From positions 224,001-288,000 of the forward strand of contig JBHLKM010000003.1 of the NCBI GenBank assembly GCA_048886685.1: a stretch of DNA of 64,000 nucleotides, given 5' to 3'. The position numbers and the translations under genes are program-made. Below are positions 1 to 64,000 of the stretch, in pieces. The notes beneath the pieces are model-generated. The model ran no database searches and was not told where the DNA came from. It saw only the letters and a list, made by a program, of their open reading frames with translations. Position 1 is the first letter of the stretch. Every line of letters begins with the position of its first letter. The DNA comes from Candidatus Hodarchaeota archaeon. GTDB taxonomy: Archaea; Asgardarchaeota; Lokiarchaeia; Sigyniarchaeales; SOKP01.

Positions 1-149
1 GGGGAACCGATATTAATTGGGCAAGAGCTTCATTTAGCAATTTCAATGCAGCTGTTTGGCCCGGATTTTTTATAGGAATAACAGCTATAGGGTTTATGCT
101 CATAGGAGATGGTTTGCGAGATGCATTGGATCCACGATTAAGTAAATAA
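1..149 (+). CDS. Peptide ABC transporter permease (OppC/DppC type), 3' end only
   Basis: Frame 3 reads ...AAVWPGFFIGITAIGFMLIGDGLRDALDPRLSK*; GDGLRDALDPR is the typical DppC C-terminus; lies upstream of the OppD/OppF-type ATPases. Confidence 0.85.
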   Translation, partial: GTDINWARASFSNFNAAVWPGFFIGITAIGFMLIGDGLRDALDPRLSK

Positions 150-191
150 AAAAAAGGGGGATAAAAGGTTTTAGATACAATATATCAAACT

Positions 192-2090
192 GTGTATGGA
201 TTAAATTATGGAATGGCTTTTGTTGAATCTATTATTGCGACATTGATTTTGTTCCTAATTGTAAATATTATTAATAACGAAATTCCTGAAGAACAACAGA
301 TCTCCAAAAAATTCCATAGAAAGAGTTCAGCTGTAATTAGCATCATACTTTTTGGTATAATATTTGGCATTCGGTCTATTTTTGAAACTCTAGGGACTTT
401 TTTTTCCAAGTTTTTAATTTTCAATAATGATGCTTTGATGTTTGCACTAATGACAACACTTTTTTATTTTCTGTATAAAAAATTAGTGTTTAAAAAAGAA
501 ATATTCGGGTCTATAGGAGAGGGGCTTTTTAGTAATCCATTTCTAAAAATATTTAGATACTTTATTATATTATGTTGCATAATCGCTGGCATATTCCTCT
601 CAATTTCTATTCTAAGAATTAGAATGGATAATCCTGATACTTTTAACCTCGGATTTATATGGGCTGCTTTAACGGTTGCATTTGATATTATCGTTACAAA
701 TATTATAAATAGGATTCGTTCAATTGAAAAACGTATCCCTAAACAAATTCTTAAATATTCTATGTTTACTGGTGCACTCATTTCTTTCGGAATTTGGTCA
801 ATACAACTAATAATTTTTGAATTGTATTTGAATAAACTATTTGGATTAATGCTATATGAGCAAGATATTCGTGTACTATTTGGAGTAGTTAGTGCTATAT
901 ATGGTTCTATATTTTATTTATCTTTAAAAAAGAAATTTATGCCTACTGCTGAGGAAAAAAGCAAGTTAAAAATCCAAAAAGCACTCGAAATAGTTAGTGA
1001 GCAAACTGTACAAAATTTTACTTCAGGAGGGAATCATACGATTCTTGAAGTGAAAGATCTCGTTACCTATTTTCATACAGAAGAAGGTGTTGTTCATGCT
1101 GTAGAGGGTGTTTCTTTTCAAGTATATGAGGGAGAAGTTCTTGGTCTTGTGGGCGAAACTGGTTGTGGGAAATCTGTAACTGCATTATCGATTCTCCGAG
1201 TAATTAGACCTCCAGGAAAAATTGAGAAAGGCAGTGTTATTTTTAGAGGAGAAAACCTATTAATAAAACCTGAATCAGAAATGCTAAAATATCGTGGCAA
1301 AGATATTACAATGATTTTTCAAGATCCACTAAATTCTCTTAATCCCGTTTTTAGAATAGGTAAACAAATCTCTGAAGTATTTTTATTGCATATGGAAAAT
1401 GAAATGCTTGCTGAAGCTTCCAAGTTTCCCGATAAAACCACATATGGTATTGCTCGAGAATGGAGCATAGAGCTCTTAAGAGAATTAAATATACCTTTTC
1501 CTCAAGTAATTATCGATCGATATCCACATGAATTAAGTGGTGGAATGCGACAAAGAGTTCAGATCGCTATGGCTCTTGCCTGTAGACCTAAATTACTAAT
1601 TGCTGACGAACCGACTACTGCGCTAGATGTAACAGTACAGAACCAAATTCTAAAACTGATGAAAGAACTTCGAAAAAAATTTAATACAACCATATTATTT
1701 ATTACTCACGATCTTGGAATTATCTCTAAAATGTGTGATCGTGTTGCTGTAATGTATTGTGGGTCTATTGTTGAATATGGAGATATAAAGAAGCTCTTTA
1801 CTACTCCATATCATCCATACACTAGAGGACTTATAGCTTCTGTTCCTCTTATGAGGAGAAGACAACGACAACTTGAAGTTATACCTGGAATGGTACCAAA
1901 TTTAATTTATCCACCTTTAGGATGTAGATTTCATCCTAGATGTCAATATTGCTTCGAGCCCTGTGATTCAAAAGTTCCAAAACAAATTGAGATTGAACCG
2001 GGATATTTTGTTAGATGTCATCTCTATGATCCCGAATATGAAAGTCAAGCAGAAATTTCTATAAAGAAAATAGGAGATATATCAGAATAA
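192..2090 (+). CDS. OppD/DppD-type ABC ATPase with ~280-aa N-terminal multi-pass membrane domain
   Basis: Walker A GETGCGKS, signature LSGGMRQR, Walker B LLIADEPTT, C-terminal HPYT..GCRFHPRC..C..C module; hydrophobic N-terminal third; start uncertain. Confidence 0.9.
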   Translation: MYGLNYGMAFVESIIATLILFLIVNIINNEIPEEQQISKKFHRKSSAVISIILFGIIFGIRSIFETLGTFFSKFLIFNNDALMFALMTTLFYFLYKKLVFKKEIFGSIGEGLFSNPFLKIFRYFIILCCIIAGIFLSISILRIRMDNPDTFNLGFIWAALTVAFDIIVTNIINRIRSIEKRIPKQILKYSMFTGALISFGIWSIQLIIFELYLNKLFGLMLYEQDIRVLFGVVSAIYGSIFYLSLKKKFMPTAEEKSKLKIQKALEIVSEQTVQNFTSGGNHTILEVKDLVTYFHTEEGVVHAVEGVSFQVYEGEVLGLVGETGCGKSVTALSILRVIRPPGKIEKGSVIFRGENLLIKPESEMLKYRGKDITMIFQDPLNSLNPVFRIGKQISEVFLLHMENEMLAEASKFPDKTTYGIAREWSIELLRELNIPFPQVIIDRYPHELSGGMRQRVQIAMALACRPKLLIADEPTTALDVTVQNQILKLMKELRKKFNTTILFITHDLGIISKMCDRVAVMYCGSIVEYGDIKKLFTTPYHPYTRGLIASVPLMRRRQRQLEVIPGMVPNLIYPPLGCRFHPRCQYCFEPCDSKVPKQIEIEPGYFVRCHLYDPEYESQAEISIKKIGDISE

Positions 2091-2116
2091 ATAAAAATTA
2101 GAGGTTAGTTATAATC

Positions 2117-3832
2117 TTGGTTGGTCTAATAGAATTTGTCATTATTCCCGTCGTTATATTTATAATAGGTTTTTTTATAATGAGACGATTAATAAAAGGA
2201 AAGAGATGGGAGAATTCAATAAGAATAACACTAGTAATAAATCTGATCTGGTTAATTTTCAGTATAATTTCTAATGTTATAATTTTAAAAACTTTCGGTG
2301 ATTCACTTCTTTCTAAGATTATATTATTTATAATACTCATACCAGTTGGCATATTAATCCTTTGGGGAATTTATGATAAAAATGTTCTCGAGTCACTCGA
2401 AGTTGTTAGCCTTATCCTAGCAGCATTGCTAGTAATATCGTTATTTTTAAGCGGTATTCAAGAAATTCTCAAAATCTGGCAAATTGAAGGAAATGATGAT
2501 TTAGATGGTTCTAAATTTACATTTGCTATGGCATTTCTTTTCGTTTTTGGTCTATCTATTTTTTTAGCTTATTGGGGAGATAAAATACAATTAGTGCGAT
2601 TCAGGATAACTTTTGCTATAGGTAGTATAACACCTGGAACTTATTATTTGATGCAAACCTTTATTTCTCAGAATGAAAACTTTTACAATGAAATAGTTAT
2701 TGATCTCTTTATTGCCTTTACAATTGCGATTGTTACTATTTTTATTGTAAAGCAAATTGCTTATCAAACTATTGAGTTCAAAGAAATTAGAGGTTTAGCT
2801 GTCCTTGAGAAGGATAAACCATTATTAAAGGTAAAAGATCTTAAAGTACATTATCCACTCTTTAAGGGAACCCTTAAAAGACAAATCGGAGCTGTAAAAG
2901 CAGTAAATGGAGTCAATTTCAGCCTAAAAACAGGTCAAACCCTCGGGCTAGTTGGAGAGAGTGGATGTGGGAAAACGACGATTGCAAAAGCAATTCTCGG
3001 TTTGGTTGACAAAACAGACGGAGAAATTCTTTTCCGGGATAATCCCATCCCTCCTGAGTATTCAGTTTATTTAAGACATAAAATACAAATGGTTTTTCAA
3101 GATCCAGATGCATCCTTGAATCCCCGTTTAAAAGTAGTCGATATAATAGCAGAACCACTTAGGAATTTACTAGGTATTACTAATAAAATGGAAATCAGAA
3201 GACGAGTTCTAAATTTGTTAGATGAGGTTTCCTTAAAACGAGAGCACATGGATCGCTATCCACATGAATTTTCTGGTGGTCAGAAGCAAAGAATTGTTAT
3301 AGCAAGAGCCTTAGCTTGCAATCCAGAATTAATTATTTTAGATGAACCTTCCTCTGCTCTTGATGTATCAGTCCAAGCACAAATCCTTAATCTTCTTAGA
3401 GAATTACAAGCACAATATGGGTATGGCTATCTGTTTATTACTCATAATTTAGCTGTTGTAAATTATATTGCTGATCGTGTAGCCGTCATGTATCTTGGCA
3501 AAATTGTAGAAATAGGAAGTAAAGAACAAGTTTTTAAAAGACCAACTCATCCATATACTCAAGCTCTTCTCTCTTCACATTCTGATATTGATCCTTACAA
3601 TCAAGAGATCAGTTTTGTTATCACGGGGGAAGTACCAAGTCCTATAGCACCTCCACCGGGATGTACATTTAATCCACGCTGCTCTTCAGATGCCCGAACT
3701 AAAGATTGTGAACTTGAACTACCTCATAAAATAAAAATCGAGGAAGGTCATTATATTTGGTGTATTAATCCTCCGACTTCACTGCAATCAGAAACTCAAG
3801 AACCTAAAGAGAGTTTATCATTGAATAATTAA
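2117..3832 (+). CDS. OppF/DppF-type ABC ATPase with ~230-aa N-terminal multi-pass membrane domain
   Basis: GESGCGKT, FSGGQKQR, ILDEPSS, HPYT..GCTFNPRC; hydrophobic N-terminus. Confidence 0.9.
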   Translation: MVGLIEFVIIPVVIFIIGFFIMRRLIKGKRWENSIRITLVINLIWLIFSIISNVIILKTFGDSLLSKIILFIILIPVGILILWGIYDKNVLESLEVVSLILAALLVISLFLSGIQEILKIWQIEGNDDLDGSKFTFAMAFLFVFGLSIFLAYWGDKIQLVRFRITFAIGSITPGTYYLMQTFISQNENFYNEIVIDLFIAFTIAIVTIFIVKQIAYQTIEFKEIRGLAVLEKDKPLLKVKDLKVHYPLFKGTLKRQIGAVKAVNGVNFSLKTGQTLGLVGESGCGKTTIAKAILGLVDKTDGEILFRDNPIPPEYSVYLRHKIQMVFQDPDASLNPRLKVVDIIAEPLRNLLGITNKMEIRRRVLNLLDEVSLKREHMDRYPHEFSGGQKQRIVIARALACNPELIILDEPSSALDVSVQAQILNLLRELQAQYGYGYLFITHNLAVVNYIADRVAVMYLGKIVEIGSKEQVFKRPTHPYTQALLSSHSDIDPYNQEISFVITGEVPSPIAPPPGCTFNPRCSSDARTKDCELELPHKIKIEEGHYIWCINPPTSLQSETQEPKESLSLNN

Positions 3833-3974
3833 AAAAAAATACGTTTCTTCTTCATGTAATTAATAAAATCTGCAATTAAAATTTAACTAAATCCATTTTT
3901 CTTAAATAATAGTCTAATTTTCAAGGATTAATGATAATACTTCTTCTTATGAATGGTTATAATTAGTTTAAAAA

Positions 3975-3995
3975 TAAATTTACATAATTAATTTA
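3975..3995. promoter_or_regulatory. Palindromic operator copy 1 (TAAATTTAC-ATA-ATTAATTTA), just downstream of a TATA-like TTTAAAA
   Basis: Same 21-bp dyad recurs at 6552 and 10217; ends 27 nt before the GRE1 ATG. Confidence 0.6.
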
Positions 3996-4022
3996 AAATA
4001 ATAAAAAAACAATATTTGAATT

Positions 4023-6452
4023 ATGGTAGTTCAAGATATCAGATTGACTCCTCTTCAAGGGATACCTTCAGAGAGGATTAGAAAAATTAGAGACAGGATG
4101 TTGTCCCAACCCTTCGAATATGATCTAGAGCGTGCACGCTGTTATTCAAGAATTTGGAAACAGATGGAAGATGCTCATCCCTATATGAAAAAAGCCAAAG
4201 CATTAAAGGAATTCTTACGCTGCCTTCCTATAAGGATTGATTCCGATGAATTTCTTGTAGGAGTAAAATCCAGTAAAATAAGAGCTGATCCTTTTGAAAT
4301 AGAACTTGGAAGGCATGTTCGAATGTATGATTTCCTTTTAGATGATTCAATAGATGAAACAACTAAGGATTATTTCCGTAGACGTAATCCCATTCTTAGA
4401 CGTTATGTCCCTTTTACAGAAGAAGAACTTAACGAATTGAAAAATGATATTATCCCTGTTTGGAAAGGGAAGACATTAACAGACCTGAAAGAAAAACTTT
4501 GGATAGAAGCAGGCTTATTCAAGGAGAAAAAGAGTTCTATGGAACGAGCTGAGAGTTGGATTAACCCATTTTATGCAAATATGCAGGGTCATACCATTCC
4601 AGGTTATAAACGAGTTCTTAAAATAGGATTTAAAGGAATAGAAGAGATAGCTACTGAAGAACTTGAAAAACTTAAAGAAGATGATGAGGATTACGAAAAT
4701 CGCAAGACTTTTTATGAAGCAGTTCAAGTTTGTGCCAAAGCTGTTTGTGATTATTCTAATCGTTACGCAGATCTGGTAATGGAGATGGCTGAAAATGCAT
4801 CAGAATATAGAAGAGCAGAACTTTTAGATATTGCTGAACGGACAAGAAGAGTGCCTGCTCTCCCACCCAGAAGTTTCATGGAAGCACTTCAATCGGTATG
4901 GATGACCAACGTCGTCATGGAAATGAGCTATGGTAATGGTAATATATTTTCTCAAGGACGAGTAGACCAATATCTTTACCCTTATTATATCGCAGATTTA
5001 AAAGAAGGACTTATTACTTATGAGGAAGCTTTAGAAGCCATTGAGGAATATTTAGTTAAACTTGCCACTGTTGTTATCGCAGGACAGAATAATATAACTA
5101 TTGGAGGATTAGATAAGGATGGAAATGATGCTACTAATGACGTTTCATACATGTTTCTTGAAGCTGTTGCAAATGTAAAAAGTTTATTGAATACGTTATC
5201 AATACGGATTTCTTCTAAAACACCCCGAGATTTTCTGAAAAGAACCATTGAAGCTTTTAAATACACTGGCGGAATGGGAATTCATAATGATGAAATTTTA
5301 GTACCACAGCTTCAAAAAGACGGGTATTCATTAGAACATGCTAGAGATTACTCACTCGTAGGGTGTGTAGAACCTCATGGTACTGGGTTTGATTTTTCAT
5401 ACACTGCGGGTAATGGCGTTCGATTGTCAACCGTTTTACATATGGCTTTAAATGAAGGACGAATTCTTATAGCAGGGAACCGTCAATTTGGAGCAAAAAC
5501 ACCTGATCCAAATACTTTTAAAACTTTCGAAGATGTGAAAAAAGCTTTTGTAGATCAGCTTTCCTTTGGAGTAGATTTAGTTGTGAAAAAGGCAGAATTA
5601 AAAGATAGAGCCTTTGCAGAATATTTTCCTTCCCCATTGCTTTCATCTACAATAGAGGGATGCCTAGAGAGTGGAAAAGATGTAACTCGAAATGGAGCGC
5701 GCTATAATAACAACCCTATTGGCTGTCAAGCATTAGCAACCGTAACCAATTCATTAGCAGCAATTCGCTGGGCAGTATTCGAAGAAAAATTAGTGACAAT
5801 GGGAGAATTAGTTACGCATCTTAATAATAATTTCAAGGGAGCAGATAAACTTAAAGAACTTTTAAGAAATAAGGCTCCAAAATACGGTAATGGTGATGAG
5901 AGGACAGACGAACTTGCAAGATGGGTTGCGCATACTCTATGTGATATTGTCAGAAAATATCCTGCTAGAGGTGGTGCTGGTATTTATCGCACATATTTTG
6001 TGTCTTCAGGACTTAATATTCTTGAGGGTAAAATGTTAGGAGCGACTCCCGATGGAAGATTATCTGGTGAAGCTGTTTCTAATGGCATATCTCCTGCAAA
6101 CGGAACAGAGAAAAATGGGCTTACTATGACGCTCCGATCAGTAGCTTTAGCAACAAAAGATGCTCTCCTAACCGGTGGAGTAACCATGAACATAAGAATC
6201 AATCCCAGTTTAATAGAAACAGATGAAGGTATAGATAAATTAACATCTATTGTTGACGCTTATTTGGAATTAGGAGGAAGAGAACTTCAGATTAATCCTG
6301 TAAGTACAGAAACATTAAGAGACGCACAAGCTCATCCAGAAAAATACCCTGACTTATCAGTTAAGGTCACAGGTTATTCTGCTCGGTTCATAGAAGTGGG
6401 TAGAAGTCTTCAAAATGACATCATTGCCCGTACGGTATTTAATGAATTATAA
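4023..6452 (+). CDS. Glycyl radical enzyme (PFL2/eliminase class), paralogue 1
   Basis: GRVDQYLYPYY, active-site GCVEP, GATPDGR, C-terminal glycyl loop DLSVKVTGYSARF. Confidence 0.92.
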   Translation: MVVQDIRLTPLQGIPSERIRKIRDRMLSQPFEYDLERARCYSRIWKQMEDAHPYMKKAKALKEFLRCLPIRIDSDEFLVGVKSSKIRADPFEIELGRHVRMYDFLLDDSIDETTKDYFRRRNPILRRYVPFTEEELNELKNDIIPVWKGKTLTDLKEKLWIEAGLFKEKKSSMERAESWINPFYANMQGHTIPGYKRVLKIGFKGIEEIATEELEKLKEDDEDYENRKTFYEAVQVCAKAVCDYSNRYADLVMEMAENASEYRRAELLDIAERTRRVPALPPRSFMEALQSVWMTNVVMEMSYGNGNIFSQGRVDQYLYPYYIADLKEGLITYEEALEAIEEYLVKLATVVIAGQNNITIGGLDKDGNDATNDVSYMFLEAVANVKSLLNTLSIRISSKTPRDFLKRTIEAFKYTGGMGIHNDEILVPQLQKDGYSLEHARDYSLVGCVEPHGTGFDFSYTAGNGVRLSTVLHMALNEGRILIAGNRQFGAKTPDPNTFKTFEDVKKAFVDQLSFGVDLVVKKAELKDRAFAEYFPSPLLSSTIEGCLESGKDVTRNGARYNNNPIGCQALATVTNSLAAIRWAVFEEKLVTMGELVTHLNNNFKGADKLKELLRNKAPKYGNGDERTDELARWVAHTLCDIVRKYPARGGAGIYRTYFVSSGLNILEGKMLGATPDGRLSGEAVSNGISPANGTEKNGLTMTLRSVALATKDALLTGGVTMNIRINPSLIETDEGIDKLTSIVDAYLELGGRELQINPVSTETLRDAQAHPEKYPDLSVKVTGYSARFIEVGRSLQNDIIARTVFNEL

Positions 6453-6461
6453 AATTTCGTT

Positions 6462-6484
6462 TTAATTTTTTTTTAATATTTTTA
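6462..6484 (+). terminator. Oligo-T tract after GRE1 (archaeal-type terminator)
   Basis: T-runs immediately after the stop codon; similar tract after GRE2. Confidence 0.4.
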
Positions 6485-6551
6485 AATAGCCCTAAAGAAA
6501 TACTTATTAAAAAATTATAAAAGATTTTACATTATTACAATAATTTATAAA

Positions 6552-6572
6552 TAAATTAACATAGTTAATTTA
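6552..6572. promoter_or_regulatory. Palindromic operator copy 2 (TAAATTAAC-ATA-GTTAATTTA, perfect 9-bp arms), next to TATA box TTTATAAA
   Basis: Perfect inverted repeat ending 26 nt before the GRE2 ATG. Confidence 0.65.
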
Positions 6573-6598
6573 AATAATAAAAAAACTATATTAGAATT

Positions 6599-9037
6599 AT
6601 GGTAGTTCAAGGTACTAAAATGACCCCTCTTCAAGGGATTCCCTCCGAGAGGGTTCGAAAGATTAGAGATAGAATGCTTGCTATGCCTAGAGAACTTGAT
6701 ATTGAACGAGCTCGGTGTTATACAAGAATATACAAACAAATGGAAGATGCTCCGCCCTGTATGAAGAATGTCAAAGCATTAGAGGAATTCTTACGATGTC
6801 TTCCAATAAGGATTGAGGAAGATGAGCTTCTTGTAGGCGTAAAATCTAGTAAAGTGAGAGCTGATCCAATGGAAATTGAACGTGGAATGCGTGCTAGCGT
6901 TTATGGGTTTATGTTTAATGATTCAATAGATAAAAAAATAAGAGATAGGTTTGCCAAAAGCTCACGTCTTCTTAATCGTTCTGTTCCCTTACCAAAGGAA
7001 GAAATGGATGAGTTGAAATATGAAATCATCCCCTTCTGGAAAGATAGAACTGTAGCAGCTCGAAAGCGAGAATATTGGAAAGAAGCAGGCTTAATTGAAA
7101 CAGGGGCGGCATTAGGTCCTACGGGTAGGTCTCGGAGTGGTACTGATTTATTTGCAGGTGCTAGCATGCAAGGACATGTCATTCCAGGATATAGACGAGT
7201 TCTTAAAATGGGATTTAGAGGAATTGAAAAGATGGCGCAAGAAGGCCTTGCGAAACTCAAGGAAACAGACGAAAAATATGACCAACGGAAAGATTTTTAT
7301 GAATCAGTGGTGATAGCAGCAAGAGCAGTCTGTGATTATTCCAATCGCTATACAGATCTTGCAATGAAAATGGCAGAAAATGCTTCAGAAACAAGAAAGG
7401 CTGAACTATTAGATATTGCTGAACGAACAAGACGAGTGCCAGCACTTCCCCCTAGAACATTCATAGAAGCACTTCAATCAATTTGGATGACTAATGTTGT
7501 TATGGAAATGAGTTATGGTGCAGGAAATATCTTTTCTCAAGGACGGGTTGATCAATATCTTTATCCATATTATGTTGCTGATTTAGCCGAAGGTCGTATA
7601 ACATATGAAGAAGCTTTGGAACTCATTGAAGAATATTTAGTTAAACTTGCTTCTGTCGTTATCGCAGGACAGAATAATGTAACTATCGGTGGATTAGATA
7701 AAGATGGGAATGATGCTACTACTGATGTGTCATACATGTTTCTCGAGGCTGTTGCAAATGTAAAAAGCTTATTGAATACAATATCGATACGTATTTCTTC
7801 CAAGACACCCTATAATTTTTTGAAAAGAACTATTGAAGCTTTCAAGTATACAGCCGGAATGGGTATTCATAATGATGATGTGTTAGTACCACAGCTTCAT
7901 AATACAGGATATTCATTAGAGGATGCTAGAGATTATTCACTTGTAGGATGTGTAGAACCCCATGGTACTGGTAATGATTTCTCTTATACTGCAGGGAACG
8001 CTATTCAGATTACAATCCTTCTTAACATGGCATTAAATGAAGGACGTACTATTTATTCAAGAAATAAAACTGTCGGAGCGAAAACACCCCCAGCTAAAAC
8101 TTTTAAATCTTTTGAAGATGTGAAGAAAGCCTATGTAGACCAGCTTAAATTTGCCATAGATCTCGCTGTGAGAAAAGCTGAATTAAAGGATAAAGCATAT
8201 GCAGACTATCTTCCTTCCCCATTACTTTCATCTACAATAGAAGGATGTCTCGAAAGCGGAATGGACGCAACTCGAAACGGCGCTAAATATAACAATAACC
8301 CTATGGGCTCACAAGGATTAGCGACTGTTACTGATTCCTTAGCAGCAATTCGTTGGGCTGTATTTGAAGAGAAATTAGTGACAATGGAAGAATTAGTTAC
8401 CCACATGAATAATAATTTCAAAGGAGCAGAAAAACTTCGAGAAAAATTACGAAATAAAGCTCCTAAATATGGAAATGGTGATGAGCGAACAGACGAACTT
8501 GCAAAGTGGTTTGCATCTACCCTATGTGATATTACAAGAAAATATAAAGCGAGAGGCGGTGATGGTATATATCACAATTGCCTCGTATCTTCTGGAGGAC
8601 AAGTTGCGGAAGGTAGAGCATTGGGGGCGACTGCGGATGGAAGATTAGCTTATGAGCCTATATCAAACGGCATTTCTCCTGCAAACGGTATGGAAAAGAA
8701 TGGGCTTACCATGACACTCCGATCAGTAGCTTATGCAACTGGTGAACCGCATCTAACTAATGGAGCATCAATGAATATAAGAATTAATCCTACCTTAATA
8801 GAAACAGATGAAGGAGTCGATCAATTAGCTTCTATAGTAAAGGCTTATTTAGAGTTAGGAGGACGAGAACTTCAGATAAATCCAATAAGTACAGAAACAT
8901 TAAGAGATGCACAAGCTCATCCAGAAAAATATCCCGACCTATCAGTTAAGGTTACAGGCTACTCCGCTCGATTCATAGATTTAACAAAAGAGCTTCAAGA
9001 GGATATTATCGCAAGAACAGTATTTAATGAATTATAA
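6599..9037 (+). CDS. Glycyl radical enzyme (PFL2/eliminase class), paralogue 2
   Basis: Co-linear and highly similar to GRE1; GCVEP and KVTGYSARF motifs. Confidence 0.92.
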   Translation: MVVQGTKMTPLQGIPSERVRKIRDRMLAMPRELDIERARCYTRIYKQMEDAPPCMKNVKALEEFLRCLPIRIEEDELLVGVKSSKVRADPMEIERGMRASVYGFMFNDSIDKKIRDRFAKSSRLLNRSVPLPKEEMDELKYEIIPFWKDRTVAARKREYWKEAGLIETGAALGPTGRSRSGTDLFAGASMQGHVIPGYRRVLKMGFRGIEKMAQEGLAKLKETDEKYDQRKDFYESVVIAARAVCDYSNRYTDLAMKMAENASETRKAELLDIAERTRRVPALPPRTFIEALQSIWMTNVVMEMSYGAGNIFSQGRVDQYLYPYYVADLAEGRITYEEALELIEEYLVKLASVVIAGQNNVTIGGLDKDGNDATTDVSYMFLEAVANVKSLLNTISIRISSKTPYNFLKRTIEAFKYTAGMGIHNDDVLVPQLHNTGYSLEDARDYSLVGCVEPHGTGNDFSYTAGNAIQITILLNMALNEGRTIYSRNKTVGAKTPPAKTFKSFEDVKKAYVDQLKFAIDLAVRKAELKDKAYADYLPSPLLSSTIEGCLESGMDATRNGAKYNNNPMGSQGLATVTDSLAAIRWAVFEEKLVTMEELVTHMNNNFKGAEKLREKLRNKAPKYGNGDERTDELAKWFASTLCDITRKYKARGGDGIYHNCLVSSGGQVAEGRALGATADGRLAYEPISNGISPANGMEKNGLTMTLRSVAYATGEPHLTNGASMNIRINPTLIETDEGVDQLASIVKAYLELGGRELQINPISTETLRDAQAHPEKYPDLSVKVTGYSARFIDLTKELQEDIIARTVFNEL

Positions 9038-9198
9038 AATTTTTTCATACTTTTTTTAATTTTGTCATATTTAGTTTTCAATTTTTAATTTGATTATATT
9101 CTCGTTTTAGATCTGAAATACTTTTGATAATTTTGTATAAGAAATAAGTAAAAGAATATCTTTTCTGTAAGTTATTATGCAAATTGGTTTATTTCGAT

Positions 9199-10143
9199 TT
9201 AACGAGTTAAACCAGACCATTTAACCTTTTTAACCCCAGTACTTTTAGCAATTTCAAGAAAATTTTCCATCTCCTCTTTTGTCATTAATGGTTCATCTTT
9301 TAAAGGCCATGACATATCTAATCTTGAATATTTAATTTCGCAGAGTTTATTAAAACTTAATAGATCCCACTGATCAGGAATATTAATTAATTCATTTACA
9401 ATGAATTTTCCAATTTCCCTAATATTCTCTTCCGTGGCAGTATAATGTGGTATTATTGGTGTCCTTATCCACATTATCTTTCCATTTTCTTTGGTATATC
9501 GTGAAATCCATTTAGCATTTTCTAAGATTCTTTTATTTGAAACGCCCGTATATTCTTCATGTTTTTTAGCATCAATAACCTTTATATCTAAAAGAACTAT
9601 ATCAACGTAGGGTAATAAATCTTGATAAACTTTTTTACTTGAATATCCACATGTGTCTAAAGCAGTAGAAATGTCATTTTCCTTACATAATTTTAAAAGT
9701 TGTAAGAGAAAATCAGGTTGAAATGTAGGTTCACCACCAGAAACGGTTATACCTCCTTTTGTTTTATTAAAAAATATCTTTTCTTTCTCTATTTCGCGAA
9801 AAAGAATATCTAGATCCCACCACTTGCCAAACATAGTTAATGCCGTACTGGGACAGGCTTCTACACAATCTCCGCAACTATTACATTTTACTCTATTAAT
9901 ATGTAAACCATCTTCTTCAAAAAATAAAGTGTCCTCTTGGCAAGCATCTATACAACTATTACAACCAATGCATTTACGATCTATCCATTGAAGCTGAGGC
10001 TTTTTTGGAATTGATTCCGGATTGTGACACCAAACACAATTTAAGGGACAATAATTAAAAAAAATTGTTGTACGGACACCAGGACCATCGTCAGTAGCCA
10101 TTCTCTCAATTTTAAAAATTAAACCTTTAGATTTTGACTCTAT
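9199..10143 (-). CDS. GRE-activating radical SAM enzyme with 2x[4Fe-4S] ferredoxin insert; start extended from 10101 to ATA at 10143
   Basis: DGPGVRT, CPLNCVWC, CIGCNSC/CNSCGDC..CP, SGGEP, DTCGY; the conserved GLIFKIER segment lies upstream of the first ATG. Confidence 0.9.
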   Translation of the reverse strand: MESKSKGLIFKIERMATDDGPGVRTTIFFNYCPLNCVWCHNPESIPKKPQLQWIDRKCIGCNSCIDACQEDTLFFEEDGLHINRVKCNSCGDCVEACPSTALTMFGKWWDLDILFREIEKEKIFFNKTKGGITVSGGEPTFQPDFLLQLLKLCKENDISTALDTCGYSSKKVYQDLLPYVDIVLLDIKVIDAKKHEEYTGVSNKRILENAKWISRYTKENGKIMWIRTPIIPHYTATEENIREIGKFIVNELINIPDQWDLLSFNKLCEIKYSRLDMSWPLKDEPLMTKEEMENFLEIAKSTGVKKVKWSGLTR

Positions 10144-10216
10144 AATACGGCACCATAATAATTGCTAAAATGTTCTTTAAAAGAAAATACAAAAAGTACT
10201 TGAATAAAAAAATATT

Positions 10217-10237
10217 TAAATTTATTATGTAAATTTA
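10217..10237. promoter_or_regulatory. Palindromic operator copy 3 (TAAATTTAT-TAT-GTAAATTTA) in the divergent activase/TetR promoter
   Basis: Reverse complement TAAATTTACATAATAAATTTA matches copy 1 at 20 of 21 positions. Confidence 0.65.
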
Positions 10238-10255
10238 AAATCATTTTTATGTTCT

Positions 10256-10999
10256 GTGAAATTCATGATTGATGAAAAAAGCATTTCTCATAGTAATAAA
10301 AAAACGAGAAGTAGATCACCTGAGAAGAAAGCTCAACAATTTGATACTATTTTAGAAGTAGGGAAGCAATTATTCCAAGAACAAGGACGAGATGGTTTTA
10401 CACTACGTGGATTAGCAAAAAAATTAAATATGAGTCAAAATAATCTCTATAATTATGTGGAAAGTAAACGAGAACTATGGATTGCGATAAGAAAGAAGTT
10501 TTATGAACAATATCGGAATGAAAACCGGGATATTATTAAGAATTTTAGTGGATCAACCGTTGAATTATTATTAAAAATTTTTCAACACTTTTTTGAATTT
10601 GCAGAAAGAGACTATGCTGCCTTTCGAATGATGCACATTATCCGCTCCCCTCCATCAGATAAAACAGGACCGTTTGAGAGGGAATATAAACCATTTAGGT
10701 TTCTAGACGGAACCACTCGTGTAATTCAAAACGCAATTGATAAAGGAGAAATCAAAGAAAAAAATGCTGCTTTAATCTCATCCTTTTTATTTAGTATATT
10801 ATTAGGCGCAGCGATGGTAGAATACGTCATGCGGGATATTGAAACAACTAATAAAAAATCAGGAAAAAAAGTAGAGGAATTTAAACAATTTGAAACTCGA
10901 AATTTCACAAGCAATGAATTTAGGAAATATGTATTAAGGAAAATTCAAAAAGGATTACTTGATCCCAATTTGGTTTTAGATGAAACTGAATATAAATAA
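10256..10999 (+). CDS. TetR/AcrR family transcriptional regulator (likely start ATG 10265)
   Basis: ILEVGKQLFQEQGRDGFTLRGLAKKLNMSQNNLYNYVESKREL is a TetR HTH. Confidence 0.9.
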   Translation: MKFMIDEKSISHSNKKTRSRSPEKKAQQFDTILEVGKQLFQEQGRDGFTLRGLAKKLNMSQNNLYNYVESKRELWIAIRKKFYEQYRNENRDIIKNFSGSTVELLLKIFQHFFEFAERDYAAFRMMHIIRSPPSDKTGPFEREYKPFRFLDGTTRVIQNAIDKGEIKEKNAALISSFLFSILLGAAMVEYVMRDIETTNKKSGKKVEEFKQFETRNFTSNEFRKYVLRKIQKGLLDPNLVLDETEYK

Positions 11000-11054
11000 G
11001 AGTATAAGCTTTTTTCACTTATTTATAACTAAATAAAAAAATGGGTGTATAATT

Positions 11055-13073
11055 ATAACAGCGAATGAGTCTACTGAATCAAGCGATCCTCTTTTCACCG
11101 AGCCATATATTGATATTGATGAGTGGCGGGATGAGCCCGTACGTCATAGATATGTCCATGGTGGTTTTAAAGGTACCGATGCCCTATTTTCGATCTATTT
11201 CCCACCGAAGGAACAATATGATGGTCAGTTCTTCCAGTATATCATGCCGATATCGGGGAACGAGAAGGTTGCACAATCACCAGAATCCTCTAATGCCAGC
11301 TATGCGTTAGGCTTTGTCTTCGAGAGTGGCGCTTATTTTGTTGAATCAAACCTGGGGAGGAAGGACATGTTCCCTGGCGAAGATCCTACCATCGCGGGGT
11401 ATCGAACAAGTGCGGCAGTAGCGAACTACTCGCGCGTTTTGGCCTCTAAAATGTATGGTCCCCAACGCCACTATGGTTATGCATGGGGTGGTAGTGGTGG
11501 AGGATATAAGACCATCAGTTGTATTGAAAACACAGAAGGTGTTTGGGACGGTGCGGTCCCATTTATTCACGCAACACCAATGGCCATGATCAATGTATTC
11601 TCTGTGCAGGCCCATGCAATGCGCATATTGAAAGAAAAGGTACCCTCCATCGTCGATGCGGTAGAACCTGGTGGTAGTGGAGACATGTACGCTGATTTAA
11701 ATGAAGAGGAACGAGAAGCTCTTACCGAAGTGACTAAGATGGGATTTCCGCCAAGAGCTTGGTTCAATTACAGGAGGATAGCGTTCGGCTACACCGGAGT
11801 CTTAACCACCCTCCTTGACATAGTGATTAAATGGGATCCCACATATTTTGAAGATTTTTGGAAGGTTCCGGGTTACCTTGGTGCGGATCCGCCCGAGTCA
11901 CTCCTACGCGCCCGGATCCAGCATGAAACAACAATTACCAAACTTATAATGCCCGAAGATATCAAGAAAATGGGTCAGTCACTGTCAATATCTGCCGGGC
12001 AAGCGGGTAACATAACAGTCCCAGCAGGATTAGTATTCGAAAGCGTGCCTGAGGGTGAAATACAAGGAGCATCATTGTTTTTAAAAAGTGGTGAAGCAGA
12101 GGGTCGAGTTGCTTATGCTGTTGCAGCCTTCGGTAATACGGTAATGCTTGCCTATGGGGAGGAAAACTATCCATATCTAGCAGGTATCAAGGTGGGTGAC
12201 AAAGTGCTGATTGATAATTCTAATTATCTCGCTGCTCAAACCTATCATCGCCATCAGGTACCCTCACCTGAATATAAGGTTTGGGACCAGTTCCGAGATG
12301 CTGATGGTAAACCGGTGTATCCACAGCGACCCGAGATATTAGGCCCGCGTCACGCCTATCAAGGAGCAGGCTCGGTTCAGATTGGTAAGTTTAAGGGTAA
12401 GATGATTGTAGTAAATACTTTGATGGACGAAGCTGCCTATCCTTGGCAGGCTGATTGGTATCGTTTGAAGGTAAAAGAGGCATTGGGAGATAAATTCGAT
12501 GACAACTACCGGCTCTGGTTTATTGACCATGCAATGCATACACCACCGGTGATCACATCATTCAATTCCCGTCCAGCAATAACTACACGCATCATCAATT
12601 ATAGTGGGGTGTTGCAACAAGCGCTGCGTGATGTGAGCGCATGGGTAGAAAAAGGTGTGGTTCCCCCTGCGAGTACTACTTACAAAGTGGTAGATGGTCA
12701 AGTGCAAGTACCACCGACTGCTATTGGCCGCAAGGGAGTGCAACCGGTTGTCAACCTTACAGTAAATGGGGGTGTGCGTGCAGACGTTACAGTTGGAGAG
12801 ACGGTTGAATTCTCTGGAGTTATCGAAGCACCCTCAGATGCCGGTTCAATAGTCTCTGCGGAATGGGATTTCGAGGGTGCTGGTGATTATCCAGTCAAGC
12901 ACCAACTTAATGACATCAAGAGTACTCGTGTGGAAGTGAAAACTACTTATGCCTTCTCCAAACCTGGCACTTACTTCCCAGTAATTCGTGGATCATTACA
13001 TAGACAAGGTGACCCAGAAACTAAATGGGCACGGATCCAGAATCTCGGTCGTGTAAGGGTCGTAGTAAAGTAA
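11055..13073 (+). CDS. Tannase/feruloyl-esterase-like alpha/beta hydrolase with C-terminal PKD-like domain; start extended from 11244 to ATA 11055
   Basis: Nucleophile elbow GGSGGG, DEAA and DHAMH candidate triad segments, WDFEG..TYAFSKPGTY PKD-like motif; in-frame upstream DPLFTEPYIDIDEWRDEPVRHRYVHGGF. Confidence 0.65.
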   Translation: MTANESTESSDPLFTEPYIDIDEWRDEPVRHRYVHGGFKGTDALFSIYFPPKEQYDGQFFQYIMPISGNEKVAQSPESSNASYALGFVFESGAYFVESNLGRKDMFPGEDPTIAGYRTSAAVANYSRVLASKMYGPQRHYGYAWGGSGGGYKTISCIENTEGVWDGAVPFIHATPMAMINVFSVQAHAMRILKEKVPSIVDAVEPGGSGDMYADLNEEEREALTEVTKMGFPPRAWFNYRRIAFGYTGVLTTLLDIVIKWDPTYFEDFWKVPGYLGADPPESLLRARIQHETTITKLIMPEDIKKMGQSLSISAGQAGNITVPAGLVFESVPEGEIQGASLFLKSGEAEGRVAYAVAAFGNTVMLAYGEENYPYLAGIKVGDKVLIDNSNYLAAQTYHRHQVPSPEYKVWDQFRDADGKPVYPQRPEILGPRHAYQGAGSVQIGKFKGKMIVVNTLMDEAAYPWQADWYRLKVKEALGDKFDDNYRLWFIDHAMHTPPVITSFNSRPAITTRIINYSGVLQQALRDVSAWVEKGVVPPASTTYKVVDGQVQVPPTAIGRKGVQPVVNLTVNGGVRADVTVGETVEFSGVIEAPSDAGSIVSAEWDFEGAGDYPVKHQLNDIKSTRVEVKTTYAFSKPGTYFPVIRGSLHRQGDPETKWARIQNLGRVRVVVK

Positions 13074-13328
13074 TTATATTGAATGATACTCAAGGTTTAT
13101 ATATTTAATAATATCTTCCTACAAAATTTTGTTATCTTAGATTAATCTATTAATAATTGATATTGATTCCAAATTTAAATTCAATACTAATTTCATGTTC
13201 TTCAATCAAATGAAGGACATAATTAGAAAATTGATACCCTTTAGGAGCAAAAATATAATATTTGAGGTTTATAAAACAAAAACATGAAATTTTTGTTGTA
13301 TAAATGATTATAAAAAATAGTCATAAAA

Positions 13329-16199
13329 ATGAGTCAGAATTCAATTATTATTAAAGGAGCAAGGCAGAACAATCTAAAAAACATAAATGTTATAATTCCT
13401 CGTAATAAATTAGTAGTTATTACTGGAATTAGTGGGAGTGGAAAGTCATCTTTAGCAATGGATACATTGTATGCGGAGGGACAAAGAAGGTTTTTAGAAT
13501 CACTATCCAGTTATGCAAGACAATTCTTAGGTGAAATGGACAAGCCAGATGTAGATTCAATTGAAGGATTGTCGCCTGCAATTGCAATAGAACAAAAACC
13601 ACTCTCTAAAAATCCAAGAAGTACGGTAGGAACTGTCACAGAAATTTATGATTATTATAGGTTATTATTTGCTAATATTGGTATCCCACATTGCCCCAAT
13701 TGTGGAAAAGAAATAAAACCCCAAACACCACAACAAATTATTCAAATACTTCTAAATTCTATTAAAGAAAATCAGAAATTTATAATCAAGGCCCCTCTAA
13801 TAAGAGACAGAAAGGGGGAATATAAAGAACTTCTGCAGGATTTAAGAAAGCAGGGTTATGTAAGAGTAGAAGTAGATGGGATTCAGTATACTTTAGATGA
13901 AGAGATAACAATGAAAAAGAATATGAAGCATAATATCAACGTAATCCTTGACAGATTAGTAATGCGTAAAGATATAAAAACAAGATTAGCTGATTCGATC
14001 GAAAATGCCTTAGATCTAGCAGAAGGATTAGTTATCGTTGAAATCATTGACGAAGGAGAACAAATATATTCAGAACACCTTGCTTGTATAGATTGTGGAA
14101 TATCATTTCCTCAGCTAGATCATAAAATGTTTTCATTTAATATCCCTCATGGAAGTTGTAGGTATTGTAGTGGATTAGGCACTGTTATGGAATTTGATTA
14201 TGGATTAGTATTAGGAAATGATTTAACTGCACCACTTAAAGACACCCCAATCAGAGATATTCCTGGATTTGGATCTGAGACAGGTTATTCTTGGCAAACC
14301 ATAGAACAAGTCGCAAAACATTATGGGTTTAATGCCAATAAGACTCAATTACAAGAAATTGATCCGGAGAAATTACACAGGTTATTATTTGGTTCTGAAA
14401 ATGAATCAATAGATTTTCATTTTGAAAATAATGGAAATGATTACAAGAACCAAAATGGTGAATTTAAATCATCCTGGGATGTTGTGAGACCTTTCGAGGG
14501 AATTATTCCAATATTACATAGAAGATATATGGAGACTCGCTCTGAATGGGCTCGGGAGATCTATGAAAGTTTTATGAATAGGATTTCATGTCCTCAATGT
14601 AAAGGAAAAAGGTTAAAACCTGAGAGCTTAGCAGTTACTATAAATGATCTAAACATCGCACAACTATCAGATTTGACAGTAAAAGAATCAACTAAATTTT
14701 TTAATTTATTGCAGCTAAGTGAAACTGAAAAAACCATAGCAAAAGAAATATTAAAAGAAATTTCGGATAGATTGTCATTTTTAGAAAATGTGGGTTTGGA
14801 TTATATTTCATTAAGCCGTCGCTCACACACATTATCTGTTGGAGAAGCAGAGAGAATAAGATTAGCAACTCAATTAGGTTCTAGTTTAGTAGGTGTATTA
14901 TATGTATTAGATGAGCCAAGTGTAGGTCTACATCAACGAGATATAGATAGACTCATAAATATGTTAAAAAAATTAAGAGATTTAGGTAATACTGTTATTG
15001 TAGTTGAGCATGATGAGGCAATAATGCAAAATGCAGATCATATCATTGATTTAGGACCCTTAGCTGGTGAAAAGGGTGGAGAAATAGTAGCAGAGGGACC
15101 AATAGAACAAATTATTAAAGCTAATACGTTAACTGGAAGATATTTATCAGGAAAGGAAAAAATTGATATACCACAGAGTAGACGTAAAACAAATTATGAA
15201 TTTCTTCAAGTAATAGGAGCAAGAGAAAATAATTTGAAGAATATTAATGTGAAGATTCCTCTAGGGATATTTACTTGTGTAACAGGCGTTTCAGGGGCAG
15301 GTAAGACAAGTTTGATTATCGATTGTCTATATAAAGGTTTACATAATCTTATCAACACACGTAGTTCAAAAATCAGTGAAGGGGATTTTGATACTATTGA
15401 AGGTTATGAAAAAATAGATAAAATTATTAATATTGACCAATCACCAATAGGAAGAACTCCAAGATCAGTTCCCTCAACTTATACAAAAGCTTTAGATTAT
15501 ATCAGAGATATTTTTGCTCAATTACCTGAATCAAAAGAAAGGGGTTATAAAAAAGGGAGATTTAGTTTCAATACTAAAGCAGGTCATTGTAAGAAATGCA
15601 AGGGTACTGGTTATATCCTAAAAGAAATGTACTTCCTTCCTGATGTTTATATTAGATGCGATTTATGTAAAGGAAAACGATATAATGCAGAAACATTAGA
15701 AATCAAATATAGAGAAAAATCGATTTCAGATGTTTTAAAAATGACATTTAATCAAGCTTTAGAATTTTTTGACAGCTTTCCAAATTTAAAGAGAACTTTA
15801 CAAACAGTAGTAGATGTAGGTTTAGGTTATTTAGAATTAGGTCAATCATCAACAACTCTTAGTGGTGGAGAATCCCAAAGACTAAAAATCGCAAGGGAAT
15901 TACGAAAAACTAGTACAGGAAATACTCTCTATATCTTAGATGAGCCTACCACCGGATTACACATGTATGATATTAAATTTTTGTTAGATGTACTTCAAAA
16001 ATTAGTCGATAAAGGTAACACAGTAATAATTATTGAGCATAATATGGATATAATTAAATCTGTTGATTATATAATAGATCTTGGGCCCGAGGGTGGAGAA
16101 AAAGGCGGAGAGATTGTAGTTTTAGGGACTCCCGAAGAAATTGCTAAAGATAATAATTCTTACACCTCTCAATTTTTAAATAAATACTTAAATAATTAA
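13329..16199 (+). CDS. uvrA: Excinuclease ABC subunit A
   Basis: GARQNNLKNI, GISGSGKSSL, YAEGQRR, Zn fingers, two ABC domains. Confidence 0.97.
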   Translation: MSQNSIIIKGARQNNLKNINVIIPRNKLVVITGISGSGKSSLAMDTLYAEGQRRFLESLSSYARQFLGEMDKPDVDSIEGLSPAIAIEQKPLSKNPRSTVGTVTEIYDYYRLLFANIGIPHCPNCGKEIKPQTPQQIIQILLNSIKENQKFIIKAPLIRDRKGEYKELLQDLRKQGYVRVEVDGIQYTLDEEITMKKNMKHNINVILDRLVMRKDIKTRLADSIENALDLAEGLVIVEIIDEGEQIYSEHLACIDCGISFPQLDHKMFSFNIPHGSCRYCSGLGTVMEFDYGLVLGNDLTAPLKDTPIRDIPGFGSETGYSWQTIEQVAKHYGFNANKTQLQEIDPEKLHRLLFGSENESIDFHFENNGNDYKNQNGEFKSSWDVVRPFEGIIPILHRRYMETRSEWAREIYESFMNRISCPQCKGKRLKPESLAVTINDLNIAQLSDLTVKESTKFFNLLQLSETEKTIAKEILKEISDRLSFLENVGLDYISLSRRSHTLSVGEAERIRLATQLGSSLVGVLYVLDEPSVGLHQRDIDRLINMLKKLRDLGNTVIVVEHDEAIMQNADHIIDLGPLAGEKGGEIVAEGPIEQIIKANTLTGRYLSGKEKIDIPQSRRKTNYEFLQVIGARENNLKNINVKIPLGIFTCVTGVSGAGKTSLIIDCLYKGLHNLINTRSSKISEGDFDTIEGYEKIDKIINIDQSPIGRTPRSVPSTYTKALDYIRDIFAQLPESKERGYKKGRFSFNTKAGHCKKCKGTGYILKEMYFLPDVYIRCDLCKGKRYNAETLEIKYREKSISDVLKMTFNQALEFFDSFPNLKRTLQTVVDVGLGYLELGQSSTTLSGGESQRLKIARELRKTSTGNTLYILDEPTTGLHMYDIKFLLDVLQKLVDKGNTVIIIEHNMDIIKSVDYIIDLGPEGGEKGGEIVVLGTPEEIAKDNNSYTSQFLNKYLNN

Positions 16200-16228
16200 T
16201 AAATCCTTAACAACTTAAGGTGTTCTAA

Positions 16229-16693
16229 ATACAAATAATTTCAGCAGAGGAATCCCATCTACCAGGGATATTGGAAGTATGGAAAGAATTTATGGATTAT
16301 CATAAAAATTTAGATTCTTTGTTTACCAGAAGAGAAAATGGTCATCTAAATTTCGAAACATATATTAAGGAATTAATTAAGTCAAATAGTGCTCAGGTTT
16401 TAGTAGTTTTAGACAAAGAAGATGTTGTAGGATATTCAATATCTCTTATACAATTTTACCCTCCCGTCTTTAAACGAAGAATTTATGGTTTAATTAATGA
16501 TTTAGCCGTAAAAGAATCCCATAGAAGGAAAGGTTTAGGAGAACAAATGCTTTTTAAAATGTTTCAATGGTTTGAATCTCATGGGTTAGATAGAATCGAA
16601 TTGCGCGTCTCTGTGAGAAATAAAATAGCCTATTCATTTTGGAAGAAACATGGATTTAAAGACTATCAGCATATTTTATATTTAAAAAGGTAA
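16229..16693 (+). CDS. GNAT acetyltransferase; start extended from 16271 to ATA 16229
   Basis: Motif A VKESHRRKGLG, N..A..FW.KHGF; upstream in-frame QIISAEESHLPGI fits the GNAT beta1/alpha1 start. Confidence 0.85.
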   Translation: MQIISAEESHLPGILEVWKEFMDYHKNLDSLFTRRENGHLNFETYIKELIKSNSAQVLVVLDKEDVVGYSISLIQFYPPVFKRRIYGLINDLAVKESHRRKGLGEQMLFKMFQWFESHGLDRIELRVSVRNKIAYSFWKKHGFKDYQHILYLKR

Positions 16694-16831
16694 TAGAATA
16701 AGATTAGTTTCAGAAGATATGATAATTTTCATCTTTATTTAGGATAAGATTCTAAACTTATTGTTGATATTTTTATTATAATAGTTTAAATTATAAAGAA
16801 TTTATTAATTATTTGAGATTCGTGGTATTTT

Positions 16832-18637
16832 ATGACTGAAGCTGAAAATAAGATAATTAGAGCTCCAATTACATGCATTTTAGGTCATATAGATCATGGT
16901 AAAACCACTATCCTAGATTACATTAGAGGAACGGTGGTTCAACAAAGAGAGGCTGCTGGAATTACACAACACATTGGAGCATCTTATTTTCCAACTAAAG
17001 ATATTAAAGATTTTTTAAGAAAATCAAAGCAAGAATTCGCGGAGAAAGAGATTAACCTTCCAGGGATATTAGTAATCGATACACCGGGACATGCGGCTTT
17101 TTTAAATCTCCGTCGGCGTGGGGGCGCAGTTGCAGATATAGCCATTTTAGTCATTGATGTAACCGCAGGTACAATGCCAATAACATGGGAATCTGTAAGG
17201 ATTTTACGAGATAGAAAAACTCCATTTGTTATTGCAGCAAATAAAATCGATCGAATATCAGGCTGGAAATCAAAAATAGATGCTGATTTTTTAGATTCCT
17301 ACAACTCTCAAAAACCTCATGTAAAAGATTTCTTAGATGAGAAGATTCTGCAAATCATGGGTGATTTCTTGGAGGAAGGTTTCAAGGGAATTGATAGATA
17401 TGATAAGATTAAAGACTTTACAAAAAAGGTAGCAATTGTACCTACTAGTGGGAAGACTGGTGAGGGTATTTCTACACTTCTCATGGTTTTAATGGGATTA
17501 GTTCAGCAATATTTAACAGAAAATCTTAAATTCTCTGAAGGGGCAGCAAAAGGTGTTGTATTAGAAGTTAAAAAAGAGAAAGGGCAGGGAAAAACCATGG
17601 ATGTTTTGATTTATGATGGTATTATTAATAAAGGTGATGAGTTTATTGTGGGAGGTTTAGAACATCCAATCAAATCAAAAGTTAGAGCTCTGCTAATTCC
17701 GAAACCTCTAGATGAAATACGAGATCCCAGGCAAAAGTTCGATTCCGTTGATCTCGTAAGTGCCGCAGCCGGTATTAAGATTTTAGCACCCAACATTGAC
17801 GATGTCGTAGCGGGTTCTCCCTTTAAAAGTATAACAGACCCTTCAGAAGAAGAAATTGTATACAAGGAAATTGAATCAGAAGTCGAAAGTATCCGTATTA
17901 AAACTGAAAAAGCAGGAGTCGTCCTAAAAGCGGATACTTTGGGATCTCTTGAGGCTTTAGAAAACCATTTTACTAAAAATGGAGTAAAAATTAGTATCGC
18001 TGACGTAGGGCCCATTAAAAAAGAGGACATAATCAATGCTAATATTGTAAAAACCTTTGACCCTTACTCTGCAACAGTATTAGGGTTTAATGTCCCGATC
18101 TTACCTGAAGCAAATGAACAAGCTTTTATTGATAATATTAGAATTTTTACAAATAATGTTATTTATCGTTTATTAGAGGATTATATTGAATATGCTGAAA
18201 CAAGAAAAGCCGAGGACACTGCTAAAGGACTAAGTGAACTAATCTTACCTGCTAAATTAAAAATGTTCCCAGAGTTTATATTTAGGAATTCAGATCCCGC
18301 AGTATTTGGTGTTAAAGTTGAAGCTGGTACCTTATATCCTAAAGTACCTTTAATAACCAATGAAGGTAAGAGAGTAAGGCGAGTTCATCAAATTCAAGAC
18401 AAAGGAGAAACATTAGAAAAAGCAGAAAAAGATGCTGAGGTTGCCATTTCCATTCGGGGCATTGAAATAGGAAGAGAAATTGGAAAAGATGAAACCCTAT
18501 TTGTAAATGTTCCTGAATCTCACGTAAGACAATTAATGGGAAAATTTCTTGATGAATTAACTACAGATCAAAAACAAGTTTTAAGAGAGTTCATTTCTTT
18601 AATGCGTAAAACAAATCATCCTTGGTGGGGGATGTAA
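16832..18637 (+). CDS. infB: Translation initiation factor aIF5B (IF-2 family)
   Basis: RAPITCILGHIDHGKTT, EAAGITQHIGA, DTPGH, NKID, KADTLGSLEAL. Confidence 0.97.
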   Translation: MTEAENKIIRAPITCILGHIDHGKTTILDYIRGTVVQQREAAGITQHIGASYFPTKDIKDFLRKSKQEFAEKEINLPGILVIDTPGHAAFLNLRRRGGAVADIAILVIDVTAGTMPITWESVRILRDRKTPFVIAANKIDRISGWKSKIDADFLDSYNSQKPHVKDFLDEKILQIMGDFLEEGFKGIDRYDKIKDFTKKVAIVPTSGKTGEGISTLLMVLMGLVQQYLTENLKFSEGAAKGVVLEVKKEKGQGKTMDVLIYDGIINKGDEFIVGGLEHPIKSKVRALLIPKPLDEIRDPRQKFDSVDLVSAAAGIKILAPNIDDVVAGSPFKSITDPSEEEIVYKEIESEVESIRIKTEKAGVVLKADTLGSLEALENHFTKNGVKISIADVGPIKKEDIINANIVKTFDPYSATVLGFNVPILPEANEQAFIDNIRIFTNNVIYRLLEDYIEYAETRKAEDTAKGLSELILPAKLKMFPEFIFRNSDPAVFGVKVEAGTLYPKVPLITNEGKRVRRVHQIQDKGETLEKAEKDAEVAISIRGIEIGREIGKDETLFVNVPESHVRQLMGKFLDELTTDQKQVLREFISLMRKTNHPWWGM

Positions 18638-20103
18638 TTCACTTAATGACATTAATTGATGAAGTTTTTGCAGAAGTCTTAAAAGATATTACTCCAACTC
18701 CGGAAGAAATATCATTGATTAACGATATCACTGCAAAATTAATATTTTTACTGAATAAAAAAGCAAAAGAATTGAATATTACTTATACAAAAATAGAACC
18801 TCAAGGCTCAACAGGAATTAAACAGACACAATTAAAAAATGATTTTGATATCGATCTCTTTATTGGGTTAGACTATAAAGATTTTGAACCAAATTATAAA
18901 GGATTAAGTAAGAATAAATTAAAAAAAGCATCAAAAAAGGATTTTTTGAATTTATGCAATAATTGGGTTATCCCAAGCTTAAGTTTGAATGAATTTCACA
19001 ATCCTCGGCTTTTATATGCTGAACATCCGTATGTTACAGTTGATTTTCATCTGGATGACATAGCATTAAAGATTGATATTGTTCTTTATTTTGATTTAAG
19101 TAAAGAAGTAATTAAACAAGAAGGGCCAATAACAGCTGTTGATCGTTCTCCTTGGCATGGGCGTTTTGTAAAAGAGGAACTTTCTGAGGATCAAAAAAAT
19201 GATGTACGCCTTCTGAAACAATTTTTTAAAGCAAATCATAGTTATGGGGATAAAAGCTCTGTAGGTAAAGTAGGATTTATAGGATACAGCTCAGAACTCC
19301 TCATTTATTATTTTGATAATATAAAAAACCTTTTCAATAATTTTGATAATTTATATTCAAAGCCATTAGATTTTTATAAGAGAAATCTGAAAGATATACA
19401 AAAAATTCTACATTTTCAAAATGATTATTTAATCATCGTAGATCCTATTGATAAAAACAGAAACGTTGCATCAGCTATCTCAGAAAGAGCATATAAATAT
19501 TGTAATTATAGAATCAGTGAATTTTTAAAACAACCGAATAAAGAATTTTTTGAAATTAAACCTATTGTAGAGACAGATTTAAGAAATTCAACCAAATTGT
19601 TCCTCTCAAATATATATATTGTAGAATTAAAGAATTGTGAAAAAGAAATTCATTATACAATTAATAGAGATAAACTATATTCAATAGGGGAAAGTATTGT
19701 AGATAATGGAGAAAAAGAATATACTCATGCAGATCGATTTGGTACTATTATTTTTGAAGTATATTTTGAAGATGAAGCTGATGAATACAACATAGCAATT
19801 TATTGCGAAAATCCAGACATTTCTCAAACTTATATTCGCAAAGGACCTCCAATTGAAGAATCTTTCCATGTAAACAATTTTAAGAAGAAAAACCCAGACT
19901 GTTTTGAACGTGATGGGTATTTATGGGTAGAAACTCGCAGAGAATTTAACAACTTCCTTAAATTTCTAAACTATTTTATTAAAAGTAAAATTCCAGATAA
20001 TTTTGAAATTATTAATATTGCTAAGTCCTTCAAAACAATAGCATCATCGGGAAAGAGAGCGATAACAATCCTGGCCGAAATGGTTTTACCATTTTGTTTC
20101 TAG
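18622..20103 (+). CDS. cca: Archaeal class I CCA-adding enzyme (likely start ATG 18646)
   Basis: GSTGIKQTQLKNDFDIDLF, YAEHPYV, TAVDRSPWH, DVRLLKQF, DPIDKNRNVASA. Confidence 0.93.
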   Translation: MVGDVIHLMTLIDEVFAEVLKDITPTPEEISLINDITAKLIFLLNKKAKELNITYTKIEPQGSTGIKQTQLKNDFDIDLFIGLDYKDFEPNYKGLSKNKLKKASKKDFLNLCNNWVIPSLSLNEFHNPRLLYAEHPYVTVDFHLDDIALKIDIVLYFDLSKEVIKQEGPITAVDRSPWHGRFVKEELSEDQKNDVRLLKQFFKANHSYGDKSSVGKVGFIGYSSELLIYYFDNIKNLFNNFDNLYSKPLDFYKRNLKDIQKILHFQNDYLIIVDPIDKNRNVASAISERAYKYCNYRISEFLKQPNKEFFEIKPIVETDLRNSTKLFLSNIYIVELKNCEKEIHYTINRDKLYSIGESIVDNGEKEYTHADRFGTIIFEVYFEDEADEYNIAIYCENPDISQTYIRKGPPIEESFHVNNFKKKNPDCFERDGYLWVETRREFNNFLKFLNYFIKSKIPDNFEIINIAKSFKTIASSGKRAITILAEMVLPFCF

Positions 20104-20106
20104 AAT

Positions 20107-21414
20107 TTAATGCGTTTCAGGGATTAAAATAATAATCTTAGTACCTTTCTTGTAATCTCCTTTAGCTCTATCTTCAGCCCATACTTTGCCATTAAAACTT
20201 TGAATAACTTCTCTTACAAGTAATAAACCTAACCCAATTCTCTTAAAACTTTTCGCTTTCTCATAAATTTTATAAAAAATATTTTCCTTCATTTTCTCTG
20301 GTATTCCAGAACCATTATCTATGAATTCCATTCTTATATAATTAATTTCCTCCTCCTGTTCACGAAAAATATTTATTATGACTTGCACTTCAGGGTTATC
20401 ATTATACCGAATTGAATTATTTAAGATTATTCGAAAAACATCATATAAAATTTCACTAGCCTTTACAATATAAGTTTCTTCCTTGGGATCGAAAGTAATA
20501 TTAACAATTTTATCAGGAAATCTCGTTTTATTATATTCTATAGCTTTTTTTAAGATTTCATTTACGTTTATGGGTGTATTCCTAATTTTCCCTAATTCTA
20601 AATCGGAAAGTTTCCTTACATTAATCCCGAGTTCTGCACCCCTATTCACTTGAGTTTTCGCAAGGTTTAACAGTTCTTTAATGTCCTCCTTAACATTATG
20701 CTTAGCACATTCCTGAGAAATAATTTCTAAAGAGAATTCTAAATTTTGTAGGATATTATTAATATCATGCACAAAGAGATCTTTATAAAATTCTGCTCTA
20801 TTGTATGCTAACCGATATTTACTTTCAGATCTTACTATCCTTTCTTCAATTATAGCGACTATGCCTGTAATTAACAATACTGTAGCCATAAGAACTCTTG
20901 AAAACTCTAATAATTCATCTCCATAAGCATACCCTTGATCTCTAAGCATGCTTGCTAATATTTGAAATAATCCTGTACTTAGTATGAAACACATAAATGC
21001 ATGAATTGGGGTTTTTTTTTTCAAATATATCCTTATGATTAGGAACATTGCAATAAATAATAATAATGCAATTGCTATTTGTAATACTAATGAAGTAAAT
21101 TTTTGTTGGAAAAGGAAAAAAATCATAGGAACAAATGCTTTCTTCTTGGATTTTGAAAATGTCCTATAATATTCATGAGACACTGCAATTACAAATAATA
21201 AGACAGTCAAAGCTGAGAAACTGATACTTATTATTTCGGAAGTATCATACTGTTCTTGAGAGAGTAATCTGAAAACTTCAGATAACGTAGCACTAATATA
21301 TGCAGATAGCCATGAGAATAAATCTTTTCTTTTGAAACACACCAAAGCAAACAATAAAGTTGCGATGAAAATAACAATTGTAGTGGATAAATTCATCACA
21401 AAAAATTCTTTCAA
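20107..21414 (-). CDS. Membrane sensor histidine kinase
   Basis: About 7 N-terminal TM helices, H-box FVHDINNILQ, N-box, DNGSGI, GLGL; no cognate response regulator in the window. Confidence 0.9.
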   Translation of the reverse strand: MKEFFVMNLSTTIVIFIATLLFALVCFKRKDLFSWLSAYISATLSEVFRLLSQEQYDTSEIISISFSALTVLLFVIAVSHEYYRTFSKSKKKAFVPMIFFLFQQKFTSLVLQIAIALLLFIAMFLIIRIYLKKKTPIHAFMCFILSTGLFQILASMLRDQGYAYGDELLEFSRVLMATVLLITGIVAIIEERIVRSESKYRLAYNRAEFYKDLFVHDINNILQNLEFSLEIISQECAKHNVKEDIKELLNLAKTQVNRGAELGINVRKLSDLELGKIRNTPINVNEILKKAIEYNKTRFPDKIVNITFDPKEETYIVKASEILYDVFRIILNNSIRYNDNPEVQVIINIFREQEEEINYIRMEFIDNGSGIPEKMKENIFYKIYEKAKSFKRIGLGLLLVREVIQSFNGKVWAEDRAKGDYKKGTKIIILIPETH

Positions 21415-21619
21415 CTCTAAAACCTTAATTCCTCGTAAATTTAATGGTTAAAATATTAATAGAGTTGACTATTTTAAATTTACCCTTGTGTTACCATAAT
21501 GAGAAATTACTAAAAAATGACAATTTATAGCTTAGATTCATAAAATTTTTATGATTTCGTATACTTTCTTTTTCATTATACTTAGATAGAAAATTAGTAA
21601 AAAACAAAGTGAAATTTTC

Positions 21620-23872
21620 ATGGTTAAAGTTAAGAACCCAGAGGAAATAGCTCAATTGGTAACCTCTGGATCATATGATAAAAAGAGAATATTTTCGATC
21701 ACCGCCCACATCGATCACGGTAAAACTACAGCTACAGATTATCTATTAAGACGTGCGGGTCTTATGCGACCCGAAGATGCAGGTCAACTTCAAATGACAG
21801 ACTCAGATGACGAAGAGCAAGAAAGAGGCATTACTATTTTTACAAGTGTAGTTCTCCTTGCATTTAATGACCCAAGAAAGCCAGATGATCTTGAACCCTA
21901 TATCATTCAATTAAATGATACTCCGGGACACATTAGTTTTACAGGAGAGGTGTCAAGAGCACTCAGAGGAAGCGATGGTGCAATAATTTTAGTGGATGCC
22001 CTTGAAGGTGTTATGACTCAGACAGAAACTAATATTCGCCTATCCGTTGGAGAGGAACTTTGCAAACCTGTCTTATTTATTAATAAGGTTGACAGATTAA
22101 TAAGTGAACTAAAGTTGAGTCCTCAAGAAACATTTGCTAAAATAGATAAAATTACACGAGAAGTTAATGATCTAATTAAAAAAGTTCGACCTGAAGGTTC
22201 GGATTGGTCAATTGATTTTGCGAAGAATTCAGTAGCTGTTGGTTCAGCGAAGCATGGTTGGGGTTTTACTTATGAAATTCTACTGGAAAAAGGTTTAAAA
22301 CCTCAGGATGTTTTTGCGAAATATAACGAAGGAGATATACAATGGTTAAGAGATAATTTGCCATTAGATGAACCAATGTTAAGAATGATTGTAGATCACC
22401 TTCCAGATCCTATTTCTGCTGCTAAATATAGAATACCTCATATCTGGGGAGGTGACCTGAGTACGGAACTAGGACAATCTTTACAGAAGAGTGACCCGAA
22501 TGGGCCGCTTTATGGAATGATAACTAAGATTTTCTTAGATCCTAAGAGGAACTATCAAGCTACCTTGATTGGGAGAGTTTTCAGTGGCATATTTGACCAG
22601 ACAGATTCGATTTATTTAATTAATAGTGATTCAAGCAATCGTGTAAAGAGACTTGGTGTCATGGAGATAACTGATATCTTAGATATTCCCAAAATTCCTG
22701 CAGGAAATCTTTTTGCATTGTTTGGTTTTGTATGTCCTGCTGGTGAAACATTTATGCTTACAAATGATGTTCCTAAAGATAAAGAAGAAAAGAAAATGTT
22801 GCATCCATTTGAAAAAATTCAATATGCCTGTGAGGCTGTTGTATCAAGAAGTATTAAGCCAAAGGATCCACATGAAATTGATAAATTAGATGAAGTAGTA
22901 GGAAAATGGCTAAAAGCGAACCCAGAAGCAGAATATCGAAGAGATGATGAATCTGGTGAATTCATTTTAAGTGGCATCGATCCACTTCAGATAGAAATCC
23001 TGACAAAAAGGATTAATAATCAAGTACAAATTAACATTGGAGAACCAATTATCATTTATAGAGAGAAAATTACTAAAAAGAGTCCTGAGTATTATACAAA
23101 ATCTGCAAATACTCATAATCGTATCTTGTTATACATAGAACCATTAGATGAGACTACAGAAAGATTGATTGAAACAGGAAAAGTTAATGATTTACAAAAT
23201 GAAAAGGATAGAGCTCAAATTCTCCGTGAAGATGCAGGATGGGATGCAAAAGAAGCAAGACGTATAGTTGATGTCTATCATGGAAGTGTTCTGGTTAATG
23301 GAACTACAGGATTACAAAGATTTGATCGTGTGAGATCTTACTTGAGTGCTGCTTTTAGGGATTGGCTTGGCAATTGTATTATAGCAAAAGAACCTGCAGC
23401 CGGAGTAAAAGTGGTTTTTACAGATATGACCATACACGAGGATCCCCGGCATACGCAATATGGACAGATTGCTGGAATGGCCTTTTCTGCCTTGTCTTTA
23501 GCAATGTTAGATGCAGAACCTCATCTATATGAACCAGTACAAAAAATTGATATAAAAACACCACAAGGAACGGAAGGAGGAGTCACCACGATTATAACCA
23601 AGCGTAGAGGTAGAATAACAAATGTCATTCCTGAAGGTGAATATGTGAGAATTCAAGGTCAAATTCCTGCTGCCGAGACAATTGGAATAGCTGACGATAT
23701 TAGAGGCTCAACCCAAGGACGTGCGTTTTTCGGCTATGAGTTCAAAGGTTTCGAAAAGGTTCCTGCTTCTTTAGAGGAAGATCTTGTAATGGAAATCCGT
23801 AAACGCAAAGCTATGCCTCTAGAAATGCCAAACAGAAAGAGCTGGGAACGTTTTATTTACAAACGTACCTAA
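21620..23872 (+). CDS. Elongation factor EF-2 family GTPase, probably the Asgard paralogue aEF-2p
   Basis: AHIDHGKTT, ERGIT, DTPGH, NKVD, RGSTQGRA; diphthamide loop reads HEDPRHTQ rather than H..A.HRG; not in the S12-S7 cluster. Confidence 0.88.
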   Translation: MVKVKNPEEIAQLVTSGSYDKKRIFSITAHIDHGKTTATDYLLRRAGLMRPEDAGQLQMTDSDDEEQERGITIFTSVVLLAFNDPRKPDDLEPYIIQLNDTPGHISFTGEVSRALRGSDGAIILVDALEGVMTQTETNIRLSVGEELCKPVLFINKVDRLISELKLSPQETFAKIDKITREVNDLIKKVRPEGSDWSIDFAKNSVAVGSAKHGWGFTYEILLEKGLKPQDVFAKYNEGDIQWLRDNLPLDEPMLRMIVDHLPDPISAAKYRIPHIWGGDLSTELGQSLQKSDPNGPLYGMITKIFLDPKRNYQATLIGRVFSGIFDQTDSIYLINSDSSNRVKRLGVMEITDILDIPKIPAGNLFALFGFVCPAGETFMLTNDVPKDKEEKKMLHPFEKIQYACEAVVSRSIKPKDPHEIDKLDEVVGKWLKANPEAEYRRDDESGEFILSGIDPLQIEILTKRINNQVQINIGEPIIIYREKITKKSPEYYTKSANTHNRILLYIEPLDETTERLIETGKVNDLQNEKDRAQILREDAGWDAKEARRIVDVYHGSVLVNGTTGLQRFDRVRSYLSAAFRDWLGNCIIAKEPAAGVKVVFTDMTIHEDPRHTQYGQIAGMAFSALSLAMLDAEPHLYEPVQKIDIKTPQGTEGGVTTIITKRRGRITNVIPEGEYVRIQGQIPAAETIGIADDIRGSTQGRAFFGYEFKGFEKVPASLEEDLVMEIRKRKAMPLEMPNRKSWERFIYKRT

Positions 23873-23976
23873 TAAATTAAATTTTTTTGATTAATTTATT
23901 TTTCAGACTTTAATTTAGAATTAATTAAATAAATTCAGATTCTTCCATATAAAAAACAAAAATTTAAATACTCCCT

Positions 23977-24546
23977 TTAAGAAAAGCTCGGAATTTTGGC
24001 AATCATATATAATTTTCTAACAAGAGCTTTAAAGGCATCAGTTACGCCTTGACCTGTTAGCGCACTTGTTTTATAATAACCAATGAACCTATTATCTTTC
24101 GTAAATTGACCCACATTATCATCTGATCTTGGATTATCTGGATTCTCAGTTAATCCTCCATCAATAACTAAATCAACTTTATTTCCAAATAAAACAATCG
24201 GAATGTTTCCACAATGTTTCTTGAGATCAGCAAGCCATTTACTTACATGATTATAGCTTTCTGCTTGTTCAGGTGCATGAGAAAAAACTATGATCACTCC
24301 ACTACTACCAGTATAGAATCTTTTGCGTAATGCTTCAAATGAATCCTGACCAGCTATATCCCAAAGATACAATTCAACTTTCTCTCCATCAATTATTTCT
24401 TCATATTTAGAAAATTGGGTTCCTAAAGTTGCAATATATTCATTCTGAAAAGAATCTTGAGTGTATTTTTTAATTAATGAAGTTTTACCTACTGCACCAT
24501 CTCCGATCACCGTTATTTTAAATCCATAACCTGTTCCATTACTCAA
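23977..24546 (-). CDS. Rab-like small GTPase
   Basis: GDGAVGKTS, WDIAGQ, GNKVD, TSA. Confidence 0.93.
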   Translation of the reverse strand: MSNGTGYGFKITVIGDGAVGKTSLIKKYTQDSFQNEYIATLGTQFSKYEEIIDGEKVELYLWDIAGQDSFEALRKRFYTGSSGVIIVFSHAPEQAESYNHVSKWLADLKKHCGNIPIVLFGNKVDLVIDGGLTENPDNPRSDDNVGQFTKDNRFIGYYKTSALTGQGVTDAFKALVRKLYMIAKIPSFS

Positions 24547-24727
24547 CTTATGTACCCACCATTTTGTTTTAATTTCCCTTTCTTTGCTAGTAAAACTAAG
24601 ACATTTTAAATTTTTACAAAAGAATATTCAATTAAACTACGATATACTAAATTGAATAGCCAATATTAAAAGATTATAATATCAATATATGGTAGAAAAA
24701 CGATTAAAGCTAAGAAGAGAAATTATT

Positions 24728-25291
24728 TTATATTGTAGCTCTTTGATATAGTTTGAACACTAATGCTTGAAATGCTTCTTTTACATCTTGACCTGTTAAA
24801 GCACTAGTTTTATAATATTTAATAATTTTATTATCTTGGGCAAATTGATTTACATGAACATCTGAAGTTGCATAATTTGGGCTTGTTGCTAATGCATTTT
24901 GGTCTACTAAATCAGCCTTGTTTCCAAATAATATAGTAGGAATATTCCCACAAGCTTCTTTTATATTTGAGAGCCATTTAGTAACATGGTTATAAGTTTC
25001 AATTTCTTCAGGAGAAAGGGAAAAAACGACAATAGCACCACTACTTCCTGTATAAAACCTGTCACGTAGAGTGCTAAATGACTCTTGACCCGCTAAATCC
25101 CATAAAAATAATTCTACCTTCTCCTCTGCTACATTCTCCTCATATTTCGAAAATTGCATACCTAATGTTGAAATATAATCTTTTTCAAAAGAATTTGTTG
25201 TATATCTTCTGATTAGCGAAGTTTTCCCAACCGCAGCATCACCCACAACCACAATCTTAAATTTGAAAGCATCACTCAAATGATTCACCAC
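24728..25291 (-). CDS. Rab-like small GTPase (tandem paralogue)
   Basis: GDAAVGKTS, WDLAGQE, GNKAD, TSA. Confidence 0.93.
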   Translation of the reverse strand: MVNHLSDAFKFKIVVVGDAAVGKTSLIRRYTTNSFEKDYISTLGMQFSKYEENVAEEKVELFLWDLAGQESFSTLRDRFYTGSSGAIVVFSLSPEEIETYNHVTKWLSNIKEACGNIPTILFGNKADLVDQNALATSPNYATSDVHVNQFAQDNKIIKYYKTSALTGQDVKEAFQALVFKLYQRATI

Positions 25292-25440
25292 TTATTTCAT
25301 TATCTATTTCCTAAATAGTAAAAATGAGCTATTTTAAATTTTTACAATAAAATAATCCTGAAAAATTTTCTAGAATAACTATAAACATTCGGGATAAAAA
25401 ATGCATATCGTATTGCTTAAATACAAATGTATCAAAAAGA

Positions 25441-26157
25441 TTAATCAGCACCAAAAAGTTCAATTAATTCTTCTGTGTTGTCAACTAATATATCTGGATA
25501 ATGTTCTAGGAGAGTTTCTTTTTTGGCAAGACCAGAAGCGACGCACACCATTTTTACATTTGCAGATTTTCCCGCGTCTATATCAGTTGTCATATCTCCT
25601 ATGAAAATTGTTTCTGATGGCTTTATTTTCCATTTATCTAAAATTTTCAATATTCCTTCTGGACTTGGTTTCACTTCTGAAACTTCATTAAATCCTATAA
25701 TAGTATCAAAAAATTTGGTCAAATTAAATTTTTCTAAAACTTCTTCAGCATATTGGCTTTTATTGTTTGTTAAAATTGCTAATCTTAGTTTTTTATCATG
25801 AATTTTTTTAATTAAATTATCTATCCCATCATAAATCGAAGATTCAGCGTCTTTATACTTATTGAATTGGTTAAATAAAAAGATAGCAATACGTAATTTT
25901 TTAAAAAAACTTAATCCTTCTAAGAACTGTACCTGTAACAAATCATATGAATTAAGAAGAATTTTTGGGACGGGATAATTTTGGATTTCCTCAATTAAAT
26001 GTGCGAGTTCTTCCATTATATCTTCTGTATTTACATTCATTTCATACTTTTCTACTGAATCATCGACTGCTTTTTCTATTGCTTCAGAAATATTAAAAAT
26101 CACACCATCCATATCAAAAATGATTCCCTTATAATTTTCTAAGTTAATTTTTTCCAT
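25441..26157 (-). CDS. HAD-IA hydrolase (phosphoglycolate-phosphatase-like)
   Basis: FDMDG, LTN, KPSP, IGDMTTD. Confidence 0.88.
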   Translation of the reverse strand: MEKINLENYKGIIFDMDGVIFNISEAIEKAVDDSVEKYEMNVNTEDIMEELAHLIEEIQNYPVPKILLNSYDLLQVQFLEGLSFFKKLRIAIFLFNQFNKYKDAESSIYDGIDNLIKKIHDKKLRLAILTNNKSQYAEEVLEKFNLTKFFDTIIGFNEVSEVKPSPEGILKILDKWKIKPSETIFIGDMTTDIDAGKSANVKMVCVASGLAKKETLLEHYPDILVDNTEELIELFGAD

Positions 26158-26259
26158 GCTAAAGTGAATAAATATTTAGAACAATTTTAATTATACGAAT
26201 GGCAATATTTTATTTAAACAAGTATCAACTATTATATTAACTAAACTTCTCAGTTTAAA

Positions 26260-27144
26260 ATGAATGACAACAAAGAAGGAGAGAAGGAAACATTTGAAGA
26301 AGAGGAGGAAGAATTAGAAGACGACGATTTAAAAGTTTACTTAGAAGAAATGAAGGCATTAGAGACAGATTTTTCTGATTTAGAGGATTTAGACATGGAA
26401 GAACTTCAAGAAATACAAGACGCCATTGCTCTTGTGAAAGAAAGCGAGGAACCATCAGAAATTGAAGTAATTGATGAAATATTAACTGAAGATGGAATTA
26501 TGGATGAGTTAAAGGAAGAAAGAGAATTTAGGGAAGCAATGGTTACTGACTTTTCAGATATGGATGAAATCGAATTTGAAGAATTAAAAGATATGCAAGA
26601 TGCAATCCAATCAGTTAAACAAGAGGAAATGAAAGCTGTTGTTGAAGGAGAGGCTGAAATCCAACCAACCCAAGAAGTTTCTAGAGAATTAGAGGAGAGA
26701 ATTAAGCAAGAACTCTTAAAAAGAAAAGAAGTTGAGGAAAAAGTCATTACACCAGAGAAATTTCTAGATTACATTAAAAATAAACGGGATAAAATTTGGT
26801 ATCATGCCCTCTACTATCTTGTTTTTAATGTTGAGGATCACATTGCTTCAAAGATGTTATTATACGATGTTTTAAAAGAAGTGACTAGTAAATCGCCTAT
26901 TGATCCAATTCCAGAACACCAATTTTATTTTGGATTGGGTTATATTTTACGACTAAGTCTGAATAATAAACAAGTTGTAAGATTTTTGAAGGATGGGAAG
27001 TTTAAGATTAATATCAATGTGGATAATTTAAAAGAAATGTTAGAGATAGCGGGAGAACCTATAAGTACACGTCCAATTATAAAGGAAGAAGAAAAGAAAA
27101 AAATGTATATGGATTTTCTTAAGGAAGATTTTTTTAATATCTGA
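26260..27144 (+). CDS. Hypothetical protein: very acidic repeat-containing N-terminus plus globular C-terminus
   Basis: Long ORF with D/E-rich N-half and a duplicated DFSD..D...EEL..MQDAI..VK motif. Confidence 0.75.
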   Translation: MNDNKEGEKETFEEEEEELEDDDLKVYLEEMKALETDFSDLEDLDMEELQEIQDAIALVKESEEPSEIEVIDEILTEDGIMDELKEEREFREAMVTDFSDMDEIEFEELKDMQDAIQSVKQEEMKAVVEGEAEIQPTQEVSRELEERIKQELLKRKEVEEKVITPEKFLDYIKNKRDKIWYHALYYLVFNVEDHIASKMLLYDVLKEVTSKSPIDPIPEHQFYFGLGYILRLSLNNKQVVRFLKDGKFKININVDNLKEMLEIAGEPISTRPIIKEEEKKKMYMDFLKEDFFNI

Positions 27145-27169
27145 ATTTTTATGATTCTTGATAATTTAA

Positions 27170-27811
27170 ATGAAAATGAGTGAAAAACCTTCTTTATTAA
27201 TTATAGGAAATTCAAATGTAGGTAAAAGCTCTATTACAAAATTAATACTGCCGAACCCTAAGATGTTCAAAGGTAAAATTGGGAAATCCCCTGGTAGCAC
27301 CTTATTGATAAAACCAATAACCCAACCCAATTTAGCCTATAAAATAATTGATCTCCCTGGTTTTGGATACACCAAACATTCAAGTCACAGACGACAAGAA
27401 CACATAAAAAAACAGATTATTATCCATATTGAAAAGCATTATGAAGACTACTTTTTTGGATTAGTTGTATTAAATATTGTAAGGATTGAAGATGAAATCA
27501 ACAAGTATTTCATTAAGGATAAAAAAACTATTCCATTGAGTTTTGAACTCATTCAATTTTTAAATGGGTTTAGAATCCCAATTTTAATCATTTTAAATAA
27601 AATTGATAAGCTCTCCAATTTTGATAAAGAAAGAATTATTAGCTTGCTTTTAAAGGCTGCTAAGGAATATAATCTTAATTTAATCCATTTAAATAACTAT
27701 GATTATAAAACTAGCTTTAAAATCCCTTATCTAGAATTTTCAGCATTGAAGAAAATTAATTTAAAAGGTTTGAAAACAGCTATTCAACACTTTTTAAAGA
27801 AAAAACTATAA
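27170..27811 (+). CDS. engB: EngB/YihA/YsxC-type GTP-binding protein
   Basis: GNSNVGKSS, GKSPGST, DLPGFG, NKID, FSA. Confidence 0.85.
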   Translation: MKMSEKPSLLIIGNSNVGKSSITKLILPNPKMFKGKIGKSPGSTLLIKPITQPNLAYKIIDLPGFGYTKHSSHRRQEHIKKQIIIHIEKHYEDYFFGLVVLNIVRIEDEINKYFIKDKKTIPLSFELIQFLNGFRIPILIILNKIDKLSNFDKERIISLLLKAAKEYNLNLIHLNNYDYKTSFKIPYLEFSALKKINLKGLKTAIQHFLKKKL

Positions 27812-28420
27812 TTTTTTTAGTTTTAAGTGATTAGAGATAATATTTTTCAGTTCAGAATATTCTGAAACAACTGGAAATTGGGGGAACTCTTTCTTTACAT
27901 TTGCAGAAGGTCTAAATAAGATTCCGAAATCTGCTTCCATTAACATTCTAATATCATTGTAAGAATCTCCTACTGCAATTACATTGTACTTCAATTTTTT
28001 CAGTGCTTTGACAGTCTTCTTTTTCATATCTTTAAGTCTCAAAATATAGTTAACAATCATGCCTGTGTTGTCTATTTTGAGATTGTTGCAGAATATTAAG
28101 GGATAATTTAGTTTCTTTGCAAATGGCTGAACAAACTCTACAAAACTGCCAGTTGCAATTATTACCTGCACGTTGGATCTAAGCCAATCTAAAAATTCAA
28201 GGGCTCCTGGCAAAAGATCAATTTCTGTTATTATTTCTTGGATATCATTTAAGGTAATATTATTATTTCTGAGAATATTCAACCTTTGCTTCATAAGTGC
28301 ATCATAATCAGCTATATCTCTAGTGGTTAACTTCAATTTTTCAATCCCAGAAGCAGCAGCAACAGCCTCCCATATTTCAGGAGTGAGAACACCTTCTAAA
28401 TCTAAACAAATAACATACAT
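27806..28420 (-). CDS. thrH: Phosphoserine phosphatase/homoserine phosphotransferase
   Basis: CLDLEGVLTPEIW, TTRDIADYDALM, GDSYND. Confidence 0.92.
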   Translation of the reverse strand: MYVICLDLEGVLTPEIWEAVAAASGIEKLKLTTRDIADYDALMKQRLNILRNNNITLNDIQEIITEIDLLPGALEFLDWLRSNVQVIIATGSFVEFVQPFAKKLNYPLIFCNNLKIDNTGMIVNYILRLKDMKKKTVKALKKLKYNVIAVGDSYNDIRMLMEADFGILFRPSANVKKEFPQFPVVSEYSELKNIISNHLKLKKL

Positions 28421-28511
28421 TCCAATATGAATAGGTATGGGATCAATATGAATTTTGTGATCTTATAAGAGTTAATAAGGTCTAAAGAGTGTATTTTCTT
28501 TTAAATGGAGT

Positions 28512-29804
28512 TTATAATTTAGTTATTTTTGGATCCTTTTCTTTATCCCAATTCACAGCAAATAGAAAGTCTCTACTTGCCTGATTTTTATAAATTATAG
28601 GGAATCCACTGATCTCCTCAAATTTAAGTGCAAAATTTTCTAAAAAATCGTAATCAGGAAAATAGTAGTGTAATTCTTTATCACTCTTTAACCGATCTTT
28701 TATAAGTAACGCTTTAGCTTGTAATGTAAAACCTTTTATCTCAAAGAAATTTGGATTTGCTCTCTTGATTATCTTTTTATAATTCTCGATATATTTTTCA
28801 TCAATATTTAAGTTTTTGATAGCTGTTAACCTAATTAAAGATCTACAAGATAATGAATCCAATAACTCTAAACTTTCATTTAATTTATTCCAACCATTTT
28901 TAATCATTGGTCGACAAACTTTTTTATATAATTGCTCATTTGGTGCTGGTAAAGTAATATATAATTGACTTGGTAAAGGATTCAAGTCTGTAATTCTGTC
29001 TGGGAGGGTTCCGTTTGTGACTATAAATGTTGTCATATTACGATCTTTAAATTCTTGTACAAGTTCAGACATCTTTGGATACAATAATGGCTCCCCATCA
29101 AGAGATATTGCAGCATGATTAGGTATCATTGCCTCACTATGAGCCTGCATAATCTCATCTGGAGTGGTTAATGCTCGGTTAATTAAAACTTCTATCTCTT
29201 CTCTTGAATTAATACAACATTGAATATCATCGTCTAGTTCAAATGCAGTGAGTCCATGATTTACATTCTTAACAAAATTTTGATTTTTTAGGAGATTAAT
29301 TGCCCTTTCAATTTTATTTTTTGAAACATGAATTTTATTCGTTAGAGAATCTACGTTATAGACCCCTTTTCGATTCAATAACATATAAAATAAAATGTCA
29401 ATCATTATTTCATAATTATCAAGATATCGCCTTAGAGGTAAATGATTTTGTATGATATCTTGATGATGGCGAAACATTTCATCAACTATATCTTTAGGAT
29501 CATCAGGTTCAACATTAAACTCACTTCCCAGAGATCCAGTTTCTATATCCCGCCAACAGAATACACATTGGTGGTTACAAAATGGTAAAGAAGGAGTATT
29601 TTGTAAACATCTGTGACTTTTTATTCCAAAAACATCCTTATAGCAATTTCGATTATTTCTTCCAGTCATTAATCTCTGTTCTAACCAATGACAAGGTTTA
29701 ATGGAGGTGTGTTTATTTTTTCCTATGATTCTATAAGTAGTTTTTGTATAGGTTTCGATAAATTCATTAGTGATTCTGTTATCAACGATGAACCGTTTTT
29801 TCAT
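28512..29804 (-). CDS. taw1: 4-demethylwyosine synthase (radical SAM) with ~100-aa insertion
   Basis: KPCHW, CYK..FGIKSHRCLQNTP, CNHQCVFCWR, HAAISLDGEP, VTNG, PSQLYITL. Confidence 0.92.
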   Translation of the reverse strand: MKKRFIVDNRITNEFIETYTKTTYRIIGKNKHTSIKPCHWLEQRLMTGRNNRNCYKDVFGIKSHRCLQNTPSLPFCNHQCVFCWRDIETGSLGSEFNVEPDDPKDIVDEMFRHHQDIIQNHLPLRRYLDNYEIMIDILFYMLLNRKGVYNVDSLTNKIHVSKNKIERAINLLKNQNFVKNVNHGLTAFELDDDIQCCINSREEIEVLINRALTTPDEIMQAHSEAMIPNHAAISLDGEPLLYPKMSELVQEFKDRNMTTFIVTNGTLPDRITDLNPLPSQLYITLPAPNEQLYKKVCRPMIKNGWNKLNESLELLDSLSCRSLIRLTAIKNLNIDEKYIENYKKIIKRANPNFFEIKGFTLQAKALLIKDRLKSDKELHYYFPDYDFLENFALKFEEISGFPIIYKNQASRDFLFAVNWDKEKDPKITKL

Positions 29805-29977
29805 TAAACAGCCACTTTTATCGTAAAATTCTCAATACTTTATATAAATAAATGTATTTTATTTAGATATTAAATTATTTTCTTAAAATTTATAAGTATA
29901 TGTATAATTAGCACTAAACTTTTAGAATATAATCAAAACTATTGTTTTAACTAATTACCATAAATAAATGGTTTAAA

Positions 29978-30859
29978 ATGTTAAACAGAATAAAAAGCGA
30001 GCTGTTAAATATAGGATTGAAATTTTTAAGCGTGGATGAGAAAATCGTTCGTATGCTACTTGAGACAAGCCCCTCAAATGTAAATGAAATTGTAATTCTC
30101 CCTGCTATCAAGATTGTGATGAAAAAAATTTTACGAAAATTACAAAATAAGAGGAATTATGGACGAGTGTATAATGGAGAGATAAATAATATAGGGGTAA
30201 GCGTTATTCGCTCTTTAGTAGGCGCCCCAAATTGCGCGATGACCATTGAATGTTTGAAAAGATGTAAAACAAAAATTATAATTAGATTAGATACATGTGG
30301 GGGAATTGAATCACCTAATATGAAAGTTGATATAGGTAATATCTTAATACCTAAACTAGCTTTTTGCGATGAGGGTACAAGTCCTCAATATATTAGAGAA
30401 AACCCTTCTATGGCAAATGATTTAGAGGCCATATCAAATCCATTCACGAAATCTCAAAACCTACTAACTGGGAATCAAACAATATTCATTTCACGTCCTA
30501 ATCTAAATTTAAATGAGATATTATTAAATTCAGGAAATAATCTTTTCCCAAATAAGATTATATCAGGGGATTTATGGACTACTGACGCACTTTTCTGTGA
30601 GAGTTTGGATTTTATCAGAGCATTACAATCAATCAATATTCAGGGTATCGATATGGAATCTTCAATTTTATTCTTGTTAGGTAAACTTTATAATTTAAAA
30701 ACAGCATCCATCCTCTCTGTTTCGGATTTACCCGGTCATCCTAAATATGATTTACTTAATTCAAATGAGATACATCCCGAGATGGAGAATGGAATCGATA
30801 ATGCAATAAAATTATTATTTAACATATTACCAAAGCTTAATTTAATTCTTAAAGCATAA
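29978..30859 (+). CDS. Nucleoside phosphorylase (PNP/UDP-1 family)
   Basis: VGAPN, DEGTS..Y, WTTDALF.E, IDMESS, SVSD. Confidence 0.8.
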   Translation: MLNRIKSELLNIGLKFLSVDEKIVRMLLETSPSNVNEIVILPAIKIVMKKILRKLQNKRNYGRVYNGEINNIGVSVIRSLVGAPNCAMTIECLKRCKTKIIIRLDTCGGIESPNMKVDIGNILIPKLAFCDEGTSPQYIRENPSMANDLEAISNPFTKSQNLLTGNQTIFISRPNLNLNEILLNSGNNLFPNKIISGDLWTTDALFCESLDFIRALQSINIQGIDMESSILFLLGKLYNLKTASILSVSDLPGHPKYDLLNSNEIHPEMENGIDNAIKLLFNILPKLNLILKA

Positions 30860-30915
30860 CTATCAAAGAACTTAAATAAGCAAAATAAGAATTATTCCTA
30901 AAAATTTAGAAAAAG

Positions 30916-30975
30916 AGAGGAAAAAGTTTAGCAAAATGGCTTCTCGAATGACCACACCTAAACTTATATTCCTCT
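30916..30975. other. 60-nt intergenic hairpin (candidate small RNA or bidirectional terminator)
   Basis: AGAGGAA/TTCCTCT, AAGTTTAG/CTAAACTT and TGG/CCA stems between convergent genes. Confidence 0.45.
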
Positions 30976-31053
30976 ATTCTATATTACTTTTTTTTTAAAT
31001 ATAAAATTTGGCTTAATAATTATTGTTAAAAATTGATAAGGAGATGGGGGGAT

Positions 31054-31947
31054 TTAAAGACCTTGTAATAATTTACTAAAATCCGGTTCTTTAAAAAATT
31101 CATTATACTTTTTTAATAATTCGATATTTACAAGAAAAATCTTTTTCCCTGATTGATTTCTAGTAGATTTTACTAAATTAAGATCTTTTAGTTTGTTAAT
31201 ATGGTATAGTATAGTTCCTGAATAAATATCTAAATTTTCTCCCATTTTTGAAACCGTTACCGATTCATCTTTAAAGATTTCTTCTAATATCTTTGGGATT
31301 AAGGGATTTAAAAATACAATTTTAAACTTATCGTAATCTTCAGATACATCAGATAAAAAGTAATGAAGAGATTTACCAATTTTTTTGGATCTTATAAGAT
31401 TAAATCTTTCCAGAGTCATTACGTGTTTAAGAAAAGGGGTTCTAGTGATATTTAATTCTTCTTCAATTTTATCATCTCTAGCATGGATTCCAGGATTATC
31501 TTTAATAAAATCTAATATTTTTACGAGCTTTTCATTAGTAAGTATCTCTAGTTTTGTACGTCTCTCGTTAGTCACAATCCATGTCTTTTTTTCTAAATCC
31601 CTTATACTAAGGAAAATTTCCTCCTTACTATAACCTTTTTTATAAGATAATTTTGCTATACATTTTGCATATAGTTTTTCAATAATTGGATATTTTTGTA
31701 TTTGACTCTCAGATTCAATCTCAAATTCAGCATCATATCGCTTTAATTTTAGGATATCTTTTGCAATTTCTAAAACATCTTGATCGATTTCGGTTAATTC
31801 ATCGACAAGAGCCTCTTCTTTTAGTTTTTTTTCTTCTGTGTCCGCTCCTTCCTGTAAAGGTTTAAAATCTAAACGCCTAAATAAGCTTTCTTCTAAAATT
31901 TCTTTTTCCTTTTCTTTTTTAACTTCTCTTCTTCTTTCGAGCGACAT
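31054..31947 (-). CDS. Tandem winged-helix (ArsR-like) transcriptional regulator
   Basis: ILDFIKDNPGIH..HVMTLERFNLI and second wHTH YHINKLKDLNLV. Confidence 0.75.
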   Translation of the reverse strand: MSLERRREVKKEKEKEILEESLFRRLDFKPLQEGADTEEKKLKEEALVDELTEIDQDVLEIAKDILKLKRYDAEFEIESESQIQKYPIIEKLYAKCIAKLSYKKGYSKEEIFLSIRDLEKKTWIVTNERRTKLEILTNEKLVKILDFIKDNPGIHARDDKIEEELNITRTPFLKHVMTLERFNLIRSKKIGKSLHYFLSDVSEDYDKFKIVFLNPLIPKILEEIFKDESVTVSKMGENLDIYSGTILYHINKLKDLNLVKSTRNQSGKKIFLVNIELLKKYNEFFKEPDFSKLLQGL

Positions 31948-31949
31948 TT

Positions 31950-33506
31950 TTAGGCGTTTTCCTCTAAGAATTGAATAAATTTAATTCGTTCTTGAGTGTC
32001 CATGTATTTTAATTGATCTATGAGATGATTAATATACTTTGGGTCAACATTAGGGAGCTTTCGAATTCTTTCTATTAATTTTCTAGGAATTTCTTTATAT
32101 AAATCGACTAAAGCTTCTACATATTTAACCTGCTCTTCTTTATTTAAGAATGCAAGTTCCTCCAATAACTCTCTTTTTTCTTTTTTGGAGATTTTTAAAT
32201 TAGAAATTTGCTGCCTTAGATCTTTTGATAATACAGCAAAAATTTTTGAAAAATATTCTTTTACAAGTTTTTTGTCCTTTTCATCTTTTACAGGCAGAAG
32301 AGACTCATGAAGTCTTAATTCAATTTCTTCTTCTTTTCTTTCCTTATCCTCCTTATCTAAGATCTCTTCTAATTCTTCAACTTTACCTAACTCTTCTTCG
32401 ATTTTTGCTTTAGGTATTGGTGTTATTGGAATTGGTTCAATTGCAGGTTCCTTTTGATCATTTTTTATATCTTCTGTAGGGATTTTTCCTTCTACTTTGA
32501 CCACCGTGGAAGGTTCAGGAGGATGATATTCTTTTTCTTCTATGGTGGGAATTCGGACTTGATCTGAAGGTTTACCAGCAAGAAGGAAAAATATTAAAGC
32601 TCCCTTTAATAAAATAAAGATACCTGAGGCATAAAAAATAGTACCCATTATTCCTATTATAACTAATCTAACACCATCCTTAACTTCAAATTTTAATTTT
32701 TCTTTAATATCTGACTTTTGCCTACTATCCATAATTAAAGCTACAATTGCGATCAGTAGAAAACCAAGATAGATTAACATGCCTATAGGAATTTCAATTG
32801 AATAAGGGATTTTAATTATGTCAGAACCACTTGTAGGAAGATAAATTCTATCAGAATATGCTCTATATATACCCATAAGGAGGATAACAAATCCAGCTTT
32901 ATTAGAAAGATAATTAAGGGAATTTTTTGCTAATAAACCAAAATCATATGCTTTAAGATTGGTATTCTCTCGATCAGTTATAACATAGATGAATATAAAA
33001 ATACCTTTAATTAAGAGAATTACTCCTGTTCCATACAGAATACATCCCAAAATTCCCCAACAAAAAGCATCAAGGAAAACTTCATTATATTGTTTCTCTT
33101 TTATTTTGGGAGCAATATATGCTCTATCATATATTAATAAAAAAACTCCAATTAATCCTAGCAATAATCGATTAAAAAGAACAGAAGGCCAAATACTCCA
33201 ATTAAATATTAATTCTACCATTAAACCAAATGAAATTATAGTAAAAATAAAAATAGGAATAAACGAAATTTTATTTAAAAATTGAATAAATTTATCTATT
33301 TTAGACGTATCTTTCTCAGATAAAACGGGTATTCGGCTAAACTTTTTAATAACTGGTGTCGGTGCCGGTTTAAATGTTACGCCTTCCAAAATAAAAGGAG
33401 AACCACACCTCTCACAATAAACTTGCACTCTTTTTTCAATTAAATTGGAAAGTTCACTAGGGAACGCATACCCGCATTCTCTACATATGAATAATTTTTT
33501 TGACAT
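31950..33506 (-). CDS. Membrane protein with N-terminal zinc ribbon and charged helical C-terminal domain
   Basis: CRECG..CERCG, multiple TM segments with an internal duplication, P/E-rich linker. Confidence 0.75.
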   Translation of the reverse strand: MSKKLFICRECGYAFPSELSNLIEKRVQVYCERCGSPFILEGVTFKPAPTPVIKKFSRIPVLSEKDTSKIDKFIQFLNKISFIPIFIFTIISFGLMVELIFNWSIWPSVLFNRLLLGLIGVFLLIYDRAYIAPKIKEKQYNEVFLDAFCWGILGCILYGTGVILLIKGIFIFIYVITDRENTNLKAYDFGLLAKNSLNYLSNKAGFVILLMGIYRAYSDRIYLPTSGSDIIKIPYSIEIPIGMLIYLGFLLIAIVALIMDSRQKSDIKEKLKFEVKDGVRLVIIGIMGTIFYASGIFILLKGALIFFLLAGKPSDQVRIPTIEEKEYHPPEPSTVVKVEGKIPTEDIKNDQKEPAIEPIPITPIPKAKIEEELGKVEELEEILDKEDKERKEEEIELRLHESLLPVKDEKDKKLVKEYFSKIFAVLSKDLRQQISNLKISKKEKRELLEELAFLNKEEQVKYVEALVDLYKEIPRKLIERIRKLPNVDPKYINHLIDQLKYMDTQERIKFIQFLEENA

Positions 33507-33582
33507 ATTATTTAATTACACCTTAATAATTATTTTTTTATTCAATTACTTTAATCTTTTTTGAATAGAAAATGATAAAATA

Positions 33583-34146
33583 TTAATGAGCTGGAATTAT
33601 AAGTCTTGGAAGTTCAGCTAGAGTATATTCTTTTCCACAGTTCACACAAAAAACATTTCCATGTGCAAATATTTTCTTCATCATTTTTTCTGAAAATCCT
33701 TTTCCACATTCCTTACAGTATAGTGTATTGCGATTTATTTGGGTGAATTGATTTTCAATATGAATGTTATTATTATATATTTGTTTTTTAGATTTATATT
33801 CCCCTGAAACTAAATTATAAAATCCTTTACATAATTTAAAAATCCCCAGACCGATACCCTTAAGGAGATAGTAAATCCCCTTAAGGGTATAAAATATCAA
33901 ATAAGCAATTCCTTTTATTACATAGTATATAAGTGTGACAGCTAAAGCTAACAGTGCGATAATACCTATAATTGCTAATATTTGCCCATAAATCGGCTGA
34001 ACTAAATACCAATCTAAAAATTCGTTATACCATAAATATATATTATCTATTATATTTCTCCAATCCATATTTTTATACACTTTAATTACTGTTTTACTCT
34101 TTAATTTTAGATATTTATAATTGATTTTAAAAAAATTGGAGTCCAA
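33583..34146 (-). CDS. Membrane protein with C-terminal zinc ribbon (true start probably MDWRN)
   Basis: TM segment(s) followed by CKECG..CVNCG. Confidence 0.7.
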   Translation of the reverse strand: MDSNFFKINYKYLKLKSKTVIKVYKNMDWRNIIDNIYLWYNEFLDWYLVQPIYGQILAIIGIIALLALAVTLIYYVIKGIAYLIFYTLKGIYYLLKGIGLGIFKLCKGFYNLVSGEYKSKKQIYNNNIHIENQFTQINRNTLYCKECGKGFSEKMMKKIFAHGNVFCVNCGKEYTLAELPRLIIPAH

Positions 34147-34210
34147 TTTTTATAAGAAATAAGTTAAAAAACAAATCAATTAAAGCAAAGAAAAAACAAT
34201 TATAGAAATC

Positions 34211-34717
34211 TCAAGTATTTAAGATCAAGTGCCTCCAATTAATTGATTTAACCACTCTGTGAAGGAAATGATCATCGTCTACAATGTTATATTCTAAATT
34301 TTTAAAGAATTTCTCTGCTCTTTCTTGAGTTTGTTTATATTGAACGACTGAATCATTTTTTCCATGAAAAACAGTTACAGGGACATCCACAGCTTTATAA
34401 AAAGAAGGTTTAAGCTTACGAGATACTAAAAAAGGGGCCAATAATATCAAACGTTTAACATTACTTGGATTCTTTAGAGTATATATTGCTCCCATTAAAC
34501 CTCCGAAACTAGACCCAATAATAATCCAATTTTTTTTTTTTTCTAAAATTGAGTTTAATTCGCTCATTCTATCTTTTAATAGTTTATACATAGGGATATT
34601 TGGGTCAAATTTTTTAAAATCTGGGGTAAGAATTTCCGGAAATATAGTTTTTAAGAATCTACCTTTAAATCCTTTCCCTGAACTCTCAAGCCCATGTATA
34701 AATATAATATTTTGCAT
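34211..34717 (-). CDS. YqiA/YcfP-like alpha/beta hydrolase
   Basis: IHGLES, GSSFGG, HGKNDSVV, DDHFL. Confidence 0.85.
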   Translation of the reverse strand: MQNIIFIHGLESSGKGFKGRFLKTIFPEILTPDFKKFDPNIPMYKLLKDRMSELNSILEKKKNWIIIGSSFGGLMGAIYTLKNPSNVKRLILLAPFLVSRKLKPSFYKAVDVPVTVFHGKNDSVVQYKQTQERAEKFFKNLEYNIVDDDHFLHRVVKSINWRHLILNT

Positions 34718-34772
34718 AACTTATACGCGTTCTAGTCTATTTTCAATTTAAATTTTATTAAGTTTTTCAAGA

Positions 34773-35834
34773 TTATTCAGTTTCTTCTTCCGAAATATAA
34801 GGATATTCTTTCAATCTTAATAATTTCATTTCTTTTTTATGTCCAAAATAGATTAAAGCTCCAAATACAGAAAAATATGTGATAAGAATCAAGAGCGTGT
34901 AGAAATAGTACTTATAGGTGAAAGACATAAAGTGAAGTGCATTTCCAATGATAAAACCAGTGAATAACCTTGATCCCGTAGTACTTTTTCTTAATAAAAG
35001 CCGTTGAGTACCCCAATCAATTATACCCGGTAGTGGTAATATTATAATCAAAATTAAAGCAATTTCACTACTAAATTCTGTTTGAAATGTTTGTTCAAGC
35101 ATGTGAGTGCCAAACAATGCTACTAAACCTCCAAGTATCACGCCGGAACATCTCGAGCAAAAATAAATTTTTGTTCTGCCAAATTTAAGATAAAACGTAT
35201 GATCACTCGCAGAAACAGGATGGTGAGTGAGTATCATGGAATATAAGTGATTCTCTTCAGCAGCAAATATTTTATCATATAATATTAATAGGATTGGCAC
35301 TAAGAAGACAATTGAGATTAGAGCTTGGGAAAAGAATTTAAATCCATAATCAATTATGATACTTTCAAGGGTAAATTGGCCAGGATAATATAATAGTTGA
35401 AGTAAAATTATGATTCCTGTAATAATAAAAGAACTTATTACTAAAGCAAGAAATGTATAATAGACTTTTATTCCTTCATGGTATTTCAATGGTTTATATT
35501 TATAGAGCCCTACTAAGAGTCCTAAAATAGCTACAATCAAACACCATTCAAAATAAATCTCATGATAATATGCAATCTGATAAACAAGTTCCGCTAGAAA
35601 ACCATCTATTAAACCATGTATTGATCCCGCCAAAACAGAAAGAAAAGTAAATATTAATAACGCAGTACCAAATCGTATATAATATTCTTGATTTTCTATA
35701 AAATAAGTTGATATCGATTCAAAAGCTTCTGATGTATATATATATGAGATAATAATAAAGATACTTATCAATAAATTTATAAAAATTAAACGTGAATAGT
35801 TTTTTCCCTCTTCTTTTTGAGGTATTTCATTCAA
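34773..35834 (-). CDS. Membrane protein: ECF S-component-like N-half plus DUF2085-like C-half
   Basis: SVLAGSIHGLIDGFLAEL pattern, then HH..DHTF..FCSRCSG, IDWGTQ, RLFTG. Confidence 0.6.
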   Translation of the reverse strand: MNEIPQKEEGKNYSRLIFINLLISIFIIISYIYTSEAFESISTYFIENQEYYIRFGTALLIFTFLSVLAGSIHGLIDGFLAELVYQIAYYHEIYFEWCLIVAILGLLVGLYKYKPLKYHEGIKVYYTFLALVISSFIITGIIILLQLLYYPGQFTLESIIIDYGFKFFSQALISIVFLVPILLILYDKIFAAEENHLYSMILTHHPVSASDHTFYLKFGRTKIYFCSRCSGVILGGLVALFGTHMLEQTFQTEFSSEIALILIIILPLPGIIDWGTQRLLLRKSTTGSRLFTGFIIGNALHFMSFTYKYYFYTLLILITYFSVFGALIYFGHKKEMKLLRLKEYPYISEEETE

Positions 35835-35883
35835 TATAACTATTAACTCTCTTTATATTTTATACCATTAATTTAATATAGTT

Positions 35884-36543
35884 TTAATTAAATATTTCAT
35901 CAAGCTCTTCAAGTAATTTTTCCTTTGTAAGTTCAAATCCTTTACGAAGAACTGTTAATATAATGTTTTTGCCCATTGGAACCTTTAATATCGAATCATC
36001 GCTCTCCACAATTGATATTCCTTGTTCATTATAATCCAATTGACGTTTTAGAGCTTGATAAGCTTTTTCTTTTGTTTTAAAAGTTGCTCTTGATAATTCA
36101 CTATAATCTTTAATGTTCTCGTTAACCTTCAAAAACAAAACGCTCTCTTCTACTTGAGTTATAAAGCATTTTTTCGTTACTTCCTTTAATTTTTGATAGT
36201 TGCGGTGATCCTTCTTGCATTGTCTATCCGTTTGATCATTCTCTAAATATATTGGAAAATTTTTATTAATAATCCTTTCAAACTGTTCTTTTGATCCATC
36301 TCCATTTACTATTAATTCTTTAGCAGAATCGAGTGTTACTCTAATCTGTTCTAATGTACCTACTTTAGCATCTTTGTCACTCCAATATTTGTAAAAAGAT
36401 TTAACGATAGGTTTTACTAAAACATTTAAGACACCTGTATCTAACTCTGAATCTATTAAAGACTTCCCATAATTAAGAGAAATATCCATTTGTTCAATCA
36501 TTCTTTTCTCTAGAATTTTATAGTTTCTCTCAATAACATACAT
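35884..36543 (-). CDS. Hypothetical helical protein (tandem paralogue A)
   Basis: Co-linear with 36601..37263. Confidence 0.8.
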   Translation of the reverse strand: MYVIERNYKILEKRMIEQMDISLNYGKSLIDSELDTGVLNVLVKPIVKSFYKYWSDKDAKVGTLEQIRVTLDSAKELIVNGDGSKEQFERIINKNFPIYLENDQTDRQCKKDHRNYQKLKEVTKKCFITQVEESVLFLKVNENIKDYSELSRATFKTKEKAYQALKRQLDYNEQGISIVESDDSILKVPMGKNIILTVLRKGFELTKEKLLEELDEIFN

Positions 36544-36600
36544 TTCAATATCTCAGATAAAAAATGTGCTAATAAATTTTAGAGTCATTTATGGGTTAAA

Positions 36601-37263
36601 TTATTTTTGATTATAGGTTTCATTTAATGACTTTATAAATTCTGCTTTGGTACACTCAAAGCCACTCCTTAATAATTTCACAATTATTTTTTTAGCTACG
36701 GGGATTTTAAGAATGGATGGATCTTCTTCAATTATTCTTATACCCCTATCTGTAAATTCTAATTGTTTCATTAAATTTTGTTCGGCCACCTCTTTTGTAC
36801 TAAATGCAACTCGGCATAAATCTCCATAATCTTCTACATCTTCTTTTACTTCTAAAAGTTTCACTACTTCTTTCAAATAATTTATAAACGTTTCTTTTGC
36901 CACTTGTTTTAGTCTTTCATAATTCTTATGCGAGTGTGAACAGTTGCGTGAAGCTTGATCCGCCTTAAGATACTTTGGGAAAGAATCTCCAACAATCTTT
37001 TTAAAATTCTGCTCATTATTGTCATTAAATAGTAAATCTCTTCCAGATTCTAAAGTAATTTGAATTTGTTTTAGTGTACCTTCCTTTACATCGCTTTTTG
37101 ACCAATAATCATAAAATGTTTTAATAATCGGTTTAATTATAAAGTTTAAAACCCCTGTATCTAATTCAGTATCAATAAGATTTCTCCCTAAAGCAATTGA
37201 ATCTTCCATCTGCTGAATCATTCGCTCTCGAACTATATCAAAATTTCTTTTGAAGTAATCCAA
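36601..37263 (-). CDS. Hypothetical helical protein (tandem paralogue B)
   Basis: Shares LID.ELDTGVLN..KPI.K.FY.YWS and C..H.NY..LK motifs with paralogue A; TTG start after GGAGA. Confidence 0.8.
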   Translation of the reverse strand: MDYFKRNFDIVRERMIQQMEDSIALGRNLIDTELDTGVLNFIIKPIIKTFYDYWSKSDVKEGTLKQIQITLESGRDLLFNDNNEQNFKKIVGDSFPKYLKADQASRNCSHSHKNYERLKQVAKETFINYLKEVVKLLEVKEDVEDYGDLCRVAFSTKEVAEQNLMKQLEFTDRGIRIIEEDPSILKIPVAKKIIVKLLRSGFECTKAEFIKSLNETYNQK

Positions 37264-37472
37264 AGTTTAATCTCCAATTAGTTCAAAACAAAAATATAAA
37301 TTCCCAAACTCAATTAATTATTATTAAAAGAATTCTATTCTTTTAAAATAATTCCATAAGTTTTATACTATTAATTTTATGTGATCAATTCATAGGTGAT
37401 TTTAAAAAAATCATAAAATAAAAAAGAGAGTAAATAAAATAAAAAAGTAGAAATAAAAAAAAATCTGAAAAT

Positions 37473-40400
37473 ATGCATTATATCTTTAAGGTTTTGATTT
37501 TATCTGGAGATCCAGATACAAGTCATCTTTATACCTCAAGAGCATTTGGTGAACCTGGTGAAGATAAGGAAACATATTTTGAGTGGTATAAAGAAGTAAA
37601 AATCTTTGAAGATACCTGCGATTTAGAAATTGATGCGATCACAAGCATTTATGCAGATTTAGATGAGATTCTGCCGCTGGTGGATGGAATCATTTACTTT
37701 TTAAATCCTTTAGTTAAGGAAGAATATGAACTCCTCGAAATGGTGCTACCAGATATTTTTTCAGTTAAACGAGATATTCCAACAATAGTTATAGTTTATG
37801 ATCAGAATGGAATTCTTCCAATATCTGTAAATGAGCTCTTAACAAATGTATGGGTTAATTATCCTAGTCTCGAAGCCTTTGCTAATCTAAATCCTGAAGA
37901 ATTTCATCAAGCTCTTCAATCATTATGTTTGGCGATGATTAATGGAGAAACCCCGTTGAATATTGAGAATGCTTGGATGAGATTTCCAATATTTATTCAA
38001 ATGGCAAATGTATATTTTGAAAATAAAAATTATTATTATGCGGCTCAAGCTGTAAGAAAAGCTGCTATGATTGCTGAAATTTACAATAAAGAGGAATATT
38101 TCATAATTACTGAGCAAGCTGCATATTTGTATTCAAAGATTAACTTATATCTGGAAGCAAGTCAAATTTTAGAAAATATCGATAAATCGAAGTCGCTTAA
38201 TTTTAAGAAACTATATGTAGATGCAATGAAAAGAGAAGGAAATCTGTATTTTAATAAAAACGAGTATGAAACTGCTGCGAAACAATATGAACGAGCGGGA
38301 CAATGGGCTAGTATTGAGTTATTAGAGAAAAAAATTATTGAAGAGGCATTCAGATTAGCAATAACCTCGTGGATATCGGCATGTAAAGTTGAGAACGCAT
38401 TTAGAATTCTTGAAAATCTGTCGCATCAAGAATCTCAGACAATTCTAAAGGAGGTTGTCGATAAAATTGGTAACGCAGCAGAATTTTTAGTTGAAACTAA
38501 TAGATTCGAGTTAGCAAAAGAACAATTATATACTGCAATATATAAATATCAAAGAGAAGCACTTTCAGACGAATTAGAAGGCCTCACCATCAAATTAACG
38601 AAAATTTTAATCGATATCTTTAAACATCAAATTGAAGTTAAGGAATTTCACGCTGCGAGGTATACTTATGACGAAATTGAAAACATGTGGGATTCGTATA
38701 ATGTTAAAAAAACTAATTTAGATGCAACTTTAAAAATCCTAATTAACCTTTTCTTAGAAAAAAATAACTTTGGGATGGCAACAACGCTTATTAATAAATT
38801 AAATTCTTTGAAGTTAAAACAAGAATTAACCAAATTAAGTGGTGAAATTGAGGATACTTATAAAACCTCATTGAAAAAGGAATTAGAGGAAATGATTAAA
38901 AAAGGAGTAGAATTCATAACTGAATTTGTTAATGCTGAGTTAGATATTATTGCCGAAATGAATAAAAAAAAAATTGAGGTAGCCGAAGAGTTCATTAATC
39001 ATGGTAAATATCTTAAAGCATCGAGATATTTAGTAGATCAGGCGGACTATTTAAAAAAAATAGGAAAGGAGGGTATAAGAGATCAAATTCTTACAAAGGC
39101 TTTAGATATTCTCCTGGAGGGTGATATTTTTGAAGAATTTTTCATTACTTTCAACCTTTTGTCAGTAGAAATGAAAAATAATTATTTGATTAGAGTTTTT
39201 CCAAAATTTCTTGGAAATCTAAAAGATATTGAAAAATTGGAGAATTTTGAAATAATTGCAAGAATTATGGAAGATTCCAACAGAATTTATCGTGATCACT
39301 TATTATATGACGAATCCAAAAAGATTAGTTTGGTTTATATAAAAACAATTAAACATGAAGCTTTAAATCTACTTCAAAGAGAAGAAAATCGTACAGGAAT
39401 TATAAGGGTAAATGAACTTGTAAAAAAAGCTAATAATGTCTCTTCTGCTTATTTAGAAAAAGAAGAAAGCTTAAAAATAAATTATGACAAAATTTTTAAA
39501 AAAATTGCTGAAATATATATTAAACTAGATGATTTGCCGAATGCTCATGCTTATAATGATAGAATTGAGAATAAACAATATAAAAAAGAGATTCATGATA
39601 TAATCGATAAACTTGAAGCAGAAAAGAGTGCTATTCGCTCTAAGAAAGCAAAAGAAACTCGGGAAGAAAAGCTTTTGGAAGAAATACGCTCAATTATTCA
39701 AAACAAAGCAAGAGAGTATAAGGGTTTAGATCGCGAAAAAGAAATTAGGGAAAGAAATGCTAGAAAAACAAGATATTTTAGAAAAGCGTTAGCTTATATA
39801 GCTGATAAAGAGTATGACAAAGCAATTGACTTGTATAAGGAAACTATAGTCGAATTAAATAGAATTAAAAAATATAATTTAGCGGGTGTTTCATTAGTAA
39901 TCGTGAGTTTATTACTACTTAAAGAACAGAGAATGGAAGAAGTCAGACAAATATTAGAGGAGACAAAACGTAGTTTGACAGGATTAGGAAAATTATTTTC
40001 TGATACTTTCCCAGTTACCTTAGTCGAATACATCCTTCAAGCAAAAAAGTTTAATGACGAAGCTAAGTTTAATGAAGCTTTATATCTTATGGAATATCTA
40101 CCATTATTTGATGAAGAATTGAAAATTCTCCATGATTTCTTTAGTGAGGATTATAAAGACAAAGAAAAACATAAAGAACAAAAGACAGAGACTATTCAAG
40201 TTGAAGAGGTCAAAGAATTATCAAAAGAGCAAGCTATAGAAATTGATCAAAGATATGGGAAAATAGAATCAAAATTAGGAGATACTAGAAGAGAGAAAGA
40301 AGAATTGCTAAATAAACGAAAAGCTACAAAAAGAATTTTCTATAATCAAATTTTTAAATTATTAGAAGCACATAATTTCACAGAAGCAGCTACTAAATAT

Positions 40401-40715
40401 TATGAATTAGCTGAAACCATGGCTTCTAAAAGAAAAGATCTTAAAACGAGTTCGCTCCTTATCCTTTTACATGGACTATGTTTATTAAAATCAAAAGAAC
40501 CATTTCCTCTCATTAAAGAAAGCATTTATCAATTTTTAAATAAACGGGGTGTTAAAAAATTGGTAGAAGATATATATGATATTATGTTAATCCTTTTTAT
40601 TATTGATGTCAAAAAATATAACTTAGAAAATTATTTACCTAAAATTAAGGGTATGTTAGAAATTCTACCTTTATTTGAAGAAGAAATAGAGTTAGTAGAG
40701 GATATTCAAAATTAA
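37473..40715 (+). CDS. Degenerate small-GTPase-like domain plus TPR/SNAP-like alpha-solenoid
   Basis: YIFKVLILSG..DGIIYFLN..IPTIVIV scaffold without GKT/DxxG/NKxD; helical repeats such as YETAAKQYERAG. Confidence 0.65.
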   Translation: MHYIFKVLILSGDPDTSHLYTSRAFGEPGEDKETYFEWYKEVKIFEDTCDLEIDAITSIYADLDEILPLVDGIIYFLNPLVKEEYELLEMVLPDIFSVKRDIPTIVIVYDQNGILPISVNELLTNVWVNYPSLEAFANLNPEEFHQALQSLCLAMINGETPLNIENAWMRFPIFIQMANVYFENKNYYYAAQAVRKAAMIAEIYNKEEYFIITEQAAYLYSKINLYLEASQILENIDKSKSLNFKKLYVDAMKREGNLYFNKNEYETAAKQYERAGQWASIELLEKKIIEEAFRLAITSWISACKVENAFRILENLSHQESQTILKEVVDKIGNAAEFLVETNRFELAKEQLYTAIYKYQREALSDELEGLTIKLTKILIDIFKHQIEVKEFHAARYTYDEIENMWDSYNVKKTNLDATLKILINLFLEKNNFGMATTLINKLNSLKLKQELTKLSGEIEDTYKTSLKKELEEMIKKGVEFITEFVNAELDIIAEMNKKKIEVAEEFINHGKYLKASRYLVDQADYLKKIGKEGIRDQILTKALDILLEGDIFEEFFITFNLLSVEMKNNYLIRVFPKFLGNLKDIEKLENFEIIARIMEDSNRIYRDHLLYDESKKISLVYIKTIKHEALNLLQREENRTGIIRVNELVKKANNVSSAYLEKEESLKINYDKIFKKIAEIYIKLDDLPNAHAYNDRIENKQYKKEIHDIIDKLEAEKSAIRSKKAKETREEKLLEEIRSIIQNKAREYKGLDREKEIRERNARKTRYFRKALAYIADKEYDKAIDLYKETIVELNRIKKYNLAGVSLVIVSLLLLKEQRMEEVRQILEETKRSLTGLGKLFSDTFPVTLVEYILQAKKFNDEAKFNEALYLMEYLPLFDEELKILHDFFSEDYKDKEKHKEQKTETIQVEEVKELSKEQAIEIDQRYGKIESKLGDTRREKEELLNKRKATKRIFYNQIFKLLEAHNFTEAATKYYELAETMASKRKDLKTSSLLILLHGLCLLKSKEPFPLIKESIYQFLNKRGVKKLVEDIYDIMLILFIIDVKKYNLENYLPKIKGMLEILPLFEEEIELVEDIQN

Positions 40716-41635
40716 TCTACAATATTTGCATATTTTTGAAGGTCTTTCACACGCATGCGAAGTGTAACCTCTGTAACTTTCGCGAGCTGGGAAATTTCTT
40801 TCTGCGTTCTATTTTCATTACATATCTTTGATGCTATATAGATAGCAGCAGCAGCAATTCCTTTAGGGTCTTTACCTGCCGAGTTGAATCCACTATCTCT
40901 TGCCTTTTCAATTAATTTTACAGCTATATTTCTACACTGCATTGAGAGCTTAAGTTCTTCATTAAATTTATCGACATATCTATCAGCTGAAAAATGTTGT
41001 ACCTTCATCCCGAGTTTTGGCAGAACTTCCATGAGAATTAAACGGTAACTTTTGATTACTTTCTTTTTAGGAATTTGTGCAATTTTTGTTATTTCTTCAG
41101 CAGTTCTTGGTATTCCATGAACTCTTAAAGCAGCAAATATAGATGCTGACAATAATGTATCTATACTTCTTCCCATAGTTAATTTCTTTTTTACTGTTTG
41201 GGTATATATCCTAAGTGCATCCTCAGCTACGGCATCTGGAATCCCTAATCTTTTTTGTAAACGCTGTAAATTAGGTAGAGCAATCCATAAGTTTCTCTCA
41301 TAACTAGTTGTTAAAGATCTATGAATTTTAGCCAATCTATTAAATTTAGATTTGTATTTTGGGCTTAGTAAAGTACCTCTGGCGTCTCTTGATCCTCTGA
41401 TAATCGTTCTGGGACCTATAGGGCTATAAACTCTTTCACTACTTTTTCTCTTCTGAATTTCTTCTTGAGTAAAAGCTCTACGAGGACTATCATCAAGTAT
41501 TCTAGAATATACAAAACCACAGTTTAAGCAGACATAAAATCCATCTTCCTCACTAACTTTAGGGCTATCGCAGCAGGGTGTACTTTCTTCACCCATATCT
41601 TCAAAAAAATCATTATCTTCAAAGTGAGATGGCAT
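40712..41635 (-). CDS. tfb: Transcription initiation factor TFB (TFIIB)
   Basis: Zn ribbon CC..CLNCG, cyclin repeats GRSIDTLLSASIF and GKDPKGIAAAAIY, TEVTLR. Confidence 0.95.
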   Translation of the reverse strand: MPSHFEDNDFFEDMGEESTPCCDSPKVSEEDGFYVCLNCGFVYSRILDDSPRRAFTQEEIQKRKSSERVYSPIGPRTIIRGSRDARGTLLSPKYKSKFNRLAKIHRSLTTSYERNLWIALPNLQRLQKRLGIPDAVAEDALRIYTQTVKKKLTMGRSIDTLLSASIFAALRVHGIPRTAEEITKIAQIPKKKVIKSYRLILMEVLPKLGMKVQHFSADRYVDKFNEELKLSMQCRNIAVKLIEKARDSGFNSAGKDPKGIAAAAIYIASKICNENRTQKEISQLAKVTEVTLRMRVKDLQKYANIVD

Positions 41636-41832
41636 AATAGCTGATGTTCAGTAAAAAATGAATTAGGGCAATTTCATTTTTAGTATAAAATACATACTCT
41701 ATAAAATATTTAAGTTTAATCTATTTAAAATTAAGTTGTGAAAATTTAAATCTTAGACTTTTTAACTAGTATCATATAAGTTTAATAAATAATAATAAAA
41801 ACAAAATTAACCTATTAATACTAAAAGAATCA

Positions 41833-43080
41833 ATGTTTACTATGTCCTCTGAAAGTTCCGATATTATAAAGGTCATTTCCAAATTTTTAGACCCCAAATC
41901 TGTTAAAATTGAAAAATTAGAAAAGATAGATGAGATTTTAAAATTACCAATTCAATCCTACAAATTTATAGATAAAGAAGAATCAACTATAATAAAAAAT
42001 CTATTTGAAATTACTAAAATCAAAGAAATTCTAAAACTGAGCAAAGAGGATCCTTTCGAAAGTCTATCCATATTAGAAGAATCTGAAGAATCTCTTGAAT
42101 TAACAGAAAATTTAAAGGAAAAAATTGAGGAACTAAAAAATAAATATCCCGCCTTAGAAAATAAATTACGAAAAGCAGTTACTATTAGCACACTCATAAA
42201 TAGCCTTACTGAGGAAAAAGAAGGTATTGAACCCGAAGCTCAAAAAGTTTTAGTAGCTGGTCTCGATGCTGCAGGTAAAACATCTTTATTATCGAAATTT
42301 GGGGGACGCTTAGGGATAAGTGATATGATTGCTACTCATCCAACTAAGGGAGTAGTTAGGATGAAATTCGGTACTTCCAATCTTTCACTATTTATCTGGG
42401 ATCTTGGTGGTCAAGAGGAGTATAGAGAACGATATTTAAACAATCCCGAACAATATTTTATTCAATTAGATTTATTAATATATGTTATAGATGTACAAGA
42501 TCCAGATAGATTTGAAGAATCTTTAGACTATCTTGATAAAATACTTGACTCACTTGTAATGTTAGAAGAAACTCCTTATGTATTACTATTCATTCATAAA
42601 TTTGACCCTGATTTAAAAGGAGACCCTAAAATACTCCTTAACATTGAACTTTTAAAAGACAATATAAGGGAGCTCCTTAGAACTAAGAAATATGATTTTG
42701 AAATTGAAATTTATTTAACCTCCATTTATTCTTTAATTTCTCACGAACCTCAATTTGCGAAATATATAAAAAATTTAATGAGTGCAACATATTCTCTTAC
42801 TGATCCAACAGTAAAGAAGGTAGAGGGTCTCGGTAAAACATTGGAAGAAACTCTTAATGCTGTTATTCGTCTTTCTGAGAGCATTTCTACACAAATAAAT
42901 GATCTTGATAGTCGTCTCCGGGCTATAGAATCAGGTGCATTTCAAGCCGCACAAAGCGGACAACCTCTTGAAATCGCAAACCCCTCCTTAAGTTCCCATA
43001 GAGCTGGAGAGAATTCACGATTAACCGTTCTAAATGAGTTAAAAGACTTATTTAGTAAAAGAAAGAGCTTAGATCTTTAA
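41833..43080 (+). CDS. Rag/Arf-like small GTPase with N-terminal helical domain and C-terminal coiled coil
   Basis: GLDAAGKTS, PTKG, WDLGGQ, LIYVIDVQD, HKFD, TSIY. Confidence 0.85.
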   Translation: MFTMSSESSDIIKVISKFLDPKSVKIEKLEKIDEILKLPIQSYKFIDKEESTIIKNLFEITKIKEILKLSKEDPFESLSILEESEESLELTENLKEKIEELKNKYPALENKLRKAVTISTLINSLTEEKEGIEPEAQKVLVAGLDAAGKTSLLSKFGGRLGISDMIATHPTKGVVRMKFGTSNLSLFIWDLGGQEEYRERYLNNPEQYFIQLDLLIYVIDVQDPDRFEESLDYLDKILDSLVMLEETPYVLLFIHKFDPDLKGDPKILLNIELLKDNIRELLRTKKYDFEIEIYLTSIYSLISHEPQFAKYIKNLMSATYSLTDPTVKKVEGLGKTLEETLNAVIRLSESISTQINDLDSRLRAIESGAFQAAQSGQPLEIANPSLSSHRAGENSRLTVLNELKDLFSKRKSLDL

Positions 43081-43805
43081 ATTTTTTTTTTCCCCGTAGA
43101 GTTATCTTTAATGTTTTTATAGGTAGCAGACAAAAAAATTACTACACAAATTACGATCCATAAGATAAGATACCACACATTTTCATATATCATTGAATTT
43201 AATTGGCGATATTCAATCGTATACACAACAAATTGCTCAAAATATTTAAAAATTATTTCAAATACAGGAGCAACAATAAAAACTGAAACGAAGAATCCTA
43301 CTATACCAATTAAACAACCAAATATTACATCAGAGGGATAATGGACACCCAACTGAATTCTTGAAAAGGAGATTATAATTGCTAGTATTGACATTAAAAT
43401 TATCATCATGGGTGATTTTAGAAAGAAACCACCCACCAATAATCCGTATGCGACAATATTATATGAGTGCCAAGAAGGAAAACTCTTTGATCGTGGTTTT
43501 GTTTCTAGCACCTTTAGTTTATCTTTTTCTATCTTATCAAATGGTCTTGATCTATTAACAAATTGTTTAATTGCAGCAATTAATAATAAACCAGTTAAAA
43601 ATATACCAGCTAAGTTGGCAAGCAAAAAGGGGTCATACCAGATAAATAAATAAAAAGCGATTAAAAAAATCCATATTGTTTCCCTTCCAAAGAATGAAAA
43701 AAACTTCAGAATGTAAGTAGCAGGCTTCCCTCCAATACCATTATATTTTATTATAACCTTTTGGTCCCATTCATCGATTTTGTTAGAAAAGGCTTTAAAC
43801 TCCAT
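43077..43805 (-). CDS. PAP2 family membrane phosphatase
   Basis: K...R.RP, SFPSWH, SRIQLGVHYPSDV. Confidence 0.9.
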   Translation of the reverse strand: MEFKAFSNKIDEWDQKVIIKYNGIGGKPATYILKFFSFFGRETIWIFLIAFYLFIWYDPFLLANLAGIFLTGLLLIAAIKQFVNRSRPFDKIEKDKLKVLETKPRSKSFPSWHSYNIVAYGLLVGGFFLKSPMMIILMSILAIIISFSRIQLGVHYPSDVIFGCLIGIVGFFVSVFIVAPVFEIIFKYFEQFVVYTIEYRQLNSMIYENVWYLILWIVICVVIFLSATYKNIKDNSTGKKKI

Positions 43806-43828
43806 AATAACTTGCGTTAATGATAAAT

Positions 43829-44623
43829 TTAAAATGAATCTATATACCTATAGGCTCCTTTCACGTTATTAATCTGACTTTCAAAATAATCTAATGAATG
43901 TGAATCAGAGCCAACAAAAAATTTTCCTCCTTCCTTCATTAAAAGAGATATTACCGATTTTGAAGGGAAAGAACGTCCAATTGAAAATTTCTTCCCAGAT
44001 AAATTATATTCAATACGTATATTGTTTTTTATGCAAAGTCGACCTAATTCCAACACTCGTTCTTCTGAGACGTCACAGTCCTCCTCAGGTTTTATGTCAT
44101 TTTCATTAATATATCGGAATATCGTATCGATATGACAAATATTTTTGAAAATTTTAGAATTTATCATCATTTCTGATGTTTCAAAATATTCATCAATAAT
44201 CTCTTTCATTTTTTTCTTTTCGAGAAATTTGATTAATTTCTCTTTGGACGTTATAGGATACCCAAAAATCCATTCATGGATGGTACCCCCAATGAAATCT
44301 AATTCTTTTTCATAATCATCCATAAATTCCAATAGCTCTATTTCTCTATCTTTATAATACTCAACTTCAAGTCCACTATAAATGAAATCATATGTTTCCT
44401 TTATCTCATCGAGTTCCTCTAAGTAGTTATCAATATTCCCATTATAGAATGGATTGCTCTTATCTTTTTCAATATAGTACAGCTCATAATGTTCTAAAAA
44501 ACAGACATTTATTTCATTTTTCTCCGCTATTTTTATATAATCCTCGAATATGGGACCATTTTCTTCGATATCAGCACTCCATTTAGCAGTGTGAACATGA
44601 TAATCAGTATATTTAAACTTCAT
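43829..44623 (-). CDS. PHP-domain phosphatase (histidinol-phosphatase-like)
   Basis: DYHVHT, LEH, GLEVEY, HID, GSDSH. Confidence 0.85.
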   Translation of the reverse strand: MKFKYTDYHVHTAKWSADIEENGPIFEDYIKIAEKNEINVCFLEHYELYYIEKDKSNPFYNGNIDNYLEELDEIKETYDFIYSGLEVEYYKDREIELLEFMDDYEKELDFIGGTIHEWIFGYPITSKEKLIKFLEKKKMKEIIDEYFETSEMMINSKIFKNICHIDTIFRYINENDIKPEEDCDVSEERVLELGRLCIKNNIRIEYNLSGKKFSIGRSFPSKSVISLLMKEGGKFFVGSDSHSLDYFESQINNVKGAYRYIDSF

Positions 44624-44671
44624 AATTTATAAGGTTTATAATTAAAGAAGAATAATAAAAATACTTATTAA

Positions 44672-46579
44672 CTATTCAATTGAATCTTCTTTATCAAAAA
44701 ATACTTCATAAAATAGCTCTTTTTCTCCTTCTTCAGGCGGAGTTATTTTTGTATAACCACCTTGTTGTATTATACGGATAGTACTCTTATTTTGAATATG
44801 AATATTCCCATAAAATCCTTTTATACCTTTTTCCTTTGCTACAATAATTAAATGTTGGTAAAGAAAAGTCCCGACTCCTTTCCCTCGATAGTCTTCTCTT
44901 ACTAGAAAGCTGTATTCAGCAGTATTCAGTTTAGGATTTAAATAATAAGTAGCATTTCCCACCATATCTTCTTTTCCTATTTCTCCCACAAAAGCTCCTA
45001 TAGAAAAAACCTTATCGTAATCAATATTCACTTCACTTTGAGTTTTTGAATGTGTAAATTCTTTCTTCATCCCAAAAAATCTCAAATATCGGTCTCTCTC
45101 ATTCAAAGAATAATATAGTTCTTTAAGTAATGATTCATCTGTAGTTTTAACTGGTCTTATTCTAATCTTTTCGTTATTAAAAGCTGTATAAATCGTTTCA
45201 TACTCAGAAGGGTATAAACATATGTGCCCATTTTCATCACACGGAAGTAGTTGATCTGAATAAACATAATTCAGTTTTTTTGCTTCCTCCAAGAGTGATT
45301 GTCGGAAGTTCGGGTGAGCAACACATATCAATTCAAGCACTCTTTCTCGAATCGTTTTACCATGAAGATATGCAACACCCCATTCAGTTACAACATAATG
45401 TACATCTCCCCGAGACAACATTATTCCAGCACCCTCATCTAAATGAGGAACTATTCTAGACTTTTTACCATCTCGAGATGTGGATGGAATAATTATAATT
45501 GGTTTCCCTCTTTTTGAAAATGCAGCACCTCTCATAAAATCTATAGTTTCTCCCAATCCTGAATAGAATTGGTAACCTTCTGTTGCGGCATTTACCTGTC
45601 CAGTAAGATCTATTTGTCGAGCAGAGTTAATTGATATCAAATTCTTATTCCTTCCAATATATCTTGGATTACAAACATAATCAGAAGGGAAAAATTCAAT
45701 ATATGGATTATTATGTACAAAATCATATAGTTTTTTCGTTCCTAGAGCAAAGCTTGTAATAATTTTTTCAGGATGGAAACTTTTCTTTCTACAAGTAAGG
45801 ATACCGCCTTCTATAAGTGGAATTATATTGTCCGTAATATAATGTGAATGCATTCCTAAATCTTTTTTATCAAATAAATATTTTAGAGTAGCATTTGGTA
45901 GATCCCCAAATCCTATATGGATTGTGGATTTATTATCAACTAAGTTAGCTAAATTCTGTCCTATTCTTTCAGCAATATCATCCGGTTCATCAAAATTAAA
46001 CTCTAGCAAAGGTGTATCATTATATACAAAAAAATCAATTTCTTTCATATGAATAAAACTATTCCCTAAAGTACGAGGCATTTGGGGATTAATTTCAGCA
46101 ATCGTAATGAATGATGATTGAGCTATTGGCTTTGCGATATCGACATTTATTCCTAATGAACAAAAGCCATAAGGATCAGGAGGAGAGACTTGTACGAGTG
46201 CCACATCAATATGTTTTCGACCTGATATAAATAAAGAAGGAATCTCACTAGCATAAATTGGAGTATAATCTGCTTGGCCCTTATTAATTTCCTCGCGAAG
46301 TGTTTTACCGATAAAAAATGCATTGTGACGAAAAAGATCTTCTGCTTTATCCTTGAAATACTTTTCAGGTCCAATTGTTAAAAAATGAAGGATTTCTGTG
46401 TCAATCAGCTTTTCTGAATTTTTTATTAATTCTGATGTTAACAATTGTGGCTCTGAACACCCAGAGTCAATAAAAACTCTATTCCCCGGAATAATTTTTT
46501 TAATGGCTTCCTCAGCACTAATTTCTTTTTCTTTCCATTTTTCCCTCCAAGTTTCATCAATCAAACTATAACTTACCAT
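44672..46579 (-). CDS. Acetyl-CoA hydrolase/transferase-like domain fused to Pat-type GNAT acetyltransferase
   Basis: DVALVQVSPPD..G.CSLG, NPQMPRT.G, DLTGQV, VVTEWGVAYLHGK; C-terminal YLRFF..IDYD..AEYSFLVREDYRGKGVG. Confidence 0.9.
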   Translation of the reverse strand: MVSYSLIDETWREKWKEKEISAEEAIKKIIPGNRVFIDSGCSEPQLLTSELIKNSEKLIDTEILHFLTIGPEKYFKDKAEDLFRHNAFFIGKTLREEINKGQADYTPIYASEIPSLFISGRKHIDVALVQVSPPDPYGFCSLGINVDIAKPIAQSSFITIAEINPQMPRTLGNSFIHMKEIDFFVYNDTPLLEFNFDEPDDIAERIGQNLANLVDNKSTIHIGFGDLPNATLKYLFDKKDLGMHSHYITDNIIPLIEGGILTCRKKSFHPEKIITSFALGTKKLYDFVHNNPYIEFFPSDYVCNPRYIGRNKNLISINSARQIDLTGQVNAATEGYQFYSGLGETIDFMRGAAFSKRGKPIIIIPSTSRDGKKSRIVPHLDEGAGIMLSRGDVHYVVTEWGVAYLHGKTIRERVLELICVAHPNFRQSLLEEAKKLNYVYSDQLLPCDENGHICLYPSEYETIYTAFNNEKIRIRPVKTTDESLLKELYYSLNERDRYLRFFGMKKEFTHSKTQSEVNIDYDKVFSIGAFVGEIGKEDMVGNATYYLNPKLNTAEYSFLVREDYRGKGVGTFLYQHLIIVAKEKGIKGFYGNIHIQNKSTIRIIQQGGYTKITPPEEGEKELFYEVFFDKEDSIE

Positions 46580-46808
46580 TGCTGACGTTTAAACTAAATC
46601 CTTTAATTTTTTAATTTATAAAAATTAACTCCAGTCCTTTTATTATTTGTATTTTCATCAATATAATGTTTTTGAAATTATAAATAAAATGTTTAAATTC
46701 CATTCAATTCTTTTTTGAATTAGAAGTATCCTAATTTAATATGAAATAAATAATATTTTAATCTAGCAATAAAAAACTATAATTTGAAATTCAAAAGTGT
46801 AAATAATA

Positions 46809-48788
46809 ATGTCAAAAGAAGAAAGAATGAAAAGCATTCTCACTGAAAATCGTATATTTAATCCTGTTGACCTCAATCCAGATTATACTAAAACAGGCAT
46901 GTCGATGGAAGAATATAAAAAACTCTATAAACAATCAATTGAAGATATGGAAGGATTTTGGGGTGAACAAGCAAAATCACTTGATTGGTTTAAACCCTAT
47001 GAAAAAGTCTGGGAGAAGACAGACTTATTTCCAGGGAAATGGTTTGTAGGAGGAAAACTTAATGTTGCTTATAATTGTTTAGATAGACATGTCAATGCAG
47101 GAAACGGGGACAGAATTGCTCTAATTTGGGAAGCAGATGAACCTGGGCAAGTGAGAAAATTTTCTTACAGTGAACTTCTAAAAGAAGTCAGTAAAGTTGC
47201 GAATGCTATGAAAGATCTTGGACTTAAAAAGGGTGATTGTGTTACTCTGTGGCTTCCAATGGTCCCTGAACTTGCAATCATTACGTTAGCATGTGCGAGG
47301 ATTGGTGTTATTCATTCGATTGTTTTTGGTGGATTTTCGAAGGAAGCTGTAAAAGATAGAATAGAAGATTCTGACTCTCGTCTCCTTTTCACTAGTGACG
47401 AAACATTAAGGGCTGGTAAATTTTATCCTAAGATGGCTGATATGGTTCAAATAATTGATGAGGTTCCTACTATTGAACATGTAATTGTTGTCCAGCGTTC
47501 TGGAAGAGAGGTTCCTCACACAAAAAAAGATATCTGGTATCATGATTTCATTGATGGCATGAGTGAAGAATGCGAACCTGTAATAATGGATTCTGAGGAT
47601 ACCTTATTTATTTTATATACAAGTGGAACAACTGGTAAACCAAAAGGAGTAAAGCATACCACTGCGGGATATATTTTATATACTTCGTTTACACATAAAG
47701 TTGTTTTTAATTATCAAGAGGGAGATATATGGTATTGTACAGCCGATATTGGATGGATTACTGGACATTCATACATTGTTTACGGACCATTAGCAAATGG
47801 TGCTACAAGCTTAATGTTTGAAGGGGTTCCAACTTATCCTGATGTTGATCGCTTCTGGGACATCGTAGAGCGACACAAAGTTACTCATTTTTATACAGCC
47901 CCAACAGCTATTAGAGCTTTAATGAGATATGGAGAAGATCCTGTTGAAAAACATGATATAAGTTCATTAAAGGTCTTAGGAACTGTTGGCGAACCGATAA
48001 ATCCAGAAGCTTGGACATGGTATCATAGAGTCATAGGGAAAAGTCGTTGTCCAATCGTTGATACATACTGGCAAACTGAAACTGGAGGTTTTATTATGAC
48101 TCCTATAGCAACTGCAACTCCTACAAAACCAGGATCTTGCTGCATGCCATTTTTAGGTATTAAACCTATTATCTTCGACCTTGAAGGCGATGAAGTTACT
48201 GAACCAGATGAAGGTGGATATTTTGCTATGGGGCAACCTTGGCCTGGTATGTTGAGGGATGTTTGGGGCAATACTGAGCGATTTATCTCAACATATCTAG
48301 AAAAATACCCTGGTTATTATTATACTGGGGATGGGGCACGTAGAGACGAAGATGGTTATTATTGGATTTTAGGACGATTAGATGATGTAATAAAGGTATC
48401 AGGACATCGAATAGGAACAATGGAAGTAGAGTCTGCTCTTGTAAGTCATCCAAGTGTTGCAGAAGCAGCCGTTGCTCCCTTTCCTCATAAAATTAAAGGT
48501 CAAGCAATCTGGGCATATGTAACCCTTATGCAAGGAGTTGAAAAGTCAGCGAAACTATCAAAAGAGATAAGAATGCATGTAAGGCAAGAGATTGGTCCAG
48601 TCTTCCAACCTGATGTAATTCAATTTGCTGATGCTTTACCAAAAACTAGAAGTGGCAAAATAATGCGCAGAATTCTGAAAGCTATTGCAGCTGGAACTGA
48701 TATTGGAAATGTAACAACTTTAGCTGATCCTACTGTAGTTGATGCCCTATTAGAAGAACGTAAGAAAATGGAAATTGAAATAGGTTAA
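46809..48788 (+). CDS. acs: Acetyl-CoA synthetase (AMP-forming)
   Basis: YTSGTTGKPKG, ADIGWITGHSY, WQTETGG, GRLDD, PKTRSGKIMRR. Confidence 0.96.
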   Translation: MSKEERMKSILTENRIFNPVDLNPDYTKTGMSMEEYKKLYKQSIEDMEGFWGEQAKSLDWFKPYEKVWEKTDLFPGKWFVGGKLNVAYNCLDRHVNAGNGDRIALIWEADEPGQVRKFSYSELLKEVSKVANAMKDLGLKKGDCVTLWLPMVPELAIITLACARIGVIHSIVFGGFSKEAVKDRIEDSDSRLLFTSDETLRAGKFYPKMADMVQIIDEVPTIEHVIVVQRSGREVPHTKKDIWYHDFIDGMSEECEPVIMDSEDTLFILYTSGTTGKPKGVKHTTAGYILYTSFTHKVVFNYQEGDIWYCTADIGWITGHSYIVYGPLANGATSLMFEGVPTYPDVDRFWDIVERHKVTHFYTAPTAIRALMRYGEDPVEKHDISSLKVLGTVGEPINPEAWTWYHRVIGKSRCPIVDTYWQTETGGFIMTPIATATPTKPGSCCMPFLGIKPIIFDLEGDEVTEPDEGGYFAMGQPWPGMLRDVWGNTERFISTYLEKYPGYYYTGDGARRDEDGYYWILGRLDDVIKVSGHRIGTMEVESALVSHPSVAEAAVAPFPHKIKGQAIWAYVTLMQGVEKSAKLSKEIRMHVRQEIGPVFQPDVIQFADALPKTRSGKIMRRILKAIAAGTDIGNVTTLADPTVVDALLEERKKMEIEIG

Positions 48789-48968
48789 TTATTTTTTTAA
48801 ATTTTTTTTTTCAATTAATGTTACTATTCATCTTAAAAAGGCGGTCTATAAACATCTGAATAATTTAAAGAAATTTGCATAAAAGGAAATAAAATGGTTT
48901 TATTTTAGAGATAGTAAGCAAAAATAGAGCAAAACGCTTAAATAATTGAAAATGAAATATTAATAAAT

Positions 48969-50354
48969 ATGAAATTAATAACAAAACAATCTCTAATAAT
49001 TCTCTTTTCAATATTTATACCTATCTCTTTCTTACTAACTTTTACGTCACCTTGTAACGCTGCTACAAATCCAGGTGTATTATTTGCATATAAAGAGACA
49101 GAGGGAAGAACTTGGGGGGCTTGGGTTATGGATGATATTAATGGTGATGGATGGCGAGAAATAGGTATATGTGGTGCTATTTATACGAAAGCTCTTGATG
49201 TAAATCCTGCTCATGGTGGTCCGAAAGAGATCTGGGATCAGTGGGGATTACATCATGAAGTACTTTGGGGTTGTGATTCTAGATTAGATGCAAATGGGGA
49301 TGGTATTACGGAACAGTTAGTATTTGAAGCCGTTTGGAATAATCACTATCTACTTAATGGGCAGAATGGGGTTGCTTTAGATAGTCCCGATGAAGAAAAT
49401 AGGAGAGGTGGGTTTTATTGGCCTATTATTGATTGCGGTTTCGGTTTAGTCCATGATGTAAATGGGAATGGTTTTAACGACTATGTCATTACAGGTATAA
49501 ATTATAGTCCAAAAGCTATAATTCAATGTATTGAAAGCACAAATGCATCGGTGATATGGGAATTTGAGCTTTCACATGTTTCTAATGGATTACGACCAAT
49601 ATACATAAATTCAACACAGCATATTTTAATAATTCCAGGAGGATTTTTACAAGTATTCTCACACAATGGTATTGAAGTATGGAATCGGTCGGGATTTGGA
49701 GGAGGACTTGATATCATTCCAAATGGTGCCGGATTTGGCTCAGATGCAATTATAACTAGCACAGGAGCAGGATTTACCTTGATAAATGCATCAGACAACA
49801 CTATTATATGGTCGAATATAATGTATATGCATTCATTGCATTATGTGGGTGATATAAATAATGATGGATTTGGTGATTTTGGTGGTTTATACCCTACCGG
49901 TGATAAAGTTGGTGTTTGTTCAGGAAAGGATGGAACATTAATCCGCAATCATACTGCGCAAACCCTTTTAAATTACATGCATGGGGTAACATATTGCGGT
50001 GATGTGAATGGTGATGGATATGACGATTATGGAATTTTTGGGGATTTTTACCCTCATGAAGTTTTTTCAGGAAATAACGGTTCTCAATTAATTTCGATTG
50101 GTGGACCTGATTTTAAGGGTGCTGAAGAGATGTATATTGTTCCAGATATCAATGGAAATGGTACTCCTGATATAATGTTATTTGATGGGGGCATTGCTGC
50201 GGTTGAGGGAAGTTTTCAAGGTAATGCTAATTTATATTATGAAGAAGAAGGAGGAGGAATTAAAATAAATGGATTTTCAGTTATAATAATAACTTTAGTA
50301 CTTGTGGTGGGTACAATTCCTATTTCATATAAAATCATTAAAACTATGAAATAA
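48969..50354 (+). CDS. Secreted FG-GAP/integrin-alpha-like beta-propeller protein with C-terminal membrane anchor
   Basis: Signal peptide; six D-[IVA]-N-[GN]-[DN]-G loops (DINGDG, DANGDG, DVNGNG, DINNDG, DVNGDG, DINGNG); INGF + TM + Lys tail. Confidence 0.8.
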   Translation: MKLITKQSLIILFSIFIPISFLLTFTSPCNAATNPGVLFAYKETEGRTWGAWVMDDINGDGWREIGICGAIYTKALDVNPAHGGPKEIWDQWGLHHEVLWGCDSRLDANGDGITEQLVFEAVWNNHYLLNGQNGVALDSPDEENRRGGFYWPIIDCGFGLVHDVNGNGFNDYVITGINYSPKAIIQCIESTNASVIWEFELSHVSNGLRPIYINSTQHILIIPGGFLQVFSHNGIEVWNRSGFGGGLDIIPNGAGFGSDAIITSTGAGFTLINASDNTIIWSNIMYMHSLHYVGDINNDGFGDFGGLYPTGDKVGVCSGKDGTLIRNHTAQTLLNYMHGVTYCGDVNGDGYDDYGIFGDFYPHEVFSGNNGSQLISIGGPDFKGAEEMYIVPDINGNGTPDIMLFDGGIAAVEGSFQGNANLYYEEEGGGIKINGFSVIIITLVLVVGTIPISYKIIKTMK

Positions 50355-50409
50355 GAGGAATTAATTTCAAAATCAATTTTTCTAATTTTTTTTGCTTAAT
50401 TCACTAGTA

Positions 50410-50862
50410 TTATGATTTTAAAAGTTTTTTTATATGATTTTTTAACTGTATTTCTAATTTTGGATCAGTGGGATATCCTACTTTTATTCCTTTTGATATT
50501 TTATTACTTAAATATTGTTCAAGATCAAGAAAATCATCTAATTTGTCTCTCAAATTCTTAGTTTGCGCATCACTTTTCAATATTTGGGAAAGGTAAACAT
50601 ATTTAATAATACTAATAGCTTCCTCAGATTTACTTGAGCCTATCACGAGAATGGAATGATTATCAAATAAACTACCTAAATAGCTGAAAATGTTTGTATT
50701 ACTCCATTTCTGAAGTTTATATTTTAAAAAATCTAAAACCCCGAGGATTTCTGAAGGATCTTTATCCTTCTCGAGTTTAAAGAATATTCCAGATTTTTCC
50801 TCATTCTCATACTTATTTATTAAATGTTCTATGTGTTTGAGAAATTGTGTATCAGAAGACAT
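50410..50862 (-). CDS. Hypothetical protein
   Basis: 150-aa ORF with no recognisable motif. Confidence 0.6.
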   Translation of the reverse strand: MSSDTQFLKHIEHLINKYENEEKSGIFFKLEKDKDPSEILGVLDFLKYKLQKWSNTNIFSYLGSLFDNHSILVIGSSKSEEAISIIKYVYLSQILKSDAQTKNLRDKLDDFLDLEQYLSNKISKGIKVGYPTDPKLEIQLKNHIKKLLKS

Positions 50863-51025
50863 AGATTTATTTCAATGTAGTTAATTTACCATTATCTATA
50901 ATACAAATTATTTTTTACGATTTTTTAGATCAATAAACATAAATAAATCTATTTTTTTGTATAAATTCAAAGGTTAACTATTTTCAATTATTTGAATAGA
51001 ATTTGTAAATGTTGAGGTTATAGAA

Positions 51026-52696
51026 TTGAAACCTAATAATAAACAAGTCCTCAAAGAAATTGATTCTATGAATCCAGAAGAAGCTATTGAATCGCTCCTC
51101 TCAATTTTAAAATCTTCAGAAACCTGGGATCATAAAGTAAAAGTGGTTGATTTATTACTACAATTTCAAGATGATCAGAAAATCCCTTTTCAAGAAATTA
51201 AAAGGGTATTTCTAGAAGACAAACATCCTCAATTACGTATTGCTTTAATCGAATTATTAGCTACATGTTACAAAAATGAGGGAATTGAGTTTTTAAAAAG
51301 CCAATATAAAAACTGTAGTGATGGAACCGTCAGAAAAAGTTTGATTGAAGTAGTTGGTGCATTCGACTTAAATAGGTCAACATCTTTTTTCATTGAAGCT
51401 TTAGGTGATGCTAATATTGAATCCAAAAAGTTAGCGATTAATTATTTAGGTAAAACTGGAAACGAAGAAGCTTTAGTTCCCTTAATGGAGTTATTACATT
51501 TTAGGAATATGGAGATATATAATCTTTTGATAAATTCTATCATAAGACTAGGAAGAAAAGGACACATACATATTATTAATGAATATATTAATACAGAAGA
51601 TCCAAATATCAGAAGAGAAATACCCGTTATTTTAGGCAAAATTGGGATCAAGGAGAGTGAGAATTTATTAATTTCGCTTTTAAAAGATGAAAATCCTTCT
51701 GTAAGAAAGAATTCTGTAAAAGCACTAGAAAAAATCATAGAATTAAAAAATATAAAAAATATTTTAGACACTCTTAATGATACAGACATGGAAGTAAGAA
51801 AAGAAACTATACGAGTTCTTGGAAATGTAGGTAGTAAAAGAGCTATTAAACCCTTATTAGAAATTTTGAAAGAAAAAAATATCAAGATTAGAAATCTTGC
51901 TCGAAATGCTCTATATAAAATTCTTTCTAAATCAAAAAACTATGAAGTTCTTTACGAAGTTATTAAGGGGAGAAATCTTGAAGCTAGAAAAGAGGCAATT
52001 AGATTAGTAGGAATGTTAAAAAATAATAATTCAATTGATCTATTAATAAAAACATTCAATAGTAAAGTTGCAAGTTTAAGAAGATCTGCTTATAAAGCAA
52101 TCCTAGTAATTCTAGACAAAAATGTTGATAATTTAATTATAGACGGGTTAACGGATAAGTCATGGCAAATTCGAATGTATTGTACAAAAATTTTAGGAGA
52201 AATAGCAGATCCTACAACGATTAAACCTATTTTTGATTTAATAGAGGATGAAAATGGGAGTGTCAGAAAAGCTGCAATTGATGGCTTGACCCATTTTAAT
52301 CCTGATAAAGTTCTTGGTTTAGCAAAGGAAGCAGTTAATAGTTCAAATTGGAAAATTAGGAGAGCAGGAGTAAAGTTACTCATAATGTTAGGAGATAACG
52401 AGTCAATAAATGTATTAATTTCATGTTTAAACGACGATGATATTTATATTAAAAGTTGGGCTGCTATGGCTCTAGGGAAACTTAAAAATGTTGATTCAAT
52501 TGAACCATTTATTTCATTATTAAATGAATCTGATGAGAAAACTCGAATGTCAGCAGTTAAAGCACTGGGTGAAATTGGGAATAGAGACGCTATAAAACCT
52601 CTTATTGCAATATTAGGGGATGATAATTGGGATTTTAGGAAAGAAGTAGAGAATGCATTAAACAAAATCAATCCAGATTGGATGAATGAATTATAA
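51026..52696 (+). CDS. HEAT/PBS-lyase repeat protein
   Basis: Many L.D.....R..A...LG repeats over the whole length. Confidence 0.9.
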   Translation: MKPNNKQVLKEIDSMNPEEAIESLLSILKSSETWDHKVKVVDLLLQFQDDQKIPFQEIKRVFLEDKHPQLRIALIELLATCYKNEGIEFLKSQYKNCSDGTVRKSLIEVVGAFDLNRSTSFFIEALGDANIESKKLAINYLGKTGNEEALVPLMELLHFRNMEIYNLLINSIIRLGRKGHIHIINEYINTEDPNIRREIPVILGKIGIKESENLLISLLKDENPSVRKNSVKALEKIIELKNIKNILDTLNDTDMEVRKETIRVLGNVGSKRAIKPLLEILKEKNIKIRNLARNALYKILSKSKNYEVLYEVIKGRNLEARKEAIRLVGMLKNNNSIDLLIKTFNSKVASLRRSAYKAILVILDKNVDNLIIDGLTDKSWQIRMYCTKILGEIADPTTIKPIFDLIEDENGSVRKAAIDGLTHFNPDKVLGLAKEAVNSSNWKIRRAGVKLLIMLGDNESINVLISCLNDDDIYIKSWAAMALGKLKNVDSIEPFISLLNESDEKTRMSAVKALGEIGNRDAIKPLIAILGDDNWDFRKEVENALNKINPDWMNEL

Positions 52697-52708
52697 CAAA
52701 AAGCCTAT

Positions 52709-53098
52709 TCAATTTGATAAACTAAGAATTTTGTGAATATATTTTTCTAAATCATCCAATATTATGCTAGAATTTGATTGTGTATTTAATATACATGTCA
52801 AAAATGAATTTTTATCAATCTCAACAATAATAATGGTTTCACCCTTTAATTCCGCTATTATTTTATTTATTTTTTGACTTCCCATTGTTTTACTAAGGCC
52901 TGTAGCTCCTTCTAAAACAGAGGCACACATTGAAACAAATTCTTTGCTATTAATAGATTTCTCACTATTTTCATTAATGAGTTCCCCATTTCGTTTAGCA
53001 AAAAAAATCCCTGTAAAGTTTCCTTTATTCTTTATTTCATTTAAAATTCGAATTAATTCGGTAATATCTTCTGTTTCTTCCTTTTCAATCTCTTTCAT
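52709..53098 (-). CDS. Roadblock/LC7 domain protein
   Basis: GIFFAKRNGELI..FVSMCASVL pattern, 129 aa. Confidence 0.8.
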   Translation of the reverse strand: MKEIEKEETEDITELIRILNEIKNKGNFTGIFFAKRNGELINENSEKSINSKEFVSMCASVLEGATGLSKTMGSQKINKIIAELKGETIIIVEIDKNSFLTCILNTQSNSSIILDDLEKYIHKILSLSN

Positions 53099-53164
53099 AA
53101 TGATAATTGCTTAAAATTAAGATAATTAAATTAATTAATTACCTAATTTAACTATTGAATATAT

Positions 53165-54571
53165 ATGAAACCAATTAACAAAATTGAAAACGATCTAAAA
53201 AATAGGAATAAGAATTTCATTGATAATGAACTACGACCATTCCTAAGAATCCCCAGTAATACAACAAATAAAGAAGGCATTCAAAAAACAAAAGACTATA
53301 TCATCTCCTACGTTAGTTCTTTTTCAGATGACATAACAGAATATCAAGGGACACACAATCCACTGTTTTTGGCTAAGGTTAGTGGTAAAATAAAGGATGA
53401 TCTGTTAATTTATATGATGTATGATACCCAACCCATTAGTGAACCTAAAGATTGGATAAGTGATCCATTTGGTGCTGAAATCCATAAACTTGATTATCCC
53501 CTAGACGTTTTAGGAGATTGTATTATAGCGAGAGGTGCATATAATTCGAAAACTCCGTTGATTTGCTTTTTAAATGTAGTGAGAGAATTAAAAAGAACTA
53601 ATGAATTACCAATATCTCTACTGTTACTATTTGATGGTGAGGAAGAAATAGGGTCTCCAACTTTATTAAAATTCATTCTCAAAAAAAAAGAATTATTTAA
53701 AGATTGTATTGATGCATACTATCCGGCAACAAAGCAATCCCTTAACGGAGACTCCATTTTAAAGCTCGGATATAAAGGTATCTTATCTCTGACTATAGAA
53801 GTGTCATCAAAGAACAAGGAACCACATTCAGCTTATAGTGCAATGATTCCTAATCCTACAATTGATTTAATTTCGATACTTAACTTAATATATTCAAATG
53901 GAGAGTTCCAAATCAATTCACTAAAGGAACCTTATGATTTGACTAAAGAAGAAGAATCAATTCTCAATGAATTATTAAACAAAATAGATATTAAAAATAT
54001 AAAAAAAAAAGCAGGAATCCTACAGACTATTGAAACTGATACAAGACTGGATTTTGTAAATTATTTATTTAAGCCAACATTTAATATTTCCACATTAAAA
54101 TCTGGATTTTTAGGGGAAGGATTTAAAAATTACGTACCTAATAATGCGGAATGCAATATAGATATTAGATTTGCCCATAATATTCCTGTAGACGTTATTT
54201 TTCGTGAAATTAAAGAAGAGATTGATAAATTCTCTATAACTTCAAATTCTGAAATTAAATTAACTAAAAATCTTAGTTATGAGAGTTCTAGAGTCAAAAA
54301 AGACACTCCTTTAGTAAAAAGCCTCATTGAAAGTGCAAAAATGTTAGGAGTAACAACTGAAATATGGCCAATAAGTGCCGCTGCTGCTCCTTTAAGTAAA
54401 ATTCAAAAAGATTTGAACTTAAATTTTATTACAGGTGGTTTAGGAATAGGAGGATCAGCCCATTCTGCGAATGAGTTTATTCAATATAAATCAGTAATTA
54501 ATACAAGATTATCATATTATAATTTTCTAAAAATTTATTCTCAATTAGTACAAGAACAAGATAAGAATTAA
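53165..54571 (+). CDS. M20/M25/M40 metallo-peptidase (dipeptidase-like)
   Basis: YMMYDTQP, ARGAYNSK, GEEEIGS, AHSANE. Confidence 0.85.
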   Translation: MKPINKIENDLKNRNKNFIDNELRPFLRIPSNTTNKEGIQKTKDYIISYVSSFSDDITEYQGTHNPLFLAKVSGKIKDDLLIYMMYDTQPISEPKDWISDPFGAEIHKLDYPLDVLGDCIIARGAYNSKTPLICFLNVVRELKRTNELPISLLLLFDGEEEIGSPTLLKFILKKKELFKDCIDAYYPATKQSLNGDSILKLGYKGILSLTIEVSSKNKEPHSAYSAMIPNPTIDLISILNLIYSNGEFQINSLKEPYDLTKEEESILNELLNKIDIKNIKKKAGILQTIETDTRLDFVNYLFKPTFNISTLKSGFLGEGFKNYVPNNAECNIDIRFAHNIPVDVIFREIKEEIDKFSITSNSEIKLTKNLSYESSRVKKDTPLVKSLIESAKMLGVTTEIWPISAAAAPLSKIQKDLNLNFITGGLGIGGSAHSANEFIQYKSVINTRLSYYNFLKIYSQLVQEQDKN

Positions 54572-55728
54572 TTTTTACTAAATAATCCCCCTATACCTCT
54601 GGTTTTTGCTTTAATGGCACTTTCGTTACACAATTCAGCACAACAAAAACATGAAATGCATTTGCTTCGTAAGAATGTAGGGAAACTATTCGTTTCAAAC
54701 TCGATAGCTTCAGCAGGGCAATTTAGAGCACAATCTCCGCATTGTATACATTTAGATTTTATTAGTTTAGGAATCTTTTTAATTATTTTATATCCAATAT
54801 GTCCTGACATATAACCAATAAAATTAGTAAATCTTGTTCCTGGTACTTTAAATTTAGGAGTTCGTTCCTTAGCTTCCTCAAGAGGTAAGCCTAGAATTTC
54901 TATATTTTCTATTTTTCCTATCCCTAAGTTTCGCTCTATCCCATTTTTAATATGAGGTACACTTTTTGATTTTATCTTACCAATTTCTAAAGCAACAATA
55001 TCTAAAGCTAATTCGTCTGTTCCAGCAAGAATTAAATCCCATTGTTTCATTTTACCCCCTCCAGGTCCCATTCTCCCTTCCATAATCTCTTGTAAATCAT
55101 ATACCGTTAATCTATTTGGTTTATTCTTTACCACCCATGAAAAATTATCTGCAAGAACTTCCCCAAATTGTTCAGCTGTTTTTCCATATAAATGATAATG
55201 AGCTTTTAGACCTCCAGGAATAATACCCCAATAATTCTTTATGGCTCCTGTCATTGTTGCCTCTAAATGGGATTTCAAGCGTGGTAAATTTATTAATATA
55301 TCACAATCTTTAACAGTTTTAGCAACACGAATTTCTTTTAATCTTAAAGCACCTTCGATTGTTTCAATTATTGGTATATCACTTTCAAAATCTACAAAAT
55401 TTAATCCGTGAGTTTCACATATTTCATAAATTCCAATTTCTTTGGCAACATCAGAACCTAATTTCTGAGATTGGCCTGGGGAGTCTCCTAAATAAACATT
55501 ATCCATAGAAACTCCAATCGCCTTCAGATAAGAAACAATACCTTCAATAAAACCGGGTTGAGTACAAGCCTCTTTTTTTGCTGTTAACAAATTTGGCTTT
55601 AAAAGAACATTTTTAGATTTAATAAAATCAAAATGAATATCTTTTTCGATTAATTTGATTGCACCGACGACAGCATCAGGAATGTCATCAAAATCATTAA
55701 CATTTACGATACTTATCTTAGTCAACAT
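54568..55728 (-). CDS. DUF362 protein with C-terminal 2x[4Fe-4S] domain
   Basis: VLLKPNL, GDSPG, INLPRLKSH, TGAIKN, CIQCGDC..CP, CISCFCC.E.C. Confidence 0.88.
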   Translation of the reverse strand: MLTKISIVNVNDFDDIPDAVVGAIKLIEKDIHFDFIKSKNVLLKPNLLTAKKEACTQPGFIEGIVSYLKAIGVSMDNVYLGDSPGQSQKLGSDVAKEIGIYEICETHGLNFVDFESDIPIIETIEGALRLKEIRVAKTVKDCDILINLPRLKSHLEATMTGAIKNYWGIIPGGLKAHYHLYGKTAEQFGEVLADNFSWVVKNKPNRLTVYDLQEIMEGRMGPGGGKMKQWDLILAGTDELALDIVALEIGKIKSKSVPHIKNGIERNLGIGKIENIEILGLPLEEAKERTPKFKVPGTRFTNFIGYMSGHIGYKIIKKIPKLIKSKCIQCGDCALNCPAEAIEFETNSFPTFLRSKCISCFCCAELCNESAIKAKTRGIGGLFSKN

Positions 55729-56232
55729 ATCTAATCAATTTTGGAAATTTTGAAAGAAATTAAAATATCATTATATCTCTCAATAAATTTTTCAGAAAAT
55801 ATAAAATCTTCTTATTCAAAAAGGAATAAATGTTTATACTTATCTAATATTTTACTACAGTCGAATCCTCTTAATTTCCGAAGATCCATGTTTAAATTCT
55901 TTTTCTGATTCGTGAAATTTAGATTGAAATAGTCTAAAGATAAATGCATATCATCATTAGTATTCAACCTTAAAGAATTCTTTAAAAGATTGTAATCTTG
56001 AAAGAAAAGTCTCTCACTCCTCTTTAATTTTTATTTTTTCTTTAATTATAAAATAGTGGATTGTCTGATTATATGATGCATTTATTATAATTTATAGCTT
56101 GAAATAATTATTTTTCCTGTTTCACTCAACTGGTTTTCCAACTCTATCACTTATAATTTTTTTTCTAATAAAACTATAAAGATTTATCAAGGTGTTTTAA
56201 GATCATTTTAACATAAAACTTCAACAATAAAA

Positions 56233-57270
56233 ATGGAAAGCTTAGACTTACTACTAGGATTAATCTTTTCATCAGAAGATAATGTTATATATGAAAATAT
56301 CAAACTATCAAAAAAATTACCAGAAGAAAATATCCAATACTTAAGCCAATTACCTATACGGTTTCTTGGACCTTTATTCATGACTTTAGCTTATGATATA
56401 GAAAAAAAATGGAATATTGATTTTATTGAATCAACATTATCATCATATCAGGAACATATTATTGAAGAAACTTTTATGCAATCATTCCTATGCCTAAATT
56501 CTTCAGTTGAAGCAGAAAATAACATGACTTATCTCTTTGCATTTATTGGATCTCCATATACAGAAGATCCTAAGATGTTATATGAAAAAATGAATAAATA
56601 TATTCATCAAAGTATCATTCAAGGGAGATATGTAGCCCAAAAGACTCATGGGGTTGAGTTTAGTTATAGCAAATTCGTAAATGGAGAGTTAAGAAGAGGT
56701 ATAAATTTGATAAAACATTCATTAGGATCTTCAAGAAAGATGTACTGGGAAGAAAAAAAAAAATATTATTCTGTGGGACTAATAGAAAGACAAAAAAATG
56801 GAGATTCTGTTGAATCTAACTTATACACATTTGATACTAATGATACTTTAAGAAAAAGGTCTTTAAAAGCTATTCCTTCCTACTATTTGATGGCAATATT
56901 ACCTGATTACTTTGAAAGTCGTATCATCGAAACCTTAAAGCTATTTGAAAAAACAGAAATTTATCCTAACATTAGAAAGATAAAATTAAGTAGTTTTAAT
57001 AATGAGGTTTTGTATATAGAGGAATTTTCAATTGAGAATCAAATCAGAAGAAGCATTGGTTTGATATTAATTCCAACAAATGAAGATTTACCAGAGAGTT
57101 ATGACATTTCATTTTTTAAGAAAAAATTAAGGTTCATATTAGACAAGAAGAAGAATTTTGAAGAAATTATAATTGAGATAAATTCAAGAATTAACCCGTT
57201 CGATAAATGGAGAACAGATTCTCAAGAAAGCCTTAATAATATTAAAGAATTACTTGATAACAAAAATTAA
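56233..57270 (+). CDS. Hypothetical protein
   Basis: 345-aa ORF. Confidence 0.7.
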   Translation: MESLDLLLGLIFSSEDNVIYENIKLSKKLPEENIQYLSQLPIRFLGPLFMTLAYDIEKKWNIDFIESTLSSYQEHIIEETFMQSFLCLNSSVEAENNMTYLFAFIGSPYTEDPKMLYEKMNKYIHQSIIQGRYVAQKTHGVEFSYSKFVNGELRRGINLIKHSLGSSRKMYWEEKKKYYSVGLIERQKNGDSVESNLYTFDTNDTLRKRSLKAIPSYYLMAILPDYFESRIIETLKLFEKTEIYPNIRKIKLSSFNNEVLYIEEFSIENQIRRSIGLILIPTNEDLPESYDISFFKKKLRFILDKKKNFEEIIIEINSRINPFDKWRTDSQESLNNIKELLDNKN

Positions 57271-57296
57271 GATAACAGGGAAATGGGGTAAGTTTA

Positions 57297-58298
57297 TTGG
57301 AAAGGATTGAATTCAACAAATTGTTTAAGATTGAAAAAGAAAGATTATTGTCGAATTACCAGAGAATAAATCGTATGTTTAAAAATCTAAACCCAACAGA
57401 TATCATCGCTAAATTCTTAATAAATCAATCAGTAGGCTTTTCCCCCAATAGCATTATAGAAATCCTCAATTATTACAAACCTAAAATTAGGGAAGGTAAG
57501 ACCTTATTAGATCTTGCAATTGAATGGATTCGAGCGAATAGAATTCGAGTTGATTATAAGAAATTTATCAATTTAGGAACGTATGAAGACCAAAAAAGTG
57601 CCATCGATGATATTATTTTTCTTTTCTTTTTGGATTATGATAAACATATTAGAGAATTACTAATAAAAAAAATAAGTGAACGTGAAATCTGCGCATTATA
57701 CGAGATATTTTTTAATCCTAATCAAGTAGATTATACAAATATCGATACCTTTTTAAGAAAAAAGGAATATAGAGTACACACTATTTTTAAAGGAGAAGAA
57801 AAAGTAAATACTAATATTTTTACATTACGAGAGGGTTTATCAGCGATGATCAAGAAAGATTATAGTGAACTGAACTCATCGAAAGTCGAAATTAAAAGTG
57901 ATCAGCAAAAACTAGAAAATGATCCTTTATCACCTATAAATGAATTCGATGGATCAATGTTAGAAAGATTAATTAAATCTTACCGTTATACCAAACAAAA
58001 AATAATTGAGAGGGAGCTTGAAAACTCAATTTCTAGGTTTTTATCTTCTTTTTTCAAATTTGGTCAATTTTATAACTATGAAGATTTTAAAGATGAATTG
58101 ACTCAAAATTTAATAGATAGTTGGTATTCAGGAATAGAAAAAATTCCTAATGATAGTTCATTAAATATTTTCATTTCTGATAACTTACTTAATTTTGAAA
58201 ACACGATTGAAAAGCAAAAATTAGATGGTTTGGCTTGGATTAAGGATTTAACTCCTGTGTTAAAAGATATTATTATAAGAATCATTGATATGTTATAA
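57297..58298 (+). CDS. Hypothetical helical protein
   Basis: 333-aa ORF, TTG start after GGGGT, likely co-transcribed with the upstream gene. Confidence 0.7.
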   Translation: MERIEFNKLFKIEKERLLSNYQRINRMFKNLNPTDIIAKFLINQSVGFSPNSIIEILNYYKPKIREGKTLLDLAIEWIRANRIRVDYKKFINLGTYEDQKSAIDDIIFLFFLDYDKHIRELLIKKISEREICALYEIFFNPNQVDYTNIDTFLRKKEYRVHTIFKGEEKVNTNIFTLREGLSAMIKKDYSELNSSKVEIKSDQQKLENDPLSPINEFDGSMLERLIKSYRYTKQKIIERELENSISRFLSSFFKFGQFYNYEDFKDELTQNLIDSWYSGIEKIPNDSSLNIFISDNLLNFENTIEKQKLDGLAWIKDLTPVLKDIIIRIIDML

Positions 58299-58568
58299 AT
58301 TTCACGTAAACGTGAATCGTAATCATTTTCAGCCCAAACCTGGAGGTTAGTAATGTTTTATAGAAGTAATTAGTAGAGACTTGTTATAGAATAGATATAA
58401 AATATATATCGATCTTAAATTGTTTTAAATATTGAAAGCAATTATTTTTAAAAATATAATTTATTATATTATAAAAAATCACTAAAACATTAAGTTCAAT
58501 AAAAATTTAGAAATTGAATTCTTTTGATTAAAATAAGCTTAAAATAATATCGAATATCAACCAATTGG

Positions 58569-59126
58569 GTGAAAAGAACTATTCCACAGAGTGAAGCATT
58601 GTTTAAGGTTTGTCTATTCGGAGATGGCGGAGTTGGGAAGACCACATTAATTAATCGTTACCTTACAGGTGTTTTTCAGGGTGGTTCAGATATTACTATC
58701 GGCGTTGATTTTCACATAAAAAAGCTTTTAATTGAAGACACGCGAATCAGCTTGCAAATTTGGGATTTTGCTGGTGAAGAGCGATTTCGATTCCTTTTAC
58801 CTAGTTATGTTTTAGGTGCTTCTGGTGGAATCTTCATGTATGATATTACTCGATATTCAAGCTTGAAAAATTTTCAAGATTGGTTAGATATTTTCAAGCA
58901 TGGGTATAAAGGGCCTTCAAATCAGATACCCGTTATTATGGTTGGAAGTAAATTAGATCTCGAACACAAAAGAACTGTTTCTAGAACTGAAGCATATGAA
59001 TTAGCAAAAGTCAATGATTTATACGGTTATATTGAGTGTTCTTCTAAAGATGGTCAAAATGTAGAAGAAATATTTTTAGAAATAGGAAGATTAATGCTGA
59101 GACAAGCCAAAATGGCTAGTACTTAG
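58569..59126 (+). CDS. Rab-like small GTPase
   Basis: GDGGVGKT, TIGVDF, WDFAGEERF, GSKLD, CSSK. Confidence 0.93.
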   Translation: MKRTIPQSEALFKVCLFGDGGVGKTTLINRYLTGVFQGGSDITIGVDFHIKKLLIEDTRISLQIWDFAGEERFRFLLPSYVLGASGGIFMYDITRYSSLKNFQDWLDIFKHGYKGPSNQIPVIMVGSKLDLEHKRTVSRTEAYELAKVNDLYGYIECSSKDGQNVEEIFLEIGRLMLRQAKMAST

Positions 59127-59156
59127 ATTAATTATAATAAAGAAATTTATTCTAAA

Positions 59157-60002
59157 TTAATTTTTAAAAATATCTGCTAATTTTTCAATAACTAAATCAG
59201 GGATTAGATTTTTATCGAAATCATTTGATTTTATTGACTTTTCTTTTAAAATTTCAATCATATATCTTGTAGTAACTCCGGTTAAAACTGCTATCGATGT
59301 AATTCCGGCTCTATTGCCTGCTAATATATCAGTATTTAGGCGATCTCCCAAAATACATGCTTTTTTGGGAGGAATATTTGTATCATTCAAAATTAATTTA
59401 ATGCCAAAAGGTTCAGGTTTTCCAAAAATTCTAATCGGTTCTCTCCCTGTGCAAGTAATTAAGGCATTAACCATTACACCAGCTCCTGGTTTAAAACCCC
59501 TAGCAACTGGTAAAGTAGAATCTGTATTTGTGGCATAAAATTGTGCATTTCCTTCTAATATGCATTTTTGGGCAATTGCTAGCTTATCATATTTGAAATC
59601 CCTATCAAGGCCTACTATCACAAAATCAATTTCTTTATAATTTTTAGGGTTTGTTTCAATATTGTGTCCTACTGATCTCAATTCTTGTCTAAGTCCCATT
59701 TCTCCTATTACATAGATATTTGAATCTTCCTTAATCTTTGTGATCTCGGTAGCGGTTATAGATGCACTTGTATAAAAATCTGTTATTTTACTTTTTATAT
59801 TGAAGTTTTTTAATCTCTCAACATATGTTTTCCTTGTTGCGGTTGAATTATTAGAATTATAAACTACTTTAATTGACAGATCCTTAAGTTTACTTATAAC
59901 TTTATCTGCATTTTGGATTAATTTTTCCCCACGATAAATAACTCCGTCAAGGTCAAATATCGCAAGTTGAATATCTTTCAAATTATCAATTAATTCGCTC
60001 AT
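59157..60002 (-). CDS. HAD-IIA hydrolase (NagD-like)
   Basis: FDLDGVIY, SNNS, TNTD, GKPEP, GDRLNTDI. Confidence 0.92.
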   Translation of the reverse strand: MSELIDNLKDIQLAIFDLDGVIYRGEKLIQNADKVISKLKDLSIKVVYNSNNSTATRKTYVERLKNFNIKSKITDFYTSASITATEITKIKEDSNIYVIGEMGLRQELRSVGHNIETNPKNYKEIDFVIVGLDRDFKYDKLAIAQKCILEGNAQFYATNTDSTLPVARGFKPGAGVMVNALITCTGREPIRIFGKPEPFGIKLILNDTNIPPKKACILGDRLNTDILAGNRAGITSIAVLTGVTTRYMIEILKEKSIKSNDFDKNLIPDLVIEKLADIFKN

Positions 60003-60035
60003 TTCTCAAAATAACTGGATATTTTATAATTATTT

Positions 60036-61190
60036 TTAAAACCAACCGACTGGTAACCCTAATATAGCTATAAAAATCTGAATTCCTATTGGTATAAATA
60101 TCGGATTTAATAAATTATCGGCAGTATATATCGGGAAATAATCTGTGATAAAAAATATAACAGCTCCGATAATAGCATAAATTGGACCTACGATAATTAA
60201 TCCAATAAAGTATGCTACGATAGTACCGGCTAAAAAACCTTCAATAGATTTTTTGTCTTTACTTCTAACTTGGATTTTATGTTTTCCATATTTTCTTCCA
60301 ATTAAAGCTGCTGCAGCATCTGAAAGGCAAGCAATAAGTATTCCTGAGAAAACTGCTAATATATCGAGTATCCCTGCCATAAATAACATATATGAGAAAA
60401 CAAATCCTGTAATAATATAAATCTGTGGTCCTGCTGCATTTCTTTCTTTATTTCTTAACATTGATTTTGTTAAAAAATTAAAAACTGAGTACTCTGGACC
60501 CCAAATTATACGAATTAAATCAGAAATTAAGGCAAACATTAAAGCACCTATAAGTGCCATCATAGTTAAACCAATTAATGCTTGAGGATCATTTATAGTA
60601 TATGAAAAGAGTGATAAATCACCCCATATAAGATTATATGCTGGTTCTATGTTATTTATTAATACTATCACACTATCACTTATTATTAATGTTACTGGGT
60701 TAAGAAGCGAGAAAAATCCAAAATATGCTAATATTAACAATAATCCAGTTAAATGAAAACTTTTTCTTATTAATTCCATTTTAAACGTAATTTCTGACCT
60801 ATAAGGATTTTCCTTGGTCATTCTTTCTACATATCTTCTTAGAATCGGTTTTTTTTTACCCTCCAAAGAACCTTCTAGGTTCTCCCTATTGATTTTCTTT
60901 TCTTCCCTTTTAATTATTATAGAAAAAATAAAATTGACCAAAATTATAATCCCTATCCACCACACCATAAATCCATTATAAGGATAAGGAAAAAATCTTA
61001 CAATAGAATTATAATATCCAAAAATCAAAAAACAAACACCACAAATTATGGTAGATACACCACCATACCGATTATCTGCTTTAAATCCCTTTCTTCCTAT
61101 ATAAAACATAAGAAACATAATTACGAAAAACGAGAAAGATAATGTAAGGTTATAAACCTCATCTACTCCAGTCCAATAGTCCATAATCAC
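60036..61190 (-). CDS. CTP-dependent polyprenol/phytol/diacylglycerol kinase family membrane protein
   Basis: RKSFH, SDAAAALIGRKYG, KKSIEG, DNLLNP. Confidence 0.85.
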   Translation of the reverse strand: MIMDYWTGVDEVYNLTLSFSFFVIMFLMFYIGRKGFKADNRYGGVSTIICGVCFLIFGYYNSIVRFFPYPYNGFMVWWIGIIILVNFIFSIIIKREEKKINRENLEGSLEGKKKPILRRYVERMTKENPYRSEITFKMELIRKSFHLTGLLLILAYFGFFSLLNPVTLIISDSVIVLINNIEPAYNLIWGDLSLFSYTINDPQALIGLTMMALIGALMFALISDLIRIIWGPEYSVFNFLTKSMLRNKERNAAGPQIYIITGFVFSYMLFMAGILDILAVFSGILIACLSDAAAALIGRKYGKHKIQVRSKDKKSIEGFLAGTIVAYFIGLIIVGPIYAIIGAVIFFITDYFPIYTADNLLNPIFIPIGIQIFIAILGLPVGWF

Positions 61191-61320
61191 TCAGAAATAT
61201 AATTGTATTAATTAAATAATTAATAACCTAATAAGTAATTTTTCCAAAAATTTTTAATTTCTTTAATAAAACAACAAAATTATAAGTTCAACATAAATAA
61301 TAAGAGGATCATATTGGAAG

Positions 61321-62262
61321 ATGGGGTTAAAGGAGCTTCTTTCGGAAAATCCATTAATATTGGCTGAAGGTGCTGTAATCGAAAGGATCAAGCGAGAGTT
61401 TAAGTATAAATTAGATCCATACATTCAAAATGCTGCTATGGTGTATGATTCTGTGGGTAAGTATATCCTTAATAAAATTTATAATCAGTATATTTCTGTG
61501 GCTATTGAATTTGATCTTCCAATGCTCAATTTAGCACCTACATGGCGTACAAATCCAGAATATATTGAGTTGGCGGGATATAAAAATTATAACGTTAATG
61601 CCGACTGTATAAAGTTTTTAAATCAAATTAGAACTTATTATAGCCATAAAGCGACAAAAATCTTAATAGGCGGACTGGTGGGATGTAAAGGTGATGCGTA
61701 TGATCCTAATGAGGCTTTATCAAGCGAAGAAGCATATAGCTTTCATAAGATTCAAGTAAAAGAGCTAAATGAAGCAGGTGTGGATTTTCTTTTAGCTAGT
61801 ACTCTACCTGCATCTTCAGAAGCACTTGGAATAGCCAAAGCAATGGCAGAATCAGATTGTGAATATATAATAAGTTTTGTTATTCGCCCAGATGGAAATA
61901 TACTGGACGGAACTTCCCTTTATAAAGCTATATCGACTATAGATAATTCAGTCTCACCAAAACCTGCTTTTTATATGTTAAATTGTGTTCATCCAACTAA
62001 TTGTAAAAGGGCGATCAATACTAAACCTAATAATACAGGATTAGTTAGAACTCGACTTAAAGGATTGCAAGCAAATGGTTCTTCGAAGAGTACTGAAGAA
62101 TTAGAATTACTTGATAAAGTTGATTCCGAAAATCCAAAAACATGGAGCAAGAAAATGATTGATTTATACCTAAACTCAGAAATACAAATCCTTGGCGGTT
62201 GTTGTGGCACAAATCACCATCATATCAGGAGTATAGCTAAAAATTACAAAAAAATTAAATGA
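61321..62262 (+). CDS. Homocysteine S-methyltransferase family protein
   Basis: EGAVIERI, GVDFL, LNCVHP, GGCCGT. Confidence 0.88.
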   Translation: MGLKELLSENPLILAEGAVIERIKREFKYKLDPYIQNAAMVYDSVGKYILNKIYNQYISVAIEFDLPMLNLAPTWRTNPEYIELAGYKNYNVNADCIKFLNQIRTYYSHKATKILIGGLVGCKGDAYDPNEALSSEEAYSFHKIQVKELNEAGVDFLLASTLPASSEALGIAKAMAESDCEYIISFVIRPDGNILDGTSLYKAISTIDNSVSPKPAFYMLNCVHPTNCKRAINTKPNNTGLVRTRLKGLQANGSSKSTEELELLDKVDSENPKTWSKKMIDLYLNSEIQILGGCCGTNHHHIRSIAKNYKKIK

Positions 62263-62548
62263 AAATAAGTTGAATTTAAAGCATATTGTCAAGTTACCTT
62301 TCGAATTCGACAAAAAATTAAAAGGGATGACTAATATAAAATTGTATATAATAAGATTCTAAAAGATATATCATCTTCTAAATCTTCATATTACAAAAAT
62401 TTCAAACCTAAATTAATAAAGAAATAATAATATAATTTATTAGAGAATAAGTAATACAAAAAAATAAATAAAATTAAAATAAGTAAATTATATCTATATT
62501 ATTAATAGGTATAATAATAAATCATAATCAATAAACACATCCGAGAAC

Positions 62549-62929
62549 ATGACTACCATGGGTGAACCAACTACTGAGTCGTTAGATGACATCTTGAAAA
62601 AGCTTTTATCTGCAATTCCAGAAGTGAAAGCTGCAGCGATAGTTTCAGCCGAAGGTCTCCCAATTGCATCTGCACTGCCGCAGGGAGTCGATGAGACTAG
62701 GATTGCTGCCATGACTGCTGCGTTGCTCTCCTTGGCTGAAAGATCAATTGTGGAGATGGAAAAGGGAGACTTTGATACTCTGTACGTTAAGGGAAGTGAT
62801 GGGTATCTATTAGTTTTCCAGGCTGGCCCCAATGCGGTATTAACTGTTTCTACGACTTCCGATGTAAGATTAGGGTTAATATTTTTGGATTGTAAACGAA
62901 CTTGCGATAAGATTGCGCAGTTAATATAA
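62549..62929 (+). CDS. Roadblock/LC7 (MglB-like) protein
   Basis: AAAIVSAEGLPIASALP..IAAMTAALLSLAERS. Confidence 0.93.
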   Translation: MTTMGEPTTESLDDILKKLLSAIPEVKAAAIVSAEGLPIASALPQGVDETRIAAMTAALLSLAERSIVEMEKGDFDTLYVKGSDGYLLVFQAGPNAVLTVSTTSDVRLGLIFLDCKRTCDKIAQLI

Positions 62930-63147
62930 TTCTAATTACGATCAACTTCTTTCTCTATTGATTCTAAAAAAGATCTATTAAATCATATAGGTTTCCACAT
63001 TAGAGTATTGATATTTATTATTTTTTAAACTTTTAAAGAAATTTAAAATTCTGTGAAATAAAGTCTTATAATTCGGATTAACGAAATTTATATCAATTAA
63101 TTCTTTCATAGAAATAATAATATCAATAACTATCAATTTTGATTCAA

Positions 63148-64000
63148 ATGACTGATGTGAACTTAAATGACTATATGTATAATTTCATAGAAAAAGTTTG
63201 TACTGAGGTTGGTCCAAGGGAATCTGGAACTGAGCAAGAGATCCTCGCAGGGAACATGATTGAAGAAGAATTAAAAAAATTTTGCGATGAGGCTCATCAG
63301 GAAGAGTTTATTAGTAGTCCTCATGCATTTCTTGGAGGTATAAGGTATGGAGCCTTTTTGGTTCTCGTATCAATAATATTATATTGGCTCTCATTGTTGA
63401 TTGACCTTGGGGTATTACAGATTGAAAGTTTCTATAGTTTAATCTTTATGAACATAGTTGTAATTCTTATTGTAATAAGTGTAAGTTACTTTCTCTTGGA
63501 AACAATGAAATATCATGAGATATATGATTTCCTTTTTCCTAAGAAAAAGTCAAACAATATTATTGGCACTATAAATCCTTCAAGTGATATTAATCACTCT
63601 ATTATTTTTTCAGCACATCACGATTCTGCTTTTGAATTCAATACATTTTATTATTTGAAAAGATTCGGTCAAATTATAATAAATGTTGGTTATCTTGGTG
63701 TGATGATTATATTCATAGTAGTTGTTTTAAAAATAATTCTACAATTATTATCAATTGAACTTGATATTTTATTTATTTCATTTGGTTTCTTCTTTTTTAT
63801 TTTTATTCCAATTATTCTAGTGTACATGTTATTTCATACATACCATCCAGTTCAAGGTGCTTTTGATAACTTATCAGGGGTGTCAGTTGTTTTAGGAATA
63901 GGTAAATTTCTAGCAGAGAATAAAAACAATGTTGAAATTTACCCCAAAAATACAAAGATTTATCTAATTTCTTTTGCGGGAGAAGAAGCAGGCCTAAGAG
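63148..64000 (+). CDS. Membrane-associated M28 family peptidase, 3' truncated by the window end (not in the ORF track)
   Basis: MTDVNLNDYMYNFIEKVCTEVGPRESG.., FSAHHDSA, GAFDNLSGV, SFAGEEAGL, interspersed TM segments. Confidence 0.85.
   Translation, partial: MTDVNLNDYMYNFIEKVCTEVGPRESGTEQEILAGNMIEEELKKFCDEAHQEEFISSPHAFLGGIRYGAFLVLVSIILYWLSLLIDLGVLQIESFYSLIFMNIVVILIVISVSYFLLETMKYHEIYDFLFPKKKSNNIIGTINPSSDINHSIIFSAHHDSAFEFNTFYYLKRFGQIIINVGYLGVMIIFIVVVLKIILQLLSIELDILFISFGFFFFIFIPIILVYMLFHTYHPVQGAFDNLSGVSVVLGIGKFLAENKNNVEIYPKNTKIYLISFAGEEAGLR

Follow-up and report, generated by a model that had tools for sequence, protein, structure and literature searches.

The window, i.e. the whole stretch of 64,000 nucleotides that was analysed, raises the question of where translation begins in three genes whose starts lie within 6 kb, and for which the first-pass annotation had proposed initiation at ATA behind a GGTG Shine-Dalgarno (SD) motif. 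Judging from sequence comparisons, it is very probable that the three genes (encoding a glycyl-radical-enzyme activase, a protein earlier called 'tannase-like' and a GNAT acetyltransferase) are intact and translated from AUA behind an SD, and that this is a habit of the whole genus. The coordinates and strings of all three sites were recovered exactly as first described: a GGTG core stands 6–7 nt 5' of an in-frame ATA in each case, an in-frame stop lies 0–7 codons upstream of that ATA, and family profiles and orthologues place conserved N-terminal sequence 5' of the first ATG, GTG or TTG. In all three genes the stretch from the upstream stop to the conserved N-terminus is free of these canonical codons in frame. 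The open reading frames (ORFs) of the three genes contain no frameshifts or internal stops, and leaderless starts (i.e. those lacking an SD) are not what was found, an SD being present at all three sites. At genome-wide density, three sites in a fixed 6.1-kb stretch have a probability of ~3e-4, to be read with the fact that this stretch was chosen by the earlier reader. Throughout, ATH stands for ATA, ATT and ATC, and all the genomes, the present one included, are metagenome-assembled.

The activase and its surroundings comprise the following features:

6599 to 9037, plus strand: context, glycyl radical enzyme of the PFL2/glycerol-dehydratase type, convergent with the activase (TIGR01774, E = 2e-158)
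9199 to 10143, minus strand: glycyl-radical-enzyme activase, coding sequence from ATA, 314 codons plus stop (TIGR02494, NF048010)
10099 to 10101, minus strand: first canonical ATG of the activase, within a conserved N-terminal motif (ORF, profile alignment)
10141 to 10143, minus strand: ATA start codon of the activase (kept in 5 congeners)
10150 to 10153, minus strand: GGTG Shine-Dalgarno core of the activase, 7-nt spacer to ATA (16S 3' end, spacing counts)
10256 to 10999, plus strand: context, TetR-family regulator, divergent from the activase and just 5' of the second gene (PF00440)

The activase belongs to its family by a full-length match to TIGR02494 above the curated cut-off (308 bits against 174, profile positions 1–292 of 293), and the convergent glycyl radical enzyme is likely its partner. 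Position 1 of this profile falls on residue 9 and position 2 of NF048010 on residue 3, while the first ATG (at 10101) lies 14 codons 3' of the ATA, i.e. at residue 15. The in-frame stop is found 7 codons upstream of the ATA, which is itself retained in five congeners; the in-frame residues upstream of it diverge. Homologues, those of other families included, carry ATG or TTG at most one codon from the ATA column, and a 300-aa activase started from the ATG was not found in the public protein collection.

For the second gene the corresponding features are:

11044 to 11047, plus strand: GGTG Shine-Dalgarno core, 7-nt spacer to ATA (kept in 4 congeners)
11055 to 11057, plus strand: ATA start codon, with ATT at 11052 as a less likely alternative (SD spacing, orthologues, dN/dS)
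11055 to 13073, plus strand: alpha/beta-hydrolase-like protein with a C-terminal PKD domain, 672 codons from ATA (ORF, Pfam, orthologues, dN/dS, Atlas)
11244 to 11246, plus strand: first canonical ATG, start of the public 609-aa call (ORF, public protein records)

As had been claimed, the ATG at 11244 lies 63 codons 3' of the ATA, inside the conserved protein, and an in-frame stop precedes the ATA by 6 codons. GGTG-N7-ATA is retained in four congeners at 70–80% protein identity, and a homologue in another family has ATG near the position of the ATA. The 62-codon extension proved to be under purifying selection, with a dN/dS of ~0.1 (0.05–0.33 at dS 0.2–2.2); this low value and the intact frames were found instead of the relaxed constraint or disruptions of a start-decayed pseudogene. 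The name 'tannase-like' fared less well and is at best tentative: in the ESM Atlas clusters nearest to the protein PF07519 (tannase/feruloyl esterase) occurs in 16–28% of members, whereas a Pfam search at E ≤ 0.001 did not find this domain, and a PDB sequence search and NCBIfam gave no tannase match and no useful name.

Whether an error in sequencing or assembly, or a frameshift, hides an upstream ATG that is now out of frame (at 10156 on the minus strand and at 11042) has to be considered here, since such ATGs abut the GGTG of both the activase and the second gene. Moreover, in the activase orthologue of the sister species G011 a 1-nt difference brings the upstream ATG into frame, 4 codons upstream. 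The ATA and the reading frame are, however, common to independent congener assemblies, and sequencing error is therefore excluded for these two genes; the upstream ATG is also absent from three of the six activase orthologues and, for the second gene, at least from G011. Dozens of loci show the pattern again, and so do more than 60 species. An error of this kind is thus highly improbable. The out-of-frame ATG beside the SD was dropped as a source of frameshifts, as it is not conserved.

The GNAT gene lies immediately downstream of a long ORF:

13329 to 16199, plus strand: context, putative UvrA-like ABC ATPase, its identity read from the sequence (ORF and translation)
16217 to 16222, plus strand: AAGGTG Shine-Dalgarno of the GNAT gene, 6-nt spacer to the ATA at 16229 (identical context in G011)
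16226 to 16231, plus strand: ATA start codon with an in-frame TAA immediately before it (sequence, ORF)
16229 to 16693, plus strand: GNAT acetyltransferase, coding sequence from ATA, 154 codons plus stop (PF00583, E = 4e-15)

The protein is a member of PF00583 (56.4 bits versus a gathering score of 20.7). The spacer between AAGGTG and ATA reads ttcTAA; canonical codons do not appear until TTG at 16271, followed by ATG at 16292. The UvrA-like ORF ends 29 nt before the ATA, and it is possible that translation of the two is coupled. G011 has an identical SD and TAA, followed by ATG where ATA stands here, and its orthologue is called at 154 aa with this ATG in the same column as the ATA. Two more congeners have ATG at this column and one has ATT, the ATA being seen only in the present genome among the orthologues compared; it could be a recent ATG-to-ATA loss.

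That the GGTG is a true SD core follows from the 3' end of the 16S rRNA, which reads GGATCACCTCCT. The spacing of 6–7 nt had been held to be typical of an SD, which agrees with the ATG and TTG starts of the same genome, before which GGTG peaks at 7–8 nt. Both the activase and the second gene have an ATT one codon 5' of the ATA, and the exact initiating codon can therefore be either ATT or ATA. A start at such a neighbouring near-cognate codon, which would be a variant of the main reading and still non-AUG, would concern the ATT at 10146–10144 (activase), the ATT at 11052 (second gene) and the ATA at 16235 or the ATT at 16238 (GNAT). The tandem ATT-ATA at two of the sites, conserved in all four orthologues of the second gene, speaks for it; against it, the genome-wide SD spacing has its sharp peak at 7 nt whether the codon is ATH, ATG or TTG while the ATT codons stand at 4 nt, the activase ATT reads AAC or ATA in two congeners, and the ATG of the GNAT orthologues aligns to the ATA at 16229. 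At each of these neighbouring codons a start seems unlikely, and the named ATA codons are taken as the starts in what follows.

The same signal was found across the genome, where spacing-resolved counts of GGTG before in-frame ATH codons at least 10 codons 5' of the first canonical start gave a sharp, ATH-specific peak at 7 nt. At exactly this distance GGTG precedes 27 of 1835 ATH codons, compared to 10 of 11853 other sense codons (odds ratio 17.7, p = 2e-16). SD windows of 5–10 nt were dropped, because they also count the neighbours of true starts and blur the signal. The same SD rule yields 86 SD-led ATH candidates versus 122 first-ATG starts, and the former look like starts, the upstream stop being a median of 4 codons away and the composition non-coding upstream and coding downstream. 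From the rate at which an SD precedes other codons, about half of these 86 are expected as background, and the firm part is the excess of ~45 plus the validated subset. In 16 of 30 further candidates a Pfam domain begins 5' of the first canonical start (among these domains are ThiF, GPN ATPase, ATP-grasp, Response_reg, CTP_transf_like and Roadblock). A codon-usage mixture estimate (145–170 ORFs with coding-like leaders) was dropped as a count, since many of these look like antisense artefacts. In all likelihood, as far as the genome sequence can tell, SD-led ATA, ATT or ATC starts serve at least ~1.5–3% of long genes, housekeeping genes and the gene for the initiation factor aIF1 included.

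How far the habit extends was followed in a housekeeping GPN GTPase. Of 64 related species, 55 have ATT or ATA as the start codon of this gene (ATT at 48 of the 64 loci, ATA at 7 and ATG at 7). All 21 congeners have ATH, and other families have ATG or GTG. The suggestion that AUA and AUU starts may be common in the lineage stands for one genus of Promethearchaeia (Lokiarchaeia), while the other families of the order mostly use ATG, GTG or TTG in the genes examined. Within the genus ATG and ATH swap at the same start position between species, and the ATH column is either conserved or replaced by ATG in orthologues; the ATG that had been looked for in alignments is indeed found in the column of the ATA or no more than one codon away in the GNAT sister and in the activase and second-gene homologues of other families.

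These exchanges, the GC content of only 31% and the ATG of the sister GNAT gene are also what one would expect if ATG starts had decayed to ATA under AT-biased mutation, leaving the genes silent, pseudogenes or truncated from a downstream canonical codon. Such decay is quite improbable, given that the ATA of two genes is kept across 4–5 species, that the extension of the second gene is under purifying selection, that a canonical-codon start would delete conserved core motifs and that the three genes are undisrupted. Furthermore, the ATH start codon in the GPN gene is slower to change than synonymous isoleucine codons, with 6 changes on the tree versus 12–20 for 13 conserved isoleucine codons of the same gene. 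AUA initiation of intact genes is consequently the preferred reading.

With respect to mechanism, the GGUG core of the mRNA would pair with the 3' end of the 16S rRNA (...GGAUCACCUCCU), which would set the AUA, 6–7 nt downstream, into the P site. The ordinary initiator tRNA (CAU) would pair there with the first two bases of AUA, the mismatch at the third base being tolerated, and the first residue at the AUA position would be Met. The initiator tRNA is indeed standard (A1:U72, a GGG/CCC stem and a CAU (CAT) anticodon); it was located by its anticodon-stem motif, ARAGORN without introns having given only 14 tRNAs and with introns being unreliable. The gene for aIF1 (PF01253, the eIF1 homologue) lacks a canonical start; about 21 congeners, throughout the genus, retain its ATT. 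The first-pass annotation had raised the idea of relaxed start-codon fidelity, which may apply to this lineage. The ATT start of aIF1 fits relaxed fidelity but is no proof of it, and the initiator tRNA is the standard one. Initiation at AUA itself, Met as the first residue and any tuning of fidelity by aIF1 dosage are inferred. Tentatively, and with less than even confidence, the genus might have re-tuned third-position discrimination, with AUH as selected regular starts that set expression and feedback through the AUU-started aIF1.

Initiation at AUU or AUA behind an SD is known from bacterial infC and pcnB, and NCBI table 11 lists ATT, ATC and ATA as starts; to our knowledge, AUU and AUA starts in E. 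coli are confined to a couple of genes. Both systems combine a near-cognate AUH behind an SD with a normal initiator tRNA, whereas here dozens of genes are concerned, housekeeping genes included, across a whole archaeal genus. The infC pattern recurs in the part that was tested, i.e. the fidelity factor's own gene begins at a near-cognate ATT (AUU in infC and in aIF1 alike), although the factor is the eIF1-like aIF1 and not IF3, and autoregulation here would be by analogy. In eukaryotes, ribosomes scan, CUG, GUG and ACG are the favoured near-cognate codons in Kozak context, and eIF1 is autoregulated through its poor start context. aIF1 being its homologue, a weak start on the aIF1 mRNA would, by analogy, give the same negative-feedback logic; the present starts differ from the eukaryotic ones in being placed by an SD and in using AUA, AUU and AUC. 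The mitochondrial codes (tables 2 and 5) either reassign AUA to Met or go with a modified initiator tRNA (f5C34). Mitochondria share with this genus the routine use of AUH starts in AT-rich genomes, but internal ATA codons here align with isoleucine and the code appears standard. Among Asgard archaea, an ATT start described as 'rare' has been proposed for the tubulin AtubA of Kariarchaeaceae (PMC13394414), the only Asgard precedent found in the literature searched. That case is alike in that the annotation was too short and a conserved N-terminal strand is regained by starting from an ATT further 5', at a plausible spacing from the ribosome-binding site, and unlike in that it concerns a single gene in another Asgard family, with no genome-wide or lineage-wide claim (PMC13394414).

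The shortening of annotations that had been predicted is borne out for two of the three genes, since in public calls the second gene is 609 or 568 aa long and GNAT 133 or 140 aa, with a loss of 63 and 21 residues, respectively. Gene finders that accept only ATG, GTG and TTG shorten or miss ATH-started proteins, and shortened calls distort the domain content of proteins, the prediction of their structures and the mining of Asgard genomes for eukaryotic signature proteins. Regular AUH initiation, extending to housekeeping genes and to the proofreading factor aIF1 itself, would occur in a lineage near the origin of eukaryotes and may offer a concrete system in which to ask what sets the stringency of start codons, and in what way this stringency evolved between initiation guided by an SD and initiation by scanning.

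The first-pass annotation had described ATA initiation behind a GGTG motif, at a spacing of 6-7 nt, for three genes of the window, and the sequence matches that description exactly:

Activase, minus strand: GGTG 10153-10150, 7-nt spacer, ATA 10143-10141
Second gene (alpha/beta-hydrolase-like), plus strand: GGTG 11044-11047, 7-nt spacer, ATA 11055
GNAT gene, plus strand: AAGGTG 16217-16222, 6-nt spacer, ATA 16229

The source genome comprises 4.42 Mb in 47 contigs at 30.9% GC, of which the window covers contig C3, 224001-288000. In the activase an in-frame stop lies 7 codons 5' of the ATA and the first canonical start (ATG, GTG or TTG) is ATG 10101, 14 codons 3' of it; in the second gene these are a stop 6 codons upstream and ATG 11244, 63 codons downstream. 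The GNAT spacer itself ends in an in-frame TAA directly before the ATA, and canonical codons first occur at 16271 (TTG) and 16292 (ATG). As the 16S rRNA 3' end reads GGATCACCTCCT, GGTG is part of a true Shine-Dalgarno (SD) motif, and in this genome it peaks 7-8 nt before confident ATG and TTG starts. Judged from sequence, all three genes very probably initiate at the SD-adjacent ATH codon (i.e. ATA, ATT or ATC). At two sites a neighbouring ATT might be the initiating codon instead, which would be the same phenomenon, but it fits the spacing peak less well than the ATA. Short out-of-frame ORFs from an ATG abutting the SD (ATGGTG, ATGGGTG), at 10127-10156 (minus) and 11042-11053 (plus), are without conservation in orthologues and probably incidental. 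The window also holds two weaker candidates, namely GAGGT, 7 nt and ATC with a canonical codon right after it (2114, plus), and AGGT, 9 nt and ATT with the first canonical start 10 codons on (43835, minus).

The activase matches the glycyl-radical-enzyme activase profile TIGR02494 (308 bits against a cut-off of 174) from residue 9 of the ATA-started protein, and position 2 of related equivalog profiles corresponds to residue 3, while the first ATG is residue 15, within a conserved motif. Five congeners (83-100% identity) keep the ATA at the same column and the in-frame residues 5' of it vary freely, so that conservation starts at the ATA. In an other-family homologue and in the paralogue group, ATG or TTG lies no more than one codon from this column. 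The activase of the sister species (L004) has GTA in the ATA column and, owing to a length difference of 1 nt, the ATG of ATGGTG falls in frame 4 codons further upstream, which may point to a swap, inside the genus, between ATG and ATH start solutions.

For the second gene, GGTG, a variable 7-nt spacer and ATA are kept in all four congeners (70-100% identity), in one of which an in-frame TAA lies just two codons 5' of the ATA; in another family, a homologue carries an ATG close by. Over the 62 codons from the ATA to the first ATG, dN/dS is 0.05-0.33 (dS 0.2-2.2), which implies that this stretch is translated in frame in species none of which has a canonical start within it. The proposed conservation of this N-terminal extension is thus borne out by purifying selection. 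Start-decay pseudogenes are contradicted by this selection, by the conserved ATH and by the intact frames. Sequencing error or a hidden frameshift is likewise contradicted, as independent assemblies share states and the out-of-frame ATGs lack conservation; for the activase and the second gene, whose ATA is shared between such assemblies, sequencing error is excluded. The nearest ESM Atlas clusters of the second gene carry PKD at lengths of 662-685 aa, which fits 672 aa from the ATA and not 609. The label "tannase-like" holds as a lead from these clusters (16-28% of members carry the Tannase family) but not as a membership, since the sole Pfam match is the C-terminal PKD; NCBIfam and PDB searches gave no match. 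Two paralogues (L018 and L019, in genomes G017 and G003) likewise lack a canonical start before a conserved IDIDEWRD motif and have CTG 8 nt and ATA 11 nt after GGTG; CTG may serve there as an additional start.

In the GNAT gene (PF00583) the start codon differs between species: the sister species (88% identity) retains the AAGGTG and ttcTAA, followed by ATG in place of ATA, and further congeners have ATG (two) or ATT (one) in this column, so ATG does occupy the same position in orthologues, as had been proposed as a check. The public protein collection gives this gene as 133 aa and 140 aa, and the ATG-bearing orthologue at its full 154 aa; the second gene appears there at 609 aa, begun at ATG 11244, and also at 568 aa, in two near-identical sequences of other contigs. 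For these two genes, public calls thus show the predicted truncation of annotations.

Genome-wide, the SD peak among codons that precede the first canonical start is specific to ATH. The test covered the 3332 stop-to-stop ORFs with 150 codons or more and, within them, in-frame codons that precede the first ATG/GTG/TTG by 10 codons or more. GGTG stands exactly 7 nt before 27 of 1835 ATH codons (ATA 11, ATT 10, ATC 6) versus 10 of 11853 for the remaining sense codons (odds ratio 17.7, p = 2e-16). At this spacing, AT-rich control codons give 3/4549, first-ATG starts 20/2229 and first-TTG starts 19/742, and SD 5-mers reproduce the ATH-specific peak. A tight rule (SD 5-mer or GGTG, aligned spacing 6-8) yields 86 SD+ATH candidates versus 122 first-ATG starts. 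The candidates resemble starts: the upstream stop is a median of 4 codons away, compared to 8 for SD-like motifs before other codons overall and 23 for those at least 10 codons ahead of the first canonical start, and their composition changes from non-coding before the ATH to coding-type after it. The background SD rate seen for other codons would yield ~41 of the 86, which leaves ~45-60 genes (1.5-2% of long ORFs) as a firm lower limit; the real number is probably higher. Thirty-one candidates have 15 or more codons between the ATH and the first canonical start and a preceding stop no more than 12 codons away; the 30 of them that are not part of the three-gene finding were scanned with Pfam. 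In 16 the domain alignment starts 5' of the first canonical codon; seven have domains solely further downstream and seven match no family. Most of the 16 (among them ThiF, GPN ATP_bind_1, ATP-grasp_2, Response_reg, CTP_transf_like, Roadblock, VTC, CoA_binding, HMA, CheR_N, XPD helicase domains and DUF4386) have profile positions 1-7 within the first dozen residues past the ATH, while in four the domain begins at residue 13-25. A phosphoglycerate-mutase-like ORF (contig C4, minus) has a conserved LVLLRHGES N-terminus 69 codons before its first canonical start and an in-frame ATA just ~3 nt past GAGGT, so the permitted spacing may extend beyond 6-8 nt.

A GPN-loop GTPase (C13:73172) shows how far such a start extends within the lineage: all 21 of the 21 congeners have a GAGGT SD followed by ATA, ATT or ATC, and other-family genera of the order have ATG or GTG in the same column. 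Across 64 species-level loci from public MAGs (titled Promethearchaeota or Promethearchaeia, Loki_b31 and Loki_b32 included) the codon is ATT in 48, ATA in 7, ATG in 7, TTG in 1 and CAG in 1, i.e. ATT or ATA in 55. A tree of 61 of these genes has 6 start-codon changes versus 12-20 (median 15) at each of 13 conserved internal Ile codons; these counts are descriptive, the species being related. The start ATH thus tolerates less change at its third base than a synonymous Ile position does, in keeping with a working start codon at which the choice of codon counts.

The initiator tRNA, encoded at C30:10443-10546, is of the usual kind: it has A1:U72, GGG/CCC in the anticodon stem and CAT as anticodon, just 3' of which lies an intron of 25 nt; AUH must therefore be decoded with a third-position mismatch. 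ARAGORN finds few tRNAs in this genome as long as introns are disallowed, and the calls in which it places an intron (e.g. Pyl, "Stop") look unreliable. The sole SUI1/aIF1 gene (L030, C33:8644-8859, minus) lacks any canonical start ahead of its zinc knuckle; its ATT is separated by two sense codons from the in-frame TGA and TAA stops before it. This ATT is kept in ~21 congeners, and other families of the order have GTG, TTG or ATA, i.e. a weak start everywhere examined. Under NCBI table 11, ATH codons may serve as starts, and the classic AUU start is that of bacterial infC; the ATT of aIF1 fits a possible self-limiting loop like that of bacterial infC and eukaryotic eIF1.

The original observation is thus confirmed and its interpretation supported. 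A systematic treatment of Asgard ATH starts was not found in the literature searched; the one mention, from 2026 (PMC13394414), concerns a tubulin gene of the Kariarchaeaceae, said to "likely" use "a rare ATT start codon". The finding has practical weight for Asgard annotation and is of real interest for how start-codon selection evolved.
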